This document shows, one piece after another, positions 1 to 64,000 of a stretch of 64,000 nucleotides of DNA. The translations under genes and the position numbers were made by a program. Each line of letters opens with the position of its first letter. Position 1 is the stretch's first letter. Origin of the DNA: Pristiophorus japonicus. Lineage: Eukaryota. The stretch lies in contig NC_091989.1 in assembly GCF_044704955.1 (NCBI RefSeq), positions 104,656,001-104,720,000 on the forward strand, in the 5' to 3' direction. Below the pieces are notes generated by a model, which saw nothing but the letters and a program-made list of their open reading frames with translations, was not told the DNA's origin and did no database searches.

Positions 1-112
1 GCAAAATACTGCAGATGCTGGAATCTGAAATAAAAACAGAGCATGCTGGAAATCTCAGTGGGTCAGGTAGCATCTGTGGAGAGAAAAACAGAGTTAACAT
101 TTTGGGTCGACG
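1..112. repeat. One arm of the Penelope-associated palindromic repeat (partial, at window edge)
   Basis: gcaaaatactgcagatgctggaatctgaaataaaaacaga...gagttaacattttgggtcga is the reverse complement of the right arm of the complete copy at 18985-19205. Confidence 0.75.
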
Positions 113-164
113 ATCGGATGAAGAGTTCAGACTAAATAAATACTGTGGCTCTATGAGCATGCCA

Positions 165-708
165 GATGCTGGGTAATCTGCGGCGAGTAACTCATCTCCT
201 GAGTTGCCAAAGCCTTTCCACCATCTACATGGCACAAGTCAGGAGTGTGATGGAGTACTCTCTACTTTCTTGGATGAGTGCAGCTCCACAACACTCAAGA
301 AATAGCCCACGGCAATGGCAACATATCACCTTAAACAGTTAGTCACTCCACCACTGGCATTGCAGCAACTTACCCAAGGCTTCTTCGACAGCACCTCCCA
401 AACTCGTGACCTCTACCACCTAGAAGGACAAGAGCAGCAGGTGCATGAGAACAGCACTACCTCCAAGTTCCACTCCAAGTCACACACCATCTTGACTTGG
501 AAATATATTGCCGTTCTTTCATTGTTGCTGGGTCAAAATCCAGGAACTCCCTCCCTAACAGCACTACCTAACAGGAGTACCTTCACCACACAGACAGCAG
601 CGGTTCAAGAAGGCGGCTCACCACCACCTTCTCATGGGCAATTGTGAATGGGGTATAAATGCTGGCCTTGCCAGCAACACCCACATCCCGCGAATTAATA
701 AAAAAAAC
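165..708 (+). mobile_element. 3' end of a decayed CR1/L2-group LINE with A-rich tail
   Basis: Residual RT C-terminal peptide AQVRSVMEYS...WMSAAPQ, then 3' tail aaatgctggccttgccagcaacacccacatcccg...aataaaaaaaa. A reverse copy of the same tail lies at about 24541-24640. Confidence 0.65.
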
Positions 709-709
709 T

Positions 710-2380
710 ATATGGACAACAGCCAGAGACAATCCCATGTCCACCACGTTAGTGACCTCCCAAAAAATTCATCTAGAATAGTCAGACAAGAATTACACTT
801 CACGAATCCTGCTGACTCTCTTTGATAAGTTCATACATTTTCAATGCTCAGTCACTTTGTCCTTCATGATAGATTTCAGTAACTTCCCCACAGTTGACGT
901 TAAACTCAAATGTCTGTAATTTCTCAGCTTCTCCCTCCCCTCTTAAATAATGGAGTGACAATTGTGATTTTCTAAACCAAATCAACAATTCCCAAATTGA
1001 GAGCGCTTTGGAAAATTATGACTAATGTATCTGCAATTTCATGACCTGTTTCTTTTAATATTGGTGGAAACCATCAGGTGTTAGAGATTTGTCAATCTGA
1101 AGTTTCATTGTTTTCTCCATTACCATTTCTTTACTGATATTAAATCCATTATGTTCCTCTCCTTGACTTATTTTTAGGTGCTCTTATACCGCTGGTATTT
1201 TGTTCTCTTCCTCTACTGTGAAAACAGATACTTTGGCCCCTATTTTCCACTTTCCCGGTTTTTGACGCCCATGTACAATAACTCACCATTTTTTTCCGCC
1301 CGATTGCGCCAAAAAAACACAACTTTCCCTAAAGTAATATTTTATTTTATTAATTTAATTGCCTGAAGTTAATTCTGGGGGCGGAGCTTCAAGTGTGCGC
1401 CAAAAACTCTTGCCATGTGCAAAAAGCTGAGGTTGCCAGGGCAACCAGAGACACACTGACAGCTGAAGCAAGCTGAAGCCTGCTCCCCCGCTGTAACCCC
1501 AGCCAGAAAGGACTACTCCCCTCGCTGTAATCCCGGGCTGAATGCCACCCCCCCCCCCCCCCCCAGCTACCACTCCCCCTGCAAGTTAAAGTTCCACAGC
1601 CTGGCGTTGCAGCAGGACCGGGAGCGGGGATGCCAGTCGGCCCGGGGTTACAGCGGGGGCCGGGAGAGGGGGGGACCAGTCCTTTCTAGCCAGGGTTACA
1701 GAGGGGGAGCCAAAAGATGAAAATCCATGAAATAGTTCCCGCTGAAAAATCTTCTTCCCGTGCTCCAATTTCAGAGCACCCTGTGAATAAGTAATCATGA
1801 ATTTGTATTTTAATTTTTCTTCTTTTGACTTGCATCAATGTCATCTTGTGTGCCACGTTGATTTCCTTAAGTTAACAGAAGGTGTTTTTGCGGTGCTTTT
1901 GGCCACTGTGCGCCACGCTCCAAAAAATCGCACACGTGGAAAATCACTTCCCTGTGAAAAAACGGCCAAAAACAGCGCCCGATCCAGTTATGACATCACC
2001 GGGTGCCAAAAAAATAAAACTGGCGCTGACAGCGTGTGCCAACGCACAAACCTTTGCCAAAGTTGCAAAAAGAGGATTTCACGCCAAAAAAACGTTGCAC
2101 GCCAAAAACATGGCGCCCAATTTGGGTGAAAATAGGCAGCAAAGTATTCATTTAACAAGTCTGCCATTTACAAATTTTCCATTACAGTCTCACCTGCATC
2201 TGTCTTTAATGGGACCACATTCTCCTTTACCATTCACTTTCTCAACATTGTTATTTTGGAAAGATTGCACTATTAGCGTTGATATTCCTTCTAAAATTTT
2301 TTCCCATGCTCCCTTTTGGCAGCACTTATTATTTTCTTTGTATCCCTTTGTTGCTTTTCATAACTCTCCCAGTCTGCTAG
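710..2380 (-). mobile_element. Old CR1 ORF2 fragment split by a MITE (1234-2141)
   Basis: Minus strand reads MADLLNEYF (about 2142-2168), resumes VSVFTVEEE (about 1205-1231) and LIKESQQ...CLT (about 770-830). Confidence 0.75.
1234..2141. mobile_element. Non-autonomous TIR element (Harbinger-type MITE)
   Basis: Imperfect TIRs tttggcccctattttc ... gaaaataggcagcaaa, interrupting the CR1 NEYF|VSVF codons. Internal CGCCAAAAA-type subterminal repeats. Confidence 0.7.
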
Positions 2381-3265
2381 ATTTGCAACTAGGAAGACTA
2401 TGAGAGACTATAAAAGACTGATGGTCAACATAAAGGGAAATAACTAGTGCTTTCATAAGAAGTAAAAGATTCGTTAAAGATGGGAAGTGTTACAAAGGTG
2501 CAATAAAGGTGGCATTTGCTAATTGGCAGTGAGAGAATGGTACAGATACCAATTAAATATTTTACACAAGTTTTTGCAGAGAAAGGTGGAAGTGGGAATA
2601 TCTGAGGAGCATGTGGCCAAGCGTGCGTCTCCAGATCTTCTGTACCGTCATATTATCCTCCACACCCTGCTCCTCTGGATATCGCCCTCTGGATCATTCT
2701 CTAATGCCCCTTGGGTGGATCTCTCCAGGCTGCTGTTTTGTAGGGAGAGGGTGAATGATAAGAGGGCGAATGACAATGAGTTCAATGAAGTGCTGGCAGG
2801 GCCAGAAGAAGTAAGGCTGGGGATATCGTCATCCTACCTCTTCTTGCTGTGTTACATCTAGACAAGAAAGAAAAGAAAGGTGAGAATGGGTTATTAAGGA
2901 GCAGAGTTCAAAGGTGACTTTCAGTAGAAGCAGGTATATGAGCATTTCATGATCTAGTTTGCTGGCAGATGTCCTATCATACTATAGCATCAGAGGAAGA
3001 CAAGCAGAATGTCATAAAGCTGCTGCTTGCACCTGCCCTCCAGATTCCCCATCTCTAACTTTGTTTGATAAGTAAGTCACAAAGACGGTTACCAGGAGTT
3101 TCAAAAGCTTTCTCCACATAGGGGTGTGAGGGTAGAGGTTGGAGGCCTCATTAATCAATGCACTGCTCTATCTCTATCTTATGGGCTTCCCTTTACATTA
3201 AGATGAATGTAAAAAGTAAGAATGTCATTGTTATGTATGTAAACCTGTAATTACCATGTGATAAC

Positions 3266-6200
3266 TGATATGTCCTTACTATACAGTATAAATGCACACA
3301 AGGCCCACACTTGAGAGAAGGTCACTCTGTGATCAGTTACCTTTATTACCAAAACCTCAAATGATGAAGATGATTGGAGCTTCCCCTTTTATACCTGAAA
3401 GTCCAGGTTCGGAGTGTCTCCCACAAGTTCACCCCCTTGTGGTCAATGTTCTCAAGGTGTACAACTTAGGTCAGCTTTTACATGGGTTACAATGATAGTT
3501 GAATACATGACATCACCTCCCCCCAAAGTCTTATTGGGATCACAGGTTGAGTCTCTCTGGTGATTTACGCTCCCTTGTAGAGCGCCTGAGTTGGGGCTCC
3601 GGTTGTTGGGCATAGGCCTGAGTGTCTGCTGTTTGCGGTGCCTCAGGCCTGTCTGGACTGCCCACAGTGACTGGGCTCTCCTCCCTTGGTTCCGTTGTTC
3701 GGTCACCTGTGGTGGAGTAAATTCTACATTGTGTTCTTCCTCTGCTTCTTCTATGGTGTTGCTGAACCTCCTTTTAGTTTGATCCACGTGTTTGCGGCAG
3801 ATTTGTCCATTGTTAAGTTTAACTACCAAAACCCTATTCCCCTCTTTGGCAATCACAGTGTCTGCAAGCCATTTGGGCCCTACAGTGTAATTAAGGACAA
3901 AAACAGGGTACATCGCGCCCTCGCATTCCTGTCATGGTAGTCACATTGTGACTGATGCCTGCTCTCAACAATTTCTTTCATAGTGGGATGTATAAGGGAT
4001 AACCTGGTTTTGAGCATCCTTTTAATTAGCAGCTCTGAGGGTGGAACCCCTGTGAGCGAGTGTGGTCGGGATCTGTTGGCCAACAGGAGGCATGATAAGC
4101 GGTTTTGTAGGGATCCCCCTTGGATTCTGAGCATCCCCTGTTTGATTATCTGCACTGCTCGTTCCACCTGGCCATTTGAGGCCGGCTTGAACGGTGCCGT
4201 TCTGACATGGTTGATTCCATTGCCTGTCATGAAGTCCTGGAATTCAGTGCTTGTGAAGCATGGGCCATTGTCGCCGACCAAGACATCCAGTAGATCATGG
4301 GTGGCTAACATTGCCCGTAGACTTTCTACCGTGGCAGAGGATGTGCTTGAATTTAAAATGGCACACTCAATCCATTTGGAGTAGGTGTCTACTACAACCA
4401 AAAACATTTTTCCCATGAAAGGACCTGTGTAGTCCACATGGATGCGTGACCATGGCTTGGTGGGCCAGGATCAGTGGCTAAGGGGGGGCTTCCCTGGGTG
4501 CGTTGCCCAGCTGAGCACATGTGTTGCACCTGCGAACACAAAGTTCCAGGTCTGCATCTATCCCTGGCCATCAAATGTGTGACCTGGCAATTGCCTTCAT
4601 CATGACAATGCCTGGGTGCTCATTGTGCCTTCATCATGACAATGCCCGGGTGCTCATTGTGAAGTTCTCTGATAAACACCTCTCTGCCCATCTGGGGCAT
4701 GACTACTCGGTTTCCCCACAGTAGGCAATCGGCCTGAATCGAGAGCTCATCCTTGTGCCTATGAAACAGTTTAAATTCCTCAGGGCATGCCCCGTACGTG
4801 GCTGCCCAGTCCCCATTCAGGACACATTTCTTAACTAAAGTCAGTAGCGGGTCTTTATTTGTCCAGACTTTAATTTGACGGGCTGTCACAGGTGAGCCTT
4901 CGCTTTTGAAAGTTTCAACAGCCATGACCATCTCAACATCATGCTCAGTTGCCCCCTCAGTGGTGGCTAGTGGGAGCCTGCTGAGTGCATTGATGCAGTT
5001 TTCAGTGCCCGGTCTGTGCCGAATTGTGTAGTCATAGGTGCCTAACGTGAGTGCCCACCTGCGTATGCGGGCTGATGCATTCGCATTTATGGCCTTGTTG
5101 TCGGCCAAAAGGGACGTTAGGGTTTTGTGATCTGTCTCCAGCTCAAATTTCCTGCCAAACAGGTACTGGTGCATTTTTTTTACTGCATATACAAATGCTA
5201 GCGCATCCTTTTCTACCATCCCGTAGCTCCTTTCTGCCTGGGACAGACTTCTGGAGGCATAAGCTACCGGCTATAACTGACCATTGGCATTCACATGCTA
5301 CAATACACACCTGACCCCATAGGACAAGTTTCTTACATGGGTCATATAACGTTAACAGTTTGTTGGGGCATAACAAATTGCCTGCTCTATCAAAAGTCTT
5401 TTCCTGGCTGTCCCCCCAGACCCAATCGCAACCTTTGCGTAGGAGCATGTGTAGCGGCTCTAACAGCGTGCTCAATTTGGGAAGAAAGTTACCAAAATAG
5501 TTCAGGAGCCCCAGGAACGAACGCAGCTCTGTCTTGTTACGGGGTCCGGGTGCTCTCTGGATCGCTTCCATTTTGGATGCAGTGGGTCTGATCCCGTCTG
5601 CTGCTACCCTCCTCCCCAGGAATTCTATCTCTGCAGCTAAGAAGACGCACTTCGCCTTTTTCAGTCGCAGCCCTACCGGTCCAGTCTGCGTAGCATCTCC
5701 TCCAGGTTGTGGAGGTGTTCTTCAGTATCACGACCCGTGATGAGAATGTCGTCTTGAAAAACCACCGTCCTTGGAATCGACTTGAGGAGGCTTTCCATAT
5801 TTTGCTGAAAGATCACGGCGGCCGAACGAATCCAGAACGGACATCTGTTATACTCAAACAACCCCTTGTGTGTCGTGATGGTGGTCAGCTTCTTCAACTC
5901 ACTCGCCAGCTCCTGGGTCATGTAAGCTGAGGTCAGGTACAATTTTGAAAAAAGTTTGCCACCGGATAACATCGCAAAGAGGTCTTCCACTCTCAGTAGT
6001 GGGTACTGGTCTTGGAGTGACACCCGATTGATGGTGGCCTTCTAATCACCACATATCCTGACCGACCCATCCGCGTTGAGCCCCGGCACGATCGGGTTTG
6101 CCCAGTCACTGAATTCGACTGGCGAGATGATGCCTTCCCTCAGCAGGCGGTCCAATTCGTATTCTTTTCCCTCATCATGTAAGGCCCCGCTTTGGCCTTG

Positions 6201-8018
6201 TGGTGTACTGGCCTGGCGTCCGGGCTTATGTGAATCACTACCTTGGCCCCCATGAAAGTGCCGATGCCGGGTTGAAATAATGAGTCAAATTTGTCCAGGA
6301 CCTGTGAGCATGATACTTGCTCCACAGAAGAAATTGCATTGACATCGTCCCATTTCCGTTCCACAACAGCAAGCCAACTCCTCCCGAGTAGTGCGGGACC
6401 ATCCCCCGGGACAATCCAGAGTGGCAACCTGTTCTCCGAATCTTTGTGGGTCACGACTGCCGTGGTGCTGCCTAGCACCGGAATGATCTCCTTTGTATAT
6501 GTCCGTAGCTGTGCGTCAATCAGCAATAATTTTGGCCTCCTGGCCTTGGACACCCACAACCTTTCGAACTGTTTGATACTCATCAGGGACTGGCTGGCCC
6601 CCGTGTCTAGCTCCATTAATACTGGGATGCCATTGAGGAGCACTTTCATCATTATCGGTGGCGTCCTGGTATATGAACTGTATATGTGCTCCACATGAAC
6701 TCGCTGAACTTCAGCTTCCAGCGATTTCCCCCAGTATTCATTTGGCCTCGTAGGGCTTACATCGGGCCCGTCCTTCTCGGACACCAACCTGGCTGCAGGT
6801 TTCCTGCACACATGCGCCAAGTGATCGCTGACGTTGCAGTTTCTGCAGGTATATTGCTGATACCTGCAAGCTCTGGCTGTGTGTTTGCCTCCACATCTCC
6901 AGCATGAGCTGGAGGCCCCATTGTTGGAAACTAAAGGTCCATTACCAGTCGATCGTCTCTGACTGTCTCTGTAACTGTCCTTAAGCGCACCATTAACAGG
7001 TATTGATGGCCCCATTTCTGGCCCCATTGTCCATTGCGATGGCATGAATCGCCGTTCAGCTAGCCATTGTCTCTGTTGAATTCCCCATTTGGGTTCGACT
7101 ACATGCTGGGCCATGTCCGATTGCCCTTGTCTGCCTAGAGAACTGTGTGCCGCATTAACAATGTTGACTCCCTGGTCGTTTGCCGCATTTGAGCCAAGAT
7201 TTTTGTCATACATCATTCTGGTCTCTTCCTCCTCTGAGATAAATGTCTGGGCTATCAGAGCCTCCGCTTCCAAGGTCAAGTCTTTGGTCTCAATCTGTTT
7301 CCTGAAAACCCCAGCATACCCGATGCCCTCAATAAAAAAGTCTCACAGCATCTCCGCTCTGCATGCATCTGGGAACTTACATTGGCTCGCCAGTCGCCGG
7401 AGATCTGCCTCGAAGTCTGGAACGGTTTGACCTTCTCGCCGCCGGTGCGTGTAAGACCGGTGTCTCGCCATGTGCATGCTGCTCGCCGGTTTAATGTGTT
7501 ACCCGATCTACTTACTGAGCTCTTCAACCGTCTTGTCCACCGGCTTCTCTGGCGCTAGAAGGTCCTTCATCAGGGAATAGGTTCTGGATCCACAAACCGT
7601 CAGGAGATGAGCCCTGTGTTTGTCGGCCGAATCCTGTCCCAACCATTCCTTAGTGACAAAACTTTGCTGTAGTCTCTCAATAAAGTCATTCCAATCATCA
7701 CCAATACAGTACCTCTCTTCTGTGCTGCTATTGGCCATGCTCGCATGGTTTAAATCCCAGTTTCTCATCGCCAATGATATGTCCTTACTATACAGTATAA
7801 ATGCACATGAGGCCCATACTTGAGAGAAGGTCACTCTGACCAGTTACCTTTATTACCAAGACCTCAAGTGATGAAGGTGGGTGGAGCTTCCCCTTTTATA
7901 CCTGAAAGTCCAGGTTAGGAGTGTCTCCCACAAGTTCGCCCCTTGTGGTCAATATTCTCAAGGTGTACAACTTAGGTCAGCTTATACATGGGTTACAATG
8001 ATAGTTGAATACATGACA
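3266..8018 (-). mobile_element. Full-length decayed Ty3/Gypsy element nested antisense in the 5' LTR of the outer element
   Basis: LTRs 7775-8018 and 3266-3512 (TGTCATG...ATATCA on minus), TSD ATAAC (3261-3265 and 8019-8023), PBS tggcgatgag about 7764-7773, PPT 3513-3530. Confidence 0.95.
3540..7740 (-). pseudogene. Inner Gypsy gag-pol, disrupted
   Basis: Zinc knuckles CWRCGGKH/CRNCNVSDH, protease LDTGA, RT VFQDDILITG, RNase H ETDHK, integrase DYTGP...DNGP...SNGQVER. A 34-bp tandem duplication (4592-4659) frameshifts the integrase N-terminus. Confidence 0.9.
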
Positions 8019-8198
8019 ATAACCACCAGAGAGCTTATCTCCTGGAGTACCTTGGGAGCACCTGCATATAAGGAGGCCTCACAGGCTGGAGAGGCACTCT
8101 GAGATCTGTAATAAAGGACTACGGTCACACTTAGTATCCAGCTTGAGTATCTAGTCTGACTCTTTATCCAAGATACAACAACTGGCAACGAGATACAG

Positions 8199-11100
8199 AT
8201 GACGAACCCCAATGCAACGATGCAGAGAATTGTGGGCATCCTGGAGAAATTTTCGGAGGAAGATGATTAGGAAACCTTCGTGTAGCGACTTGACTGATAC
8301 TTCGTGGCCCATGAGCTGGAAGGAGAAGGGAACGCTGCCAAATTAAGGGAAATCCTCCTCACCGTTTGCGGGGTACTAACGTATGGCCTCATGAAAAACC
8401 TGCTCACTCCAGTAAAACCCACAGACAAGTCATACGATGAGTTGTGCACTCTGGTCCAGGAGCATCTAAACCCGAAGGAAAGCATTTTGATGGTGAGATA
8501 TCGGTTCTACACATACAAGAGGTCTGAAGGAAGTGGCGAGCTACGTTGCCGAGCTAAGGCACCTTTCAAGACATTGCGAATTTGAAGGACACTTGGAGCA
8601 TATGCTCAGGGACTTCTTTGTACTTGGCATTAGCCATGAAGTGATATCAAGACCCCAAACCTGAGTAAAGCCATAGTGATAGCCCAGGCATTCATCTCCA
8701 CCAGTGACAATACCAAACAAATTTCCCAGCACACTAGTGCTGCTGCAAATACTGTGAACAAAGTAACGTTTTTGAATCAAAATGTACATGTCAGGACTTA
8801 CACGCCTGTAGCTGCATGTCCGCAGATGACTCAGAGTCCGCCATCAAGGATGGTGAATACAAGGCAATTAACACCTTGTTGGCGCAGCGGGGATGATCAT
8901 CGATTCCATTCATGCCGCTTCAAAGGAGACGTTTGCAAAGGCTGTGGAACAATGGGACACCTCCAACGTATATGCAGGCGAGCTGCAAACCCTGCTAATC
9001 CTGCAAACCACCATGTTGCAGAGGAGGACAGATCCACGGTGGATCATGACGAACCAGAGCCTCAGACCGAGGAGGCAGAGATATATGGGGTGCACACATT
9101 TACCATAAAGTGTCCCCCAATAATGCTGAAGGTTGAATTAAATGGACTCCCAGTGTCCAAGTTGTACACGGGCGCAAGCCAGTCCATAATGAGTAAACAG
9201 ACTTCGATAAGTTGTGGTGCAACAAGGCTTCAAGGCCAGTCCTGACTCCCATTCATAACAAAATTAGAACATACACAAAGGAACTGATTCCTGTAATTGG
9301 CAGAGCTACTGTGAAGGTCTCCTACGATGAAGCGGTGCACGATTTACCACTCTGGGTGGTACCAGGCAATGGCCCCACATTGTTCGGCAGGAGCTGGCTG
9401 GGAAAGATATGCTGGAACTGGGATGACATCCGAGCGCTTTCGTCCGTCGACGACACCTCATGTGCCCAGGTCCCTCGCTGTTCGAACCTAGTATCGGGAA
9501 GTTCCAAGGAGTAAAAGGGCAGATCCTTTTCATTCCGGGGTACGCAACCCATCCATCACAAGGCGAGAGCGGTACCTTACATGATGAGAGAGAGGGTGGA
9601 GATCGAGCTGGACAGGCTGCAATGAGAGGGCATCATTTTGCTGATCGAATTCAATGAGTGGGCCAGTCCAATTGTTCCAGTCCTCAAGGGAGACGGCACT
9701 GTCAGAATCTGTGGTGATTACAAAGTAACTATCAATCGTTTCTCACTGCAGGATCAATACCCACTACCAAAGGCAGACGACCTATTTGCGGCGCTGGCAG
9801 GAGGGAAACTCTTCACGAAGCTGGAATTGACCTCGGCCTACATGACGCAAGTGCTGGAGGAATCTTCTAAAGGCCTCACCTGCATCAACACGCACAAAGT
9901 CTTTTCATTTACAACAGATGCCTGTTTGGGATTCGATTGGCCGCGGCGATATTCCAGAGGAACATGGAAAGCTTGCTGAAGTTGTTCCCACACACCATGG
10001 TCTTCCAGGACGACTTCTTGGTTACAGGTCAGGATGCCGTTGAGCATCTGCAGAACCTGGAGGAGGTTCTTAGTCGACTTAATCATGTGGGGCTCAGGCT
10101 AAAATGCTCAAAATGCGTTTTCCTGGTGCCTGAAGTGGAGTTCCTGAGGAGAATAATCAGAGCGGACGGCATCAGGCCCACCGATTCGAAGACAGAGGCA
10201 ATCAAAACGCACAAGGACCACAGAACGTGATGGAGCTTCGGTCGTTTCTAGGACTCCTGAACTATTTTGGCAACTTCTTACCGGGTCTTAGCACATTGTT
10301 AGAACCCCTGCAATTTTTACTGCGTAAAGGAGATGAATGGGTATGGGGTAAAAGCCAAGAAAATGCCTTTGGGAAAGCTAGGAAGCTGTTATGTTCAAAC
10401 AAATTGCTTGTGTTGTAACGATCCATGTAAATATTTGGTATTAGCATGTGATGTGTCGTCGTATGGGGTCAGGTGTGTATTGCAACAAGCTAATGTATTT
10501 GGGAAATTACAACCGGTTGCTTATGCATCCAGAAGTCTGTCTAAGGCAGGGAGGGCCTACAGCATGATCGAAAAAGAAGCGTTAGCATGTGTTTGCGGGG
10601 TAAAGAAAATGCATCAATATCTGTTCGGGCTCAAATCTGAATTGAAACCAACCATAAGCCGCTTATATCCCTCTTTTCTGAAAATAAGGGGATAAATACA
10701 AATGCATCGGCCCGAATCCAGAGATGGGCGCTTACATTGTCCGCATACAACTACGCCATCCGCAACAGGCCAGGCACAGAAAACTGTGCCAATGCTCTCA
10801 GTAGGCTGCCATTGCCCACCACCGGGGTGGAGATGGCGCAGCCTGCAAATTTAATTATGGTATGGAAGCATTCGAGAGTGAGCAATCACCTGTTACCGCC
10901 CAACAGATTAGAATCTGGATGAACCAGGACCCCTAACTGTCCTTAGTAAAAAAAACTGTGTGCTCCATGGGAGTTGATCTAGTGTCCCGTTAGAGATGCA
11001 GGAAGAAATAAAGCTCTACCAGCGGTGCAAGGATGAAATGTCTATACAGGCAGACTGCCTCCTATGGGGTAATCGGGTAGTTGTGCCAAAAACGGGCAGG

Positions 11101-12230
11101 GACACTTTCATTAGTTATCTCCACAGTACCCACACAGGCATTGTAATGATGAAAGCGATAGCCAGATCCCACGTGTGGTGGCCCGGTATCGATGCAGACT
11201 TAGAGTCCTGCGTGCACAAATGTAACACATGTTCCCAGTTAAGCAATGCACCCAGGGAGGCGCCACTAAGTTTATGTTCTTGGCCCACCAAACCGTGGTC
11301 TAGGGTTCATGTCGACCATGCAGGCCCATTCTTGGGAAAAATATTTTTAGTGGTTGTCGATGCGTATTCCAAGTGGATTGAATGTGTGATAATGTCTGCA
11401 AGCACGTCTGCTGCCACCATTGAAAGCCTACGGGCTACCTGATGTCCTTGTGAGTGACAATGGGCCGTGCTTTACCAGTGCCGAATTCAAGGAATTCATG
11501 ACTCACAATGGGGTCAAACATGTCACATCTGCCCTAATTCAGCCAGCGTCCAATGGTTAGGCAGAACGAGCAGTTTAAACAATCAAGCAGAGCTTGAAAA
11601 GAGTAACTGAAGGTTCACTGCAGACTCGCTTATCGCGAGTCCTGCTTAGTTACCGCATAAGGCCTCACTCGCTCACCGGGGTCCCTCCCGTTGAACTGCT
11701 CATGAAAAGGGCACTTAAGACAAGGCTCTCGTTAGTCCACCCTGATCTACATGAACAGGTAGAGAGCAGGCGGCTTCAACAGAATACATATCATGATCGC
11801 GCAAATGTGTCACGCGAAATTGAAGTAAATGATCCTGTATTTGTGTTGAATTATGGACAAGGTCCCAAGTGGATTGCTGGCACTGTTTTGGCCAAAGAAG
11901 GGAGTCGGGTCTTTGTGGTCAAACTTGCAAATGGACTCACCTGCAGAAAATACTTGGACCAAACCAAACTCAGATTTACGGACTATCCAGAACAACCCAC
12001 AATAGACCCTACCTTTTTTGACCCTCCAACACACATACAAGTGGCAACCAACCCAGCGGTTGACCACGAAGCAGAACCCATCACCCACAGCAGCCCAGCA
12101 AGACTTACCACCCCCAGCAGCCCAGCAAGGCCAGCTGCACAGCAGCCCAGCAAGGGCCCAACAAACGACTCACCAACACCAGGGATGATCAACCAGGGAA
12201 AGGAAGGCCCCACATCGACTCATATTGTAA
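8199..12230 (+). pseudogene. Outer Gypsy gag-pol, disrupted by frameshifts and stops
   Basis: ORFs 8304, 8676, 9212, 9638, 9937, 10227, 10333, 10996 and 11594 tile gag, protease, RT, RNase H and integrase in Gypsy order. Confidence 0.9.
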
Positions 12231-12588
12231 ATAGTTACACTATTGACTTTGGGGGGGGGGGGGAGTGTTGTTATGTATGTGAGCCTGTAATTAACATGTC
12301 TAACCATCAGAGGGCTTGTCCCCTGGAGTCCCAAGGGATCCCACAATCCCTTCGGAGCACCTGTACATAAGGAGGCCTCACAGGCTGGAGAGGCACTCTG
12401 AGATCTGTAATAAAGGACTACGGTCACACCTTACTTTGAGCTTGAGTATCTAGTCTGACTCTTTATCCAAGATACAACAGTCATGAGATGCAATTAACCC
12501 CAAATATCATCAGGCAGACCATAATGGAGGTGATGAAAGGTACATGATTTAGGATTGATTCAAGGATTCTGAGTGGGAAAGCTCTATC

Positions 12589-13392
12589 CACATTAGGACT
12601 GATTTTCTGAATGGGGAAATCACTACACACATTAGGACTGATTTTTTGAATGGAGGGGCTCTACTGCTCATTCGGACTGATTTTCAGAATAGGGATCGCT
12701 ATGTACATTAGGACTGGTTTTGGCAGTAGGAGATCTCTGTACACATTAAGACTGATTTTCTGAATGTGAAGCTCTATACACATTAGAAACAATACTGTGA
12801 ATGAGGGAACTCTATGCACATTATGACTGGCTTTCTGAATGGGGGAGCTTTATATATTAGAAGCAATTCTGTGAAACATAGAAAATAGGTGCAGGAGTAG
12901 GCCATTCAGCTCTTCGAGCCTGCACCACCATTCAATATGATCATAGCTAATCATCCAATTCAGTACCCCATTCCTGCTTTCTCTCCATACACCTTGATCC
13001 CTTTAGCCATAAGGGCCACATCTAACTCTCTTTTGAATATATCTAACAAACTGGCCTCAACAACTCTCTGCGGTAGGGAATTCCACAGGTTAACAACTCT
13101 CTGAGTGAAGAAGTTACTCCTCATCTTGGTCCTAAATGGCTTACCCCTTATCCTTAGACTGTGACCCCTGGTTCTGGACTTCCCCAATATTGGGAACATT
13201 CTTCCTGCATCTAACCTGTCCAGTCCCGTCAGAATTTTATATGTTTCTATGAGATCACCTCTCATTCTTCTAAATTCCAATGAATATAAGCCTAGTCGAT
13301 CCAGTGAATGGCGGAGCTCTGTACATATTCGGATTGATTTTCTGAATGGGGAGATCTATACACATTAGAACCAATTTTATGAGTGAGGACCT
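12589..13392. repeat. Degenerate minisatellite (unit about 38-40 bp, cacattaggactgattttctgaatgggga...), about 10 units, split by a CR1
   Basis: Units visible at 12589-12875 and resuming 13304-13392. Confidence 0.8.
12876..13303 (-). mobile_element. 5'-truncated CR1 LINE 3' end
   Basis: EFRRMRGDLIETYK...FFTQRVVNLWNSLP, GTTTCTAT-type tail, flanking GTGAA duplication (12871-12875 and 13304-13308). Confidence 0.9.
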
Positions 13393-13719
13393 TTATTTTT
13401 GAGTTAATTATTTGAGGTGCTTGCTGACAGGGAGCCTCATTTGCCTGTAACATATATGGTGAGGTCGTGGGCACTCTGCTCATAATTGTCCATCCAAATG
13501 GGCGGCCTGCAAGTTCCTGATATGTGCTGCCAGCATCAAGACTACGAACATTGCTCATATTATCTGTGCTCAGGCTACCTTTTATCCAGCAGTTCAACAC
13601 CATTAAAAAGGACACCAGAAAGGTATTATCAATGGCCAGTGAGAGCAGTGTTGTGATTGGTTCAGTTTCCATTATTACTCAAATTACCTGCTTTATTTGA
13701 GGAGGGGAGCACATATGCA

Positions 13720-14395
13720 CAAGGAGTGAATATTCACAAATCGTTGAATGCGGCAGGGCAAATTAATAAGACAGTTAAGAAAGTGTATGGGATAGTTGAC
13801 TTTATAAAAAGGGGCATTTAATACAAGAGCAAAGAAGTCATACTAGTCATTTACAAATCACTGGTTATGGCTCAGCCATGTTGAGCACCATATTTAAGAA
13901 GGATGTCAAGGCCTTGGAGAGGGTACAGAGGAAGTTTACCAGGAGGATACCAGGGATGAGTGACTTCAGTTATTTGGAGAGACTAGAGAAGCTGGATTGT
14001 TCTCGTTGAAGCAAAGAAAGTTAAAGGAAGACCTAACAGAAGCATTCAACCTTATGGGGGGTCTTGATAGAGCAGGTAGAGAGAAATTGTTTCCTCTGGC
14101 AAGTGAGTTTGTAACCAGAGGTCACAGATTTAAAATAATTGGCAAAAGAACAAGAGGGGCAATAAGAAGAACTGTTTTCACACAGAGGGTTGTTAAGATC
14201 TGGAATGAACTAGTATGGTGGGAATCGATTCCCTGTCAACTTTCAAAAGGCAATTGGACATGTAGTTGAAGAAAAATTTGCAGGATTATGGGAATAAGCT
14301 GGGGTGTGGGATTAATTTGGACAGTTTTTTCAAAGAGCCAGCACAGGCATGATTGGCCAAATGGCCTCCTTCTGCGCTGTAAGATTTTATGATTT
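13720..14395 (+). mobile_element. Old CR1 3' fragment
   Basis: LFSLKQRKLKEDLTEAF...TRGHRFKI...FTQRVVKIWN followed by a CR1 3' UTR. Confidence 0.8.
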
Positions 14396-15309
14396 GGCTA
14401 AATCAAGACAACTGTGCATGTGTGCGCTGAAAAAGTAGTTCACTGCATCCAACAGCATTTTGTGCTCAGTTCTTTACAGGATGGCACTTTTGTCTTTTGA
14501 ATTAAACCCTGTGAAGGGACATGAACATTCAAACATGTCCCTTTAACTTATTGAGCCATTATACAGTATGCAAGTACATAGATCCTTTGGGCAGAATTTT
14601 CCATTGCCATGAGTGTGAGTTTGGAAGTGTGTCTGTAATAAAAGTCGCAGCAAATTAGAGGGCTTTGAGAAAGCACCATCATCCCACCTCCTCATGGCTT
14701 TAATTCGGGCAGATTTGCAAGTGCACCGCCAACCCAAACAGTAGAGGTGAGCGATCTAATTAATGTCATTAAAACTTTGTTGTGAGACCCTCAACAGGGA
14801 TTTTAACCAGAACTTTTGAATTCCACTGGATGACCACGGGAATTATGCAGCTCAGGAACCACATGTGTCAACCTGAGGTGGCAGCTCAGCGGCCATTGAT
14901 CGAGGTCATTAGTGCAGAGCATGGAAATCTAAATAATTACTCCCACATGACACCTCCTTACTTGTCTGAAGGAAAGGGTCTTTTTGAGAACAGACTCAGG
15001 TGTCTAGAGTTTGCAAGTCTTTTCTGCAACCCTGGAAGCCACTCGCACCACATTGCTAATAACTATCACAACACTGACAGTTTGCTCCTCTGATCTCTAC
15101 TTGACCTGCCATCAATTAAATCAGCATGGGTGCCATTTATACAGTCTCATGTTGATCCTCAGAATCGGACCAGGATCAGCCCCAATACCAGCAGCAGCAG
15201 GCTCACCATCACTAGCATAATAACACCACTAACCTTCTCCTCAACAACCTGATGCTCCACAGGACAGACGGCATGAGCGCATGGCTGCACTGCATTGGAG
15301 GCAATAGCC

Positions 15310-17480
15310 CAACACAGGGTGCACAGGTAGAGAATGATTTTCCTCAACAGGACTGAGCAGCAGTGCCAAAGGAGGCTCAGGCTGTCACGCCAGATTATCG
15401 CCGACATTTGCAGTTTGCCGGAGCAAGAGCTGCAACCCAGAGGAACTGGTGCACATGCCTTGCTAGTGGCTGTCAAAGTCACCAGCGCCCTAAAGTACTT
15501 CACCTCAAGCTCATTCCAGGGATCTGCAGCAGATATTTGTGGCATCTCGCAGTCGGCCACCCACAGGTGCATCATACAGGTCATTGATGCCATGTTTAAC
15601 AAGTCAGCCTATTTTGTGAACTTTGCCACTGATGAAGCCAATGTTACTGAATGGGCGCTCAGCTTTGCCACTCTGACTGGCTTCCCACTCGTGCAGGACA
15701 TTATCGACTGCACACATGTGGTCATCAGGACATCATTTAGGAGTGTTTCTGAACTGCAACGGCTTCCACTCCCTCAATGTGCAACTCGTCTGCAACCATA
15801 GGAAGATCATAAGAACATAATAAATAGGAACAGGAGTAGGCCATACGGCACCTCAAGCCTGCTCCGCCATTCAATAAGATCATGGCTGATCTGATCATGG
15901 ACTCAGCTCCACTTCCCCGCCCGCTCCCCATAACTCTTTATCACCCTATCTTTTAAGAAACTGTCTATTTCTGTCTTGAATGTATTCAATGTCCCAGCTT
16001 CCACAGCTCTCTGAGGCAGAGAATTCCACAGATTTACAGCCCTCTGAGAGAAGAAATTCCTCCTTATCTCTGTTTTAAATGGGTTGCCCCTTATTCTAAG
16101 CTCATGCCCTCTAGTTCTAGTCTCCTCCATCAGTGGAAACATCCTCGCTGCATCCACCTTGTCAAGCCCCCTCATAATTTTATACATTTCGATAAGATCA
16201 CCTCTCATTCTTCTGAATTCCAATGAGTAGTGGCCCAACCTACTCAACCCCCTCATCCCCGGAATCAACCTAGTGAACCTTCTCTGAACTGCCTCCAAAG
16301 CAAGTAAATCCTTTCGTAAATATGGAAACCAAAACTGCATGCAGTATTCCAGGTGTGGCCTCACCAATACCTTGTATAGCTGTTGCAAGACTTCCCCGCT
16401 TTTATATTCCATCCCCTTTGCAATTAAGGCCAAGATACCATTGGCCTTGCTGATCATTTGCTGTACCTGCATATCGTCCTTTTGTGTTTCATGCACAAGT
16501 ACCCGCAAGTCCCGCTGTACTGCGGCACTTTGTAATCTTTCTCCATTTAAATAATAACTTGCTCATTGATTTTTTTCTGCCAAAGTGCATGACCTCACAC
16601 TTTCCATTATACTCCATCTGCCAAATTTTTCCCGACTCACTAAGCCTGTCTATGTCCTTTTGCAGATTTTTTGTGTCCTCCTCACACATTACTTTTCCTC
16701 CCACCTTTGTATCGTCATCAAACTTGGCTACGTTACACTCAGTCCCTTCTTCCAAGCCATTAATGTAGATTGTAAATAGTTGGGGTCCCAGCACTGATCC
16801 CTGCGGCACCCCACTATTTACTGGTTGCCAACCAGAGAATGAACCATTTATCCCGACTCTGTTCTCTGTTAGTTAGCCAATCCTCTATCCATGCTAATAT
16901 ATTACCCCCAACTCCGTGAACTTTTATCTTGTGCAGTAACCTTTTATGTGGCACCATCATCAGGCATGTGTGCGCCAAATGCTCTGACAGCTGTCATGGC
17001 TGTTCATCATGCGCCAGTCCACACTCGCTTAACTCTTTGCACCACCAAACAAATTTACCGGCTGGCTGCTTGGAGACAAGGTCTATCCACTGAAGATGTA
17101 GGTCACGACGCCCTTCAGGAGGTCACGCAATGAGGCTCAGGAGTGCTATAATGAAAGCCACATGTCCACCAGATGTGTCATAGAGCAAACAATAGACATG
17201 CTGAAGATGTCCTCCAAATGCCTTGACCGATCTGGAGAAGCCCTTCCGATTGCACTATCCAGGGTCTCTAGATTCGCACAACATAGTACGGCAACGAGAA
17301 ATACAGCTGTATGAAGAGCAAAGCGCAGCGCGCACAGCCTCTTCAGAGGAGGAGGAAGAGCATCAGCTAGAAGATAAGGAGGAACAGCAGGAGGAACCTG
17401 AGGTCCAGATGCCAGCAGCATGATGAGCACATTGCTGCCCGGGAGACCAGAGATGGCCTCATGATGGCCAGATTTACTTA
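15310..17480 (+). pseudogene. Harbinger (HARBI1-like) DDE transposase, split by CR1 15808-16955
   Basis: RRLRLSR...ICGISQS...[27 protein letters not shown], then after the CR1 GWLLGDKVYP and HMSTRCVIEQTIDMLK...CLD. Confidence 0.88.
15808..16955 (-). mobile_element. CR1 LINE 3' portion
   Basis: [33 protein letters not shown]; GTTCTTAT-type tail near 15808. Confidence 0.9.
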
Positions 17481-17489
17481 AAATTCTGC

Positions 17490-18685
17490 ATAAGAACATA
17501 AGAAGTAGGAGCAGGAGTAGGCTATTTGGCCCCTAGAGCCTGCTCCACCATTCATTAAGATCATGTCTGATCTGATCTTGGCCTCAACTCTACTTCCCTG
17601 CCTGCTCCCCATAACTCCCTTATCGTTCAAAAATCTGTTTTCTCCACCTTAAATATATTCAATGACCCAGCCTTCACAGGTCTCGGGTAGAGAATTCCAA
17701 AGATTCACAACTCTCTGAGAGAAGAAATTCCTCCTCATTTCCGTTTTAAATGGGCGACCCCTTATTCTGAAACTATGCCCCCTAGTTCTAGATTCCCCCA
17801 CAAGGGGAAACATCCTCTCTGCATCTAACCTGTCAACGCCCCTCAGAATCTTATACGTTTCAATAAGATCACCTCTCATTCTTCTAAACTCCAATGAATA
17901 TAGGCCCAACCTGCTCAACCTTTCTTCATAAGACAACCCCTTCATCTCAGGAATCAACCTCATGAACCTTCTCTGAACTGCTTCCAGTGCAAGTATATCA
18001 CTCCTTAAATAAGGAGACCAAAACTGTATGCAGTACTCCAGGTGTGCTCACCAACATTTCATTTGCCTTCCTAATTACTTGCTGTACCTGCGTGCTAACT
18101 TTTTGTGTTTCATGTACAAAGACCACCAGATCCCTCTGTACTGCAGTATTTTGTAATCTCTTCCCATTTAAGTAATAATTAGCTTTTTTATTTTTCCTAC
18201 CAAAGTGAATAAACTCACATTTTCCCACATTATACTCCATCTGCCAAATCCCTTTGCAGATGATTTGCGTCCTCCTCACAACTTGCTTTTCCACCTATCT
18301 TTGTATTATCAGCAAACTTGGCTATATTACAGTCGATCCCTTCATCCAAGTCATTAATAAAGATTGTTAATAGTTGAGGCACCAGCACTGATCCTTGCGG
18401 CACCCCACTTGTTACAGTTTGCCAACCTGAAAACGACCCATTTTTCCCAACTCTCTGATTTCTGCTAGTTAGCCAATCCTCTATCCATGCTAATATAGTA
18501 CCCACAACCCCGTGAGCTCTTAGCTTGTGCAGTAACCTTTGGTGAGGCACCTTATCGAATGCCTTCTGGAAATCCAAATACATAACATCCACTGGTTCCC
18601 CTTTATCCACCCTGCTCGTTACATCCTCAAAGAACTCCAGCAAATTTGTCAAACATGATTTCCCTTTCATAAAACCATGTTGACC
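17490..18685 (-). mobile_element. CR1 LINE 3' portion
   Basis: KGKSCLTNLLEFFE, YLDFQKAFDKV, KFADNTK; (GTTCTTAT)n tail at about 17490. Confidence 0.9.
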
Positions 18686-18940
18686 CAGCTATCTATGGAC
18701 AACAGACGGCAGAGGCTCATAGACCTCCTCTCTAGGAGGTATGTCAACGTAAACTTGGGTCCTTATGGCCCCATTGCTATGCAGTAAGGTGCTCTTCAGC
18801 TCTTTGCTAGCAGGGAAGTGAGGGTGGCCCACGAGAGGGATGATGATGAGAGGGGACATGGAAGTGTGGGCTCCTCTCAAAATGCTCACACTTCTCCCCC
18901 ATTGCTCTCCCCTCAGTCAGAGCCCCAGATGCCTCCTCGG

Positions 18941-20386
18941 ATCATGAACAGGGTGGCTAAAGGTGAACCAGTAGATGTAGCGTAATAAAAAAAAATTCTG
19001 GAAATCTCAGCAGGTCATGCAGCATCTGTGGTGAGGAAGCAGAGTTAATGTTTTGGGTTGATGACCCTTCATCAGAATCTTTGGATCATCGACCCGAAAC
19101 GTTAACTCTGCTTCCTCTCCACAGATGCTGCCTCACCTGCTGAGATTTCCAGCATTTTCTGTTTTTATTCCAGATTCCAGCATCCACAGTATTTTGCTTT
19201 TGTATCAGTAAATTTAGTGTACTGGAATTCCAAAAGGCATTCAATAAGGTTCCATATAATAAGTTGCTACATAAGATAAGAGTTCATCGTGTTGCGGGTA
19301 AAATATTAGCATGGATAGAGGATTGGCTAACTAGCAGAAATCAGAGAGTTGGGAAAAATGGGTTATTTTCAGGTTGGAAAACTGTAACTAGTGGGGTGCC
19401 ACAGGGATCAGTGCTGGAGCCTCAACTATTTACAATCGAGATTAATGAATTGCATGAAGGAACCGAGTGTATTGTCGCTAAGTTTGCTGATGATACAAAG
19501 ATAGGTGGGAAAGCAAGTTGTGACGAGGACAAAGAGTCTTCATAGGGATATAGATAGGTTAAGTGAGTGGGCACAAATTTGGCAGATGAGGTACAATGTG
19601 GGAAAATGTGAGGTTATCCACTTTTGTAGGAAGAATTAAAAAAAGCAAAATATTATTTAAATGGAGAAATACTACAGAATGCTGCAGTACAGAGGGATTT
19701 TGGTGTCCTCCGACATGAAACACAAAAAGTTAGCATGCATGTACAGCAAGTCATTAGCAAAGCAAATTGAATGTTGACCTTTATTGCAAGGGGGATGGAG
19801 TATAAAAGTAGGGAAGTCTTGTTACAACTATATAGGGCATTGGTGAAGCCACACAATTTTGGTCTCCTTATTTAAGGAAGGATATACTTGCATTCGCGAG
19901 TTCGGAGAAGGTTCACTAGGTTGATTCCTGGGATGAAGGGTTTGTCTTATGAGGAAAGGTTAAGCAGGTTGGGCCTGTACTCATTGGAGTTTAGAAGAAT
20001 GAGAGGTGGTCTTATTGAAACATATAAGATTCTGAGGGAGCTAGATAGGGTAGATGCTGAGAGGATATTTCCCCTCTAGAATGAGGGGGCATAGCTTTAG
20101 AATAAGGGGTCATCCATTTAAGATGGAGATGAGGAGGAATTTCTTCTCTCAGAGAGTTATGAATCTTTGGAATTCTCTATGCCAGAGAGCTGTGGAGGCT
20201 GGGTCATTGAATATATTCAAGGCTGAGATAGACAGATTCTTGATCTATGGGGGAGTTAAGGATTAAGGGGAACAGGTAGGAAAGTGGAGTTGAGGCCAAG
20301 ATCAGATCAGCCATGATCTTATGAATGTAGGAGCAGGCTCGAGGTGCTGTATGGCTTAATCTTGCTCCTATTTCTTATGTTCTTAT
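18941..20386 (+). mobile_element. CR1 LINE 3' portion, interrupted by palindromic element 18985-19205
   Basis: [34 protein letters not shown]; tail tttcttatgttcttat at about 20370-20386. Confidence 0.9.
18985..19205. mobile_element. Palindromic non-autonomous retroelement, Penelope-associated, with a decayed hammerhead-like core
   Basis: Inverted arms about 18985-19063 and 19086-19169. Flanking 16-bp duplication cagtagatgtagcgta (18969-18984) and cagtaaatttagtgta (19206-19221). Confidence 0.75.
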
Positions 20387-21792
20387 GTGAGTGGTGCATT
20401 AGCTGCTCCACACAGGTGGCTATCCTTTCCATGGAAGAGCATATCACCCCACTGTCTGCCACATGGTTGTCCTCATGTTGGAAATGGATTCCTCTATTCT
20501 GTGCACATTTGCAGAGATCATAGCCGCAAACCAGACGGAGCCTCCTCCACTTCTTCCTGCACCTCCAGGATCACCCTATTTCTCGAAGATTCCTGAGGCT
20601 CAGCGCCTGCATGCAGCTGAACAGAGCTGGGAGTGTCCTGCTCCCTCTGGTGAGGAGTCTTCACTGCTGTCCCTGTCTCCACCATCTGCTCTTGCTCACT
20701 TGTGAGCTGAGGCACCAGGTGACAACACTGCTCTATCTTGCATAGGACCCACTGAGGTGTGCGTATCTGCGCTGGTGCTGGTTGCGCTTAGGTCTGGCGA
20801 TGGTGCACCCTCAAAGGCTGGAGGCTTCTCTGATGAGTGGTCTTCCCTGTCCGACTGGACAGCGCGTGGCAACGGGAGGTGGCGGGGCTCTTGATGGACC
20901 TGTGGCAGAGTAAAGAGATGATTTAGAAATGTTATATTAAGAATGGGTAACGATATCATTTTGCGCATGATGAACATTCACTGGCTGCTGACATCAATCA
21001 CCATATGAGTGACTGCTGTATGCCATGTGGCTGTATGAGATGTTAATCTGTCACCAGATTGCTGAGAAATCCTCCTCTCTCCATCTCCCACTGCCAGCAG
21101 CACCAAAACTCTTGACACCTCCGGGGTGACCTCCTCAGTTGAAGTTAAAACGGTGAAGGATGGAGGGCCAACTCCAGTTCTCTCTCCCTGTTGTTGTGTG
21201 CTCATTTCTCCTACAAGGAGGAAAAAAAGAGAAGTTTGAGTGAGAGTGATGACATGAGTATAAGGAATGTGTGGATTACATCTGTAGAGGGTAACTATGA
21301 GGGAATGTGGGGCCAATGCCAAAGTGACAATGACAAATGGCCTCCTTGGGTGGTGTTACTTGGTGTGACTGCATTAGGGTAAGGGAGAGTGTGAGGGGTG
21401 GTTCGTCAGAGTGGGATGTGGGTATGTACTTAGAGAGGGATGGATGGAGGTGCAAGGTTTATTGCTGTGAGGAATGATGTGCAGGAGTGGGCTCGGGAAG
21501 GCAGAGTGATGGGGATGTGGTAACAGGCACAGCAGGAGTGTGGCTTTGCACTCACCTTTCCTGATCTCATGAGATCATTGACACGCCTCCGGCACTGCAC
21601 CCAAATCTTCACCTCATCCCTGCTGTTCACCTTCTCAGCTACTTGGAGCCAGGCTCTTTTTGTCTCTTGTGAAGGTGTTTTCTGCCTATCAGCAGAGAAG
21701 AGGATCTCTCTGCGTGGTCTGACTCCCTCCACAAGAAAATGTCAGGAGTCATCTGAAAACCTGGGTGCAGCCCTCTGTCTCTGTAAAGTCAT
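20387..21792 (-). pseudogene. Harbinger Myb/SANT-like (trihelix) gene, spliced and decayed
   Basis: Exon 21556-21792 MTLQRQRAAPRFSDDS*...KRAWLQVAEKVNS...WVQCRRRVNDLMRSGK|gtgagt. Exon 21055-21210 EK*AHNNRER..TGVGPP. Third exon from 20899 with ccacag acceptor. Confidence 0.75.
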
Positions 21793-22459
21793 GTTTTGAA
21801 GTTTGAGCAAATAAAGATCCTGAAATATCCTCCCTGCACATTTCTAGATGTACCTTTTAATGCTATGGGGCCAAAGCTGCTTTAAATATCCACACTGGAA
21901 ATGAATCATCGATGATGTTATTAGACCCACACCATTTAATAGGGCCAGGAAGCGCGCATGACTGCCTTAATCGGCGCCATTAACTGAAGGTCGATCTGAG
22001 GGGCAGACTGATCAATACAACATGGTTCTGTCTCACCATGTGGCCCCCACATACCAGACCCGACTCTGTAAGGAAAATTATGACCTTTATGTCAGCAGTA
22101 TTCAACAGGCAAGCTGCCAGCAATTTTAGGCTACAAGTTACTTTCATTGGGCTCCCACTTCCAGTACTAGATGCACAAATGTGACTTTTTCTGGGAGCTG
22201 AAATGAACGGTAGTTGAAATCGGCTTTAAGTGCTGAACATGGGAAGGGCAAGTGAGATGAATGGGTCATCTGCAGCCATTTAAATTTCCCGACCTAGAGT
22301 TAGGATAAGTATTCGCGCTCATTTGTGGATTACGACCAATCATGGAGCAGCCTTCGTGCATCAATCAGTGCACCAGCCCAGGAATTTTAAAGAGGAAAGT
22401 CTTGAATTTCCTCTGTATTTGCGCTCAGAGACATGCGTGACCCGATCACAAATCAATTG

Positions 22460-23182
22460 AGTACCCAGAATTTATGGTGTCTTCGATGGTATATGCTCAA
22501 TGCATGCCATAGTAAGCCTTCTGAAAGGCCCTGCAAGTTCTGGGATTCTGCATGTGCTGCGCATGCACGAAAACCCAGAACTTGCGATCTGTCAAGGTAC
22601 ACCATAACCGACCAGAAAATCACTTTTGCTGGCGCAGAGTTGGGCTATTTGCCAAACTACTGCCCAGCAATTGCCCATGAAACTCTTACAGTTGGTAAAA
22701 GCAGGCTTAGGGCTGAAGGGCTATTATAAATCTTAAATTAAAAATGTTTTAATAAAAAACGATGCACAAACACTTAAAATTAATTTATGCAAATATTGAC
22801 CCAGATTAAAATGATACAAATTAGTTTTCAAAAAATTACATTTTTATTGTATTTGCTGCAATGAAGGGACTTTTAATTAAATTTGAAAATCAGAACATTT
22901 ATATTTATTAGAGTTGTCTAAATTGTTTAATTATTTGGGGATTCCAGTAGGATTTAGAGGAGATTCCATTCCTCCTTTCTCATTGGAGGACCTGGCCGAC
23001 ATGATCCCAGGGACACTTATGAACCACGTGTGTCCCTGGGATCCATGGGCCTTTACGCAGGCGTGCGCCTGGAGGCCCAGGACCCAAACTTTCCGTAGCT
23101 TTGGAGCCAGGTGGTAAGTTCATAGATGTTTCATGGGTCGGAGATGTACTTCGGAGTAACGCCTCCGACCGCAATCAGGGCC
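22460..23182. mobile_element. Harbinger-type MITE, same family as 37000-38136 in opposite orientation
   Basis: Shares ttgggctatttgcc, ggtaaaagcagg and terminal cgcctccgaccgcaat...gggcc with the 37 kb copy. Left boundary approximate. Confidence 0.6.
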
Positions 23183-23464
23183 ATTATATGACTTAAAACA
23201 TCACAGAACTTTGGACTTAGGTGAGTTACATGCCTAACTACAGTACCCAACTCTCCTCGAGATGTTCCAATCGGCAATCAATCCCTCCACCCGAATACAT
23301 CTCTGTCCATAAAACTGGCCGTGACCCCAAGTTAGAAAATGAGTTCCCTGCTATTGTGCTTGCTTAGATTCTCCAGACGCAGCAGGAAATAAAGTCATTT
23401 TTATGGTATTTTATTTCCATTTAAAAAAAATTATCCTCGCTGAGACCTGCTCTGTGTTTTCTGT

Positions 23465-24100
23465 TTCTTTTAATACATTTTTATTGTATAAATAAAAATC
23501 ACATTAAAAATTGAAAAGCTCCCCGATTGCAGGTTCTTAAATATGCGGTGTCTAATGTGCATGAATGAATTGAAACTTTATTTTTCATACTTGAAGAAAG
23601 AATATACAATGTGAGTATGGTGCTTTCTTTGGGCCCCAATTGTTCACACTGATTTATGTCCATTTTTATGTTTGGGAAAATTCTAATGAGGTTAGCCAGG
23701 AATTTGAACATAATTTGGCATCGTCTGTATTGGCACAGGAATGGGCACATATCCAGGTCCAACTTCAGGGTTGTACCCATAGTGGAAATTCCAGGTCTCT
23801 GAAACTTCCCAATTTTAAGGTATCATTGGAGGGGCAGGATAGGGAGAAAGATGAGGGTGAAGTTGATAGGAACTGAGGAGGGCTTGAATATTTTGTATTT
23901 TGGGGCTTGGAATTTTTGTGTAAGGGCTTCTTTGCAGAATGGCTTCTGGTTTGAGTTGGGAGTCTTGACTGTTTGTGTGATAGGGGTCCTGATTTTTATG
24001 TTTGTGGTCTGTTGATTTTTGTGTATGGCGGTTTGAATTTTCTGTGTGATCAGGGATGACTTTATTCACATTTGACAGGAGAATTTCGGCCCCATCTACA
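23465..24100 (-). mobile_element. Possible highly decayed L1/Tx1-type LINE 3' end
   Basis: Minus strand RDLEFPLW...CPFLCQ resembles the RT-associated zinc-knuckle region. T-rich tail on plus near 23465-23485. Confidence 0.35.
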
Positions 24101-25598
24101 AAAGGTTGGACTTCCTTGTTTTAAGTTGACTCAACTGTGTTGTTTCATATATATATATAACATTCGCAATGACCATTGAACATGCAATTTTTTCCACTAT
24201 GTTGCAACATGGTGACCTAAATAGTTGACCATCTGCTCAAAGCTGAGTAGCCGCAAAATCATTTCCTTTCTTTAGCGTGAGATAATTATCTCCAAACAAT
24301 AGTTATGAACAGTGAGAAGGTCCCTGGAGTATCATACAAACCACATATATTGAAGTAGAAACTGCAGCTGCTTCCTTTTTCGGTAAATTTCAGTTTAAAC
24401 AGTAAAGGGTAGTTTAGCTTAACATTTAACTCTTTCATTACTGGAAAAGCAGTTAAAGTGAAAAAGTGTATTGTGTTGACAACAAATATGAATTTACACA
24501 TTAATATAAAAGTTAGTGATGAGGTGGAATTGCCATGCAATTTTTTATTCATTCTCGGAATGTGGGGGGTGCGAGCAAGACAGGTATTTATTGCACATCC
24601 CTAGTTGTCCTGAGAAAGTGCTGATGTGCCTTCTTGAACTGCAAGAATTCTTTGTAGCAGTTTGATACAACTAAATGGCTTGCATGTCCATTTTAGTGAG
24701 CTGGTGTGGGATTGGAGTCACATATAGGCCAGACTAGATAAGGAGAGTTGGGTACTAAAACAATCCAACAGCTACATGGTCACTTCTACTGATACCAGCT
24801 TAGATTGCATTCACTCACTCCTCCCATGGTTCAGTTAGTAAATGTCCATTAATACTGAGCCACAGTTTTTGGGAACAAAAAGGTCCCAAGTTAAACTCTT
24901 GAGTTAACTTATCTCAACCAGAGTAGCTGCTATAATTGACCTCAGTGCCCTTGGACTTGGATGTGACACTATCATTCTACCAACTTCAGACAATTACACA
25001 AGAAACAAATGCACAGTTTAGTTCTAATACAAGACATGTTTTAAAATACTCATCACAACAGAAAATCATTCTTTCTGCCAAATAAAAACTCAGGTGAGAA
25101 CAAGTTTAGAATGGCTGCTCCCTCCACAATTCAATAGTTTGAAGATATTCACCATCTATATGAAGTCTTAAAAAATGACCACCTAGCAAAAGTAGTGGAA
25201 GATGGCTAGTGCCCGTGGAAACTTTCACCTGGATACGTCAACTCCTGAAGGAGAGGAGAGAAAATTGGAAGGGGTTACTGCCACTGACTGTGTTTAGACC
25301 CTAGAAACTAGTTTTAAAATTTTACAGGTTTGTTACTTTTTGTGCCGCGTGAATTGGATTGTTCACAGTCCTGAAAGAGGCATGGTATCTATTCTTATAT
25401 AAACTACTTTTCTGCTATCAATCTGTTCATGTCAACCTGTTACTTGACCAATTGATTCATTTACGAATGCAGCGGTGTCTGATGTTTCAGGAAGAATTGT
25501 CATTTGTCTTGAAGTGAGGGCCTGAGTGTAACTAATCCACATCTGTTTTCTCAACATTCAAGGTTCAAAGAGGGCAGCCCACCTTTGTTTACATTTAT

Positions 25599-26335
25599 GG
25601 CCAGGATTTAGTGGTCAGCGGCGCACTTGCAGCTATACACACAATTTTTATCAGGTTTTTGAGTGGCAACTTGCTGTCTGCAGGAGTCTGATCCAGTGCA
25701 ACACCCTCTACAGAGGTCTGTGGTGTGTGTAAGCAGATCAAGGAGCAGCGTGGCTCCTCAACCAATCAAATTGACGAATACTCGCTGAGACAAGCAAATT
25801 CTAAATCGGGAAGCATAAATTAGCATATTTAATTTAAATCAAATACAGAAAGCAAAATAAAGTGATTTAAAGACAGTTGGGATCAAGAGAGAGTGGAGAT
25901 AAGAGACAGAAAGGAAAAGGAAAAAAAATTTCAATTTTTTATTTTTTTAAATCTCCAATTATAATTAAATTCTGAAGGAATGAGATGCCACATGTAAAAT
26001 TAAATTTTCAGTGCCAGATAGATTGTTTGCCAGTAATTAAGATTTATCACACAATTAAAAATTCACCTACACTTGAATGCACCCGCCCTAACTTCTTCTG
26101 GCGTATTTAGTGGGCAAGTACAGAAGCGCACGCCTTCACATGGATTTCAAACCAGTCTACTGGCAAGGTACCGGTGTTGTGATGTTAGTGGAGGGGCAGG
26201 GCAACTCAGGCAGCAACTTCAGATTTCTGTGTTTAACTGCGCATGTGCAGACTCCAGAAGTTGCTGTCCGATTTACTTCACGACAATGGTGAGCACTATT
26301 AGCCTCACCATTATTCTTAACACAAAATCCGAGCC
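25599..26335. mobile_element. Harbinger-type MITE
   Basis: Imperfect TIRs ggccaggattt ... aaaatccgagcc; AT-rich core and gcgcatgtgcag motif shared with the other MITEs. Confidence 0.55.
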
Positions 26336-28017
26336 AATGTCTACTGACAGCTTCCATCTCATCAAAATGACCAACCCCTCAGAGAATGTATTCAAGTTTG
26401 CCACAGAGATGAGATAGAAATGTCACCTGTAATAGTTGACCATCAGTGGATTGTGCTCAGAAGATCTGCAGAGAACACCTGTGACACACCTGTAATTTGC
26501 TTTGTCAGGGGCGGGGTTATTCTTCAAAGAACCTGCCTGTATTTCAAAGAAATCGAGGTATACCTAGGGAGAGACCTGGGGAACCTGGACTCTTGAGTTC
26601 ACTGAGTTTACCTGTATTTCCACATCATAGCAGTGAGATCCAACTCTGTGCGGACAAATCCATATTCAACAAAGAATATCAAAGGTTCAATTTGCAGACT
26701 TAAGAATTGAGGAACTGTCACTTTAGCTTCAGAAAATAGTCCTGAGTATGGGTGAAAGTTCAGTACCCTTTTGCTCTTGATCAGGTGGTATATTTTCCTT
26801 CTGTATGAAATTGGATCTCAAAACAAACAAAAGTCCTATTTTAGCCTGAAGTATATGATCCGATGCTGTAGTATTTTTTAGCTCATCAGAAAGGTCAGGA
26901 GTATACATTGGGTACCCTATGTTACTTCTAGTATATACTCCAATGATACAAAGTAGAATTTTAATCTTGAAGCAAACAATCGTATTCACTTTATATATAA
27001 ATGAACAAGTGTCTCCATTAAAATACTGACAAAATAATGTTGTACACCTTTCCAGGTTAGAAATAGGCTTTATTGAAATTACACCTCTTAGATTGTGGTT
27101 CTGAGTGGCAGGAAATGGCAACTTTATCATCTAACCTACAACTGTTTAGTTGCACAATCTCTCATGCTGTCAACTTCAATTGCACAATCTCTCGTGCTAC
27201 CAAATTCAAATGATGACCCAGGAAATATTTACACGGTTTCGCTTAGTTGCAACACAAACATGTTTCAAACTACCCAGCTCAGCAATACATTTTTCATCCT
27301 GCCAAAATATTTGGGTGAGAACAGGATCAGAATTAGCCATGTTGCTATCCATGATGGAGATGCTTTTTGTTATTCACCGTCCACATTCAGTCATGAAAAA
27401 TGACCACTTAGGTAAGGTTATGGCTGTTAACCGGGGCCTGTGGAATCTTATCCCCACATGTCAGCTTCTCCCACAGAGGAGAAACTTCCAATGACTCTTA
27501 ACTTTTCATAGGTTAAAGAAAGATAACGTATTTCTATGCCTGCTATATGAATGAGGTTAGCCCATTTAGTGTAAATGGTTTAGTGCAGTTGTTGACAAAG
27601 TAATTAATGTTTTAGCATAATATCACACAATTATTTCTAGGCTTGGCATCTACTTTATAAAATGTATCCATCTGGGGCTAAGATTTTGGCACCTTGAGCT
27701 CAAGACGTCCAATTGTTCAGTTGCGTGGTCAACCGGCTCTCACAAGACCAAGTTCAGCCAGTTTAGTTCCAAAAAAAGACATGTTTTCAAGTATACACAA
27801 AATTCATGAGTTACGTTGCTCAAAAGCTTTGAGAATAGATTTGGTTACTTTAATTTCATCAACATAGGGTTGGGTGAAAGCACAAAAAACTATGACTGCG
27901 GAAACTGGATAAGGGATTGGGAATAGTAAATGTAAAAATGGAACAAGACCAAAATCTGCAGTAGTTGACAGGTAGGTGATGGGCACTAGAGCAACAAGAG
28001 TGCAGCAGAAATGCAAT

Positions 28018-28598
28018 GGGGGCGATCTTCAACCTCTGCTCGAAACAGGGGCAAAAATCTTCGGGTTCAGCCCCTATTTAGATGCCAGTGGGGAGCTGCA
28101 AGCACCAATTGGGAAGGTTAGAAAATCGGCTGGCTCCCAGGCTGAGCCAGCTGGCCGGTTGCGCCTGGGAAGAGGTGGAGATGAAACCGGGAGCCAGGTG
28201 GTGATGGCTTGCAGAGCGACGGAGTTTTTGTGGGCACAGGAGGTGGACACCTGCTCCTCCTGGTCTCGCGAAACGCAAAATTAGAAACTTCTTTGGCCTC
28301 TTTTTCAGCAGCCTCCAGCATGCCTTTTAAGGCCGTTCAAATCGTGAAATGGGTCGAACAGAGTCAGTGCGACCCATTTGCACCAGAAAAGTACGATCAG
28401 GATCCTTGGATCAGCACATGACCACAATTTACATATTTAAGAAGCCTCCAACCAAAAACAGGCAGGCGGGCTGCTTGCTCATTTACAAGCCCACCTCAAA
28501 AACGTATTAGGTGGGACTTGTGCATCAATGGGCCAGCCGAGGCGCATGCTCAATTTTCATGCGAGAAACTGGAAGCTGGCAGTTGAAAATCACTTCCA
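28018..28598. mobile_element. Harbinger-type MITE
   Basis: Imperfect TIRs gggggcgatcttcaac ... gttgaaaatcacttcc. Confidence 0.55.
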
Positions 28599-28614
28599 AC
28601 ATTTACAGATGGAA

Positions 28615-31600
28615 AACATAGAAACATAGAAAATAGGAGCAGAGTAGGCCATTTGGCTCTTCGAGTCTGCACCATCATTCAATATGATCATGGCTGATCC
28701 TCAATCTCAACACCATATTCCCACTTTCTCCCCATACCCCTTGATGCCTTTTGTGTCTAGAAATCTATGTCCTTCTTAAGTATATTCAGTGACTTGGCCT
28801 CTACAGCCTTCTCTGGTCGACAATTGCACAGATTCACCACCTTTGTGTGAAGAAATTTCTCCTCATCTCAGTCCTAAATTCCCTACCCGGTATCCTGATA
28901 GTGTGACCCCTTGTTCTAGACTTTCCAGCCAGGGGAAACATCCTCCAGCATCCAGTTTGTCCAGCCCCATCAGAAATTTATATGTTTAAATGAGATGCCT
29001 TCTCATTCTTCCAAACTCAAGTGAATACAGGCCTAGTCGACCCAATCTCTCCTCATACGACAGTCCTGCCATCCTTGGAATCAGTCTGGTGAACCTTTGT
29101 TGTACTCCCTCTATGGCAAATAAGGAGGCAAGTAATGATCTCCTAGGTAAGGAGACCAAAACTGCACACAATACTCCAGGTCTGGTCTCACCAAGGCCCT
29201 GTATAACTGTAGTAAGACATCCTTGCCCCTGTACTCAAATCCTCCTGCAATGAAGGGAGGGGAGTAAAGCTGGAATTAGAAAGCAAAAATAAAGAAAGTG
29301 AGTTTGAAGAAGAGTGGAAACAAGGAGGAAAAAAGGGTAAAAAAACAAATTTAAAAGCTGTTTGTCTAAATGCACATAGCATTCGTAACAAAATAGATGA
29401 GTTGATGGTAAAATAGATACAAATGGGTATGATCTGATAGCCATTACAGAGACATGGTTGCAAGGTGACCAGGACTAGGAATTAAATATTCAGGGGTACT
29501 TGACAATCTGGAAGGACAGACAGAAAGGAAAAGGAGGTGGGGTAGCTCTGTTGATAAAGGATGGAATCACTGCAATAGTGAGAAATGATAATGGCTCAAA
29601 TGATCAGGATATTGAAACAGTTTGGGTGGAGATAAGGAATAATAACGGGGAAAAGTCATTGGTGGGCTTGTCTCTAGGCCCCCTAACAGTAGCAACTCTG
29701 TTAATCGGAACATAAACCAGGAAATAGTGGGGGCTTGTAAAAAGGGAACAGAAATGATCATGGGTGATTTTAACCTCCACAATGATTGCACAAATAAAAT
29801 TGGGTAGCTTTGAGGAAGATTTCATAGAGTGCATAAGGGACGGGTTCCTCGAGCAGTATGTAATGGAACCAACCAGTGGGCAGGCTATCTTAGATCTGGT
29901 GCAGTGTAATGAGACAGGATTAATAAACTATTTCCTAGTAAAGGATCCCCTTGGAATGAGTGATCATAGCATGGTTGAATTTCAAATTCAGATGCAGGAC
30001 AAGAAAGTTGGATCTCAAACCAGCGTACTAAGCTTAAATAAAGGAGACTACAAAGGTATGAGGGCAGAGTTGGGTAAAGTGGATTGAGAAAATGGATTCA
30101 AGTGTAGGACGGTTGATGAACAGTGGTGTACATTTAAGGAGATATTTCACAACTCTCAAGAAAAATATATTCCAGTGAGGAGGAAAGGGTGTAAAAGAAA
30201 AGATAGCCATCCGTGGCTAACTAAAGAAATAAAGGACGGTATCCAATTAAGAATAAGGGCATATAAAGTGGCCAAAACTAGTGGGAGGACATAAGATTGG
30301 GAAGCTTTTAAAAGCCAACAAAGAATGAACTAGCAAGAAATATAAAAACAGATAGCAAGAGTCTCTATAGGTATGTAAAAAGGAAGAGTGGCTAAAGTAA
30401 ATATTGGTTCCTTAGTGGACTAGACCGGGAAATTAGTAATGGGGAACATGGAGATGGCAGAAATTCTGAACAAATATTTTGTATCAGTCTTTGCAGTAGA
30501 GGACACTAACAATATCCCAATAATGGATAGTCAAGGGGCTATAGGGGGGCGACGAACTTAACACAATCACAATCACAAGGAGGTGGTACTCAGTAAGATA
30601 ATGGGACTAAAGACAGATAAATCCCCTGTACCTGATGGCTTGCATCCTAGGGTCATAAGAGAAGTAGAGGCAGGGATAGTGGATGCTTTGGTTGTAATTT
30701 ATCAAAATTCCCTGGATTCTGGGGAGGTCCCGGCAGATTGGAAAATTGCAAATGTAACGCCCCTATTTAAAAAAGGAGGCAGACAAAAAGCAGGAAATTA
30801 TAGACCAGTTAGCCTATATCTGTGGTTGGGAAAATGTTGGAGTCCCTTATTAAAGAAGCACTGGCAAGACATTTGGAAAAACATAATTCAGTCAGGCAGA
30901 GTCAGCATGGATTTATGAAAGGGAAGCCATGTTTGACAAATTTTCTGGAATTCTTTGAGGCTGTAACAAACAGGGTGAATAAAGGGGAACCAATGGATGT
31001 CGTGTATTTGGATTTCCAGAAGGCATTTGACAAGGAGCCACATAAAAGGTTACTGTACAAGATAAAAGTTTACGGGGTTGGGGGTAACATATTAGCATGA
31101 ATAGGAGATTGGCTAATTAACAAAAAACAGAGAGTCAGGATAAATGGTTCATTCTCGAGTTGGCAATCAGTAATTAGTGGGATTCCACAGGGATCAGTGC
31201 TGGGACCTCAACTATTTACAATCTATATTAATGGCTTGGAAGAAGGGACCGAGTGTAACGTAGCCAAGTTTGCTGACGATACAAAGATGGGAGAAAAAGC
31301 AAATTGTGAGAAGGACACAAAAAATCTGCAAAAGGATATAGACAGTCTAAGTGAGTGGGCAAAATATTGGCAGATGGAGTGTAATGTTGGAAAGTGTGAG
31401 TTTATGCACTTTGGCAGAAAAAAAATCAAAGAGCAAGTTATTATTTAAATGGAGAAAGATTGCAAAGTACTGCAGTACAGGGGGTACTTGTGCATGAAAC
31501 ATAAAAGGTTAGTATGCAGGTACAGCAAGTGACCAGGAAGGCCAATGGAATCGTCATCTTTATTGCAAAGGGGATGGAGAATAAAAGCAAGTAAGTCTTG

Positions 31601-34600
31601 CTACAGTTATACAGGGTTTGGTGAGACCACACCTGGAATACTGCGTGCAGTTTTAGTTTCCATATTTATGAAAGGATATACTTGCTTTGGAGGCAGTTCA
31701 GAGAAGGTTCACTAGGTTGATTCCAGAGTTGAGGTGGTTGACTTATGAGGAAAGGTTGAGGAGGTTGGGCCTCTACTCATTGGGATTCAGAAGAATGAGA
31801 GGTGATCTTATCAAAATGTATAAGATTATGAGGGGGCTTGACAAGGTGGATACAGAGAGGATATTTCCACTGATAGGGGAGACTAGAACTAGGGGGCATA
31901 ATCTTAGAATAAGGAGCCACCCATTAAAAACTGAGATGATGAGGAATTTCTTCTCTCTGAGAATTCACTGCCTCAGAGAGCTGTGGAAGCTCGGTCAATG
32001 ACTAAGTTTAAGACACAGATAGACATAAGGGGTTATGGTGAGTGGGCAGGGAAGTGGACCTTGAGTCCATGATTGGATCAGCCATGACCATAATAAATGG
32101 TGGAGCAGGCTCGAGGGGCGGTATGGCCTACTCCTATTTATGTTCTTATGTTCTATGAAGGCCAACATATCATTTGCCTTCCTAACTGCTTGCTGCATCT
32201 GAATTTTTGCTTTCAATGACTGGTGTACAAGGACACCCAGGTCCCTTTGTACATTAACATTTCCCAAGCTATCTCCATTTAAGTAATACTTTGTCTTTAT
32301 GTTTTTGTTACCAAAGTGGATAACTTCACATTTATCCATGTTATACTGCATTTGCCATGTGTTTGTCCACTCACTCAACCTATCTAAATCATCTTGCAGC
32401 GTTTTTGCATCCTCCTCATAACTCAAAATCCCACCTAGTTTGTGTCGTCAACAAACTTGTAAATATTACATTTGGTTCCCTCATCCAAATCATTTATATA
32501 TATTGTGAATAGATAGAGCCCAAGCACTGATCCCTGTGGTACCCCACTAGTCACTGCCCGTCACCCCCAAAAAGACCATTTTATTCCTACTCTCTGTTTC
32601 CTGTCAGTTAACCAATTTTCAATCCATGCCAGTATATTACCCCCAATCCTATGTGCTTTAATTTTGCACACTAACCTCTTACGTGGGACTTTATCAAAGG
32701 CCTTCTGAAAATACAAATTCACTACATCCACTGGTTCTTCCTTATCTATTCTATTAGTTACATCCTCAAAAAACTCCAGTAGGTTTGTCAAACACGATTT
32801 TCCTTTCATAAATCCATGCTGACTTTGTCTAATCCTATGGATATCTTCTAAGTGTCCCATTATCACATCCTTTATCATAGACTCTCACATTTTCACTACT
32901 ACTGATGTTAGGCTAATGGGTCTGTAGTTCCCTGTTTTCTCTCTCCCTCCTTTTTTAAATAGTGAGGTTACATTTGCCACCCTCCAATCTACAGGAACTT
33001 TTCCATAATCTATAGAATTTTGGAAGATGACAACCAATGCATCCACTATTTCCATGGCTTCCTCTTTTAGTACTCTGGGATGCAGATCATCAGCCCCTAG
33101 GGATTTATCGACTTTCAGTCCCATTAATTTCTCTAGCACTATTTTCTTACTAATAATTATTTCCTTTCATTCCTCTTGCTCATTAGACCCTTGGTTCCCT
33201 ACCATTTCTGGGACCTTATTTGTGTCCTCTTCCGTGAAGATAGAACCAAAGTATTTATTTAATTGTTCTGTCATTTCCTTGTTCCCCATTATAAATTACC
33301 CGTTTCTGACTGTAAAAGACCTACATTTGTCTTCACTAATCTTTTTACGTACTTATAGAAACTTTTGCAGTCGGTTTTTATGTTCCTTGCAAGTTTACTC
33401 TCATAGTCTATTTTTCCCCTCTTAATCAATCTCTTGGTCCTTTTTTGCTGAATTCTAAACTGCTCCCAATCCTCAGGCTTGCTACTTTTTCTGGCAACTT
33501 TGTATGACTCCTCTTTGGATTTAATACTATCCTTAATTTATTTTGTTAGCCATGGTTGAGCCACTTTTCCTTTCGTGTTTTTGCAGCAGGAAGGAATGTA
33601 AAGCTGCTGCAATTCATGCATTCGGTCCTTAAATGTTCGCCATTGCCTATCCACCGCCATGCCTTTTAATTAATCTTCCCAATCTATCATAGCCAATTCA
33701 TTCCTCATACCTTCGTAGTTTCCTTTGTTGAGATTTAAGACCCTAGTTTCGAATTGGACTACTTCACTTTTCATCTTAATAAACAATTCAATCATGTTAT
33801 GGTCACTCTTCCCTAAAGGACTCCACACAAGGCTATTAATTAACTCCTTCTCAGTGAACAATACCCAATGTAGGATAGCCTGTTCCCTAGTAGGCTCCTC
33901 AACGTACTGGTCTAAAAAAAACATATCGTACACACTCCAGGAATTCATCCTCTAAAGTATCATTACTAATTTGGTTTGGCCAGTCCATATGTAGATTTAT
34001 GTCACCTACGATTACTGTAGTACCCTTTTTACATGCATCTCTAATTTCCTGTTTGATGCCATCCCCTACATTACCACTACTGTTTGGAGGCCTATTGACA
34101 ACTCCCACCAATGTTTTCTGTCCCTTGGTGCTCCTTAGCTCCACCCAGATTGATTCTACATCTTGATTTTCTGAGCCAATATCCTTTCTCACTATTGCTC
34201 TGATTTCATCCTTTACTAACAAAAACACCACCCTCTTTTCCTTTTTGCCTGTCCTTCCTAAATATCGAATATCCTTGGATATTCAGTTCCCAACCCTGCA
34301 ACCATGTCTCCGTAATTGCAACTATATCGTATGTGTTTACATCTATTTGTGCTGTTAATTCATCTACCTTATTACGAATGCTTCATGCATTCAGATACAG
34401 TGCTTTTAGATTTTACTTTTTAACATTATTAGACATCTTAACATTATTTTGTACTATAGCCCTATTTGTCTTATCGCTATTTTTTCTTACCTGGACCCCA
34501 TTTGTTAGTGCTCTCTTTTGTTTGTCGGCTCTGTCCCTTCCTGACATAATCTGGTTATCCTTACCACAATCACTTACCTGCATTGCTTCCTTTTCTTTTC

Positions 34601-35620
34601 TCTTTAGCATTCTAGATTTCTCTCCAGCGACCCCCACCACACACCCCCCCCCCCTCCCCAATCCCATTTAATTTAAAGCCCTATCTACCTCCCTAATTAT
34701 TCGATTTGTTAGAACTCTGGTCCCAGCATAGTTCAGGTGTAGTCCGTCCCCACGGAACAGTTCTCTCTTTCCTGAGTATTGGTGCCAGTTCCCCATGAAT
34801 CGAAACCTACTTCTCCCACACCAAACTCTGAGCCACGCATTCATCTCCCTGATTCTATTGACCCAATGCCAATTTGCTCGTTGCTCAGGTAATAATGCAG
34901 ATTATTACCTTTGTGGTTCTGCTTTTCAATTTAGTCCCTAGCTGCTCAAACTCTCTCAGCAGAACCTCTTTCTTAGTCCTACCTATGTCATTGGTACCTA
35001 CGTGTACCTCGACAACTGGATCCTCCCCCTCCCATTCCAAGTTCTTCTCCAGCCCGGAGGAGATGCCCTTTACCCTGGTACCGGGCAGGCAACACAGCCT
35101 TCAGGACCCACGCTGTCTTGGCTGCAGAGAACCTTATATATCCACCTAACTATACTGTCCCCTACTACAACCACCTTCCTCTTTACTCCCCCCACTTGAA
35201 TGTCTTTCTGCACCACGGTGCCTTGGTCAGTCTGCTCATCCACCCCGCAGTTTGCAACACTTGTCCACAAGGGTTGCAAGAAACTTAAACCTATTGGACA
35301 AGTGCAGGGACTGAAGTTCCTGCAATACTACCTCCTGGATCCCTGGATCTGCCTCACTCACAATCGCACCCTCCTGTCCCTGACCACTTGCCAATTCTAA
35401 AGTATTTAATCTAGAGAGTGTGGCTGCCTCCTGGAATAAAAGGTTCAGGTAACTTTTTCCCTCCTGATGTCTCGTAATTTCTGCAGCTCGGACTCCAGCT
35501 CCTCAACTCAGAGTCGAAGTTCGTCGAGCCGCATACACTTACCACAGATGTTGTCGCCCTGGACCAAAACGTTCAGAAGCTCCCACATATTGCAGCAGCA
35601 AAACATCTCCTGTTTTCCCA
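28615..35620 (-). mobile_element. Near full-length CR1 (ORF1 zinc finger and SGNH esterase, ORF2 APE and RT), split by antisense CR1 29257-32154
   Basis: ORF1 VVVVGDSIVR about 35150-35180, APE VGDINLH/SDHNMI, RT QHGFMKGKSCLTNL, (GTTTCTAT)n tail at about 28615. Confidence 0.9.
29257..32154 (+). mobile_element. CR1 ORF2-length copy inserted antisense into another CR1
   Basis: CLNAHSIRNK, GMSDHSM, QHGFMKGK, KFADDTK, GTTCTTAT tail; 7-bp TSD ATGAAGG (29250-29256 and 32155-32161). Confidence 0.9.
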
Positions 35621-36039
35621 TTATTTAATTAAATTAATTAGTTTAGTGTTAATCAAAGTATTTACCTTATATAGTTTATTAAATTAGTTAAATAAATAAA
35701 GGTTATTTTTTGAATTTAGTTATATGCTGTACATTAATTTAAAAGAAAAACTTAGCCCACAGTCACTACCAATCACTTACCTGCCTTATCTGTGATGTCA
35801 CACAGCAGAGTTCTCTCCACCCAGAGCCGTGTGATCAACGGAAATACGAATCTGGAGAGATGTAAAACGGGCTGTCGATTCGCGATCACCCATTTTACAC
35901 AAACAAACTCCAAATTACCCCACAGAGCGTGCGAATAAGGCCCTGAATTCCATACAAAGGGTATGGATGGAGACTGAAATTTTATATATTGGATGTCAAT
36001 GGGGATTCAAATTCTGCATACTGGATGTGAAAGAGGCAA

Positions 36040-36045
36040 TTTATT
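36040..36045 (-). terminator. Candidate polyadenylation signal (AATAAA) of the Ig-superfamily gene
   Basis: TTTATT on plus, about 400 bp downstream of the stop codon at 36451. Confidence 0.35.
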
Positions 36046-36450
36046 CTATAAACTGCAAGTGAATGGACACAATAATTCCATACAGTGTGTGTGGCTGGAT
36101 AACTGGAATTGGGTTAGGTTTGTGTATATCATGATTTCTGATGTGTGGGACTCCTTCAAAAATTGATGCACTCACAGAGAGATCACCAGTAAAATATGAA
36201 CATCCTTCTGAAGACCCATGTCCTAACTACCAAAAACGGTCGGAGAATATCAATTCAGAAATATTGGTGCCGAGAACAGAAATTATTTTTTAATAAGTGG
36301 AAAAATACAGAAATCTGATGACCTAACAGGCACTCTGAATTCTCTTGTTGACTCCCTTATGGTGTAAGCTGCACATATACTTTCAAGGTATTCTTTAAAG
36401 AAATACTATGATCTTTATCAAATACTTTTGAGATTTGTTTTGCCACGAGA

Positions 36451-36653
36451 TCAGGCACACAGAGCGTCCCTGTCTCTCTTATGGTGTTTCTTGAGCTTTG
36501 GTGTGGTGTAATTAACTTTTGCTACTCTGTTCGGGTTCCTCGGTGGTAGCTGGGTGTTGCCTTTTTTTTCTGCCTCTTCTTTGCCTTTGCGTTTTGCCGT
36601 TATTGGATCAGAGCAGCGTATGCAAGGCCTCATTTGAATGTTGTCTTCACGAG
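36451..36653 (-). CDS. Probable terminal (cytoplasmic) exon of the Ig-superfamily membrane protein
   Basis: Strong acceptor tttttttcccacag|. Phase-1 reading continues the TM exon: AREDNIQMRPCIRCSDP...VNYTTPKLKKHHKRDRDALCA*. Lies in non-repeat sequence. Confidence 0.7.
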
Positions 36654-36999
36654 CTGTGGGAAAAAAACAGCATGAAATTTAAGGGACAACATGTTTGTTG
36701 AAAATATGATGCGGGAATGGCCCTGATGCGTCAGTAAATGTACTGCATGGTGTAGTACTGAACCGTGTTGACCAGGAAGATCTATGTTGCAATCTCACCA
36801 AGGTGGTAGGGCCTCCGCACCCATGGGCTAGGAAGTGGGAACGTCGGGCAGAATTTCCACTGCTGTCATTGCTGTTACAAAGTGCACGTGTGAAAAATCA
36901 GCTTACAGCAGGATCAGGAGCTGCCTCCCACAGCTTAATGGCTTGGTGAGCGTTACAAATGAAGAAAGGTAATTTGGAAGAAACACATGCAAAGATTAT

Positions 37000-38136
37000 G
37001 GCCCGAAAATTGCGGTCGGAGGCTTCCTGAGGGCGGACGCCTCTGACCGAAATTTGTTTTACGAAAATACCTGGAGGTCCCGGAGGAATGTAGAATTGCA
37101 CTCCGCATAAGGGAACACGTCTTTCAGGAGCGTATGCGTATCCTGGGATCATGGGCTTGAACCACCAATCACAATGCAGTAGAGGTACAATGTCTCGAAT
37201 CCGGCTGTCCGAAAATCGGACATTTTTGAGGCAGCCAAGATGGCGACATCAGTGAGGGACGAGGGAACCGGTAAAAAACGGTATAAAATGCAGCGCCGGG
37301 GAGCTGTGGGCAGCGAGTATCGGCGGGAATCGGTGGGCGGTGAGGATTGGTGAGCCGGCGAGTGGCAGAGGATCAGCGGGAATCGGCAGGCGGCGAGGAT
37401 CAGCGGGCGGCGAGGAACGATAGATCGGCAAGTGGTGTGGAGTGGAAGATCGGCAAGGAGCGGAGGATTGGCGAGTGGCGAGGATCGATAGATCGGTGAG
37501 CGGTGAGGAGTGGAGGATCAGCAGACGGCGAGCATTGGCGGGCAGCGAGGATTGCCAACGAGGTCCAAAATCCGGCAAAATCCGAAAACCGGCACGGTCT
37601 CAGTCCCAAGTTCACCGGATTTCAGACGTTGTACCTGTATTCCCATTCATAGCAATGGAAGCTCTGAGCTCCCATTACTATCAATGAGAATACTCCTAAA
37701 ATCAAATAAAGCACCAACATAAATTTAAAGAAATTTAAGATTAATAGAAATTGCATTAAGTTAAATGTTTGAGGAAAAAAAAATTGTAAAAAATGTTTTA
37801 ATAGTGTTAAAAATAAACTTACCTTCATACAGGGTTTTTAATATAAAAATAAGTAATAACATTTAATTTTTCTATGTTTTAAAACTCTTCTGTTGGTAAA
37901 AGTAAACTCCGTGCCTGCTTTTACCAGGCGTAAGAGTTTGAAGGACATTCGCTGGGCAAGAGTTGGGCAAATAGCCCAAATCTTCGCCTGCAAATGTCCT
38001 TCTCCCGGGGATGCGTGTGATTGCAAAAGCCGGTTCTCGGCGCATGTGCATCGTGAGCTGAGAACCAGCATTGGCAAGGCGTCTTCGGGCGCGTGCGCAC
38101 ATCGTACGCACCCGGAGAGGCCGCAATTTTCGAGCC
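37000..38136. mobile_element. Harbinger-type MITE hosting a nested Tc1/pogo-type MITE
   Basis: 18-bp TIRs ggcccgaaaattgcggtc and ggccgcaattttcgagcc (16/18). Confidence 0.8.
37182..37637. mobile_element. Tc1/mariner (pogo/Tigger-like) MITE with internal GC-rich degenerate tandem repeat
   Basis: TIRs gaggtacaatgtctcgaatccgg and ccggatttcagacgttgtacctg, TA target duplication on both sides; GGCGAGGATC-like units about 37300-37555. Confidence 0.8.
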
Positions 38137-38224
38137 ACTGCCTCCTTGCTATGATTTCCAGACTGCACTGCAAAGCTTTAAAGTTTATGCTTGTTTTGTC
38201 AATTATTGAATGAATCATTTTCTA

Positions 38225-38585
38225 AGAAGTTGCATTTATATGGCACCTTTCACAACGTCCCAAAGCGGGGTACGACCAATTAAGTACTTTTTGAAGTAAA
38301 AAGTACTTTTGTGATATAACGGCCAATTTGTCACAGCAATGTCTCATGAACAGCAATGAGATAATGACCAGATAATCTATTTTAGTGATGTGGGTTCAGG
38401 GATAAATATTAGCTGGAGCACAAGAAAAATCCCTTGGTCTTGTTGGAATAGCACTGTGGGATCTTGTATGTTCACCCGAGGGGGCAGACGGAGCCTCAGT
38501 TTAATGCCTCACCTGAAAGATGGCATCTCCGACAGTGCAGCACACCCTCGCAATGGAGTGTGAGATTATGTGCTCAAGTCTCTTT
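38225..38585 (-). mobile_element. Deu-domain SINE (SacSINE1-like)
   Basis: Reverse complement of the copy at 54018-54430, with Deu core and L2-type tail. Confidence 0.75.
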
Positions 38586-41254
38586 CTAGTCACTATGGTA
38601 CACCATGTAACTGCTGATTAGTCATACAGCCATAATTTACGAGTATCATCCTCTCCATTGAAGGATAGTTGACGCAGAATATGGAATTGAAATAGCGCTG
38701 CAGGAGAGATGCCTCAATATCAATAACAGTATATTATCAGCTACAAAATGCTGTTAATGCAAACCTTAACCTACAAACCAGAAATCAATACCATAGGCTC
38801 TAAAAGGGAGGAACATTTTTATTTTACTATATGTAACATGATATTTGAATAACCTATTATTTAAATGTTTCTACTATTTGCTTCTAAACCACTTTTTAAA
38901 GCATTGTTAAGGTTTCCACAATTCCAAAGCACGGCTATCATGAGGATAAATTTCCTCTGAGGTTCTCCCACTCATCCACAGTAACTTCAGCAGAAGAGCA
39001 GTGGATACCCTGGAATAACAGTGTAAACAGCTTTTTACCAGTGTTTCCATGGTACGTCCATGGAAGCTACAGCAGATAAGTGGGAAAATGCATAGAGAAA
39101 TCTCCCTACCACCTGCCAATTATTTTGATAGTACTTAGTTCAAGACTTTAACAATGCACTCCCAAAATATAATAAAATATTAATCCCTGACTGAGAATTG
39201 CAGTTAAGCATCATACATTCTTCATCCAGCAACTCCCATAACTCCAAAAAGAATTCCTAGAAGTTGCAATCGACTCGGGGAAAATTAAATGCAAAAAAGA
39301 CTCTCAAAATCAGAATTAGAACTTCTGAATTAAATTGCGACAGTTAGGATATGGGCCAAAGACAAATGGAGCTTCTGATATTTTGCGAATGGAGCGGGTA
39401 CTTACTGAAAATGAATTAACAGCTGAAATAATTCAGTTGCAATAACAAACATATGGGATCTGGTTTCCATTTTTATTCAGAAGAAATGCTCACTTAAAGC
39501 AATTTTTGTTTCATAATTTAAAAGACCATAAAACACAATTTATAACTATACTGTGAGAGCAGACAGATTTCTTTCTCAATTGAGGAAACTATATTAAGGA
39601 CCAAAACTCTCAGAATAGGATACAACTAAAGTTGGAGAGAATAAAAGAGAAGACAATGTAATTCAAGAAGTAGTAATTAGTCGATGCCAAGCTTGGGTTT
39701 CAAATGCCTGTAGATTGTAGGAGGAAGTAAGGAGATCTGCAGTTTGAAGTTTTGGGAAAGAATGAGCTAGCGTTAGAGACAGTGCCATGGACTTCATTTC
39801 AACAAAATGAGTTTGCAGGAAATGTATGCACTGACTTATTTAGAACTTAGAAACAATAGAGAACAATTCAATAGATAACTGAACATTGTAGTATCTTTAA
39901 AATAAAATGAGAAAAGGTGCAATGGAGAGAGAGGAGTTGACAAGAATTGAAAGAAGGATCACCCTAAGAGATAGGACTGAGATTGGTCATAGGAGAGCCT
40001 CTCTAGATATAGCAACAGAATTTAAGTCATGGGTTTTATTGAACACAAAGAACTGCTGAATGTAGCACAAATGTTTGGCATTAAAGGGGAAGTCAAGCGT
40101 CTTGGAGGCAACATTTAGCGGTGGAGATATAGGAGTTTCAGTTGAGATAAAGAGAGATAACAAAGACAAAGAGATCGGTGGATGAAAGACTAAAGATTGA
40201 ACAAACAGGAAGGGTGATACTTGTTCTATTTATGAGCGACTTAAAGAAACTGTCTTTGATGAATTGAAAAAGAACTAAGATTTTTGTTGCACTGTTGTAA
40301 ATTTATTTGCATAATTATTTACAGGACAAGGTGCCAAGTCAGACAAGTCTAGAAAGGACAGTAATGGTGAGAGAGGAAATTTGTGCATTAATCAGATTTA
40401 AAGGGGTGGGACAATTAAAGGCAGTGTCACAATAGGTGACAACAGTTCAGAAAGCCTATGACGAGCTCAAAATCCATCTCAAGCCCTTAGCAACCTTTGC
40501 CAAGGCTGAACGGAGAGGGGATTAATAAATAGAGGGAGAAATTCATGGGGCGCTAATTTTTAAAAGTTTGAAAAGTTAGCGCAGGCGCTAACGATTTAAA
40601 ACTTTTTAAAAATTTGCCGTTTGCGCTCCAAGAAGGAAGTGGAGTGCTAAACCAAGCTCTCCACTTCCTTCTTGGAGCACTAAAGGAAGCAGGCAGGGCG
40701 GTCACCTCAGCAGTGCTGCACACTGGGCTCTTCCTTCTCTTAAAAGGAAGAGCGATTACTGCAGGCTCTGCAATATGAAGGGGACCTATCTGGATCATCA
40801 AGGGAGCAATGAACCTGTGCGATAAGCCTGGCACTCCCTTACTTGGATAAGAAGAATTTGTTGTACTGGGCCCAAAGGAATATAAGGAAACAGTTTAACC
40901 TAAGATGCACAGTTGTAGAGGAACAGCACTTACTTGCAGTGGTGGATCCATGCTGGCCATCTGAGCCCAACACCACTCAAGTACCCTAGCCTGAAGGATG
41001 GACCGATGCTGGCGAATGCCTAGCACCCCTCTCTGCTAGGTGAACACTGGATTAGGAGAGAACAATGGAGTCATCGCACGCTACTCTGTCCAGTGATTGA
41101 ACGGGGTAATCTTGTTCGGAACTGTAAATTACTGCCATGAAAAACTACTAGTCTTTTGGCTGTATTGATTGCTACTGTACTTACCAATAAATACCTATCG
41201 TTACCAGTATAGAGTCAAGTTCGAATCTTTAAGTTTGAGGTGAAACCCTCTTAC

Positions 41255-41670
41255 AGTGATGTAGGGATTCGACATTGCCCTTTAACCTCTGGGACCTGGG
41301 TTCGAATCAGCCAAGATTGATGGGATGAAAATGTTCTCTGTCTGTTGACTGTAAGGATGTTACAAGTAGTGGGTTTGGGCACTCTCATTTCAGTTCCAGT
41401 GGTTATGAGGCAGCACAGCACAAACTGCCCTAAATAATCATTAATTGGCAAATTCATTGCAGGATGTGTGGTGTGGGAACTGGAAAAATGTCGCATTGTT
41501 GCAGCAGGGATACTCTGTGGAGCTGGACACTGAAGCATATCTCTGGGAAGAGTAGGGGAAACTCAACCCTGCCTTTAAATGTGCTACACCAAATCTGGGG
41601 GTTCTTAGTGCCCAGAATGGAAATATTCTAATCTGCAGCGCTAACATTCTTCACACAAAACATAATTTAA
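41255..41670 (+). mobile_element. LF-SINE-like element
   Basis: tRNA-like head ctttaacctctgggacctgggttcgaatc, cagttccagtgg, taattggca, ttcacacaaa tail; collinear with 58895-59330. Confidence 0.6.
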
Positions 41671-44484
41671 AAATTGGGGGAATTGTTTTGATCTGGAAGC
41701 CTAGTTATTTCAGATTAATATGATTAATTCATTATCCTTTCAGCTTGTTATCCCATTAATTATTGCATTTAAACAGGCCTATCTTATCTGAGCTTTTCCC
41801 GTACACACTTTGGCTGCCGCTCCGGACTCGGGCTATTCAACACTTTTCCACTTTTCCCTCTCTTTCCTTTTCTCCTTATCCCTCCCTAATCATTCTCTCC
41901 TGTCAGCGTGCCTCCTTTCATCTCTCCAATCTCACATACTCTGCCCTCCCAAATCCCGCCTCCAATTCTTCAGTACTTTTTAACCTTCCAACTCTCCTGC
42001 CGCCACCCAGGCTTGACTCCCTCCTAGATAAGCCTAGAACTTCCCTTTCTGCCTCTCGACATCCTACGAAGAGCCCATCGAGGCACTCGTCACTGCCTCC
42101 TTACAAGTAGCAACCCCAACAGTCCCATCCTACTCTCTCGCCGACCTTCCCGCCCAGTGCGCCCACTGGGGGCTAATCTTGCCAATCTCTTCCCCATCCA
42201 ACTCATTCCCCCCAGTGCTGGCCCAGTAGATGCTGGCAGTAGGCCAGCCATCACCAACCCTCTCCACATCTCCCTCCAGAATGTCCAATCGCTTGCGAAC
42301 AAGGCCCCTGTCATCCATGAGTTTATCGTGGATGATTGCATCGACATCATGGCCCTGGCGGAAACTTGGTTGAGGGGTGATGACACCTTACCCTTAAATG
42401 AAGCCTCACTGCCTGGCTATTCCTTCCACCACTTGTCCCGCTCAGACCGCCGTGGTGGCTCTCATCAGCAAATCACACCTTGGTCTGTCCCCTTACTACT
42501 CCGGCACTTTCTCCTCCTTTGAGCCTCTCACCTTAATCTACTCCTCTCACCTCCCATTTAAAATTCTCATTCTCCACCGCTCACCCAAGTACCATAAACA
42601 TTTTATTACCGATATTTCTTCACTGCTTTCCTCCCTCAACCTCTGCACCGAACGGCTTCTCATCCTCGGTGATTTCAACCTCCATCTCAATTGATCATAC
42701 TCTCGCTCCTCTGAGTTAACTAGCCTCGTATCCTCCCTTAATCTTTCCCTCCATGTAAACTCCCCAACCTATATTCACAGCCAGCCCCTCGATCTTGCCA
42801 TCTCTCGTGGCCTCACTATTCCCATCGTGTCAACCGCAGATAAGGCCAACTCTGGTCACTTCCTCATATCGCTCTCCATTCAAATCAAAGTTCCATCCCT
42901 CCCCCTAACCCTACCTCCTTCTGTGTCCATCCCTTATAACTGCGCTTATGAACTCACAACTGTCAAGCCCTCCATTCACTACGACATTTCTGCAGCTACC
43001 GATCTGCTCAATCACACCCTTACCACCACCTTTGATGCCCTAGACCCTATTAAAACAATTACTCTCTCTCAGCCTGGCTGTTCTCCCTGGTCCAGCCATG
43101 ATCTTCGCTCCCTTAAGTCCAAGGGACGCAGACTTGAATGGATACGGCAGACAACTGGTTTAGCTATTCACCGCCAGACCTGGCTGGACCACATAAAGAA
43201 TTTTCGGGACCTGCTCTCAATTGCCAAAATTGCTCACTATTCCAGAATAATTCTGGAATGCAAAGATAAACTCTGGCTTCTATTCTCCACTGCTAACCAT
43301 CTTCCTAAAAACCTGTCCCCAATCTCCACCCTCACCTCCGACAATAAGTGTCAGGAGCTCATGGCCTTCTTTGACTCTAAGGTTGCAACCATCCGTTCGG
43401 CCGCCACTGCCTCTTCCCTTCCTTCCCCTAGCTCACCAGGCCAAACTTCCTCTGAAGACCCCCCCCCCTGCCCTAGCCCTGACTTCACACCTTTCTCCAG
43501 TTTCTCGCTGGACATCCCTCATGATCACTCAGAGCTCATCTTGTCCATGACACCCACTTCCTGCTCCCTTGACGCTGGTTCCATGTTAGCTGATATTGTT
43601 AACAGTTCTCTCTCCTTAGGTACTGTCCCCCTCTCCCTCAAATCTGCCATCATCACCCCTCACCTCAAAATACCAATGCTTGATTCCTCTGTCCTTGCAA
43701 ACTACCACCCCATCTCCAACCTTTTTTTCCGCTCCAAAATCCTTGAACGTGTTGTCACCTCCCAAATCCGTGTCCATCTTTCCTGTAATTCCATGCTTGA
43801 CTCCCTCCAATCAGGTTTCTGCACCTGCCACAGTACCAAAACGACTCTAATCAAAGTCACAAATGACATCCTTTGTGACTGTGACAAAGACAAACTATCC
43901 CTCCTCATCATTCTTAACTTGTCTACAGTGTTTGACATGATTGGCCACTCTATCCTTCTCCCAACACCTCTCCACCATCATCCAGGTGGGTGGGACTCCA
44001 CTCGTCTGGTTCCATTCTTATCAATCTAATCGTAGCCAGAGAATCACCTGCAACAACAAAGCTTTGTATTTATATAGCGCCTTCAACGTACTAAATCATC
44101 CCAAGGCGCTTCACAGGAGTATTTTAAGACAAAACAAATAAATTGACACCAAGCAACATAAGAAGAAATTACGACAGTTGACCAAAAGCTTGGTAAAAGA
44201 GATAGGTTTTAAGGAGCGTCGTAAAGGAAGAAAGAGAGGTCGAAAGGCGGTGAGGTTTAGAGAGGGAGTTCTAGAGCTTGTGGCCTAGGTAGCTGAAGGC
44301 ATGGCCACCAATAGTTGAGCAGTTATAATCAGGGATGCTCAAGAGGGCAGAATTTGAGGAGCGCAGACATCTTAGGAGGTTGTAAGGCTGAATGAGATTA
44401 CAGAGATAGGGAGGGGCAAGGTCATGGAGAGATTTGTAAGCAAATTTTGATGAGAATTTTGAAATCGAGGCGTTGCTTAAGCGG

Positions 44485-44922
44485 GAAACATAGAAACATA
44501 GAAAATAGGTGCAGGAGTAGGCCATTACGCCCTTTGAGCCTGCACCACCATTCAATAAGATCATGGCTGATCATTCCTTCAGTACCCCTTTCCTGCTTTC
44601 TCTCCATACCCCTTGATCCCCTTAGCCGTAAGGGCCATATCTAACTCTCTCTTGAATATATCCAATGAACTGGCATCAACAACTCTCTGCGGTAGGGAAT
44701 TCCACAGGTTAACAACTCTGAGTGAAGAAGTTTCTCCTCATCTCAGTCCTAAATGGCCTACCCCTTATCCTAAGACTGTGTCCCCTGGTTCTGGACTTCC
44801 CCAACATCGGGAACAATCTACCAGCATCTAACCTGTCCCGTCCCATCAGAATCTTGTATGTTTCTATGAGATCCCCTCTCATCCTTCTAAACTCCAGTGT
44901 ATAAAGGCCCAGTTAATCCAGT
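44485..44922 (-). mobile_element. CR1 3' end fragment
   Basis: (GTTTCTAT)n tail, CR1 3' UTR and RT C-terminus. Confidence 0.85.
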
Positions 44923-44966
44923 GTCGGCGAGGTCGGCGAGCACAGGGGTGATGGGTGAGCGGGACC

Positions 44967-45850
44967 AACATAAGAACATAAGGAATAGGAGCAGGAGTAG
45001 GCCATTTGGCCCCTCGAGCCTGCTCCGCCATTCAATAAGCTCATGGTTGATCTGATCATGGATTCAGCTCCACTTCCCTGCCCGCTCCCCATAACCCTTT
45101 ACTCCCTTATCGTTCAAAAATCTGTCTATCTCCGCCTTAAATATATTCAATGATCCAGCCTCCATAGATCTCTGGTGCAGAGAATTCTAAAGATTTACAA
45201 CCCACGAAAGAAGAAATTCCTCCGCATCTCAGTTTTAAATGGGCGGCCCCTTATTCTGAGACTATGTCCCCTAGTTTTAGTTTCCCCTATCAGTGGAAAT
45301 ATCCTCTCTGCATTCATCTTGTCGAGCCCCCTCATTACCTTATAAGTTTCAATAAGATGACCTCTCATTCTTCTGAACTCCAATGTGTAGAGGCCCAACC
45401 TACTCAACCTATCTTCATAAGTCAATCCCCTTATCTCCAGAATCAACCGAGTGAATCTTCTCTGAACAGCCTCCAAAGCAAGTATATCCTTCCTTAAATA
45501 CGAGACCAAAACTGTACGCAGCACTTCAGATGTGGCCTCACCAATACCCTGTACAGTTGTAGCAGGACTTCTCTGCTTTTATACTCTATCCCCCTTGCAA
45601 TAAAGGCCAACATTCCATTTGTCTTCCTGATTACTTGCTGTACCTGCATATTAACTTTATGTGTTTCATGCACAAGGACCCCCAGGTCTCTCTGTACTGC
45701 AGCATTTTGCAATTTTTCTCCATTTAAATTATTATTTGCTTTTCTATTATTTCTGCCAAAGTGGATAACCTCATATTTTCCCACATTATACTCCATCTGC
45801 CAAATTTTTGCCCACTTATTTAGCCTGTCTATGTCCCTTTGAAGATTGAT
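44967..45850 (-). mobile_element. CR1 3' fragment
   Basis: WQMEYNVGK, LVRPHLK, EFRRMRG; (GTTCTTAT)n tail. Confidence 0.85.
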
Positions 45851-46845
45851 GTGAGTTAGGACACGGGCTGCCAAGCTTTGGATGACTGCAAGTTTATGTC
45901 AGGTAGAATGTGGGAGGCCAGCCAGGAGTGCGTTCGAGTGGTCAAGTCTAGAGGTAACAAAGGAATGGATAAGGGTTTCAGCAGCAGATGAGCTGAGGTG
46001 GGGGCGGAGATGGGCAATGTTACGGAGGTAGAAATAAGCGGCTTTGGATATGCTGCGGATATGTGGCTTCTTTTCCCACCCTCGCATCATTACCTTTGGT
46101 GTCCCCCAAGGATCTATCCTTGGCCCCCTCCCATTTCTCATCTACATGATGCCCCTTAGCAACATCATCTGAAAAGACAGCATCAGTTTCCACTTGTATG
46201 CTGATGACACCCAGCTCTACCTCACTACCACTTCTCTCAACTCCTCCACGGTTTCTAAATTGTCAGACTGCTTGTCCGACATCCAGTTCTGGATGAGCAA
46301 AAGTTTTCTCCAATTAAATATTGGGAAGACCAAAGCCATTGTTTTAGGTCCCCACCACAAACTCTGTTCCCTAGACACTGACTCCATCCCTCTCCCCAAA
46401 TTCTATCTGAAGCTGAACCATCCTGTTCACAACCTTGATGCCATATTTGACCCTGAAATGAGCTTTTGACCACATATCCCCAGCATAACTAAGACTGCCT
46501 ATTTCCACCTCCGTAACATCACCCATCTCCGCCCTTGCCTCAGATCATCCGTTGCTGAAACCCTCTCCCATGCCTTTGGTACCTCTAGACTTGACTATTC
46601 CAATGTGCTCCAGGCTGGCATCCTACATTCTACCCTACATAAACTTGAGGTGATCCAAAACTCGGTTGCCCGTGTCCTAACTCGCAGCAAGTCCCGTTCA
46701 TCCATCACCCTTGTGCTCGCTGGCCTACATTGGCTCCTGGTTAAGCAACGCCTCGATTTCAAAATTCTAATCCTTCCTTTCTAATCCCTCCATGGCCTCG
46801 CCCCTCCCTATCTCTGTAATCTCCTCCAGCCCCACAACCCCCTGA

Positions 46846-49800
46846 GGTGAAGGGTCCACAGCCAGCTAGGGAATGGAAGACCAGTAGGAAGAGCAGTGCA
46901 AGGAAGGTAGTGCAGGGGTCCCCTGCGGTCATCCCCCTGCAAACCAGATACACCGTTTTGAGTACTGTTGAGGGGGATGACTCATCAGGAGAGGGCAGCA
47001 GCAGCCAAGTTCATGGCACCGTGGCTGGCTCTGCTGCACAGGAGGGCAGGAAAAAGAGTGGGAGAGCGATAGTGATAGGGGATTCGATTGTAAGGGGAAT
47101 AGATAGGCGTTTCTGCGGCTGCAACCAAGAATCCAGGATGGTATGTTGCCTCCCTGGTGCAAGGGTCAAAGATGTCTCGGAGCGGGTGCAGGACATTCTA
47201 AAAAGGGAGGGAGAACAGCCAGTTGTCGTGGTGCACATTGGTACCAACGACATAGGTAAAAAAAGGGATGAGGTCCTACGAGACAAATTTAAGGACCTCA
47301 TAAGTAGTAATCTCGGGATTGCTACCAGTGCCATGTGCTCGTCAGAGTAGGAATCGCAGGATAGCGCAGATGAATACGTGGCTTGAGTAGTGGTGCAGCA
47401 GGGAGGGATTCAAATTCCTGGGGCATTGGAACCGGTTCTGGGGGAGGTGGAACCAGTACAAACTGGACGGTCTGCACCTGGGCAGGACCGGAACCAATGT
47501 CCTCGGGGGAGTGTTTGCTAGTGCTGTTGGGGAGGAGTTAAACTAATATGGCAGGGGGATGGGAACCAATGCAGGGAGACAGAGGGAAACAAAAAGGAGA
47601 CAAAAGCAAAAGACAGAAAGGAGATGAGTAAAAGTGGAGGGCAGAGAAACCCAAGGCAAAAAACAAAAAGGGCCACTGAATATAAAGGGGCTGCAGGAGG
47701 GGTCAAAACTAAAAATCATGGTTTAAAAACTAGGATTAAAACTCTCTACCTAAACGCACGCAGCATTCGAAATAAAGTAAATGAGTTGACGGCACAAATC
47801 ATTACAAATGGGTATGATTTGGTGGCCATTACAGAAACATGGTTGCAGGGTGGCCAAGACTGGGAATTAAACATACAGGGGTATCTGACGATTCGGAAAG
47901 ATAGACAAGAAAGGAAAGGAGGTGGGGTAGCTCTGTTAATAAAGGATGATATCAGGGCAGTTGTGAGAGACGATATTGGCTCTAATGAACAAAATGTTGA
48001 ATCATTATGGGTGGAGATTAGAGATAGTAAGGGGAAAAAGTCACTGGTGGGCGTAGTTTAAAGGCCCCCAAATAATAACTTCACGGTGGGGCGGGCAATA
48101 ATCAAGGGAATAATGGAGGCATGTGAAAAAGGAACGGCAGTAGTCATGGGGGATTTTAACCTACATATCGATTGGTCAACTCAAATCGCACGGGGTAGCC
48201 TGGAGGAGGAATTCATAGAATGCATACGGGATTGTTTCTTAGAACAGTATGTTACAGAACCTACAAGGGAGCAAGCTACTTAGATCTGGTCCTGTGTAAT
48301 GAGACAGGAAAAATAAACGATCTCCTAGTAAAAGATCCTCTCGGAATGAGTGATCACATTATGGTTGAATTTGTAATACAGATTGAGGGTGAGGAAGTTG
48401 TGTCAGAAACGAGCGTACTATGCTTATACAAAGGAACAAAGGGGACTACAGTGGGATGAGGGCAGAGTTGGCTAAAGTAGACTGGAAACACAGACTAAAC
48501 GGTGGTACAATTGAGGAACAGTGGAGGACTTTTAAGGAGCTCTTTCATAGTGCGTAACAAAAATATATTCCAGTGAAAAAGAAGGGTGGTAAGAGAAGGG
48601 ATAACCAGCCGTGGATAACCAAGGAAATAAAGGAGGGTATCAAATCAAAGACCAATGCGCATAAGGTGGCCAAGGGTAGTGGGAAACTAGAAGATTGGGA
48701 ACATTTTAAACAACAGCAAAGAATGACTAAATAAGCAATAAAGAAAGGAAAGCTAGATTACGAAGGTAAACTTGCGCAAAACATAAAAACAGATAGTAAA
48801 AGCTTTTACCAATATTTAAAATGGAAGAGAGTGACTAAAGTAAATGTTGGTCCCTTAGAAGATGAGAAGGGGGATTTAATAATGGGAAATGTGGAAATGG
48901 CTGAGACTTTAAACAATTATTTTGCTTCGGTCTTCACAGTGGAAGACATAAAAACCATGCCAAAAATTGATGGTAATAGGAATGTGGGAAGGGAGGACCT
49001 TGAGATAATCACTATCACTAGGGGGGTAGTGCTGGACAGGCTAATGGGACTCAAGGTAGACAAGTCCCCTGGTCCTGATGAAATGCATCCCAGGGTATTA
49101 AAAGAGATGGCGGAAGTTATAGCAGATGTATTCATTATAATCTACCAAAATTCTCTGGAATCTGGGGAGATACCAGCGGATTGGAAAGCAGCTAATGTAG
49201 TGCCTCTGTTTAAAAAAGGGGGCAGACAAAAGGCAGGTAACTATAGGCCGGTTAGTTTAACATCTGTAGTGGAGAAAATGCTTGAAACTATCATTAAGGA
49301 AGAAATAGTGGGACATCTAGATAGGAATAGGGCAATCAAGCAGACGCAACATGGATTCATGAAGGGGAAATCATGTTTAACTAATGAATTCTTTGAAGAT
49401 ATAACGAGCATGGTGGATAGAGGTGTATCGATGGATGTGGTGTAGTTCGATAAGGTGCCACACAAAAGGTTACTGCAGAAGATTGAGGTACGCGGAGTCA
49501 GAGGAAATGTATTAGCATGGATAGAGAATTGGCTGGCGAACAGAAAGCAGAGAGTCGGGATAAATGGGTCCTTTCGGGTTGGAAATCGGTGGTTAGTGGT
49601 GTGCCACAGGGATCGGTGCTGGGACCACAACTGTTTACAATATACATAGATGACCTGGAAGAGGGGACAGAGTGTAGTGTAACAAAATTTGCAGATGACA
49701 CAAAGATTAGTGGGAAAGCGGGTTGTGTAGAGGACAGAGAGAGGCTGCAAAGAGATTTAGATAGGTTAAGCGAATAGGCTAAGGTTTGGCAGATGGAATA

Positions 49801-50599
49801 CAATGTCGGAAAGTGTGAGGTCATCCACCTTGGGAAAAAAAAGAGTAAAAGGGAATATTATTTGAATGGGGAGAAATTACAACATGCTGAGGTGCAGAGG
49901 GACCTGGGGGTCCTTGTGCATGAATCCCAAAAAGTTAGTTTTCAGGTGCAGCAGGTAATCAGGAAGGCGAATGGAATGTTGGCCTTCATTGCGAGAGGGA
50001 TGGAGTACAAAAGCAGGGAAGTCCTGCTGCAACTGTATAGGGTATTGGTAAGGCTGCACCTGGAGTACTGCGTGCAGTTTTGGTCACCTTACTTAAGGAA
50101 GGATATACTGGCTTTGGAGAGGGTATAGAGACGATTTACTAAGCTGATTCCGGAGATGAGGGGGTTACCTTATGATGATAGATTGAGTAGACTGGGTCTT
50201 TACTCGTTGGAGTTCAGAAGGATGAGGGGTGATCTTATAGAAACATTTAAAATAATGAAAGGGATAGACAAGATAGAGGCGGAGAGGTTGTTTCCACTGG
50301 TCGGGAGACTAGAACTAGGGGGCACAGCCTCAAAATACGGGGGAGCCAATTTAAAACCGAGTTGAGAAGGAATTTCTTCTCCCAGAGGGTTGTGAATCTG
50401 TGGAATTCTCTGCCCAAGGAAGCAGTTGAGGCTAGCTCATTGAATGTATTCAAGTCACAGATTGATAGATAAGGGAATTAAGGGTTACGGGGAGCTGAGT
50501 CCACGGCCAGATCAGCCATGATTTTATTGAATGGCGGAGCAGGCTCGAGGGGCTAGATGGTCTACTCCTGTTCCTAATTCTTATGTTCTTATGTTCTTA
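46846..50599 (+). mobile_element. Near full-length CR1 (ORF1 SGNH esterase, ORF2 APE-RT), disrupted, inserted in the L2 3' end
   Basis: IVIGDSIVRG/CLPGA/VVHIGTND, LYLNARSIRNK, NYRPVSLTS, KFADDTK; tail (GTTCTTAT)n 50578-50600. Confidence 0.92.
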
Positions 50600-50996
50600 T
50601 ATCTGCACTCCTCTAATTCTGTCCTCTTGAGCATCCCTGATTTTTAAAAAATCGCTCAACCATGGTGGCCTTGCATTTTGTTACCTCGGCCCTAGGCTCT
50701 AGAATTCCCTGCCTAAACCTCTCTGCCTCTCTACCTCTCTTTCCTCCTTCAAGACGCTCCTTAAAACCAACCTCTCTGACCTTGCATTTGGTCACCTGCC
50801 CCAATTTCTCCTTATGTGGTTCGGTGTCCAGTTCTTTGTCTCATGCTACTCCTGTGATGCACCTTGGGATGTTTTACTACATTACAGGCGCTATGTAATA
50901 AAAGTTGTTGTTGTTCTAATTTCCGTATTTGTAAAATTGGTGAATATTAAATCTAGAAATCTAACCAATATTAATGAAATAAGATGGCTCTCTTAC

Positions 50997-51113
50997 CTTT
51001 ACGTTTACATTTACAAAATTTACAACAAAGTATTGCTGCAATAATCAGGAGCAGCAGAGCTATTGCTCCACAGAGATAGATCCACCAAGGCAAAGGGTCA
51101 CTGACACCATTAT
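50997..51113 (-). CDS. Transmembrane exon of the Ig-superfamily protein
   Basis: Acceptor tgtcttacag|, donor |gtaaga, 117 bp, phase 1-1. Encodes DNGVSDPLPWWIYLCGAIALLLLIIAAILCCKFCKCKRK. Confidence 0.85.
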
Positions 51114-51856
51114 CTGTAAGACACATACAAAACAGAAAAATAAAGTCATTCACTTTCAGAAGGAAAATGACGGTGCAGCAGGTTAGCACTTTCTGCTTTC
51201 ACCTCTAACATCCCCAGCTCTTTCGGGTGGCTCTATACTGTTTATATTATGAATTCCCCACACAAAAACGGCACACCAACCTTCACACCCAATATTCAAA
51301 TTAATGCTCCTGGGACATAATGGTTGGTGCCAGAAGTGCCAAACTCATAAAATTACACCTCATGAGCCTTATGTGTAATGATTTAAGAATCTCAATCCAG
51401 TTTCTAGTTGGTGTGGGTCAGAACTGTCTTCAATTCAGTCCAGATTAGCAATAAATAATCTCTCAATTGGATGATCCAAAAGGTTGGCTTATGGGAGTGA
51501 ACTGCTGTTTCCCAGTTACTTTCACTCTTGCCTTAATCTTTCATAATTACCATCTGCAAATTACCATGTCAATTATGTCATGTGGTCCTCAGTACTTACC
51601 ATCTAAGGTCTGTAATTCAACCACTCAAAAAGGCAGACTGGGACAATGGGCAACACCTGACTCTGGTTCCTCTTATTCGTCTATCCACTGTTGACTGTAG
51701 AGCACAACGGTTATTTTATTTTTTGCCCTTTTTTTGTCTTCTGCCTTTTCACTACTGTTGTTCAGATCTGACCTTACAGAGCAAAAGGTCACAAGTTCAA
51801 CTCCTGGCCTGTGTTAGGTTAGCTAGACAGAATAGCTGTTGAGGTGCTACAAGTTT

Positions 51857-51993
51857 GGGAGGAGTAACTATGATTCTCTTCGAGGAGCCTAGGGTTACAA
51901 AGTAGCTGTGACCATCTTTTGAGTTCTAAATCACAGTGACTCTTACCTCCACGTGGTCCTGCTGGGCAACATTTCGATGTTGGCTAAATGACT
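51857..51993 (+). ncRNA. HDV-like self-cleaving ribozyme of R2 type, partly decayed
   Basis: P3 ACC/GGU (51945-47, 51955-57), L3 UCCACGU, P1' CCUGCU, GG (P1.1), P4 CAACAU-UUCG-AUGUUG (51967-51982), J4/2 GCUAA with putative catalytic C51984, P2' AUGACU. Confidence 0.72.
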
Positions 51994-52898
51994 GGCCGAG
52001 TAACTCAAAATAGGCAGGGTAACCATAACTGCCTCAACCTCTCAAAAAGTTACCGCAGGGCTTTTGAGTAGGTCTCAGCCAGTAAGTCTTCCGTCTTAAT
52101 GTTGGAGAGTCAAGGGTTACGAGGTAGCTGTGCCATCTTTTGAGTACTAAGTCTCAGTGAGTCATACTTGCACGCGGTCCGTCAGATTGACTGGCCGAGT
52201 AAATCAGAGTGGCTTCCCGTAGGAGGGGATAGCAAACCTAAGAAAAATGGTCCGTTTTGATTTCCGTGGTGTTCAAACTGGGATGGGGCCCAGACAAAAG
52301 CCCTGTGTCAAATTTGCTGATGGGGGTCAGACAGGGCTGACAAACCAGACTCTGCCAATTAAGACCGTGACCAGGCGAGAGTAAAGACAATTTAAATGCA
52401 ATCAACAGCAGTTAATCAACTCGGGTTACCCTAGATAGGAAGTCGCCACTATTCCAAGGGATCAGGGGCCACGAAAAGATTCTCCAAGTTGACAATGTCA
52501 AAAAGGACACTGGGGAAAAGCACTTCTGTGTTATCAAAAACTGTCCGAGATTTCAAGACCACAGCCCCAAGATGCGGGTATGGAACCAGGTCGGATTCCA
52601 CACGGAGTGTAAAAAGTTGTATTGTTTGTTATAGTAACCTGTGTCTGTTATAATAAAACTTCGTACGCATCAGTGCGACTCCGTTTCGCCTCTACCTTGG
52701 TGGTGGCTTCCATGCTTGGTGAGACCTGTGTTGTCCGCCCATATTCATTAAAGATCTACCCGGTTCTTCCTAACACCCGAGTATCCGCAGCCCTCCTTAG
52801 CCTGTGATGATTCGCTGGACTTTGCACCGTGGATAAGCCATGTAAAGACTCGAAATAGGCATTCTTTTAATGTGACCCGTCGCACAACTGTACCCAAA
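51857..52898 (+). mobile_element. Probable non-autonomous R2-derived retroelement (SIDE-like) outside rDNA
   Basis: 5' leader matches 28S rRNA upstream of the R2 site (ggagtaactatgattctctt 51861-51880, 19/20). HDV-like ribozyme core follows. 3' end AAA abuts TAGCC (52899-52903). Confidence 0.72.
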
Positions 52899-52979
52899 TA
52901 GCCTCATTGCCGTTCATCCAGGGAGGGGAAAAGAACAGATCAGCCAAAGCTCATGATTTATTTCCAGTGATACTGGAAT

Positions 52980-53066
52980 TTGTGTGTGTTTTGTGTGTGT
53001 GTTTGTGTGTGCAACCATGTATGTGTGTGCATGTGTGTATGTGAATATGTGTGCATATGGGTGTGC
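52980..53066. repeat. Imperfect (GT)n microsatellite
   Basis: Run of tgtgtg units with interruptions. Confidence 0.85.
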
Positions 53067-53433
53067 CTAGGCTGAGAACAGAAGTTGCAGTGGTCTCCAT
53101 ATCCTGAACACACTTGGAGAACGAGCAATTAACTGAGGTACCATGGGGCTTCCAACCACTGTGCAACAGTATCTCAGCAAGAGACAGTGCACCAGGAAAG
53201 GAAGAGAGAAAAGGAGAAAAATTGAGTAAAAGTAAGTTTTAAAAGTAATGTAACATCATGTCACTGAGCTCAGCAGCTGCATCTATCAGTCTAAGCCAGC
53301 TCCACCGATTTCTGCAAAATCAGCAGCACTGCACACTCTGTTTGGCATTACCCCTGTATTACAGAGCAAAATGTTAATGCAGTGTAAGCGGTGTATACAA
53401 CAATTTTACACCCTACTAAAGTGTTGCTCCTAC

Positions 53434-53730
53434 CTGCAATGCCGACCGTGTAATTGACCCAAGTTGGACCCGTGAGGGTAGGGTGAGATACCTCACAAAT
53501 ATAAACAGTCCCAATCTGAATAGGCGGTATCTCTTCCAAATAACTGAAAGCTTCATATAGTCCCTCAGTATTCAGCTCAACGAATTTTGTTACTCCAGTC
53601 GCAACTTCTTGACCATCTTTACGCCAAGCAATGGTGTGATCAGCAGGGTAGAACCCAGACGTTTTACACAAACACATTAGAGAACCATTTGCAAACAGGG
53701 TTGGAAAAATCTTCAGAGGTTCTGGAGAAG
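53434..53730 (-). CDS. Ig C1-set domain exon (SIRP/NCR3LG1/tapasin-like architecture; family unresolved)
   Basis: Acceptor ttttctatag|, donor |gtagga, 297 bp, phase 1-1. Motifs CKTSGFYP, AWRKDG, GLYEAFSYL, YICEVSHPTL; sequons NGS and NYT. Confidence 0.9.
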
Positions 53731-54017
53731 CTATAGAAAAATTAAAAAACAAATTAATTTCTTGAGTTCAATGTTGGGTAGAATATATTGATATATTCCT
53801 CTTGGTATAATTTAACAATATTGCAGTAGTGCTTTACTTATTAATATTTAACTGCTCCACAGTTCAGAGAAACTGCTTGCTGATGTGATCGTGAATTACT
53901 TTGTATTCATTTTCACAGCCTGGATGACTAGGAGAACATTCTGACATAAGCAATAAAGTAAGAGAAACTTGGTGTGTTCATAACACGCTGTCATGTAGGA
54001 ACAGTGCATATCACATG

Positions 54018-54430
54018 ACAGCACCCTCACCTCTGAGACAGAAGGTTGTGGGTTTAGGTCCCACTCCAGAGACTTGAGCACAAAGAAAATCTATTCTGAC
54101 AATCCAGTGCAGTACTGGCATCTCTCAGATGAGCTTTAAACCGAAGCCCCATTGGCCCTCGCAGATGGGCGTAAAAGATCTTATCGCACTATCTTCGAAG
54201 AAGAGCAGGGTGCCTTAGCCAATATTTATCCCTCAATCAACATCACTAAAACAAATTATCTGGTCATTATCACATTACTGTTTGTGGGAGCTTGTTGTGC
54301 GCTAATTGGCTGCCACATTTCCTACACTACAAAAGTGACTACACTTTAAAAAGTACTTCATTGATTGTAAAGCACTTTAGAATGTCCAGTGGTCATGATA
54401 GGCACTATATAAATGCCAGTCTTTCTTTCA
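54018..54430 (+). mobile_element. tRNA-derived Deu-domain SINE (SacSINE1-like)
   Basis: Deu-type core gatgagctttaaaccgaagcccc...aaaagatc...gaagaagagcagg...ccaatatttatccctcaa and L2-like tail ggcactatataaatg. Confidence 0.8.
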
Positions 54431-55413
54431 TACAAAAATGTAATTATCCAAGGGCTCATTGGGTGAAAGCGTTGTTTGTTGCTTCAATCTCTGGTCTGTC
54501 CTGGATTAATCATCTTGGGTGGCAACAATGTACTAGGGAGGGAAAATCGAATCAGCCCATTCTTCAAATTGCTACCCAGTAGCACCTGTGGAAGTGGCCA
54601 CCTGAGAACATCCAGTCAGGATATAATTGGGCTTAATTGTAACGTTCCCTCATACTCATGTCCAGACTAACATATTGGACATTTGAACACTATTGCTGTT
54701 GAACAGATAATAGAGAGAAAGCTGGATGATAATGGTAAACAATGTCATCTGCTTCTGTACAATATGTTACATTTAGTTAGTTTAAATTTGAATTAGTTGG
54801 GATCAACAAAAACTTTAAATTAGCTGGGACCCTTTTGTCCAGAATATTGTTTTAACATGAATAATAATTGTTAATTTCAACATTTGGTGCACATTGTTGC
54901 AGATAAGTTCACAGGAGAAGCCCCAGGACTAGAATCTACAGCACAGAAACATGTCATTCGGCAAAATTCAGTCTATGTTGGTGTTTATACTCCACTCCAC
55001 CCTCTTCCCACTCTAAAGACCTCCTCCCTTCCTGCTCTATATGTCTCTATTCCGACACTTTCATGTATGCATCAAGCCTCCCCTTAAATGTGTCAATGCT
55101 ATCTGCTTCAACCACTATTATTTAGCTGTTGGGATATCATGGAGGAAGAGCAATGCTGGTTGCTCTGTGTAGCGAAACTGCAAGTGCGTTCATGTAGGTC
55201 TATTTCATATAAGTGCATTACGCATTTACACATTAACCCACAGTATAACGTCAAGGCTGAAGATTGTCTTTGGTCAGAGTTCCTAGTAAAATTGTGAAGG
55301 TATCCGTTATGATTTAACTAGAATTACCAACCAGAGGAAATCTTTATGACAACATTTGCATGGTGCTACACATTCCCCCACCACACCACACCATGCATTT
55401 TGGCACTGAGCAG

Positions 55414-57716
55414 CATAAGAACATAAGAAATAGGAGCAGAAGTAGGCCATACGGCCCCTCGAGCCCGCTCTGCCATTCAATAAGATCATGGTTGATATGA
55501 TCCTGGGTTCAGCTCCACTTCCCTGCCCACTCCCATAAATCCTTTACTCCCTTATCACTCAAAAATCTGTCTATCTCCGCTTTAAATATATTCAATTACC
55601 CAGCCTCCACAATTCACTGTGACAGAGAATTCCACAGTTTTACAACCCTCTGAGAGAAGAAATTCCCCCTCATCTCAGTTTTAAATGGACGATCCCTTAT
55701 TCTAAAACTATGCCCCCTAGTTCTAGATTCCCCCATGAGTGGAAACATCCTCTCTGCAACTACCCTGTCAAGCCCCCTCATTATATTATACTCAATAAGA
55801 TCACTTCTCATTCTTCTGAAGTCCAATGAGTACAGGCCCAACCTACTCAACCTTTCTTATAAGTCAACCCCTTCATCTCAGGAATCAACTAAGTGAACCT
55901 TCTCTGAACTGTCTCCAATGCAAGAATATCCCTCCTTAAATAAGAAGACCAAAACTGTATGCAGTACTCTAGGTGTGGGCTCACCAATACCCTGTACAGT
56001 TATAGCAGGACTTCTCAGCTTATGTACTCCATCCCCCTTGCAATAAAGACCAACATTCCATTTGCCTTCCTGATTACTTGCTGTACCTGCATGCTAACTT
56101 TTTGTGTTTCATGCACAAGGACCTCCCGGTTCCTCTGTACTGCAGCATTTTGTAATTTTTCTCCATTGATATAAAAATTTGCTCTTTTGCTTTTTCTGCC
56201 AAAGTGGTTAACCTCGCACTTTCCCACATTATACTCCATCTGCCAAATTTTTGACCACTCACTTAGCCTGCCTATAATCCCTTTGCAGATTGTTTGTGTC
56301 CTCCTCACAATTTGCTATCCTATCCATCTTTGTATCATCTGCAAACTTGGCTATATTACATCGGTCCCGTCATCCAAATCATTAGTATAGATTGTAAATA
56401 GTTGAGGCCCCAGGACCGATCGCTGTGGCACCTCACTAGTTACTGTTTGCCAACTGGAAAATCACCCATTTATCCCGACTCTCTGTTTTCTGTTAGTTAG
56501 CCAATCCTCTATCCAAGCTAATATATTACTCCCAAACCCGTGAACTTTCATCTTGTACAGTCACCTTTTTAGAGGCACCTTATCGAATGCCTTCTGGAAA
56601 TCCAAATATACCACATCCACTACTTCCCCTTTATCCACCCTGCTCATTACATCCTGAAAGAACTCCAGCAAATTTGTCAAACATGATTTCCCTTTCATAA
56701 AACCATGTTCTTGACTAAATTATACTTTTCCAAATGTCCTGCTACTGCTTCCTTAATAATGGACTCCAGCATTTTCCCAATGAAAGATGTTAGGCTAATT
56801 GGTCTATAGTTTCCTGGCTTTCTGTCTGCCTCATTTTTTGCGGTTTTGCAATCCACTGGGACCTCCTCAGAATTCAGGAAATTTTGGTGGATTACAACCA
56901 ATGATTCCACTATCTCTGCAGCCACTATCTGTTTTTATATTTCTTGCTAGTTTACTTTCATAATCTATCTTCCCTCTCTTCATTATTGTTTTAGTCGTTC
57001 TTTGCTGTTTTTTTTTAAGTTTTCCAATCCTCTGGTCTCCCACTATTCTTGGTCACTTTGCATGCCATTGTTTTCAATTTGATACCATCCCTTATTTCCT
57101 TAGTTAGCCATGGGTGGTTATCCCTTCTCTTAAAGTCTTTCCTTCTCATTGGAATATATTTTTGTTGAGTGTTATGAAATATCTCCTTAAATGTCCACCA
57201 CTGCTCATCAACCGTCTTACACTTTTATCTATTTTCCCAGTCCATTTTAGGCAGCTCTGCATTCATACTTTTGTAGTCTCCTCTATTTAAGCTTAGGACA
57301 CTGGTTTGAGATCCAACTTTCTCACCCTACAACTGATTTGAAATTCAACCATGCTATGATCACTCTTTCCTAGAGGATCCTTTACTAGGAAATCATTTAT
57401 TAATCCTGTCTCATTACACAGCACCAGATCTAAGGTAACCTGCTCCCTGGTTGGTTCTGCAACATACTGTTCAAGGAAACTATCCTAGATACACTCTATA
57501 AACTCTTCCTCAAGGCTAACTTAGCCAATTTGATTTGTCCAATCAATATGAAGATTAAAATCGCCCATGATTATTGCCATTCCTTTTTTACAAGCCTCTG
57601 TTATTTTTGGATTTATATTCACTCCATCCAATAGTGTAGCTACTGTTAGGGTGCCTATGGACTGCGCCCACCAATGACTTCTTCCCCTTATTATTCCTTA
57701 TCTCCACCCAAACTGC
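55414..57716 (-). mobile_element. CR1 ORF2 copy with internal deletions
   Basis: GNYRPISLTS, WQMEYNVGKC, DFRRMRSDL; (GTTCTTAT)n tail at about 55414. Confidence 0.9.
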
Positions 57717-58628
57717 ATGCAGTATTTCACATGAAACTCAAACTGTTTTTCTAAAATGTTACCTCTTCATATTCATTTTATCTTTCAGCTTTGTATCACT
57801 TTGTGTCTTAGAGACATGCAAACGTAATTAAAATACAAAATTTTGAATCCATGTTGATTTGAACATTTTCACAAAACTGGAGGTAAGTGGCCTTAAAGCA
57901 GGACAACAGGAGGAATTTTAACTCCCTCTGCCCAAGCAGGGTTTAAAATAGAGCAGCTCTATTTACTGCCCCAATTGCTCTAAAGCACATTTAACCTTTT
58001 TGCCGGTAGGTGAGTCACCCCATAATTCAGACAGGAGCTTCAATTATAAATGGCAATTAGGATCCAATGATGTGCATAGGATCCCAATGGCATTTTAATG
58101 CATACTGAGCAGAGCACCCACCATGGGCATCCAGCTCAGCAAAACTCGCCAACGAAGAAGTATTTTAAACTTACATATGTTGGGCTAGAAAGAGCAGGAG
58201 CGCTCATCTGGACCCCACAAAGAAAGCCTTGGCCTCTGGTGCCTTAGAACCCCCACTTCCCAACTGCAGGTCCCTGCAGAATCCTTCCCCCAAACTTGCA
58301 CCAGTGACAACTGGAGGCCCCCGGGCCGCCCGATCTATGCCTGCTGGCAGCCAGGCGACTACCTCTTCACACATATTTGCTGCCTGCGGGCAGCTGGTCA
58401 GCACAGATCCGTATGAGGCTCAGCCGTTAATATCAGCCAGGCCTCCCGCAGACAATCTTGGGTAGGGAGCCTGCCAGCTTCATGCCCAGGAGTAATGCAC
58501 TTACCATTCCGCTACCTACAGCCCACAGAAGAAATGTCTCTCTCCCCTCTAGCATTTTATTTCTCCACACTGTGTATTTCATTATTTAATTTCAAAAGTT
58601 AGTCTGCAATACTTAGTTTTAAAGACTT

Positions 58629-58794
58629 GGAGTAATTTTAACTCTGAGCAATGGTATAAAATGGGCAATAATGAATTGGTCGCCCACTATAGCCCCGCCC
58701 AATATTTCATTCCATTGATTTCAAAGAAAACAAAATTGGGCTTGGTGTATAATGGGCGGCTTATTCGCTATCACCCATAGGTAAAATTACCCCC
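58629..58794. mobile_element. Short palindromic Harbinger-type MITE
   Basis: ggagtaattttaac ... gtaaaattaccccc; same family as 62923-63036. Confidence 0.65.
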
Positions 58795-58894
58795 TAGAAA
58801 CTTGTGATTTGCTCATTCATATTCAACCAATACCTAGTGTAATTAGCATCATAAATAACGTGCCTATCATTATATCAATTGCTTGCAGCAAACA

Positions 58895-59330
58895 GGGAAA
58901 TGGGTGCCATAGTGGTTTAGGCACTGGCCTTTTTCTTCCGGGATCTGGGTTCAAATCCCACCCAGATTGATGGGATAAGAATACCCTCTGACCGCCAGCT
59001 GTGAACGTCCTATGTGAAATGAACATGGAGTCCGTCGAGTTGCTAGTGGGCATGGGTTTACAACACAAAACTGTCCCTAAAGCCACACTAATTGTCACAC
59101 AGAGTGACCACATTATAGCTGCTATGAAAGATGGAAAAAAATCCACACTGTTGCAGTAGAGGAGTGCTCTTCCGAGATCAGGGCTGGAGCAGATGGTTGG
59201 AGCAGAGCAAAGAGAGATTTACTGTGCATTGGCTATGCTGTACCTGATCTGGGAGTGTTTGATGCTAACACTGGATACCGGAAATGGGAAGTGTTCCATT
59301 CACCAGCATTAACCTTGATGAGCACATTTT
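58895..59330 (+). mobile_element. LF-SINE-like element
   Basis: Blocks in the order recalled for LF-SINE: ctgggttcaaatcc, cctatgtgaaatga, gttgctagtgg, cacaaaac, cactaattg, gtagagg, atgctgtacctg. Confidence 0.7.
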
Positions 59331-59454
59331 TATTTTTTTTTTTAAATCACAAAAAGAATGCTGAGCTTTGTGATGTTATATTTTCTCAGGAGCTAAAATG
59401 CTAAAATATTTGCATCTGCATTGTTCCCATTGTCAGATGAAATTCACTTTACTG

Positions 59455-61556
59455 TCAAAGCAAAATTTGCATTTATTGAGCATCTTTCACGATGTTCCAA
59501 AGCAGCTAACAAAACCAAGTTGTCCACAGAGAGTTCCCACAAACAGTAATGAAATAAATGATCAGTTCTTGATGATGTTGGTTGAGGGATAAATTTTGGC
59601 CATGACACTGGAACAACAACCCTGCTCTTCTTCAAATAGTGCCATGGGATTTTTTACAAAGATGTTTTATAATTACATAAAGAACAAGCGGATAACTAAG
59701 AAAAGTGTAGAGCCTATTAGAGACCAAAAAGGTAACCTGTGTGTGGAGACGGAAGATGTGGGTATGGTTCTCACTGAATACTTTGCGTCTGACTTTACAA
59801 AAGAGGAGCATGATGCAGACATTGTAGTTAAGGAGAAGGCGTGTGAAATATTGGACGGATAAAAATAGTGAGAGACTAACGATTAAGGGGGTTAGCATCT
59901 TTAAAAGTAGTTAAATCACCAGGCCTGGATGAAATGTACCCCAGGCTGTTAAGAAAAGCAAGGGAGAAAATAGCTGAGGCTCTGACCATCATTTTCCAAT
60001 CCTCTCTGGGTACAGGTGTGGTGCCAGAGGACTGGGGGACTGTTAACATGGTACTGTTGTTTAAAAAGGAAGTAGGGGATAGACCGAATAACTATAGGCC
60101 AGTCAGCCTAATTTCAGTGGTGGGCTAATTATTGGAACAAATTCTGAGGGACCGTATTAATCGTCATTTAGAAAGGCACAGATTAATCAAGGATAGTTAA
60201 CATGAATTTATTAAGAGAAGATCGTGTCTGACTAACATGATTGAATTTTTTGAGGTGGTAACAAGAAGGGTCGTGAGGGTAGTGCATATGATGTAGTGTA
60301 CATGGAATTTAGCAAGACTTTTCATATGGTCCCACATGGCATACAGGTTGGAAAAATAAAAGCCCATGTGATCCAAGCAAAAGTAGCAAGTGGGATCCAA
60401 CAGTGGCTTAGTGGCAGGGAGCAAAGAGCAATAATCAACGGGTGTTTGTGACTGGAAAGTTGTTTCCGGTGGAGTTCCACAATGTTCTGTACTAGGACCC
60501 TTGCTTTTTGTGGTATACATCATTGAGACTTAAAAGTAGGGAGCATGATTAGGAAGTTGCAAATGATACAAAAATTGGCCATGTGGTTGATAGTGAAGAA
60601 GGAAGCTGTAGACGGCAAGAAGATAGCAATGGACTGGTGAGGTGGACAAAAAGTGGCAAGTGGAATTAAATCCAGGGAAGCAAGTTGGAATGGCGAACAA
60701 GACAAAGAAATACACAATAAATGGTAGGATACTGAGAAATTTAGAGGAACAGAGGGACCTTGGAGTGCATGTCCACAGATCCCTCAAGGTAGCAGGACAG
60801 ATAAATAAGGTAGTTAAGAAGGCAGACAGGATACTTTCCTTTGTTAGCCAAGTTGAGAATATGAGAGCAGGAGGGTTATGCTAGAACAGTATAAAACACT
60901 AGTTAGGCAACAGCTAGAGTACTGCGTGCAGTTTTGGTCACATTACAGGAAAGATGTGATTGCACTAGCGAGGGTACAGAAGAGATTTATGAGGATGTTG
61001 CCAGGACTGGAGTATTTTAGCTATGAGGAAAGATTAGATAGGCTGGGATTGTTTTCTTTGGAATAGAGCAGAATGAGGGGCATTTAATTGAGGTGTATAA
61101 AGTTATGAGGGGCCTTAGAGTGGATATGAAGGGCCTAGTTCCCTTAGTAAAGAGGTCAATAACCAGGGGGCATAGATTTAAAGTAATTGGGAGAAGGATT
61201 AAAGGGGAGTTGAAGAGAATTTTTTCACCCAGAGGATGGTGGGGATCTGGAACTCACTGTCTGGAAGGGTGTTACAGGCAGACACCCTCACCGCATTTAA
61301 ATAGTACTTGTGGATATGCACTCGAAATGTTGTAACCCACAAGGCTACGGACCTCTTTTTCGGCCAGCACAAACACAATGGTCCAAATGGCCTCCGGTGT
61401 CGTAAATTTCTATGATTTCACCTGAGTGGGGTGTCATGCACTTGGTTTAACGCTCTGTCTGTACAGCATTGAACTTTCAGCCTAGATTACATGCTCAAGA
61501 TCCTGGAGTGCAGCTTGAACTCACACCCAACAGTGCTACCATTGAACCAAGGCTGA
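59455..61556 (-). mobile_element. Deu-domain SINE split by CR1 59657-61417
   Basis: 3' half at 59455-59656 (ccctgctcttcttcaaatagtgccatgggat), 5' half at about 61418-61556. Confidence 0.65.
59657..61417 (+). mobile_element. CR1 ORF2 3' portion, older subfamily
   Basis: [39 protein letters not shown]. Confidence 0.88.
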
Positions 61557-62922
61557 TAAGTAAGAACATCTGCATCTAGAATTAAAGCAACTCCATGAAA
61601 CTATAATAAATTAGTCTAGAACCAGGAAATATAGATATAAGATTAAATGTGAGAAATTTGGGACAAAGGGCAGAAAAAGCATGTTTTTTGACGAAGAGGG
61701 TTGTGTGTCAGTAGAATAAATGCACTACTGGAGTTAGTGATTCAGGCAGAGACCATGTTAACTTATAATAGTTTGAATGGAGGGTGAAGGAAAGGGGATA
61801 ATGGGATAATGGCGGGTATTTGAGATAGGGACTACTACTTATGTGCAGAATTTAGAATGACACCGACTAGGTGGGCTGAATGACTTTTTCTCCGTTATGT
61901 CTGTCATTCTATGCTATAAATAATTTACTTTCAGCAATATGAAGCAATCTTTAATTAAACAATAGCTTGGTGCGATGGTTAAAGATAGGCTGCCGGGTTG
62001 AATGTTAATCTGTCAATTCTCTATATCTCAAGATATATTGAACGTTACGGTAAAAGAAGAATGCTGAGGAAAATGACTGTATAAAAGTCGTCACATTTTT
62101 TGCATTTACAACGGAGCTGTTTAACCTCGGCCAGTGACTACTTTTAAACTACATCAGCATCCCATCGAATAATGGAAATGACAAATTGGAAACGATAGCT
62201 GGAAGCTAACCAGCATATACTAAGATCATAAATGACAGGACATAGTTTGTATGACAAAATAAATCCCAGGTTATCCCCAATGTGGCCCTGATTCAAATGA
62301 CCATTAAACTCCAATTTCGCAAAATTGGACCTTGAATTTTCTTACCGAATTACAGTTGGCACCTCTGCTCGTGAGAGCTGTTCCACAGGGGCGCGTCAAG
62401 GTTGGAAACGCTAATGTGAGGTGGCTCTGTTCGGACCCGTTGAATTGTCCGTTAATAGTTTGGAAGGAGCATACATTTGAAATGAAGTTGAATGGTTATA
62501 TGTTTAACATTTAAATACCGCGTTTTCAGGTTTAGAATAATATTTCCTATTGCTTTTCAGGGATCGGAGGGTTTGTTATTTAGATTTAGGACTAATCCAA
62601 TGACTGTTTCACTTAGACCAGAAGAGTGCAAGCTGAAGCCGGCGGGCCAGATGCAGTGGACGAACCCTTACAATCCTTTCCCCTTTGAGACACTCGCCCT
62701 CTTGAAGGCCACTCCTGAATTGACGGCCGCAGCACCAGCACACCTTAAAATAGATGTTGGAACTTAATTTAGGGAGGAATTGCTCTCCTGTTTAATCCTG
62801 GAACGTGGGTGTTTGTTATTGTGATTCCTTATATGTTGCTCCAATATACAAAGTGATACAGTTAGACAGCCAATGAGTTGCAATTTGTTATAATAATTTT
62901 GCAACAATAGTTAAGGACCACT

Positions 62923-63036
62923 GGGCGTAATTTTAACTTTGTGCGATCAATGGAAATAAAATTTGAGAGAGTTGTAAAGTGAGCTGTCGATTCGCTATCA
63001 TCCCTTTAACTAATGCACAAAGTCAAAATTACCCCC
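62923..63036. mobile_element. 114-bp Harbinger-type MITE
   Basis: About 22-bp TIRs gggcgtaattttaactttgtgc and gcacaaagtcaaaattaccccc; 3-bp TSD ACT (62920-62922 and 63037-63039). Confidence 0.85.
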
Positions 63037-64000
63037 ACTTTCTTCACAGTCCGACTCCTGAGAGAAACGTCCCTCTGAATGCACAGCGATTTTTGGCGTT
63101 TGTTTAAAATAGACGATATTTGATCCGCCGCCTGTTCTACATCTATTCAGCATTTTTTTAAATTAAATGAAGGCAGAAGAGCTAAACATACACTTAATAC
63201 AGCCTGTGCTAATGAATAGGTCGCGGTAATATTTTTCATGTTTGATTTACAGCATAGATCGTGCAATGACTGCAGTCGGCGGTATGCCATAATCCGGTAG
63301 CAACCCGCCATCCCTGAATAATTCTTCTGATCCCTGTGTGGAATTACACAGAGTTTCGGGGAATTTATTCGTTGGTTATTTGGCGCAAACTGGTACATAG
63401 TGTCAACCATTTCACTCGAGATGCCTAACCAGAGGAAATCTCCACTCGTGTCTACACCGACGGGAAGAGAGAAATCCTACCCCGGGGCCATTTAGAATGA
63501 ATCATTGCTTCACCCTCCCGTGGGTTAGGGTATCTGTTAATTGGCTTCAGTTTCGCTGGCAGTTTCTCAATGTATCCTGGACAGCAGCCTTGAAATTCCC
63601 AGCTTACTTTCAATTCTGTTTTCATGGTTGTGAGATTCCCTTCCATGGGCAGAGCCACCTTACACTGCAAGACATTGTAACTGAATCCAACTGGGCGGGT
63701 ATTTTTAAAGCCACTAATCTGCAGAAAACATTGCAGTTTTCCTTACAGAAATCTTGCCCAACAAAGCTTCAATGTTGCCCGGTACGAGTTGAAATATTTT
63801 CGATCCGCGGCCGACCAGGCAAAGACTTGGCCGAGGTTTCCGCTTCTGTGCTGCCCAGCCCGCGATTTTCCGTTCGGAAAACCTCGACGAACTGATTTTA
63901 AGGGGTAAGAATGAAATGTTTAGATTGTATTTTAATTACCACATTTCATTCTAATGTAAAACATGCAAGACTGGAGGGCAAGTTAGAGATTTCACTGGAC

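What the first reader, a model, noticed from the sequence alone, without database searches (positions are those of the whole stretch)
51857..52898. Ribozyme-led, non-coding R2-derived element retrotransposed outside rDNA, into an intron of an Ig-superfamily gene
Seen: a ~1.04 kb insert splits a SINE-like repeat and has no long ORF, no clear TSD and no TG...CA ends. Its first 29 nt (gggaggagtaactatgattctcttcgagg) align to GGCGGGAGTAACTATGACTCTCTTAAGG, and its end is cccAAA|TAGCC. Established: that 28-mer is the 28S rRNA sequence directly upstream of the R2 insertion site; many R2 ribozymes cleave inside this upstream 28S segment, so the RNA keeps it; R2 3' junctions are followed by TAGCC; short internally deleted R2 elements (SIDEs) are known in insect rDNA. 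Inference: this is a SIDE-like parasite of R2 in a cartilaginous fish, mobilised in trans to a non-rDNA site. Faint peptide echoes of the R2 endonuclease C-terminus (KPD near 52341, MSKRTL near 52495) fit but are weak. I do not know of a described family like this, but cannot search.
Basis: partly seen in the sequence, partly recalled or inferred. Interest (0 to 1): 0.9.

Follow-up and report, generated by a model that had tools for sequence, protein, structure and literature searches.

The report
R2 parasite escaped from ribosomal DNA
A decayed 1-kb repeat that begins with a piece of the 28S ribosomal RNA gene and a predicted self-cutting RNA fold lies at about 40 scattered places in this genome, mostly at look-alikes of the R2 jumping gene's landing site, so it is likely a short parasite that R2 once copied out of the ribosomal genes, which would make it a natural record of where R2 lands off target.

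Summary
Window 51857-52898 is one copy of an old dispersed family: about 40 loci, a lower bound, 66-78% identical. It starts with the 28S -28..-5 leader (21 of 24 bases). Next comes an HDV-like R2 ribozyme fold, present twice in tandem, then decayed sequence with no reverse transcriptase, ending CCCAAA. Of 30 independent 3' junctions, 3 sit at the exact R2 site of 28S pseudogenes, 17 at one site (TAAGA|TAGTCA) in a LINE, and 10 elsewhere. TAG follows in 21 and a one-base variant in 9. Of 22 readable 5' ends, 21 carry the leader. The window copy splits a host repeat without a target duplication and lies between two exons of an Ig C1-set gene. Not shown: the parent R2 (none found), ribozyme activity, covariation, and the endonuclease echo (all protein searches blank). 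Verdict: a likely SIDE-type R2 parasite, with mini and older subfamilies. I found SIDEs described only in Drosophila rDNA. The scan earlier noted lone orphan R2 ribozymes and tails in other genomes, but no such family. New variant of a known kind; extinct.

The parts
51857..52898 (+). Whole non-autonomous element (one decayed copy of the family)
   Evidence: Ends defined by other copies; collinear over most or all of its length with 9 aligned copies
51857..51880 (+). 28S rRNA-derived leader, positions -28 to -5 of the R2 site; its first 6 bases form the predicted P1 5' strand
   Evidence: 21 of 24 identical to the genome's 28S, 0 in 100 shuffles
51939..51993 (+). HDV-like ribozyme core, unit 1: P2 51939-44/51988-93; P3 51945-47/51955-57; L3 51948-54; P1 3' strand 51958-63; P1.1 GG 51964-65; P4 51967-82; candidate catalytic C 51984
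   Evidence: 20 of 23 pairs hold in this copy (read); 79% of cells paired over 17 copies against 24-40% for slid controls; 51946-51956 is 10 of 11 identical to the published R2 core CCUCCUCGUGG
52013..52206 (+). Tandem second leader-plus-ribozyme unit with an altered L3; likely inactive
   Evidence: Direct repeats about 221 nt apart; second model match 52082-52214, 70.8 bits; degenerate leader at 52013-52030 read by eye
52280..52600 (+). Decayed stretch with possible remnants of an R2 endonuclease C-terminus (KPD codons 52342-52350; MSKRTL from 52495)
   Evidence: Translations; resemblance by eye and recall only; searches blank
52601..52898 (+). 3' region, the likely R2-protein recognition end; the last 120 nt are the most conserved; ends CCCAAA
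   Evidence: 77-87% identity in the 39 other matches; junction alignments
51765..51856 (+). Left part of the host repeat (SINE-like; name recalled), ending CAAG plus extra T
52899..52990 (+). Right part of the host repeat, starting TAGCC (the R2 +1..+5 look-alike)
53450..53730 (-). Host gene exon, immunoglobulin C1-set domain
   Evidence: Pfam PF07654, E 1.3e-11
50997..51113 (-). Likely next host exon (transmembrane-like), which places the element antisense in an intron
   Evidence: ORF 50971-51198 minus; splice sites read by eye

Best explanation
This is a decayed copy of a short, non-coding repeat family that begins with a 28S leader and a predicted R2-type ribozyme and was likely copied in trans by an R2 protein, mostly into look-alikes of the R2 target outside the ribosomal genes. 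Inferred mechanism: a master copy sat at the R2 site of an rDNA unit and was co-transcribed with 28S. The ribozyme cut the RNA at -28, leaving the leader on the transcript. An R2 protein bound the 3' end, nicked TAAG(G/A)|TAG(C/T)C-like DNA and reverse-transcribed from the nick. At true 28S sites the leader annealed, giving a seamless join (L012) or a leader duplication (L024). At other sites it could not anneal, so it was left in the genome as a foreign tag with variable host deletions. An abundant LINE happens to carry TAAGA|TAGTCA and became the main sink. The window copy landed at CAAG|TAGCC in a host repeat. The family and, as far as the assembly shows, its helper R2 are extinct. Shown: anatomy, junctions, targets, spread as a unit. 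Inferred: cleavage, the rDNA master, the R2 helper.
For: Family with fixed ends and no reverse transcriptase. Leader in 21 of 22 readable 5' ends, 19 of them in non-28S hosts. The -28 site is the commonest R2 cleavage site and leader duplications are a known R2 junction type (PMC3774820). All five helices can be laid and the core matches the published motif. Four independent insertions at the exact R2 site of 28S pseudogenes: L024 and L020 (duplicated as L103) with both junctions, L012 with the 5' and L134 with the 3' junction. An empty LINE site reads ATAAGA|TAGTCA (L028), matching 28S TTAAGG|TAGCCA. LINE-site copies have different 5' junctions, and an older subfamily uses the same site (L140). 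R2 occurs in sharks and rays (PMC13188248 passages).
Against: No autonomous R2 sharing the ends was found. There are 436 intact target sites, no 3' junction in the rDNA by the pattern (which would miss an element ending in G), and no young ribozyme core. No covariation above shuffled columns (258 of 500 shuffles reach the observed pairing), and the structure was drawn from these same sequences. The 11-mer core alone is not above chance in the window (2 matches, 0.77 expected). The endonuclease remnant was not recovered by six searches. Nine of 30 3' flanks are one base off TAG. Part of the T/TAG could be carried by the RNA; host origin is shown only for the window host and the LINE host.
Confidence: 0.82

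Rival explanations
1. The helper was an R2 lineage with relaxed or shifted specificity (R2NS-like, or retargeted to the LINE site), so the dispersed copies are on-target for that helper rather than off-target for an rDNA-specific R2.
For: 27 of 30 3' junctions lie outside 28S and 17 are at one LINE position, used by two subfamilies. A divergent leader-plus-ribozyme fragment with a possible ORF start also sits in that LINE (L147). Non-specific R2 families exist in flatworms (PMC5035012 section 13).
Against: Four insertions hit the exact 28S site in rare pseudogenes. rDNA turnover removes old insertions (PMC3414825), so today's dispersed copies are a biased remnant. The copy number of the LINE site was not measured, so abundance alone may explain the hot spot.
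Confidence: 0.25
2. The element became independent of rDNA: because every full copy carries its own leader, it could cut itself out of any read-through transcript (LINE or host), so dispersed copies served as masters.
For: The leader completes P1 inside the element. LINE-site copies lie in the LINE's sense direction (read by eye). Several structural variants spread: tandem, single-ribozyme (L110), mini of about 340 nt (L099) and older (L134, L136, L140).
Against: The orientation follows from the target match. No diagnostic descent from a dispersed copy was shown, as no tree could be built. 5' leaders stay close to 28S (L084 is 24 of 24), as expected if they are renewed from rDNA.
Confidence: 0.15
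3. The copies spread passively, by segmental duplication or inside a LINE transcript, from a few R2 fossils.
For: True for some: the C20/unplaced cluster (L014-L019, L021-L023, L026, L027 and others), the pair L097/L102 and the pair L020/L103 share flanks and mutations.
Against: After merging these, 30 distinct 3' junctions remain in at least 12 host contexts, and LINE-site copies differ at the 5' junction and in subfamily.
Confidence: 0.05
4. Solo LTR or DNA-transposon derivative.
For: TGGG...CCCA can be read at 51856/52896, and an AATAAA lies near 52652.
Against: No target duplication; the 5' T is not conserved; the ends are a 28S leader and an A-run; the target is sequence-specific.
Confidence: 0.01

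Closest known systems
R2 SIDE (Short Internally Deleted Element) of Drosophila willistoni (PMC3414825)
   Same: Short and non-coding; R2 ribozyme at the 5' end; R2-type 3' junction at the 28S R2 site; needs R2 protein in trans
   Different: Described SIDEs lie in the rDNA locus and Drosophila R2 cleaves at the element's own 5' end. This family carries a 24-nt 28S leader, has a tandem second ribozyme, survives at dispersed sites (27 of 30 junctions outside 28S), has a hot spot in a LINE, and has several subfamilies
R2 elements with ribozyme cleavage at 28S -28 (zebra finch, silkmoth, earwig, sow bug; PMC3774820)
   Same: Leader from -28, P1 formed with 28S bases, core motif, leader duplication at a 28S junction; a 4-nt 28S deletion as in sow bug; 3' junction AAA|TAGCC as printed for R2Tg (PMC12222951)
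   Different: No reverse transcriptase or intact ORF; not in the present rDNA array
R2NS non-specific R2 families of flatworms (PMC5035012)
   Same: R2-lineage elements outside 28S
   Different: Those are autonomous and reported as non-specific; this family is non-autonomous and keeps a target motif
SINE28 (mammalian SINE with 28S-derived sequence; seen only as cited in PMC5786205 and PMC10946416)
   Same: Dispersed non-autonomous repeat holding 28S sequence
   Different: Here the 28S piece is the R2 ribozyme leader and the targets are R2-like; no sequence comparison with SINE28 was made

Membership tests
R2 SIDE | [quoted passage not shown] | tested here: met
   Five helices, 79% of cells paired against 24-40% slid; core 10 of 11; no covariation beyond shuffles
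R2 SIDE | Ribozyme self-cleavage | not testable with these tools
   Needs a cleavage assay; the window copy has 3 broken pairs of 23
R2 SIDE | Short, no reverse transcriptase, amplified as a unit | tested here: met
   ten collinear copies of about 1.0-1.2 kb once later insertions are set aside
R2 SIDE | Insertion at the R2 site of 28S with R2-type junctions | tested here: met
   4 independent insertions in 28S pseudogenes
R2 SIDE | Residence in the rDNA array today | tested here: not met
   No family match on the rDNA contigs listed; no non-G 3' junction there; assemblies can miss such units
R2 SIDE | [quoted passage not shown] | tested here: inconclusive
   No autonomous R2 found in G000; no R2 sequence was available to compare
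Autonomous R2 | Single ORF with zinc finger/Myb, reverse transcriptase and restriction-like endonuclease | tested here: not met
   No long ORF; remnant searches blank
Solo LTR / ERV | Conserved TG...CA ends with a 4-6 bp target duplication | tested here: not met
Classical SINE | tRNA, 5S or 7SL head with a Pol III promoter | tested here: not met
   The head is 28S-derived; no Rfam family at gathering score in the window
Named Dfam/Repbase family | Match to a deposited consensus | not testable with these tools
   No repeat library on hand

The most novel reading that the evidence does not exclude
A vertebrate R2 parasite that left the rDNA altogether: by keeping the 28S leader inside itself it carried a complete ribozyme, could cut itself out of LINE or host read-through transcripts, and used a site in an abundant LINE as a second home, served by an R2 lineage with a shifted target.
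Probability: 0.2. Interest if true: 0.85.

Novelty: new variant of a known kind. Interest (0 to 1): 0.64.

Why it matters
SIDEs were described from Drosophila rDNA. My seven literature searches found no vertebrate or dispersed example; Repbase, Dfam and supplementary files could not be seen. If right, this extends R2 parasitism to a vertebrate and shows it lasted long enough to form subfamilies. Because rDNA purges its insertions while dispersed ones persist, the 27 non-28S junctions are a germ-line record of what an R2 protein accepts off target. That bears on R2-based gene insertion, where off-target sites in cells were reported to share little beyond the bases just downstream of the nick (PMC11371274 passage). 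Here the sites also keep upstream TAAG (exact in 7 of 19 non-28S 5' junctions), and one repeat-borne look-alike takes 17 of 30 insertions. The family is dead and low in copy number, which limits its weight for the host.

Tried and rejected
Solo-LTR reading: rejected. Protein proof of the endonuclease remnant: PDB, Pfam (52), 1.84 billion representatives (77) and the word-index search (102) all blank; the possible ORF start in L151 also found nothing. Search for a parent R2: patterns at both junction types, the ribozyme core (63), DNA probes of both ends and of the older subfamily (28, 39, 118), and ORF lists of 20 of the 30 kb fetched downstream of L147 (133, 134; L153 only scanned with the RNA model, 137); none gave a reverse transcriptase tied to the family. 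Covariation test: negative (58). Host-repeat search by DNA (84) and by a tight two-gap pattern (90) found nothing; a looser pattern worked (92). A weak likeness between the element's last 60 nt and 28S downstream sequence appeared in one alignment (83); it was not tested and is not used. Sequencing runs: holders were of one organism only and no RNA holder was listed (93); no reads were laid, so empty alleles and expression are untested. Multi-locus Rfam scans failed, so 28S was confirmed by Rfam for L045, L024/L128 and L107 only; L012, L020 and L134 were matched to the genome's 28S by alignment or by eye. No scripts ran, so there is no tree, age estimate or site logo, and junction counts are by hand. 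Supplementary files of the papers were closed. Left out of the 3' count because the end is interrupted or not held: L007, L010, L012, L029, L068, L090, L093, L108, L136, L137/L138, L139, L143, L145, L147. Merged as duplicates: L058 with L009, L103 with L020, the C20/unplaced cluster as one. Left out of the 5' count: the cluster, L136 (no leader seen), L139, L134 and L147.

Full report
Observation. The insert is real and its limits are right. A search of the genome with 51857-52898 gave 56 matches, with the long ones 66-78% identical. With 600 bases of flank added, homology stopped at both ends. No ORF over 72 codons lies inside. The genome's own 28S was found by pattern (436 intact R2 target sites) and confirmed by Rfam (L045). 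Window 51857-51880 matches it from -28 to -5 at 21 of 24 bases, with no such match in 100 shuffles. The element ends CCCAAA, followed by TAGCC.

Host site. Both flanks align end to end with uninterrupted copies of a host repeat. The empty-site pattern occurs 184 times against 2 for the reversed control, mostly with three bases where the window has the insert. So the site was CAAG|TAGCC, with no duplication and two or three extra T at the 5' side. Calling this repeat a SINE is recall. A C1-set exon lies at 53450-53730 on the minus strand and a transmembrane-like exon at about 50997-51113, so the insert is likely intronic and antisense. The genome is 5.9 Gb; that it is a cartilaginous fish is an inference from recalled repeat types, not a result.

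Ribozyme. An HDV-like double pseudoknot can be laid over the 5' end. P1 pairs the first six leader bases with 51958-51963. P2, P3, P1.1 and P4 lie in 51939-51993, and a candidate catalytic C is at 51984. In the window copy 20 of 23 pairs hold. Over 17 copies, 79% of cells pair, against 24-40% when partners are slid. The same call shows no covariation above column shuffles (258 of 500), as expected for copies decaying from one master; it does not prove selection on the fold. Bases 51946-51956 match 10 of 11 of the motif that PMC5035012 gives as the most conserved R2 ribozyme sequence (passage). Alone that match is not above chance; its place between the predicted P2 and P1 strands is what counts. 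PMC3774820 (two text parts and passages) reports -28 as the commonest cleavage site, P1 formed with 28S bases, and leader duplications at 28S junctions. A second leader-plus-ribozyme unit follows in tandem, with a changed L3. L011 starts at that second unit with its own leader, and L110 has a single unit. No copy keeps an intact core: three matches with one mismatch each.

Junctions. I merged duplicated loci and counted by hand. Thirty independent 3' junctions could be read. Three run into 28S at +1 (L020, L024, L134). Seventeen run into one position of a LINE; its similarity to LINE ORF2 ends is visible, and the name CR1 is recall. Ten run into other hosts. TAG follows the A-run in 21, allowing one extra or changed base at the end of the run in five of them; a one-base variant follows in 9. 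An empty LINE copy reads ATAAGA|TAGTCA (L028), against 28S TTAAGG|TAGCCA. Of 22 readable 5' ends, 21 carry part or all of the leader. The exception, L103/L130, is a 5'-truncated copy fused to 28S at a shared TAAG. L024 shows a leader duplication inside a 28S pseudogene (Rfam), and L012 joins 28S seamlessly. In non-28S hosts the leader is a foreign tag, and host sequence ends on exact TAAG in 7 of 19. LINE-site copies differ in how much host is lost at the 5' side, so they are separate events. Fourteen loci had no readable 3' end and are listed under Tried and rejected.

Family. Ten aligned copies are collinear from ribozyme to 3' end with no room for a reverse transcriptase, so the short form itself was copied. 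There is also a mini form of about 340 bases (L099). An older, more diverged subfamily uses both the 28S site (L134) and the LINE site (L140). A third, divergent leader-plus-ribozyme fragment is followed by a possible ORF start (L147); it may be the 5' end of an autonomous R2, but no continuation was seen and its peptide found no relatives. Most copies are broken by later insertions, which points to old age. About 40 loci is a lower bound, since only the best candidates are scored.

What failed. No parent R2 was found. The rDNA shows no matching junction (its single hit is a point-mutated pseudogene) and no family match. PMC13188248 (passages) reports R2 in sharks and rays and warns that assemblies miss R2. 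The KPD and MSKRTL echoes fit an endonuclease C-terminus by eye and recall, but six searches were blank, so this point stays open.

Mechanism. Shown: leader, predicted fold, lack of coding capacity, blunt R2-type junctions, exact use of the 28S R2 site, and a shared target motif elsewhere. Inferred: a master in rDNA, release by self-cleavage at -28, and target-primed reverse transcription by an R2 protein in trans, with spill onto look-alike sites. I put 0.82 on R2-dependent, SIDE-type spread. The main open question is whether the dispersed copies are off-target spill preserved because rDNA purges its own insertions, or the work of a helper with a shifted target (0.25), possibly with dispersed masters (0.15). 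These two rivals are variants of the main reading, not exclusive of it.

Known versus new. It works like the R2 SIDE of PMC3414825 (first text part and passages). It meets the fold, size and target criteria, fails present residence in rDNA, and could not be tested for 3' identity to a partner R2, so I call it SIDE-like rather than a proven member. Searches returned no vertebrate or dispersed SIDE. Term look-ups in PMC13580325, PMC5786205 and PMC10946416 (passages) showed none either. PMC12222951 and PMC11371274 were read as passages. Earlier scan notes describe a lone orphan R2 ribozyme and a stray R2 tail in other genomes; nothing matched this sequence or genome.

Verdict. A real, extinct, previously unreported (as far as I could search) dispersed R2-dependent short element. 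New variant of a known kind; interest 0.64.

Noticed in passing
L147:1496-1920 (G000:C11:131575860 on, +): Divergent 28S leader plus ribozyme-like segment followed by a possible ORF start, inside a LINE and cut off after about 420 bases; candidate 5' relic of an autonomous R2.
   Followed up: partly
L099:1355-1691 (G000:C7:82252750-82253090, +): Mini element of about 340 bases: full leader to -1, one ribozyme and the last 80 or so bases of the family's 3' end; a minimal natural R2 template candidate.
   Followed up: partly
L134, L136-L143, L145: Older subfamily with a longer segment upstream of the ribozyme core and a somewhat longer endonuclease-like stretch.
   Followed up: partly
L014-L019, L021-L023, L026, L027, L069-L077 (C20 and unplaced contigs): One insertion multiplied by duplication of a large repeated region; a marker for that cluster's history.
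   Followed up: no
window 50997-51113 and 53450-53730, minus: Exons of an Ig-superfamily membrane gene (C1-set domain, transmembrane segment); identity not worked out.
   Followed up: partly
window 3450-12400: Two decayed LTR-retrotransposon-like coding regions in opposite orientations.
   Followed up: no
G000 C37:26.87-27.07 Mb, C1, C5, C10, C36: Intact R2 target sites on chromosome-scale contigs, with 23-37 kb spacing on C37 against about 14-17 kb for most units on small contigs.
   Followed up: no
window 52845-52898: Weak likeness of the element's last bases to 28S sequence downstream of the R2 site in one alignment; some fish R2 have 28S-like 3' UTRs.
   Followed up: no

Follow-up and report, generated by a model that had tools for sequence, protein, structure and literature searches.

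Closest described systems

R2 SIDEs of Drosophila are non-coding elements with an R2 ribozyme at the 5′ end and an R2 3′ UTR at the 3′ end; they occupy the R2 site and are 64–81% identical to their partner R2 (Eickbush and Eickbush 2012, PMC3414825). The family of elements described here, from Pristiophorus japonicus, has the same organization and shows 66–80% identity to R2 relics. It differs from the Drosophila SIDEs of that report in having a vertebrate host, a length of about 1.18 kb instead of 529 bp, two ribozyme units and a P1 strand supplied by the 28S sequence (at −28) rather than by the element. Unlike them, it was found only outside rDNA arrays, has no poly(A) tail and is decayed.

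A P1 taken from 28S is a feature of the R2 ribozymes cleaving at −28 (Eickbush, Burke and Eickbush 2013, PMC3774820). According to that paper, R2 cleavage falls at −28 more often than anywhere else, and tandem duplications of 28 nt are tied to the elements that cleave there. The present family has in common with these R2 elements the 28S P1 at −28, its length of 6 bp and one tandem duplication of the head. It also resembles them in 5′ extension by duplication with decay of the inner copy, as given in the legend of their fig. 8; however, only a short 28S stretch is duplicated there, whereas here it is a whole ribozyme unit, with the inner loss in L3/P1.1 and in the head.

Insertions of the R2 lineage outside rDNA have been described for R2NS-1_SMed and R2NS-1_CSi (Kojima et al. 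2016, PMC5035012). Those are autonomous flatworm elements described as non-specific, whereas here insertion is directed to TAAGR^TAG and a single second site prevails. This preference resembles in part the off-target logo of R2Tg in human cells, compared by its description (PMC12222951): both show the downstream match, have T at −20 and are rich in T and A near the nick. R2Tg is a bird protein, engineered and acting in somatic cells, while the insertions reported here are natural and germline, and only three of seven positions agree at −25 to −19. In another off-target study (PMC11371274), hardly any feature other than the downstream match stood out. Sharks and rays do carry R2 (PMC13188248); the elements of that study are defined by their 28S flanks, and its main text contains neither ‘non-autonomous’ nor ‘dispersed’. 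In the literature searched for SIDEs of sharks or other vertebrates, CR1 targets, tandem R2 ribozymes and R2 outside rDNA, the family is undescribed and SIDEs are reported from Drosophila rDNA only; Repbase, Dfam and supplementary files lay outside this search and may name the family. The ribozyme type is already known, and the R2 SIDE kind is extended to a vertebrate.

A dispersed non-coding element

The window is the whole stretch of 64 000 nucleotides analysed. The first-pass annotation had read the ribozyme-like fold at 51857–51993 by itself; the fold in fact heads a dispersed non-autonomous element of about 1.2 kb, with 36 independent insertions. The window copy of this SIDE-type, R2-derived element covers 1042 bp (51857–52898, forward strand) and contains no ORF; its borders are set by the ends of the family matches and by the CCCAAA 3′ end at 52898. 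It begins with a 28S-derived head (51857–51880, +) that corresponds to positions −28 to −5 of the R2 site in the genome's own 28S (L033), and it finishes with an R2-like 3′ UTR end (52677–52898, +). The next four nucleotides, TAGC (52899–52902, +), are those of 28S +1 to +4 at the R2 nick.

When the 5.9 Gb genome was searched with window positions 51840–52950, 40 candidates were scored and produced 56 matches, whose ends cluster at 51857 and about 52900 (query 16–23 to 1060–1064). With further searches and fetched stretches there are 39 places, or 36 independent insertions once three segmental duplicates are subtracted, which is a lower bound. The three duplicates and one divergent copy (C21) are left out of the motif counts. 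The family consensus is about 1.18 kb long, and no long reading frame was found in the three forward frames of the consensus or of five copies. Divergence from the consensus at non-CpG sites is 7–14% among 18 copies and 8.3% for the window copy. The family tree (28 rows) is star-like, with few supported groups.

Other classes of element were considered and rejected. An LTR or proviral origin, hinted at by AATAAA near 52652, does not agree with the lack of a terminal repeat and the R2-type ends. A Pol III SINE does not fit a head made of 28S sequence, and Rfam gives no match over the element; an autonomous R2 does not fit a family devoid of ORFs.

One 5′-truncated insertion has been multiplied in near-identical segmental duplicates at 11 loci (L014–L018, L020–L022, L024, L026 and L027, on C20 and small contigs), which suggests a large, recently duplicated cluster.

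The ribozyme of the window copy

The element opens with the HDV-like double-pseudoknot order P1, P2, P3, P1.1, P4, and all of these helices are paired in the family consensus. The 5′ strand of P1 is formed by the first 6 nt of the 28S-derived head, which matches the genome's own 28S at 19 of 20 nt, in agreement with the origin proposed by the first-pass annotation. J1/2 (51863–51938, +), predicted to contain two hairpins in the family consensus (ViennaRNA), leads to the 5′ strand of P2 (51939–51944, +), which is ACTCTT in the window copy and AGTCGT in the family. The following segment (51945–51957, +) consists of P3 (ACC, 51945–51947), L3 with the CC of P1.1 (TCCACGT, 51948–51954) and P3′ (GGT, 51955–51957). 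P1′ and the GG of P1.1 (51958–51963 and 51964–51965, +) come next; P1′ reads CCTGCT, and the family sequence CCCGCT bears out the single CpG transition that had been postulated for it. P4 is a 6 bp hairpin with a UUCG loop (51967–51982, +; CAACAT at 51967–51972 and ATGTTG at 51977–51982). The last segment (51983–51993, +) comprises J4/2, with a C at the catalytic position 51984, and the 3′ strand of P2, ATGACT (51988–51993). Every segment listed earlier, including an AGTCAT at 52160, is present where it had been placed.

Further HDV-like marks are the A that follows the J4/2 C, the U-C-C…G of L3 and the G at +1 in a G·U wobble. The 51945–51957 region is identical at 10 of 11 nt to the conserved R2 motif given in PMC5035012. 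Position 51951, in L3, is an A where that motif has U; a U-to-A change in the catalytic region, which may or may not be at this position, is reported for hybrid SIDEs (PMC3414825).

The window copy pairs five of six positions in P1 (with one G·G), four of six in P2, and all positions in P3 (three), P1.1 (two) and P4 (six), so the mismatches noticed in P1 and P2 are real. The P2 duplex is worth +0.3 kcal/mol, as compared with −6.2 in the consensus. The unconstrained fold is unremarkable (z −0.51), and in the fold predicted by ViennaRNA the head is paired with the P2/P3 strand instead. With one P1 and two P2 mismatches, a predicted misfold and an antisense position in a host intron, the window copy is probably inert, which agrees with the impairment suspected from the first reading. 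A single P1 mismatch is accompanied by no cleavage in horseshoe crab R2 (PMC3774820).

Comparison with HDV-like models, proposed as a check, gave a divided result. No ribozyme family was matched in the element by the Rfam scan (gathering and E-value thresholds). The HDV core descriptor without P1 found 0.13–0.45 matches per shuffled window (60 shuffles), and the core alone is weak evidence for ribozyme identity. The descriptor stands out from shuffled sequence only once P1 is required: 300 shuffles contained eight matches at the pairing level of the window copy and none at that of the family consensus. The case for a ribozyme is based on the family and not on the descriptor, and it is the family, rather than the probably inert window copy, that is the useful part of the finding.

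The ribozyme across the family

In the free fold of the family consensus, P1, the P3 region, P4 and the two J1/2 hairpins are formed, and the P2 strands are mostly unpaired. The ancestral P2 is AGUCGU/ACGACU: ACGACT is the P2 3′ strand in 13 of 18 copies, and ATGACT occurs only in the window copy. The pair AGUCAU/AUGACU, which the first-pass annotation had taken to be ancestral, is therefore rejected; it combines a private CpG change of the window copy with a strand, at 52160, from another, decayed ribozyme that has a partner strand of its own. The catalytic-position C is kept in 17 of 18 copies, and the L3 G, a CpG site, in nine of 16, including the window copy. P1.1 is invariant in all 14 aligned cores (eight of the family and six of relics, in hand-picked rows).

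Conservation and covariation of P1–P4 among homologous copies had been named as a further check. The consensus pairs all helices. Within the family, stem covariation is not above that of shuffles: 265 of 500 shuffles attain its score, and dead copies derived from a single master would be expected to behave in this way. Between the family and coding R2 relics, two P4 pairs differ on both sides (hand-picked rows; essentially two changes), and this covariation would lend modest backing to the fold.

The 5′ ends, which stop at or inside −28, appear to be the best evidence for past ribozyme activity. Among the 18 registered heads outside seamless 28S junctions, none has 28S sequence beyond −33, and the identity to 28S at −48 to −29 upstream of them (1–8 of 20) is that of background. 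Eleven heads reach the −28 region (at least five of seven positions matching) and the other seven begin a few nucleotides inside. In three, the match is perfect at the −28 region (seven of seven) and −29 is a mismatch. The head of L050 extends 5 nt past −28, and four of the five also match its target. One copy located in 28S carries a tandem duplication of the 28 nt head. The sequence evidence thus supports the initial interpretation of an R2-type, HDV-like ribozyme that was probably active in the ancestor.

Four of 17 copies (L004, L006, L023 and L043; first 25 nt) have an altered 28S-derived head, CTCAC, which lengthens the complementarity to the P2 5′ region.

Two ribozyme units

A 221 bp repeat in the element corresponds to an additional ribozyme unit, which has a degenerate 28S head too (52013–52030, +). 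The remnant of this inner ribozyme lies at 52160–52192 (+); its L3 lacks the CC of P1.1 throughout the family, and the window copy has also lost P1′ and P4. The L3 CC is found in none of 19 inner units (17 have GT), as opposed to 16 of 18 outer units. Both single-unit copies, L011 and L048, keep the L3 CC; the former resembles a pre-duplication form and the latter a recombinant.

Cleavage by a working inner unit would detach the outer unit, and a two-unit element is accordingly expected to last only where the inner one has been disabled. The pair of an intact outer and a broken inner ribozyme constitutes a natural test of the Eickbush model of R2 5′-end growth. As read from these copies, the tandem unit would widen the published 5′-extension model, in which a short 28S stretch is duplicated, to the duplication of a complete ribozyme.

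Relation to R2

Three places of the family lie at the exact R2 site of dispersed 28S fragments. The 28S sequence ends at −5 to −2, stopping at 4114–4117 of L033, and resumes at 4119 (nick 4118|4119); the 3′ junction is precisely at +1 in two of the three. No family or R2 copy was found at the R2 site of the assembled rDNA: the junction patterns gave one, one and four matches, none of them in rDNA contigs, in a search whose scope is set by an incomplete rDNA assembly and by the old age of the family. Multi-kilobase 28S pseudogene fragments, 85–93% identical to the current 28S, are present on chromosomes (L012, L066, L125 and L052), L052 being an inverted, deleted duplicate of L125.

The junction search also revealed a second R2 family with an identical head. 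Its members (L113–L116, L192 and L193, on C11, C13, C6, C2, C14 and C7 of G000) have the −28 head and the same fold and are dispersed on chromosomes. This family would once have been autonomous. L114 and L115 are decayed full-length elements, and the only PDB matches of their translated pieces are R2 proteins (E-values 2.7e-11 to 5.7e-4); they match the consensus of the non-coding family at both ends, with 67–78% identity. L192 is full length, has both ends at the CR1 site described below and carries the best-kept ribozyme.

The 5′ end of the non-coding family is 67–70% identical to those of L114, L115, L192 and L193. Its 3′ end is 66–80% identical to the 3′ ends of L114, L115 and eight of 16 RT-bearing regions, the closest relic 3′ UTR being about 72% identical over 220 nt. 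A search for R2 proteins gave 22 further matches, all in short frames; no intact R2 frame is present among them, and the longest stop-free stretch in 18 relic regions is 515 amino acids. tblastn of the relic translations against the family loci was dominated by nested repeats and gave no usable R2-coding signal, and a DNA search with the relic coding region was dominated by a nested SINE.

Three RT-bearing relics (L183, L184 and L186) have a 3′ UTR closer to the non-coding family than that of the second family, and L186 ends in a 28S fragment. They are candidates for the helper lineage.

A hot spot in a CR1-type LINE

Most of the insertions (33 of 36) are outside 28S sequence, the other three being those in dispersed 28S fragments. 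Half of them (18 of 36) occupy a single position of a LINE that we assign, by a motif, to the CR1 type; they comprise 14 independent 3′ junctions and four copies with the upstream half of the LINE at their 5′ end. Of the 27 family 3′ ends examined, 15 (14 without a duplicate) run into this LINE, two into 28S and nine into other sequence, and one is clipped. Five of the nine other junctions start with TAG, two have TAG one base on and two are off by one letter. The 5′ flanks at the other sites end in TAAGR in four of eight cases.

The empty LINE site reads TAAGA^TAGTCA and belongs to the end of ORF2. At least 8378 empty copies were counted, allowing up to two mismatches, which corresponds to under one position in a million. 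Over 12 empty sites, it has in common with 28S the TAAG at −5 to −2, TAG.CA, T at −20, A at −19 and A at −22, with three of seven matches at −25 to −19.

The CR1-site insertions are independent, since their 5′ junctions differ from copy to copy, a single clade of CR1-site copies is rejected (AU p 0.0006), one of them is sister to a 28S-site copy with 100% support, and three coding R2 relics (L192, L193 and L197) use the identical site. Filled flanks are alike at 0.78, as compared with 0.81 between filled and empty sites. For three copies at the CR1 site, no 5′ part was found within about 12 kb.

R2 proteins are under development for site-specific gene insertion, and the rules of their off-target activity come from a few cell-culture screens. 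The shared CR1 site probably marks a place to which R2 deviates from its usual target. The counts give no off-target rate, because rDNA copies turn over and strays remain. With about half of the surviving germline insertions at one non-rDNA site, it offers nicking and TPRT assays a defined substrate.

Origin and mode of spread

The family, with its 28S head, its ends and its insertion sites, has both the ribozyme and the 3′ UTR in common with RT-bearing R2 relics. The fold of the window is very probably the 5′ HDV-like end of a decayed, non-coding SIDE-type derivative of R2. The master copy likely resided in rDNA and likely released itself from the rRNA co-transcript at 28S position −28; its insertion likely depended on an R2 protein borrowed from another element. 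The testable sequence features of an R2 SIDE, namely a ribozyme 5′ end, an R2 3′ UTR, the non-coding character and the 28S R2 site, are all found, as far as sequence can tell. In the transcript, the GGCGGG of 28S would pair with the CCCGCU of the element to form P1, and cleavage would leave 28 nt of rRNA on the RNA. The R2 protein would then bind the 3′ UTR, nick at TAAGR^TAG and reverse transcribe; mobilization in trans is suggested by the shared sites and 3′ UTR. Besides 28S, the CR1-type LINE look-alike would have been used repeatedly, together with scattered TAAGR^TAG sites such as that in the window intron. The master would have carried two ribozyme units, a form that could persist through the inner P1.1 loss because an active inner unit would cut off the outer one. 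The window copy would since have decayed.

A master in rDNA may be compared with a cycle independent of rDNA, in which dispersed copies, freed from Pol II transcripts by their own ribozyme, would serve as masters for an R2 of relaxed specificity. The location of the insertions, all outside 28S or in dispersed 28S fragments, and the lack of copies found in the assembled rDNA agree with such a cycle, but the purging of rDNA copies by turnover and the persistence of strays yield an equal picture. Non-specific R2 families exist (PMC5035012), and the CTCAC head common to four of 17 copies suggests that the head travelled with the element; on the other hand, a star-like tree in which few groups are supported agrees with a small number of masters, and the total copy number is small. 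We consider this cycle unlikely. A single fusion of the derivative with a CR1 3′ end, followed by dispersal through CR1 proteins in the way that the R2/R1 hybrids known from PMC3414825 depend on R1, might be suspected from the 14 independent 3′ junctions running into identical CR1 sequence and from the three CR1-tailed copies with no detectable 5′ part. However, the surviving 5′ ends adjoin the upstream half of the CR1 site, with a junction differing each time, and the filled flanks are no more alike than filled and empty ones. The rejected CR1-site clade and the coding R2 relics at the identical site also contradict this hybrid origin, which is largely refuted and seems quite improbable.

Retention by the host as a regulatory ribozyme, like that of CPEB3, would agree with the intronic position in an expressed gene for a membrane protein with Ig domains and with the intact P3, P1.1, P4 and C51984. 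It appears very improbable for a copy that is antisense to the gene, has diverged as much as its sisters, has its P2/P3 buried under the head in the predicted fold and an unfavourable P2 duplex, and shows a P1 mismatch of the number that accompanies loss of cleavage in horseshoe crab R2 (PMC3774820). A chance match to the HDV descriptor, for which the frequency of the relaxed core in shuffled windows and the empty Rfam result could be invoked, is hardly credible: it is refuted by the family evidence, with a 28S head at −28, a fully paired consensus absent from 300 shuffles and a homologous fold at the head of R2 relics.

A wider reading may be put forward tentatively, although it is more doubtful than probable: vertebrate R2 and its passenger would have had a second life outside rDNA. 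The CR1-type LINE position, with its thousands of empty copies, would be an alternative multicopy target, dispersed copies would be released from the transcripts of the host by the ribozyme that they carry, and the tandem unit would be a snapshot of 5′ extension through duplication of an entire ribozyme, stabilized by loss of the inner active site.

The host gene and the surroundings of the element

The element lies in an intron between two exons of a gene on the reverse strand. The upstream exon (53434–53730, −) encodes an Ig C1-set domain (Pfam PF07654, E-value 3.3e-11) and has AG/GT borders; the downstream exon (50997–51113, −) encodes a transmembrane segment in frame with it. The splice between the two exons is presumed, the transmembrane exon being seen as an isolated 120 nt piece in the X5 and X7 contigs of one sequencing study. 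The element is covered in the X5–X7 contigs, a cover that says neither strand nor expression. Since the element is on the forward strand and the gene on the reverse one, the antisense orientation noted previously holds, and the ribozyme strand is absent from the host pre-mRNA. The host gene codes for a membrane protein with Ig C1-set and transmembrane exons and a juxtamembrane tail rich in Cys and Lys.

Two decayed LTR-retrotransposon pol regions, with RT, RNase H and integrase-like frames, are found on opposite strands at 3452–12370 of the window. CR1/L2-type fragments are numerous elsewhere in it.
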